From contig JANMKN010000053.1 of NCBI GenBank assembly GCA_031372065.1, positions 1 through 16,695 on the forward strand: DNA of 16,695 nt. The letters are read 5' to 3'. Origin of the DNA: Abditibacteriaceae bacterium. GTDB taxonomy: Bacteria; Armatimonadota; Abditibacteriia; Abditibacteriales; Abditibacteriaceae. Position 1 is the stretch's first letter; the number at the start of each line of letters is the position of its first letter. Positions 1-16,695 of this stretch are shown here, one piece after another. A model generated the notes under the pieces. It did no database searches. It was not told where the DNA came from and saw nothing but the letters and a program-made list of their open reading frames with translations. The position numbers and the translations under genes were made by a program.

Positions 1-12
1 TGATTTGTTGTT

Positions 13-1962
13 ATGCCCAAAGCGAAAACCACGACCAAAACCACCAAAACTGCGACGAAATCGAAACCTACAAAAGCCACGACGGCCACCAAAAAGGCTA
101 CGGCTAAAAACACGGCTGTTGAGGCGCCAGAAACCACAACACCCATTGACACTGCGCCGCAAGACAGCGCGCTCGAAACCGCAAACGCTGCCGAAACGCC
201 TGCGGAAGCAGACAACAGTGCGGCTTCTGTTGAAGCAGACAACGCCGAGGCTCTCAGCGCCGAAAGCGCCGAGGCCAGTGCTGTTGAAGAGAGTGCTGCC
301 GAAGGAGAGGCTGCTCCGGCCAAGTTGTCATGGGATTTAGTGGCCTCACGGATGTCCGCCGATTTTATCGGGCGCTGTTGGGATTTTATGGTGCGCACAG
401 CGCCGACGCGTGAAGTGTGGGCCTTGCTCGGCAAACCAGAACACGCGCCCGTCAAAATGCGCATCACCAAAGGCTTCCAACGCACGGCCAATTCTCTGCG
501 CCTGCCGGTGGTGCGCCATCGTTTACAAGATGAACTGGCGCTAAATGCCGAACTGACGGCGAAGATTTTATTAATCTGGGCCACCACCACTCCCAAGCCC
601 ACATCGCTGACAGCCGTTGAGGATTTTGAGGCCGACGATAATTTGTTCGATCAAATTCCTGATTTGTGCCACCGCTTCGGACATGAGGCGACAATGTTGT
701 CGCTGCTGGCCCTGCGCCGGTATCAAGTTATTACTTTGTGGAGCGAAAAAGTCGCCAGCAGCGAGTGGAGTTTGGAAACGCCAGCAACCGAAGACGCTGT
801 AGGAGAAGAAGCGCCCAACGAGCAGCCCAACAACGAAAAGCAACTGGCCGCCGCCAACGAAGAAATTCGCAAATTGCAGCAAAACCTTGAAAAATCCGAG
901 CAGAAATTGCGTCAAGCACAAGCCTCTTTGATATCGGCCAAAGACAACTTTGCCAGAGAAACTCACGAGTTGCAGGCGCGCTTAAAACAAGAAGAAAATC
1001 GCTTCGTGCGCGAACACGAAAAACTCGAAGACGACGAGCGCTTATTAGACCGCACGACACGCAAACTCAAAAGTGCCGAAAAGCAAGTCGAAGAACTGGA
1101 AGCCGAAAATAAGCGCCAGAAAAAACAAGTGCGCCAACAACAAGAAGTCAACGAGGAATTGCAAAAAGAAATTGCCGCCTTAAAAACCCAAATCGAAGAA
1201 CTCGAAGACGAATTAGAAAACGGCCTACCCGAACCGGAAGCAGAGGAGCCTCAACCCGCCGTCGAAGCCCGCGCGACTGCCCTCGCTTCGTATTTGCGTG
1301 CCCCGGCAGGGCCGTTGCCGGCAGTGATGGTGCCCGCCTCGCGCACCATCAGTTCATCGCCGTTAGATCAGGTTTTTCAATGGAACGCCGATGGCCGCGC
1401 CATTCGCGTCACCACGCGCGAAATCAAACGTGGCATTGATGCCAACAATGAAGGCTGGGTTTTCGCGCTGATTCAAGCGCTGGACGCCCTGCGCCATGCC
1501 TCGCCTGAAGGTTATCGCCTGCTGCTGGAGCGCGTTAAAGAATTGGATTCATATTATTTTCGTGTTTTGACGCTGCGCACCACACGCGTTTTGGTGGATG
1601 CCTCCAACGTCGCTCGTTACGAACGAAATCGCATGGGCAAAGGCCAAGTGCGTTTCCTTATGGTCATGCGCGACGAACTGCGCCGTCGCAACTGCTTCCC
1701 GATTCGTTTCATCGCCGATGCGTCCCTGCCCTACAATGTGGATGTGCCGGACGATCTTACGGCTATGGTGCGACGCGGCGAATTGGAAATGACCGCTGCC
1801 GGACAGGAAGCCGACGAAGTTCTCGCCCGCGAAGCGCGCCGCACCGGCGCGTTTGTGGTCACTAACGACCGCTCTTTCCACACCAAAACTTCACCACATT
1901 TCGAGCCGCCGCGTTTGGCGTTTCACTTCTACGAACAGCATCTCGTAATGGATGATTTTTGA
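13..1962 (+). CDS. Coiled-coil protein with C-terminal NYN/PIN-like (Zc3h12a/Regnase-type) ribonuclease domain
   Basis: 649-aa ORF. Lys/Thr/Ala-rich N-terminus, acidic Ala/Glu linker and a long heptad coiled coil (about aa 275-405). The C-terminal motifs VLVDASNVA, FIADAS, EADE and VVTNDR match the acidic catalytic pattern of NYN/PIN nucleases. Confidence 0.8.
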   Translation: MPKAKTTTKTTKTATKSKPTKATTATKKATAKNTAVEAPETTTPIDTAPQDSALETANAAETPAEADNSAASVEADNAEALSAESAEASAVEESAAEGEAAPAKLSWDLVASRMSADFIGRCWDFMVRTAPTREVWALLGKPEHAPVKMRITKGFQRTANSLRLPVVRHRLQDELALNAELTAKILLIWATTTPKPTSLTAVEDFEADDNLFDQIPDLCHRFGHEATMLSLLALRRYQVITLWSEKVASSEWSLETPATEDAVGEEAPNEQPNNEKQLAAANEEIRKLQQNLEKSEQKLRQAQASLISAKDNFARETHELQARLKQEENRFVREHEKLEDDERLLDRTTRKLKSAEKQVEELEAENKRQKKQVRQQQEVNEELQKEIAALKTQIEELEDELENGLPEPEAEEPQPAVEARATALASYLRAPAGPLPAVMVPASRTISSSPLDQVFQWNADGRAIRVTTREIKRGIDANNEGWVFALIQALDALRHASPEGYRLLLERVKELDSYYFRVLTLRTTRVLVDASNVARYERNRMGKGQVRFLMVMRDELRRRNCFPIRFIADASLPYNVDVPDDLTAMVRRGELEMTAAGQEADEVLAREARRTGAFVVTNDRSFHTKTSPHFEPPRLAFHFYEQHLVMDDF

Positions 1963-1989
1963 GAAGAAAACCCCATCCCCGGCCTCCTG

Positions 1990-2027
1990 CCCATCTTCGG
2001 CGGGCCCCCGCCGAAGATGGGGTTTTC
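1990..2027 (+). terminator. GC-rich hairpin, probable intrinsic terminator of the NYN gene
   Basis: CCCATCTTCGGCGGG (1990-2004) and CCCGCCGAAGATGGG (2007-2021) form a perfect inverted repeat followed by GTTTTC. Confidence 0.6.
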
Positions 2028-2042
2028 CGCTACACTTTCGCC

Positions 2043-3719
2043 GTGCGACACTACTTCATTTTTGCACTGTTGGCGGCCCTTTTAGTCGGCGGCTGCGCTC
2101 CGCAATCCAACACCGAAAAAACTCTGCGCGTCGCTGTCGAAAGCGATGCTTCAACGCTTGATCCGGCTTACGCCTATGACACGTCTTCTATTCCGTTCGT
2201 GCGCCTCTTGTATCGTGGTCTGGTGGATTACGATGAAAAAGCCGGAATCGCGGATGAAATCGCCCAAGAGCATTTGGTGTCGCATGACGGCAAAACCTAC
2301 TGGTTCCGATTGCGCAACGACGTGCTGTTTCATCACGACGAAGCAACAGGAAAAATGCCGGGACGCCGCGTGGTCGCCGACGATTTTCGCTTCGCCATTG
2401 AACGCATTTTAGACCCCGCGACAGCTTCTGATGGCCTCGCGCTTTCGGGTTATCACGCCATCGAGGGCGCCGATGAATATAGCGAAGCGTGTGGCGAACT
2501 CAACAAAAAAATCGAAGCGGCGCCCGAAGCGCAAAAAGTGACTTTGGCCAAGCAAAAAGCAAAGCTGCGCATCAAAGGCATCGAAGTAAAAGGCGACGAC
2601 GAAATTACCTTTCATCTCAAGAAAGCCGATGCCACGTTTTTCAATTATTTAGCGTTGCCGTTTGCCTACGCCATGGCGCCGGAATCGGTAGAAAAATGGG
2701 GCAAAGCCATCAGCGAACACCCTAATGGCACCGGGCCTTTTATGTTAGATCGCTGGGTGCATGACGCGACACTCACCCTGAAAAAGAACCCCAATTATTT
2801 CAACCCGGAATTCCCGAAGAGTGATCGCTTGCAAGTCGAAATCGGCAATTCACCGACGTTGCAAATCATGCGTTTCGAGCGCGGCGAAATTGATACTTTG
2901 GATATTTCTGCCGCCTTTCCGCCCGATTTTTTGCGCTTGCGCGACAGCAAGAAATGGAAGCCTTATGTTTTGCACGGGCCGATGATGGATATTCGTTATC
3001 TGTGCCTGAACAACGAATTAGCGCCGCTTGACAACGTTTTGGTGCGTCGCGCTATGAATTACGCCATTAAGCGCGAACGCATCGCTTCTTTTTTGGCCGG
3101 ACGCGCTACCATCGCACACGGCGCGTTGCCTCCGGGAATGCCGGGCTACAACGAAAAACTGTTTCGCTACGATTACAATCCCGAAAAAGCCAAAGCGTTG
3201 CTCAAACAAGCCAATTACCAAGACAAGCCGATGACGCTGTGGTATTCAACGCGTGAGGGCTGGTATGAAAAAGCCGCGCAAAGTATCAAAGCCGACCTCA
3301 AAGAAGTCGGCATGACAATAGATTTAAAAGGCGTGCGCTATCCCGAACTCAAAGCGCAAGCTGGCAAACGCAAGAATTTGCATTTGTCGCTCATGGGCTG
3401 GCTGCAAGACTTTCCGGACCCTTCCAATTTTTTGGATGTGCTGTTCAATAAGAACGCCATCACGCCTACCGCCAGCCAGAATCGCGCCTTTTATTCCAAT
3501 CCACAAGTGAATCAATTACTCAACGACGCATTAACTGAAACAAACCGCGAAAAGCGCCTGAAAATGTATGGAGAAGCCGAAAAAATCATCGTAAACGACG
3601 CGCCTTGGGTCTTTTTGCATCATACCGAGCGCTATGTTGTCCATCAGCCGTGGGTGAAAGGTTACACCATTCATCCGATGTGGTCGGAGCGCTATGAATA
3701 TGTGGGAGTCGAGCGTTGA
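2043..3719 (+). CDS. Peptide/nickel-type ABC transporter substrate-binding lipoprotein (SBP family 5, OppA/DppA-like)
   Basis: Start moved from the track's 1959 to GTG 2043, which gives a clean lipoprotein signal (MRHYFIFALLAALLVGG-C). Family-5 motifs: TLDPA, LYRGLV, DGKTYWFRLR, PNGTGPF, VRRAMNYAI, GWLQDFPDP. Confidence 0.92.
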   Translation: MRHYFIFALLAALLVGGCAPQSNTEKTLRVAVESDASTLDPAYAYDTSSIPFVRLLYRGLVDYDEKAGIADEIAQEHLVSHDGKTYWFRLRNDVLFHHDEATGKMPGRRVVADDFRFAIERILDPATASDGLALSGYHAIEGADEYSEACGELNKKIEAAPEAQKVTLAKQKAKLRIKGIEVKGDDEITFHLKKADATFFNYLALPFAYAMAPESVEKWGKAISEHPNGTGPFMLDRWVHDATLTLKKNPNYFNPEFPKSDRLQVEIGNSPTLQIMRFERGEIDTLDISAAFPPDFLRLRDSKKWKPYVLHGPMMDIRYLCLNNELAPLDNVLVRRAMNYAIKRERIASFLAGRATIAHGALPPGMPGYNEKLFRYDYNPEKAKALLKQANYQDKPMTLWYSTREGWYEKAAQSIKADLKEVGMTIDLKGVRYPELKAQAGKRKNLHLSLMGWLQDFPDPSNFLDVLFNKNAITPTASQNRAFYSNPQVNQLLNDALTETNREKRLKMYGEAEKIIVNDAPWVFLHHTERYVVHQPWVKGYTIHPMWSERYEYVGVER

Positions 3720-4666
3720 AAGGCTTGTTGAAACAAATCGGCTGGAGCCTCGTGACGCTATGGCTGGTCAGCCTTATCACATTTTCGCTGCTCTTTTTGG
3801 TGCCGCTTTTGCGTCCCAGCAAACCCGGCCTGACGCCCGCCGACATCATGGCGCAAACCATCGCGGGCGCGCACACCGACCCGGAAACCATTGCCAACAT
3901 CAAACGAGATCGAGGTTTGGACAGACCGCTTTATGTGCAATATGGAATGTTTGTGCGCGACGCGCTCACTAATAATTTGAAATCGTATCGTAACAGCGAC
4001 TTCGTTTTTTCGGCCATCGCGCGGCGCTTTGGCAACACGCTGATTTTAGCCTTAACCGGCCTGTCGCTGTATTTGATTTTTGCGATTCCGATTGGTCTTT
4101 TCACCGCCAGTCGCGCCGGAAGCGCCATTGACAGGTTCACTTTGTTCGCTTGCGTCATCGCTTTTAGCATTCCGACTTTCTGGCTGGCGCGCCTGCTGCA
4201 ATATTATTTGGGCTATCGCTGGGGCGCGTTTCACGTTGGCGGCAGCGCGAGCCTTGCTAATTTGCCGCTGCCCGCGCTCACTTTGGGCGTTGGCGGCGCG
4301 GCTTATTATGCGCGCTTGTTACACGCCAATTTGCGCGGTGTTTTGTCGCAAGATTACATCCGCGCGGCGCGGGCACGCGGGCTGGGCGAAAAGAAAGTGT
4401 TATGGAATCACGCCTTAAAAAACGCCTTGATTCCGCTGGTTGCTATTCTGGGCATGGACTTCGCGTCGCTACTCAGCGGTTTAATTTTCACCGAGAAAAT
4501 TTTCGCATGGCCCGGCATCGGCAGCCTCGCCATTGATTCGGTGCAAAACCAAGACACGCCGATGATTTTAGGCACCGTAATGTTCTCGGCGCTCATGGTT
4601 GTTCTCGCCAACATTGCCGTGGACATCGCTTATCGAATCATAGACCCGCGCGTGCGGCTGGATTAG
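3716..4666 (+). CDS. ABC transporter permease (OppB/DppB-like)
   Basis: TTG start overlapping the upstream TGA, with GGGAG SD. Motifs GLDRPLYVQY, SIPTFW, EAA loop DYIRAARARGL, HALKNALIP, EKIFAWPGIG. Confidence 0.93.
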   Translation: MKGLLKQIGWSLVTLWLVSLITFSLLFLVPLLRPSKPGLTPADIMAQTIAGAHTDPETIANIKRDRGLDRPLYVQYGMFVRDALTNNLKSYRNSDFVFSAIARRFGNTLILALTGLSLYLIFAIPIGLFTASRAGSAIDRFTLFACVIAFSIPTFWLARLLQYYLGYRWGAFHVGGSASLANLPLPALTLGVGGAAYYARLLHANLRGVLSQDYIRAARARGLGEKKVLWNHALKNALIPLVAILGMDFASLLSGLIFTEKIFAWPGIGSLAIDSVQNQDTPMILGTVMFSALMVVLANIAVDIAYRIIDPRVRLD

Positions 4667-4672
4667 TTTTAA

Positions 4673-5599
4673 ATGGCAACAGCATCCGTTACATTTTCAG
4701 AATCCTCTTTGCCGCCGCGCGCGGATGGTTTTGTGCGTCAACTTTTGCGGCATCGTTTGGCGCAGGTCGGGTTAGTAATCATCGGCTTGCTCATTGGCGT
4801 GGCGCTTTTCACTTTAGTCGCTGATAAAATTGATCCGCAGTTCAAAATGCACCTTGACCCGAACAAGCCAATATTGGGCGGCATTAGCGAATTGGGGCAG
4901 CCCAAAGCGCCGGGCCAAGGCTTTTTCTTGGGCGCCGACACGCTGGGACGCGATGTGTGGACGCGCACGCTTTATGGCACGCGCATTTCGCTGATTGTGG
5001 CATTTTGCGCCATGCTGACGGCGGTTTCTATCGGCACCACTATCGGTCTAATCGGCGGCTATTTTGGCGGTTGGGTGGATATTGCGTTAACGCGTGTCAC
5101 CGAAGCGGTTTTATGCTTGCCCACGGCGCTGCTTGCCATCACTTTGCTGGTGGTTTTACCCGCCGAAGGTTTCGGGCAGCGCTTGTTCAACTTGCTGCTT
5201 GCCATTGGCCTTGTGACGTGGACGGGCATCGCGAGGGCGGTGCGCGGGCAGGTTCTCAGCTTAAAAGAACAGGAATTTATCGAAGCGGCGCGCGCTGTGG
5301 GTTGCTCGCATACGCGCATTATTTTCGTGCATCTTTTGCCCAATGTTTTGCCGACGGTGATTGTGCTGGCGACGTTGGCAACCGCGCATAATATCTTGCT
5401 TGAAGCGGGGCTTTCGTATTTGGGCCTCGGCATGGAGCCGGGCGTGCCGTCGTGGGGCGGCATGATTAACGAAGGACAACCTTATATCATCGCCGCGCCG
5501 TGGATTACCTTAGTGCCCGGCTGCGCGATTGTGATTGCCGTCGCCGGATTTAATTTATTGGGGCAGGCTTTGCAGGAAACGATTGAGCCGCGCCCATAA
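4673..5599 (+). CDS. ABC transporter permease (OppC/DppC-like)
   Basis: Motifs LGADTLGRDVWTR, GTRISL, EFIEAARAVG, HLLPNVLP, EAGLSYLGLG, PSWGGMI; multiple transmembrane segments. Confidence 0.93.
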   Translation: MATASVTFSESSLPPRADGFVRQLLRHRLAQVGLVIIGLLIGVALFTLVADKIDPQFKMHLDPNKPILGGISELGQPKAPGQGFFLGADTLGRDVWTRTLYGTRISLIVAFCAMLTAVSIGTTIGLIGGYFGGWVDIALTRVTEAVLCLPTALLAITLLVVLPAEGFGQRLFNLLLAIGLVTWTGIARAVRGQVLSLKEQEFIEAARAVGCSHTRIIFVHLLPNVLPTVIVLATLATAHNILLEAGLSYLGLGMEPGVPSWGGMINEGQPYIIAAPWITLVPGCAIVIAVAGFNLLGQALQETIEPRP

Positions 5600-5622
5600 T
5601 TTAGTAGCCCCTTCGCCTAATG

Positions 5623-5676
5623 GAAATAAGAAATTAACAATTGCGTAACCCCAATGTGACTCCCCGACAGTAGGAT
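5623..5676 (+). promoter_or_regulatory. Four 11-bp-phased direct-repeat boxes (OmpR/GlnR-like) plus a -10 element for the sigma factor gene
   Basis: GAAAT (5623), TTAAC (5634), GTAAC (5645) and GTGAC (5656), each separated by 6 nt, then TAGGAT at 5671-5676. Confidence 0.5.
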
Positions 5677-5725
5677 GAATGGCAGTTATCGTAGGAAGTT
5701 TTGCTCGCTTACCTCCCGAACTGTC

Positions 5726-6814
5726 ATGTCGAAAACCAGCTCTTCCACGGCTTCTTTGTCGCCTTTGGTCGCTTTCGAGAACGAAACGCCGGATGAATTG
5801 GTGGCGCGTTCTGTCAGTGGCGATGAAAAAGCGCTCGAAGCCCTTTATCATCGCTTTCGCCCGCTCTTGCGCGCGCGGATGCAACGATTGTGGGCGGCGC
5901 TGCGCGAAGAATTGACTTCTGTTGAATGGGCCGATGTCGAGGCGCAAGTGAATTACATTTTCTTTCACCGCGCGCAACGATTTGAAGTGCATCACGGCGT
6001 TTATTTCGCGCATTACATCGAACGTATGGTCTCGCTGGACTGCACGGCGTGGCTGCGCGAGCAAAGAAGGGCGGGCGCGGTGCCGTTTTCTCAATTGGGC
6101 GCCGAATCGGGCGATCCCGAAACGTGGCTCGGTGGCGACAACAGCCTCACGCACGAAGTAGACAGCGTGCTTAGTTTGCGCAGCGCGCTGGATGATTTAT
6201 CGCCTGCCCAACATGAAGCGGTCTGGCAAGTTTGCATCTTGGGACTTACAGAAGAAGAAGCCGCGCGCCGCTTGCAAATATCGCGTTCTGCTTTGCGCAA
6301 TCGCCTCCAAGCGGGCGTCGCCAATCTTCGCAAGTGCTTCGACAATAGTTCCATCACCGCTGAAACCCGCACCGGACGCCAATCGGCGAAATTGGCTGTG
6401 CTGGATCACTGGGAAGAAAGGCTACTCATGGCCAAAGACGAAAAACGTCCCGATCTCATCGGTGTAGGCGCCGGACGTCCTGTTTTATTGCAAGGAATTT
6501 TTCAATTCGAGGCCACTGGTCTCGAATTGCCGCAACTTCTTTCACCCAAACTGCGCTATGTCGTGCCCGCCGGTCATGTCGCTGGAATTCGCTTTGTGCG
6601 TGTCGGCGTGGTCTGCGACCAAATGGTTTGCCTGTCCACGGTGGTTAATGGCCTGACGCATCGCCTGATTCCCATTGCCGCCAATTCGTCGGCGCATATT
6701 CCCTTTGCCATTGTCGAGCCGATTGTAGCCGGTTCAGAAATTGAAATTCATATCGCCAGCAATGGAGCGGGAACGGCAATTATTGATGTCGGCTGCCTGC
6801 AAATGCCAGCCTAA
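5726..6814 (+). CDS. Sigma-70 family (ECF-like) RNA polymerase sigma factor with fused C-terminal ~128-aa beta-rich domain
   Basis: Region-2-like ELVARSVSGDEKALEALYHRFRPLL...FAHYIERMV and region-4 HTH LRSALDDLSPAQHEAV...GLTEEEAARRLQISRSALRNRL. Extra domain from about 6428. ATG 5726 is preferred because the track start 5675 lies inside the putative -10. Confidence 0.8.
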   Translation: MSKTSSSTASLSPLVAFENETPDELVARSVSGDEKALEALYHRFRPLLRARMQRLWAALREELTSVEWADVEAQVNYIFFHRAQRFEVHHGVYFAHYIERMVSLDCTAWLREQRRAGAVPFSQLGAESGDPETWLGGDNSLTHEVDSVLSLRSALDDLSPAQHEAVWQVCILGLTEEEAARRLQISRSALRNRLQAGVANLRKCFDNSSITAETRTGRQSAKLAVLDHWEERLLMAKDEKRPDLIGVGAGRPVLLQGIFQFEATGLELPQLLSPKLRYVVPAGHVAGIRFVRVGVVCDQMVCLSTVVNGLTHRLIPIAANSSAHIPFAIVEPIVAGSEIEIHIASNGAGTAIIDVGCLQMPA

Positions 6815-6958
6815 AAGCCTATCCGAATAGGGAATGGCGTCTGCCTGGAGTCCGTCCAAAGGGCACCCGCCGTCCCGCCCGCTCCGGCTTTGAAAAAAGC
6901 GGGCGAGACGCCGGGTGCCCTTTGGGCGGACTCCATTTTCCTATTTGGATAGGTTCTA
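6813..6958. mobile_element. Palindromic MITE/REP-like element 1
   Basis: Terminal IR CCTATCCGAATAGG (6818-6831) / CCTATTTGGATAGG (6940-6953). Inner IR TGGAGTCCGTCCAAAGGGCACCCG (6846-6869) / CGGGTGCCCTTTGGGCGGACTCCA (6912-6935), then a CGCCCGCT/AGCGGGCG core. No coding capacity. Confidence 0.55.
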
Positions 6959-7016
6959 AGAATCAGTTTGAAGAGTCTTATTCGAGGCGGAAAAGACTTT
7001 TCAAACTGATTCTTAG
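6956..7016. repeat. 61-bp near-perfect inverted repeat (MITE-like element 2 or bidirectional terminator)
   Basis: CTAAGAATCAGTTTGAAGAGTCTT and AAGACTTTTCAAACTGATTCTTAG form 24-bp arms with one mismatch, lying between convergent genes. Confidence 0.7.
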
Positions 7017-7022
7017 GTGCGT

Positions 7023-7388
7023 TTACGCGGACGGTGTGGACTTTTTGGTGGGCGACTTGCGCTCGCTGGATTTCTTGCGGCCCACCGAGGCAGCTTGATC
7101 GGAATCGCGGCCATATTGCGCCACGACCTGATCGGAGGCGCCAATACGGATGTTGTGGAACTCCCATTCGGCGGCGGCGGCGGCATCGCGCGCCGCGTCG
7201 AAGGCGTTTTTGGCTTGCGTTTCCAATGCGCGCTTGTTGTCCATTACTGTGCGCTTGGCCGCAATTTTCACTTTGGTGAAGTCCGCGTTGCTCGGATTGT
7301 AGTCGTCCATTTCTTCGATGGCGTCTACCGTCTTCTCGTCTTCGGCCAGAATTTTAGGATTGAGGCGCTTGGTTTGATCTTTTGCCAT
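7023..7388 (-). CDS. Small helical hypothetical protein with basic C-terminal tail (121 aa)
   Basis: ATG with strong SD AGAAAGGA (7404-7397) and its own sigma70-like promoter. Alpha-helical composition. The C-terminal QYGRDSDQAASVGRKKSSERKSP resembles, from memory, a widespread uncharacterised family with a Q[FY]G.DS....GxKKxSERK motif. Confidence 0.85.
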   Translation of the reverse strand: MAKDQTKRLNPKILAEDEKTVDAIEEMDDYNPSNADFTKVKIAAKRTVMDNKRALETQAKNAFDAARDAAAAAEWEFHNIRIGASDQVVAQYGRDSDQAASVGRKKSSERKSPTKKSTPSA

Positions 7389-7435
7389 GATTTCGTTCCT
7401 TTCTATGGAGCCAGAAAGTGGCTCCCGCTGCTGAA

Positions 7436-7465
7436 ATTATCCTAATATGCGGCCTGCGTTGTCAA
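7436..7465 (-). promoter_or_regulatory. Sigma70-type promoter of the 121-aa gene
   Basis: Minus strand TTGACA (7465-7460), 18 nt, GATAAT (7441-7436). A 5'-UTR hairpin GGAGCCA-N5-TGGCTCC lies at 7407-7425, just before the SD. Confidence 0.6.
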
Positions 7466-7475
7466 CAATCTGCTG

Positions 7476-7706
7476 AGATATTTCAAACATCTCAGCAGAT
7501 TTATTAAATATCTCGGCGGATTATTGGAATATCTCGACGGATTATCGAAATATCTCGCTGTATTATTGAAATATCTCGTTGGATTATCGAAATATCTCGG
7601 CGGATTATTGAAATATCTCGTGGGATTATTGGAATATCTTGACGGATGTTCAATAAATCTGTTGAGATATTCGAAACATCCGACGAGATGTTTTGAATAT
7701 CTCGCC
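7476..7706. repeat. Degenerate tandem array of 11 x 21-bp quasi-palindromic repeats
   Basis: Units start at 7476, 7497, 7518, 7539, 7560, 7581, 7602, 7623, 7644, 7665 and 7686 with no indels. Consensus RGATTATYGAAATATCTCGNN, core GAT-N9-ATC. Confidence 0.95.
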
Positions 7707-7811
7707 GTAGTTTGGCGGGCACACAGTAGGTCGCGCAACAAGAGACGAACATTTGCCTAACTCTACTTTCCGTTGCGCTTGAAAATCTGCTAAAAATGGG
7801 CTGTTTTATCC

Positions 7812-7841
7812 TTGACCTCTCAGCGTGAGGCGCTCTATAAT
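7812..7841 (+). promoter_or_regulatory. Sigma70-type promoter of the beta-helix gene
   Basis: TTGACC (7812-7817), 18 nt, TATAAT (7836-7841), about 100 nt upstream of the ATG. Confidence 0.65.
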
Positions 7842-7943
7842 GCACAATAGACTCGAATCACTATCTTAATGCTAAAGGTTCCAGAATCGGCTTGGATGGC
7901 GTCTTCAGCAATTTAGTCTTTTAGCCGTTAGGAGTTGTTTCTC

Positions 7944-10451
7944 ATGAAAGTTTTTCCTCAGTTTCTCCCGTCGTTCCTTCTGACCACGCTTTGCACCAGT
8001 TTCGTTCTGTTGAACACCGGTATAGTGCAAGCAGCGACGTTTACCGTCGTCAACACCAATGATAGTGGCGCGGGTAGCTTGCGGCAGGCCATTCTCGACG
8101 CGAATGCCAATGCAGGGGCGGATACGATTCGTTTCAACATCGCCGGCTCCGGTGTTCACAGCATCGCGCCTACTTCTGCCCTGCCAAATGTCACCAGTCC
8201 GGCGACGATTGATGGCTACAGTCAACCCGGCGCCACGGCCAACACGTTCATCGGAGAGAACAACGCGGTTATGCAAATTGAACTCGATGGCAGCAACGCT
8301 GGTGAAACAGCCACAGGACTAACCATCACGGCGGGCAATAGCCTCGTGCAAGGTCTGGTCATCAACCGCTTCAAATTGAATGGCATTTTGCTTTATGGGG
8401 GAGGCAGCAACCGCATCAGCGGCAACTTCATTGGCACCGATGTCGGTGGCACAGTAGATCAGGGCAACCGCAAAGTCGGCGTAAAAATCTCCAGTGGTGC
8501 GAGCAATCAGATCGGCGGTGGCACCCCAGCGGAACGCAACGTCATCTCTGGCAATAACACTCACGGGATAGAATTGGCGAACCCCGCCACTAATGGCACT
8601 TTGATTTTCGGCAATTATATAGGCACCGATAAGATTGGCAGGTTGAGCTTAGGCAATCGGTATTATGGCATCAGCCTAAGCAATGGCACCTCTAACAACA
8701 TCATTGGCAGCACACCAGCCACTTCAAGTAATTATGTGAGCGGCAACATAATTGGGGGCAACCTTGCCTATGGTATTCGCTTGATAGATGCAACCACCAC
8801 CGGCAACCAAATAATAGGGAATAGCTTTGGAGTAACCATCAGTAGCTTTTCTGACCTACCCAATGGTTTAGGAGATGCGTTTATTAGCGCGCCTAATAAT
8901 ATCATCGGTGGCCTCTCCAATGGAGCGGGTAATCTTATTGGTGGCACGGCGATGATTTCAGGCGCCACTGCGACTGGCAATCAAGTAGTGGGCAATCCGC
9001 TCATTACGGTGACGATTAATAATGCCCGAAATAACATCGTGGGCGGCACTACAGCCGGAGCAGGCAACACAGGCGCTGTGACAATTCAAGGCAGCAGCGC
9101 AACTGGCAACCAGGTGCTGGGCAATACCTTAAAGAGCGTGCGTATTAACAATGCTCGCAACAACACCATTGGCGGCGCGGCAAGTGGTGCCGCTAATACT
9201 ATCAACGGTGGGATGGGCACATCTAAAGGCGCGTTTGGCGTGACAATTACGGGCAGCGGGGCAAGCGGCAACCAGGTGCTGGGCAACTACATCGGCACCA
9301 ACTCTACCGGCACCGCTGCATCGGGAAGCGATTACGGCGTTTTTATTAACAATGCTCCTAACAACACTGTGGGCGGCACAGTGAGCGGAGCGCGCAACAT
9401 CATCTCCGGCAATGGCTGGGGCGTGATGATTACGGGCAGCGGCGCAACCGGCAATCAGGTGCTGGGCAATTATATCGGCACGAATGCGGCGGGCAACGCT
9501 AAAATTGCCAACTTTTATGGCGTCACCATTGACGGCGCGAACAACAACATTATTGGGGGCACCACGGCAGCGGCGCGCAACATCATTTCCGGCAATGGCA
9601 GCATCGGCATTCAACTCCTCCACGCAGCCACCGGCAATCAAGTGTTGGGCAACTACATTGGCCTCAACGCGGCAGGCACATCGCCCTTGAGCAACAGCGA
9701 TTCAGGCATCTCCCTTTATGAAGCCGATGGCAACACCATTGGCGGGACTACTGCCGGAGCGCGCAACGTGATTTCAGGCAATGGCCGAGGCATCGTCATC
9801 AGTCGCCACAGTGGCTCTGGTAATGTGGTGCTGGGCAATTACATCGGCACCGGCCCGGATGGGCTAACCGCTCGTGGCAACCAGAAAGAAGGCATTCGCT
9901 TTAGTATTGCTTCCAATAACCGCATTGGTGGCCCGAATGCGGGCGAAGGCAATGTGATCGCCTTCAATGGCGACGCCGGTGTGTCTTCCACCACGTCATC
10001 ATTCACTCTACCGCCCGGCACCGGCAATCAGATCGTGGGCAATGCGCTGTTCGCCAATGGCGGTTTGGGCATTGACTTGGCGTTCGATGGCGTCAGCGCC
10101 AACGATGCGGGCGATGGCGATGTGGGCGCTAATAATCTGCAAAACTTCCCTGTCTTGAACAGCGCAGTAGCCGCAGGCAGCACAACGGGACTTGATGGCA
10201 CGCTCAACAGCACGCCCAACCAAGACTATGCCCTTGACTTTTACGCCAGTCCCAGTGCCGACCCGTCAGGCTTCGGCGAGGGCCAAACCTATTTAGGGCG
10301 CATGATCGTGACGACCAACGGCAGCGGCGATGTGAGTTTCAGCTTCGATGCGCTGGGCGACCTGAGCGGTCAGGTTATCACGGCAACAGCCACCAACACC
10401 AGCACGAACGACACCAGCGAATTCAGCCAAGCCGTGGCCGTGACACCATAA
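7944..10451 (+). CDS. Secreted right-handed parallel beta-helix repeat protein (CSLREA-like N-terminus), possible adhesin or surface protein
   Basis: AGGAG SD (7930-7934) before ATG 7944. Signal peptide ending VQA-A; TVVNTNDSGAGSLRQAI motif; many GNQVLGNYIGT and NTIGGTTAGARNVISGN repeats; C-terminal DGDVGANNLQNFPVL...TATAT...TSEFS module. Confidence 0.85.
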   Translation: MKVFPQFLPSFLLTTLCTSFVLLNTGIVQAATFTVVNTNDSGAGSLRQAILDANANAGADTIRFNIAGSGVHSIAPTSALPNVTSPATIDGYSQPGATANTFIGENNAVMQIELDGSNAGETATGLTITAGNSLVQGLVINRFKLNGILLYGGGSNRISGNFIGTDVGGTVDQGNRKVGVKISSGASNQIGGGTPAERNVISGNNTHGIELANPATNGTLIFGNYIGTDKIGRLSLGNRYYGISLSNGTSNNIIGSTPATSSNYVSGNIIGGNLAYGIRLIDATTTGNQIIGNSFGVTISSFSDLPNGLGDAFISAPNNIIGGLSNGAGNLIGGTAMISGATATGNQVVGNPLITVTINNARNNIVGGTTAGAGNTGAVTIQGSSATGNQVLGNTLKSVRINNARNNTIGGAASGAANTINGGMGTSKGAFGVTITGSGASGNQVLGNYIGTNSTGTAASGSDYGVFINNAPNNTVGGTVSGARNIISGNGWGVMITGSGATGNQVLGNYIGTNAAGNAKIANFYGVTIDGANNNIIGGTTAAARNIISGNGSIGIQLLHAATGNQVLGNYIGLNAAGTSPLSNSDSGISLYEADGNTIGGTTAGARNVISGNGRGIVISRHSGSGNVVLGNYIGTGPDGLTARGNQKEGIRFSIASNNRIGGPNAGEGNVIAFNGDAGVSSTTSSFTLPPGTGNQIVGNALFANGGLGIDLAFDGVSANDAGDGDVGANNLQNFPVLNSAVAAGSTTGLDGTLNSTPNQDYALDFYASPSADPSGFGEGQTYLGRMIVTTNGSGDVSFSFDALGDLSGQVITATATNTSTNDTSEFSQAVAVTP

Positions 10452-10542
10452 AACGCGCAGCCCGCAGAAAGCAATGTCGCCACTCATTCTTGATTCGCGA
10501 TAGATTCTTCCGGGTGCGCTTTAGGCAGGTTCGAATGACAAA

Positions 10543-10580
10543 CGAAAGGCACAAAATCATTCCCGATTTTGTGCCTTTCG
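10543..10580. terminator. Probable bidirectional terminator between convergent genes
   Basis: Perfect 16-bp stem CGAAAGGCACAAAATC / GATTTTGTGCCTTTCG with a 6-nt loop, 17 nt past the stop of the FN3 gene. Confidence 0.75.
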
Positions 10581-10597
10581 CTTGCAAAATGCAAATC

Positions 10598-13500
10598 TTA
10601 CGGCGTGGTGCGCGTGGTAATTTCGATGGTTTTGCCGTTCAAGGCGGCGCCACCGGCTTGGGCAGTCCAGCGCAAAATGTAGGCGGTGTTCGGCCACAAA
10701 TAGCCAATGCGCAAGGGTTGCCCTTCGCCGGAAGCCAAAAGAGTGGCAGGCACGAAGACAGCGTTTTGCGCGTTGCGCGGGCGGATTTCAAGCGTCATTT
10801 GGGCGGCGCCGGGTGGCACATCTTGCGGTTGCACCCAGATTTCACTCGTGCCCACAGCCATCACGCCCGGCGCAGGCAACTGCGTGAGATTTTCACCCGG
10901 CTTTACAACAATCTCCGGGCCGCTGACTGGCGCGCTGTCCGGCTCGCCGACGGCGACCCAACGCAAACGATAATCATGCTCCCGCTCCATGCCCCACAGT
11001 TCCACAGGCGCGCCTTCTGCGGCAGCTTGCGCATCGGCAAAGTCGCCCACAGGGTCATTGGAAGCCTTCACCTGCAAACGCAAATAACGCGCACCCGGCG
11101 GCAATTGCGGCGCAATTAAGCGGGCCATGACGCCGCCGCCTTGCGTCGAGAAACTTTCGATTTGCGGCGCTTCGGGCGTCTGCACCGGCAGCGTTTCGGC
11201 TTCGGTAGACAATGTGGACGAGGGGCCATAGATGCGCCCTTGCGGGCCATCGGCCACCCAACGCACACGATAATTGGCATTAGGTGCAAGTCCGCGCAGC
11301 GCCACGGCAAAGCCTTCGGAAGTTTCCACCAATTCTTCGAGTTGCGCGCTTTGAAAAGCGGTGTCCTCTTCTTCCCAACCGCGAATTTCCAGCGCGCCCA
11401 ACTTGTAGCCTTCGGGCAACGCCGGCACGGCAGCTAAGGCGCCTTTGGCTGTCGCACGCGTCAAAAGCGGCACTGGCACACCGTTATTAGTTTGGTTTTC
11501 CGGCGGAAATACCGAATCGGGAATTTCTAACGCTGGATTGCCCGCTGGCGGATTACCCACTGGCGGAATGTCTGGATAAACCGGCGGGTTTGTGCCATTT
11601 GCAGGAAAACCCGGTGCGGGAACCGTATTTGGCGTGCCCGGTTGTGGCAGCATAACGCGCGTTGCTGTGCCCGGCGTGCGACCTGCCGCGCCAATCGCCA
11701 CATACCGAAATTCATAAACCGTGCCCGGTTGGACTTCGCCAATGCGACCCGGTGCGCCACCAGCGAGGCCAACGATTAAGTCCTGCCACTCTCCCCCAGT
11801 GTTCGTGCCCGTATCCGTTGCAACGCGGCCTTGCAAAGTCAGCGACAGCGCGCGTTCCGGCAAGGGAGGAGCGGTCAGCAAAATGCCTTGGGCGTTCGCT
11901 TCGGCGACAATCGGCTCGGCGGGCGCCTCCGGCGCGTAAGCGGCGGGCTGCACAGGCAACGGCGTGCCGGGCGGCACCGTCGGATAATTCGGCGTGTAAA
12001 CCGGCGGCTGATAAGCGTTCGGATCGTTCGGAAACACCGGCGGATAATTGTTCGGATAGGGATACGAATTTGGATACGGATAATTGTTCGGATACGGGTA
12101 AGTATTCGGATAGGGATAACCCGGATTCGGATAAGTCGGGGGGTAGTTCGGTGGATAATTGCCGCCCCAACCGTCGGTTGTCACAGTTGCCACGCGTCCG
12201 ATGATGGAACCACCGCGCCCAAACGCCACAGCGCGAAACGCATAAGCCGTGCCGGGACGCAAACCGGTCACCGGAACATAGGCGCCGCCATCCAAACCGC
12301 GCGCGATGTCACGATAGGCCCAGTCGTCCTGCCATTCGGTTTTTTGTTGCAACGTCAGAGAAGTAGCTCCTTGGGGCAGCCACGGAACGCGCACATTGAC
12401 ACTGGTTTGCGTCACGCCCGAAAACGAAGGACGCGATGGCGATTCGGGAGCGCCTTGCTGGGTTGTCACGTTAGCAGAGGCGCCTTCGGTTTGCCCGCCG
12501 GGGCCTACCGCTAAATAGCGAAATGTGTATTCTGTGCCGTCATCCAAGCCGGTCACATTGGTGCTTTCACGGCCCGCCACGCCATTGGCGACGGTGCGAA
12601 AATAACGGTCATTGAAATCGCTCCGCTTGCGCTGCAAAATCAGCGACGTAGTCCGCGCCGGGAGCGCCGGGGCCGCCACACCAACACTATAACGTGTCAC
12701 ATTGAAAAAGCGAGGCCGTCCCGGCGCTTGTGGCGCGGTTTCGGGATGTGGATTAGGATTCGGATTTGGGTTCGGGTTTGGGTTGGGATTTGGGTTCGGG
12801 CGCGGATCAGGCCCAAGTGGGCGCGTGCGCACCGTCAATTGAGTGCTGGGCGTCGCGCCATTTGGCCCGACAGCTATCCAACGAAACGCATAGTTGGTGT
12901 TCGCCTGTAATTTATCAATCGTGGTCGTTTCGCCGCCTTTCAAATTGGTGGCGACATTGATATAAAAGCCGAAACCTGCTGCCCGTGCCCGTTGTAAGAT
13001 CAGCGAAGTCGCACCGGCGGGCAAGGGCGGCGCCGTGATGCTGATGCTGTCATCCGAAACGTGGCTCGCCGCCGGTGCAGCGGGCACTTCAGGCGGGCGA
13101 TTAGTCGTCGGTGGCGTCGTGGGGCGCGCTGGCGTCGGGTCAATTTCAGGACGCGGCAGTGGATTGGGCTTTGGCGTAGGCTTTTCTTCCGGCTTTGGAT
13201 TGCGGCTTGGCCCTGTCCACGGTTTTGGCTTTTCTTCCGGTTTTGGTTCTGGCCTCGGTTCCGGCTTTGGCTCCGGTTTGGGTTCGGGCTTCTCCTCCGG
13301 TTTGGGTTCGGGCTTCTCCTCTGGCTTCGGTTCCGGTTTCGGGTCACGCTTTGGGCCAGTCCAAGGATCGCGCTTGGGCTTTTCTTCTGGCTTCGGTGCG
13401 GGTTGAGGTTCGGGCGGCGGCGCAGGTTTTGGTTCTGGCTTAGGCTCCGGTTTGGGTTCGCGTTTTGGGCCTGTCCACGGCTCACGTTTTGGTTTTCCTT

Positions 13501-13834
13501 CCGGTTTTTCTTCGGGTTTGGGTTCCGGTCTCGGCTCGCGTTTCGGCCCTGTCCACGGCTCGCGCTTGGGAGTTTCCTTGGGTTCGTCCTTCGGCTCTTC
13601 TTTGGGTTTCTCTTTCGGCTCGTCTTTTTTGGTGTCTTTTTCTGGTTCGGGCTGGGGACGAGGCGAGCGCGGCAAGGGAAATCCGCGTTGTGCCGAGGCC
13701 GGAGATGATGACAGCAAAACTGGCGCGGCAAGAAGTGACCATGCTGCCAATAAAAACAAAGCGCGACGTAAAGGAAAACTCAAAAAACGTGACGGCTGAT
13801 TGAATTGTTGGTTGACATCAGGCGGTGCAATCAT
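10598..13834 (-). CDS. Secreted Pro-rich protein with seven fibronectin type III-like modules
   Basis: GGAG SD; signal peptide ending ASA-Q; long PEPK/PEEK region. Seven ~90-aa modules ending in GL.PGT.Y.FR..A.G-type FN3 signatures, with (PN)n and YPN-repeat linkers. Confidence 0.85.
13160..13650 (-). repeat. Coding low-complexity repeats (PEPK/PEEK with four PWTGP motifs)
   Basis: PWTGP encoded near 13547-13558, 13469-13480, 13355-13366 and 13211-13222, with synonymous variation between copies. Confidence 0.85.
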
Positions 13835-13917
13835 TATTTTCTCCGGGAAACTTCAATTTGGCGCTGCGATGACGATATGTTTCTGGCTAAGTTCTATGCC
13901 ACCCGCACCGCATTTGC

Positions 13918-13947
13918 TTGCCCCCACAGGGGTCGCCGTTCTAAACT
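13918..13947 (+). promoter_or_regulatory. Putative sigma70-type promoter for the Trm112-like gene
   Basis: TTGCCC (13918-13923), 18 nt, TAAACT (13942-13947), 40 nt before ATG 13988. Confidence 0.45.
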
Positions 13948-13987
13948 CGCGGGCGCAACACAAAAATGTAACGCACGAAAAATTGTT

Positions 13988-14185
13988 ATGCCCCTTCTTG
14001 ATCCTCATTTGGCAGAATTGTTGGTTTGCCCACTGTGCCACGGCGCCCTCGACAGCGAAGAAACCAAGGCGCAGTTGCGATGCCGAGACTGTGACCGCGT
14101 TTATCCGGTGCGCGATTTTCCGATTATGATGCCCGCAGCGGATGCACTGTCGAACAACGCAGCCACTTCGTCAGAAGTCAACTGA
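13988..14185 (+). CDS. Trm112 family (YcaR-like) zinc-ribbon protein
   Basis: MPLLDPHLAELLVCPLCHGAL...LRCRDCDRVYPVRDFPIMM has two CxxC pairs and the LDxxLxELLVCP start typical of Trm112. Start moved from the track's 13805 to ATG 13988. Confidence 0.85.
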   Translation: MPLLDPHLAELLVCPLCHGALDSEETKAQLRCRDCDRVYPVRDFPIMMPAADALSNNAATSSEVN

Positions 14186-14258
14186 TTAATACGGCCTCAA
14201 TTTGGTTATAACATAAGGGCGCTTGCGCAGTGCAAGACGCCTCGATTTCCATCAACTT

Positions 14259-15218
14259 ATGCCCCTCATCAGCGCCGGGTCGCCCTCGAAGCCGGCTGAA
14301 TCCGTTGATTTATCGGTAGTCATTCTCAATTGGAACGCACGCGATTATTTGTTCGCGGCGCTGACTTCTATTGTCAGCCAATCGTGGCAGCATAACATCG
14401 AAGCAATCGTTGTAGATAACCATTCACTGCTCGATAATTCCGCCGCTATGGTGCGCGCTGATTTTCCGCAGGTGACGCTCATCGAAACAGGGCGCAATCT
14501 TGGATTTTCGGCGGGTAATAACGTCGGCTTGCGCGCCGCGTGTGGGCGTTACATTTTGTTTCTCAATCCCGACACGGTGACCCACGAAAAGGCCTTCGAT
14601 ATTTTGATTGATTGGATGGACGCGCATCCCGAAGCTGGCGCCTGTGGGCCGAGGCTGTTCAATACGGATGGTTCGCTTCAAGCCTCTTGTCGCGCCTTTC
14701 CCTCGTTCGGCGCGGGATTGTTTCGCAACACGCTGCTGGGGCGCTTATTTCCCAATAATCCGTGGTCGCGCGGCTATTTGATGCAGGATTTTCAGCACAA
14801 TCAAGAACAACCCGTAGATTGGCTGTCCGGCTCGGCATTGATGGTGCGCCGCGACGCACTTGAGCAAATCGGCGGCGGCTGGGACGAAAGCTATTTCATG
14901 TATTGCGAAGTCGTGGACTTGTGTTATCGTTTAAAGACCAAAGGCTGGCCGCGTTTTTATGTGCCACAGGCAACACTGACGCACCACATCGGCAAATCCA
15001 GCGACTGGGCGATGGGCGCCATGATTCGCCGCCATCACGCTTCGATGCTGCGTTTTTATTTCAAGCACTACGCGCGCGGTTGGGGCTGGCTCGGCGCGCC
15101 GTTGGCGATTCTTGGCGTCGGCGCGCGCGCGACGGGCGCCGTTTTGAAATTGTATTATCGCTATTTCCAAAGCGGGCGCTTTAATCAAATGGTCAAAAAC
15201 AAATTGGGGCGTCCTTAA
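14259..15218 (+). CDS. Glycosyltransferase family 2 (WbbL/rhamnosyltransferase-like)
   Basis: Motifs LSVVILNWN, IVVDNHS, NLGFSAGNN, ILFLNPD, VDWLSGSALMVRR, WDESYFMYCE.VDLC, HHIGKS. Start uncertain (14223 or 14259). Confidence 0.9.
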   Translation: MPLISAGSPSKPAESVDLSVVILNWNARDYLFAALTSIVSQSWQHNIEAIVVDNHSLLDNSAAMVRADFPQVTLIETGRNLGFSAGNNVGLRAACGRYILFLNPDTVTHEKAFDILIDWMDAHPEAGACGPRLFNTDGSLQASCRAFPSFGAGLFRNTLLGRLFPNNPWSRGYLMQDFQHNQEQPVDWLSGSALMVRRDALEQIGGGWDESYFMYCEVVDLCYRLKTKGWPRFYVPQATLTHHIGKSSDWAMGAMIRRHHASMLRFYFKHYARGWGWLGAPLAILGVGARATGAVLKLYYRYFQSGRFNQMVKNKLGRP

Positions 15219-15219
15219 A

Positions 15220-16461
15220 ATGCAAATTACTTTTCACGGCATCGCGACAGGCGGCGAAGGCGCCGGACGCGATAGCAACGGGCGCACCGTTTTCGCGCCT
15301 TTTGCCGCGCCGGGCGACATCGCTCAAGTTGAAATTGAAGAACAACGCAAAAGTTTCGCGCGTGGCAAAATCATTCATCTCGAAACTGCTTCGCCGCAAC
15401 GGGTCGCGCCACCCTGCCCTTATTACTTGCCGCAAGGCGACGCACCTTCATGCGGCGGTTGCCAGATTCAGCATTTGAACTACCCGGCGCAATTACAAGC
15501 CAAAACGCAACTCGTGCGTGATGCGCTGACCCGCATCGGCGGCTTCGAGGCGCCACTGGTAGAAGATTGCCTTGCGTCACCGCAAGAGTTTGGTTATCGC
15601 AATAAAGCGCAGTTTTTCGTCGGCGACGATGGTGCCATTGGCTTTCATGCGCGACGCACGCATCATGTGGTGGACATCGAAAAATGTCCGCTTGTGCAAG
15701 CGCCGATTAACGAAGTTTTGAGCGAAATGCGCCACGCTTTGCAGGAAAATACGACGTTTGGCAACGCCGTAAAAAGTTTTCGTGTGCGGGCAGATTCGTC
15801 GGGACAAATCGCGCTCGAAATCGCGTGGCAGGAAGGCTTTTCAGGCGACAAAAAAGCGTTTTTCACGGAAATGCGCGCCAAATTGTCCGCTTTAATTGAC
15901 CCGTATCAGCATAAATTAGCAGAACAAATCGGCGACCTCAAATTTCAACCGGGCGCCTTTGATTTCTTTCAAGTTAATTCGTCGCTCACGCCGCAATTGG
16001 TGCAAACCGCCATGCAAATGGCGGATGCAAAAAAAGGCCAGCGCGTCCTTGATTTGTTCTGCGGCACCGGTTTGTTCGGCGTCTTTATGGCCCACGCCAA
16101 AGCGCGCGTGGACGGCGTAGACCTGAAAGAACATCTCAGTGCCAATGCGCGCCTTAACGGTTTGAATGCGCGCGGCATTCGCGCCAACGCCGCGCGTTTT
16201 TTGCAGCGCGCCGTGAAAAACAATGAAAAATATGATGTGATTCTGCTTGACCCGCCACGCGAGGGCGCCGCCGAATGCCTCGAATCACTTGTCGAATTGG
16301 CGCCCGCGCGCCTTGTCTACGTTTCCTGCGACCCGGCCACTTTATCACGCGACGCAAAATTTTTAGCCGCGCACAATTTCCCCCTACAACGCGCTGTGCC
16401 GCTGGATATGTTCCCGCAAACTGCGCACGTCGAAACCGTCGCGCTTTTTGAAAAGTATTGA
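15220..16461 (+). CDS. rlmD: 23S rRNA (uracil-C5)-methyltransferase RlmD/RumA family
   Basis: N-terminal TRAM domain; Fe-S ligands CPYY...CGGCQ...C; YRNKAQF; FFQVN; SAM motif LDLFCGTG; LDPPREG; YVSCDPATLSRD; DMFPQTAHVE. Confidence 0.93.
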   Translation: MQITFHGIATGGEGAGRDSNGRTVFAPFAAPGDIAQVEIEEQRKSFARGKIIHLETASPQRVAPPCPYYLPQGDAPSCGGCQIQHLNYPAQLQAKTQLVRDALTRIGGFEAPLVEDCLASPQEFGYRNKAQFFVGDDGAIGFHARRTHHVVDIEKCPLVQAPINEVLSEMRHALQENTTFGNAVKSFRVRADSSGQIALEIAWQEGFSGDKKAFFTEMRAKLSALIDPYQHKLAEQIGDLKFQPGAFDFFQVNSSLTPQLVQTAMQMADAKKGQRVLDLFCGTGLFGVFMAHAKARVDGVDLKEHLSANARLNGLNARGIRANAARFLQRAVKNNEKYDVILLDPPREGAAECLESLVELAPARLVYVSCDPATLSRDAKFLAAHNFPLQRAVPLDMFPQTAHVETVALFEKY

Positions 16462-16476
16462 GAAGTTTCAGCATTC

Positions 16477-16525
16477 AGGCACCAAAAGCGCGTTTCTCGC
16501 CTGAGAAACGCGCTTTTTGGTGCCT
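16477..16525. terminator. Long hairpin downstream of rlmD, probable terminator
   Basis: AGGCACCAAAAGCGCGTTTCTC, GCCT loop, GAGAAACGCGCTTTTTGGTGCCT: 22-bp stem with one bulge. Confidence 0.7.
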
Positions 16526-16573
16526 CCGAAGTCGAAATCAATTACCAAAAGAGACGCTTTGCCTATAGGAGGT

Positions 16574-16691
16574 GGCTTTCGAGCCGCGTAAGCTGGCTTT
16601 CGAGCCGCGTAAGCTGGCTTTCGAGCCGCGTAAGCTGGCTTTCGAGCCGCGTAAGCAGGCTTTCGAGCCGCGAAAGAAGGCTTTCGAGCCG
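16574..16691. repeat. Tandem array of 21-bp units GGCTTTCGAGCCGCGTAAGCT (5 full units plus a sixth core), possibly truncated by the window end
   Basis: Units start at 16574, 16595, 16616, 16637, 16658 and 16679. The first three are identical, and each contains the mini-palindrome GGCT-TTCG-AGCC. Confidence 0.95.
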
Positions 16692-16695
16692 ACTA

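Follow-up and report, generated by a model that had tools for sequence, protein, structure and literature searches.

A conserved and apparently undescribed pairing of a 21-bp-period repeat array with the gene of a small helical protein

What does a run of short, evenly spaced repeats do in front of a gene whose product resembles no named protein? The question is raised by one locus in the window, by which we mean the whole 16,695-nt stretch of DNA analysed here, where a 21-bp array abuts the promoter of a 121-aa open reading frame (Table 1). The initial annotation had proposed a candidate protein-array unit, and most of its description of the locus holds. Eleven units stand beside the -35 box with 0 indels between them. 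TRF recovers the array too, and its match at a lag of 21 is 0.85, a value that 1000 shuffles never bring above 0.44. Six columns are invariant in 11/11 units (A3, T4, A12 and A14-T15-C16), which agrees with the AT at 3-4 and the ATC at 14-16 first noticed; G2 is kept in 10/11 units, and positions 20-21 vary freely, as had been said of the last nucleotides. The spacing comes close to a whole number of helical turns. The array is also AT-richer than its flanks, with a GC content of 0.35 compared with 0.55 and 0.45 on the two sides and 0.53 in the genome. It holds units of both orientations: unit 9 matches the reverse complement of unit 2 at 13/15 positions, as opposed to 9/15 for unit 2 itself. 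The promoter-like site before the gene and the frame itself are where they had been placed (minus strand, 7465-7436 and 7388-7023), and a decayed twelfth unit does hold the -35 box. Centred on the promoter-proximal unit is a perfect 13-bp inverted repeat, which begins 2 bp from the -35 box and may represent an operator-like element.

Table 1. Features of the array-gene locus in window coordinates
Feature	Position	Strand	Basis or remark
121-aa gene, C-terminus GRKKSSERKSPTKKSTPSA	7023..7388	-	ORF
Purine-rich ribosome-binding site	7395..7404	-	sequence; similar AGGA tracts precede most homologues
7-bp hairpin in predicted 5' UTR	7407..7425	-	sequence; UTR folding
Sigma70-type promoter-like site TTGACA-N18-GATAAT, between array and gene	7436..7465	-	11/12 consensus matches
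Decayed twelfth unit containing the -35 box	7455..7475	no strand	same register in sister loci C298 and C211
Perfect 13-bp inverted repeat, 9-bp spacer, promoter-proximal array end (7467-7479 / 7489-7501)	7467..7501	no strand	sequence
21-bp array of eleven contiguous dyad-like units, GAT-N9-ATC-N6	7476..7706	no strand	read as non-coding

The array region is a divergent intergenic space, in which a second promoter-like site (7812-7841) faces the next gene, and no minus-strand terminator-like site was found in 6700-8000. The leader hairpin is kept in the C298 sister copy and is not general among homologues. Between the stop codon of the gene and a convergent gene lie two distinct palindromic dispersed repeats, 6816-6955 and 6951-7022. 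The MITE-like elements of the initial annotation are thus present, but both recur elsewhere in the genome, 6951-7022 on more than 15 contigs, and are by that recurrence dispersed repeats separate from the unit. The 6951-7022 palindrome occupies the place of a terminator-like hairpin in the C298 and C168 copies. The plus-strand gene at 5675-6814, which most genomes of the host family retain, encodes an ECF-sigma-like protein with an extra C-terminal stretch of ~130 aa that has no Pfam match; the gene that follows it in several relatives resembles, by our reading of the open reading frames, genes of nitrogen or sulfur assimilation. None of 16 orthologues of this adjacent gene has an array nearby. 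No clean empty site or allele was found around them, because synteny breaks down there. Elsewhere in the window are a 1078-aa Pro/Glu/Lys-repeat protein with FN3 domains (10598-13834, minus strand), a 649-aa coiled-coil protein whose C-terminal part weakly matches an NYN-like nuclease (13-1962, plus strand) and a second 21-bp array (16570-16691, 96% matches) that reaches the contig end and clusters in sequence with the array before a 229-aa helical-family gene on C378, plus four others.

Is this pairing of array and gene peculiar to one locus? Calling an array wherever the lag-21 match is at least 0.55 within 600 bp upstream, we find one in 61/80 homologous loci, as opposed to 1/79 downstream; in the distant flanks arrays occur at 0/66 loci far upstream and 1/73 far downstream. 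Of the lags from 10 to 44, none but 21 and 42 scores at two or more loci. A further 57 non-redundant loci gave 42 arrays upstream and 4 downstream, and after clustering the array is still present in 34/45 clusters at 68% identity and 19/23 at 60%. The recurrence of periodic arrays beside homologues that the initial annotation had named as its check is found in both sets. A scan for sigma70-like motifs (at least 10 bits, sense strand, approximate weights, locus L013 excluded for an overlapping 33-bp repeat) places one between array and ATG at 21/63 loci, compared with 1/63, 2/60, 1/60 and 2/63 in four controls, and the -35 box takes a non-random phase with respect to the dyad axis (Rayleigh p ~0.005, n=33, kin retained). 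The order array, promoter, gene is conserved. The dyad, which the initial annotation had read from the window, is common, being present in 47/64 homologous arrays, but not universal, given that only 18/37 arrays in this genome show it. In homologous arrays we count 49 gap events and 3551 substitutions, and a simulation without indels yields 8 false gaps; as detection by lag match disfavours indels, the ratio sets a minimum for them. The neighbours that recur at the 80 loci include no transposase or recombinase, and no other widely recurring neighbour was found within 3 kb. A small gene that we label HTH-like from our own reading of its sequence lies near 17/80 loci; the examples (L010, L012, L013, L016, L024, L029 and L034) are Acidobacteriota records, in which it is mostly convergent and downstream.

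The 121-aa protein is helical and ends in a Lys/Arg-rich tail, as first described. Its AlphaFold model (pLDDT 88, pTM 0.59) places short helices at residues 11-26 and 97-101 around a long one of 54 residues at 39-92. Mean net charge in the family is +2.0 at residues 1-10, +6.5 at 103-121 and negative between, and the protein is predicted to carry a basic N-terminal arm and a basic C-terminal tail on an acidic rod. Synonymous codon changes outnumber non-synonymous ones in 8/8 close homologue pairs. Searches of Pfam, NCBIfam, PADLOC and PDB sequences returned no match, PHROGs only scattered weak ones and the ESM Atlas only unnamed clusters. Likewise, Foldseek and VIA found for the monomer model generic long helices and no known DNA-binding fold, the best match having a Z of 5.5 and an rmsd of 11.9 over 99 aligned residues; neither a catalytic motif nor a recombinase-like fold was found in the protein. 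A longer fused form was not found among 7997 candidates, which is weak evidence. The protein has 37 close relatives, and its relatives form 777 clusters at 50% identity. The best 80 of 194 genomic loci span what we take, from record names, to be Pseudomonadota, Chloroflexota, Acidobacteriota, Verrucomicrobiota, Cyanobacteria and Bacteroidota. Occurrence is patchy, with the family in 3/151 genomes of the host's phylum and, seed genomes included, in 3/301, 11/201, 1/301, 23/301 and 5/301 genomes of five other groups. It is found in 1/72,556 plasmid records, a 1-Mb Nostoc replicon, and in 0/50,697 phage records, and no IMG/VR locus was found. This patchy distribution and the array density in relatives (below) support the accessory character suggested for the unit.

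If the layout is conserved, are the letters of the array conserved with it? Proteins more than 70% identical have arrays with a mean similarity of 0.50-0.54; for those under 60% the mean falls to 0.37-0.38, close to the 0.36 of shuffled arrays. The co-variation of array and protein that had been anticipated is thus seen between close relatives (above about 70% identity) but vanishes below 60%. Array sequence is completely replaced between homologues that are 50-60% identical, and only the period persists. Mantel tests of protein segments against array sequence were null, as were window scans for a column-to-array code. Residue 9 as a predictor of array sequence reached a z of 3.5 against a null of 3.4 and failed in an independent set (p 0.44-0.56), and a residue-to-base code at positions 9-10, suggestive by eye, failed validation. 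A shared 10.5-bp A/T periodicity, by which a conserved protein surface could read the arrays, was not found, being dominant in 3/64. Altogether, no protein-DNA sequence code was found beyond close kin.

The array period follows the protein family, with 21 bp for the one-unit form and 41-43 bp for the form with two units plus FN3. The FN3-bearing family of 306-313 aa has 41-43-bp arrays at 52/63 metagenome loci (32 at 41, 19 at 42 and 1 at 43); in the metagenome set of 306-312 aa, a 21-bp sub-period occurs in two loci and a downstream array in 1/65. In this genome the 306-313-aa family has only 41/42-bp arrays, at 8/8 full-length copies with enough upstream DNA and at one truncated copy. The model of a 312-aa member (pLDDT 97) comprises two helical units, H10-28/H41-94/H100-105 and H118-133/H149-201/H208-211, followed by FN3, and both units have helix lengths as in the 121-aa protein. 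Profile comparison of the two families with hhalign lends weak support (probability 48%, E 1.8e-4), and the fold matches listed for the 312-aa model concern the FN3 domain only, which barely tests the helical part. Against other array-linked families the 121-aa family gives probabilities of 26-75% (four groups) and below 4% (seven), so that its homology to them is, from such comparisons, only suggestive. The genes behind arrays in this genome belong to several helical families, some with FN3, and 50/59 family genes with enough upstream DNA have an array upstream, compared with 16/386 control ORFs; as these families were first found via their array neighbours the former count leans high, and the homologue and metagenome tests are unaffected. 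Several other families of two-unit size have 21-bp arrays, so that a proportion of one unit to 21 bp does not hold generally. Exceptions that bear on what determines the period are a 198-aa gene with a 42-bp array (C190:28665-29261) and a 327-aa gene with a 20-bp array (C137:14525-15508), a close paralogue of the latter having both 20 and 21; before a further gene (C122:29812-30528) the period is 22 bp. Among examples inspected, several other array-linked families have acidic or neutral tails.

Across the genome we find 244 distinct lag-21 arrays, or 296 non-coding arrays (~48 per Mb) when lags 20, 41 and 42 are added, together with ~60 array-linked family genes; the initial annotation had overlooked that this period class numbers some 250-300 arrays. 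A separate class comprises 7-bp tandem arrays, near-perfect and with 13-19 copies (C320:6171-6304, C351:63313-63430, C357:6701-6811 and C405:13378-13466). Samples of four relatives with no match or one match to the families tested (two of the three families in G002) hold 0 arrays in 0.4 Mb (G002), 1 in 0.28 Mb (G003), 0 in 0.2 Mb (G011) and 1 in 0.2 Mb (G012). G039, with 4 family matches, has 2 arrays in 0.16 Mb, and G052, with 3, has 0 in 0.2 Mb, so that in small samples the link between gene and array density is not tight. Genes and arrays have expanded jointly in this genome. The 244 arrays fall into 110 sequence clusters, the largest of 13 members; that of the window has 3. Only 37/244 are tied to a detected gene and 207/244 lack a detected partner, the solo arrays being as regular as the linked ones. 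A gene remnant accompanies 3 of 190 solo arrays and an outward promoter motif 16, and 43 are close to contig ends; solo arrays occupy convergent gaps (30) more often than divergent ones (16). Given that solo arrays are equally regular and more often convergent, a host regulon is unlikely. Sequence sisters in the genome were found for 29/37 linked arrays, and these are mostly solo; flanks are shared in 19/365 pairs of same-cluster arrays, and 13 paralogue pairs reveal no fixed common end points, with upstream genes shared by some. One sister cassette (C298:15677-16174) retains array, promoter and an internally deleted gene, and its central units are inverted relative to the window cassette (C50). 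A second (C211:16486-16700) keeps array, promoter and UTR, the gene being absent right after the ribosome-binding site. A distant paralogue on C168 has a different array.

What could the array be for? We favour, at a probability of roughly 0.45, that it would be a helically phased array on which the cassette's own product loads and which serves that product as an operator. Since the upstream arrays of relatives keep the spacing and change the letters, the block is likely, as a prediction, a docking site spaced by helical turns for the gene's own protein. The accessory cassette would consist of the 21-bp-period array, the promoter-like site and the small gene. Oligomers of the rod-shaped protein would load on the phased array, one oligomer spanning two helical turns and contacting DNA through the basic arm and tail carried on the acidic rod. 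The loaded protein would cover the adjacent -35 box and so may limit its own expression, and the cassette would have been passed on horizontally and duplicated imprecisely, with gene-less arrays as the remains. A loading array accounts for the fixed side, the abutting -35 box, the few indels, the dyads and a period that goes with the protein family. Left unexplained are a free sequence next to a fairly conserved protein and the regularity of gene-less arrays. Against it also count the lack of a match to a known DNA-binding fold, of a shared A/T periodicity and of a sequence code beyond close kin, the quarter to half of arrays that lack a clear dyad, the 21-bp arrays of other families of two-unit size, the acidic or neutral tails of several other families, and the partnerless majority.

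The array may instead be a product and not a platform: DNA-bound protein would act as a ruler that promotes duplication, slippage or inversion at offsets of 21 or 41-42 bp, so that whatever sequence is at hand could turn into an array, the arrays then persisting or dispersing by themselves. Free sequence under a family-specific period and regular arrays without genes would both follow, and freshly homogenised arrays (lag match 0.9-0.99), the flipped central units between the C50 and C298 cassettes, the density of arrays here next to their sparseness in four relatives with few or no such genes, the seldom shared flanks and the convergent bias of solo arrays all fit. We nevertheless consider it unlikely, as the protein shows no catalytic motif or recombinase-like fold, a pure by-product leaves the constant promoter-side position unexplained, and the mostly solo sequence sisters of linked arrays suggest copying rather than new origin. 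That the array is instead read by some other factor, such as a nucleoid protein, an RNA polymerase subunit or a trans regulator, or that DNA shape alone tunes the promoter, the gene product having some unrelated role, would agree with the failure to find a protein-array code, with a layout common to very different protein architectures, some with FN3, and with the small HTH-type gene near some loci. Such a reader would have to account for the switch from 21 to 41-42 bp with the protein family inside one genome and for hundreds of unrelated array sequences, neither of which it explains; no other neighbour recurs widely and the ECF-sigma-like orthologues stand without arrays, which makes this explanation quite unlikely.

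The remaining two alternatives take the array as transcribed. As a structured repeat RNA partnering the protein, in the manner of type III toxin-antitoxin, it would fold strongly (z -9 as RNA), but any dyad array folds well. On the gene strand G-T pairs exceed A-C pairs in 43/62 homologous loci, a bias that is absent from the linked arrays of this genome (614 vs 633) and reversed in the window (6 vs 19). The promoter-like motif stands between array and gene and not before the array (2/60), no Rfam family reaches its gathering score, and the strict helical-turn period would fit double-stranded DNA better. Thus the repeat RNA that the initial annotation had offered as its other option finds no consistent support, its strand-specific wobble pairing being inconsistent, and we regard it as distinctly improbable. 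A heptad-repeat coiled-coil peptide, at 7 codons per unit, is suggested by 21 = 3 x 7, by frames that stay open across the window array on both strands and by an overlapping ORF with weak coiled-coil Pfam matches (E 0.05-0.07). Codon-periodic variability is seen in only 1/64 arrays, however, stop codons lie in frames that differ from locus to locus, and neither the 41 bp of 32/52 arrays in the 306-312-aa family nor the 20 bp of one array here is a multiple of three. The non-codon-periodic variability and these periods largely refute the peptide, which we hold to be very improbable, and the homologous arrays look non-coding.

Is the layout already known under another name? Type III toxin-antitoxin and CRISPR loci also place a repeat array directly upstream of a gene. 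Unlike CRISPR, as the initial annotation had concluded, the units here are contiguous and have no spacers; no CRISPR family is among the Rfam matches, and no cas genes are among the window's main ORFs or the most recurrent neighbours of the 80 loci. Unlike in type III toxin-antitoxin, the promoter-like site comes after the array and no terminator-like site stands between array and gene; Pfam, PADLOC and Rfam gave no toxin or RNA family match. An array-linked helical gene of this genome, C318, passes the cut-off of NCBIfam NF052641, 'PQLLE family protein', a family on which we found no paper; the 121-aa protein does not match it, and profile comparison did not establish homology between NF052641 and the 121-aa family. 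DUF6261 has no match in this genome. Repeats presumably also lie upstream of hagB/hagC in P. gingivalis, a link from which no support is drawn. The available part of PMC4596501 describes BrickBuilt, a minisatellite-MITE of Porphyromonas gingivalis, as a single family of 23-nt sequence that has a leader and a tail as well as terminal inverted repeats and target-site duplications. Like the present arrays it is, there, intergenic, tandem and spacer-less, with many copies per genome, a link to promoter activity, and expansion and contraction by whole units; in contrast, we find ~110 unrelated clusters, periods of 20-21 or 41-43 bp and a partner gene family, where the same part of PMC4596501 gives BrickBuilt no fixed partner gene, and the paralogue pairs here have no shared fixed ends.

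The nearest functional analogue is the omega protein of pSM19035, which, in the accessible part of PMC4627068, coats unspaced direct and inverted repeats at its own promoter, overlapping the -35 box, and represses; it reads one fixed 7-bp sequence, its fold being ribbon-helix-helix, and on plasmids its partner is a ParA ATPase (PMC4627068). As with omega and parS in that part of PMC4627068, repeats in both orientations lie here at the promoter of a small gene and overlap the -35 box, a likeness of layout only, to which binding would be added by inference. Unlike omega as described there (PMC4627068), the present unit is 21 bp long with no 7-bp sub-period (found in 2/64 arrays), the sequence is free, the protein is predicted to be a long helical rod, an ATPase is not among the recurrent neighbours, and practically none of the loci is on a plasmid. 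Omega on parS heptads would, by analogy, be the model for how the array unit works. From the features of a plasmid centromere we find a repeat array at a promoter, as layout only, and, one plasmid record aside, no plasmid or phage location; neither the window nor the set of genes that recur within 3 kb of the 80 loci includes a ParA, ParM or TubZ motor gene. The available part of PMC13390158 holds nothing relevant to the layout. In the literature searched, with thin coverage of subscription journals, no description of the array-promoter-gene layout was found. The conserved gene-plus-array system is real and apparently undescribed, and the window presents it with the smallest of its protein forms; it is new at the level of layout, and its mechanism is one that we infer.

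It is reading by a protein that holds the sequence constant in known operator, iteron and centromere arrays. A wider proposal, possible but doubtful, is that a superfamily of rod-shaped helical proteins, each with a private array, would set the period by protein geometry and leave the letters free, the protein recognising or writing repetition itself, and that these cassettes would be enzyme-less selfish elements seeding hundreds of arrays. The simplest form to test is the 121-aa one, as a single helical unit is predicted for it and no further domain. If the protein recognises or generates spacing, this would be a mode of protein-DNA recognition or of repeat genesis that we have not found described. 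If true, several large unnamed families of helical and helical-plus-FN3 proteins would also gain a function, and the class of intergenic repeats that is so dense in this genome would be explained.
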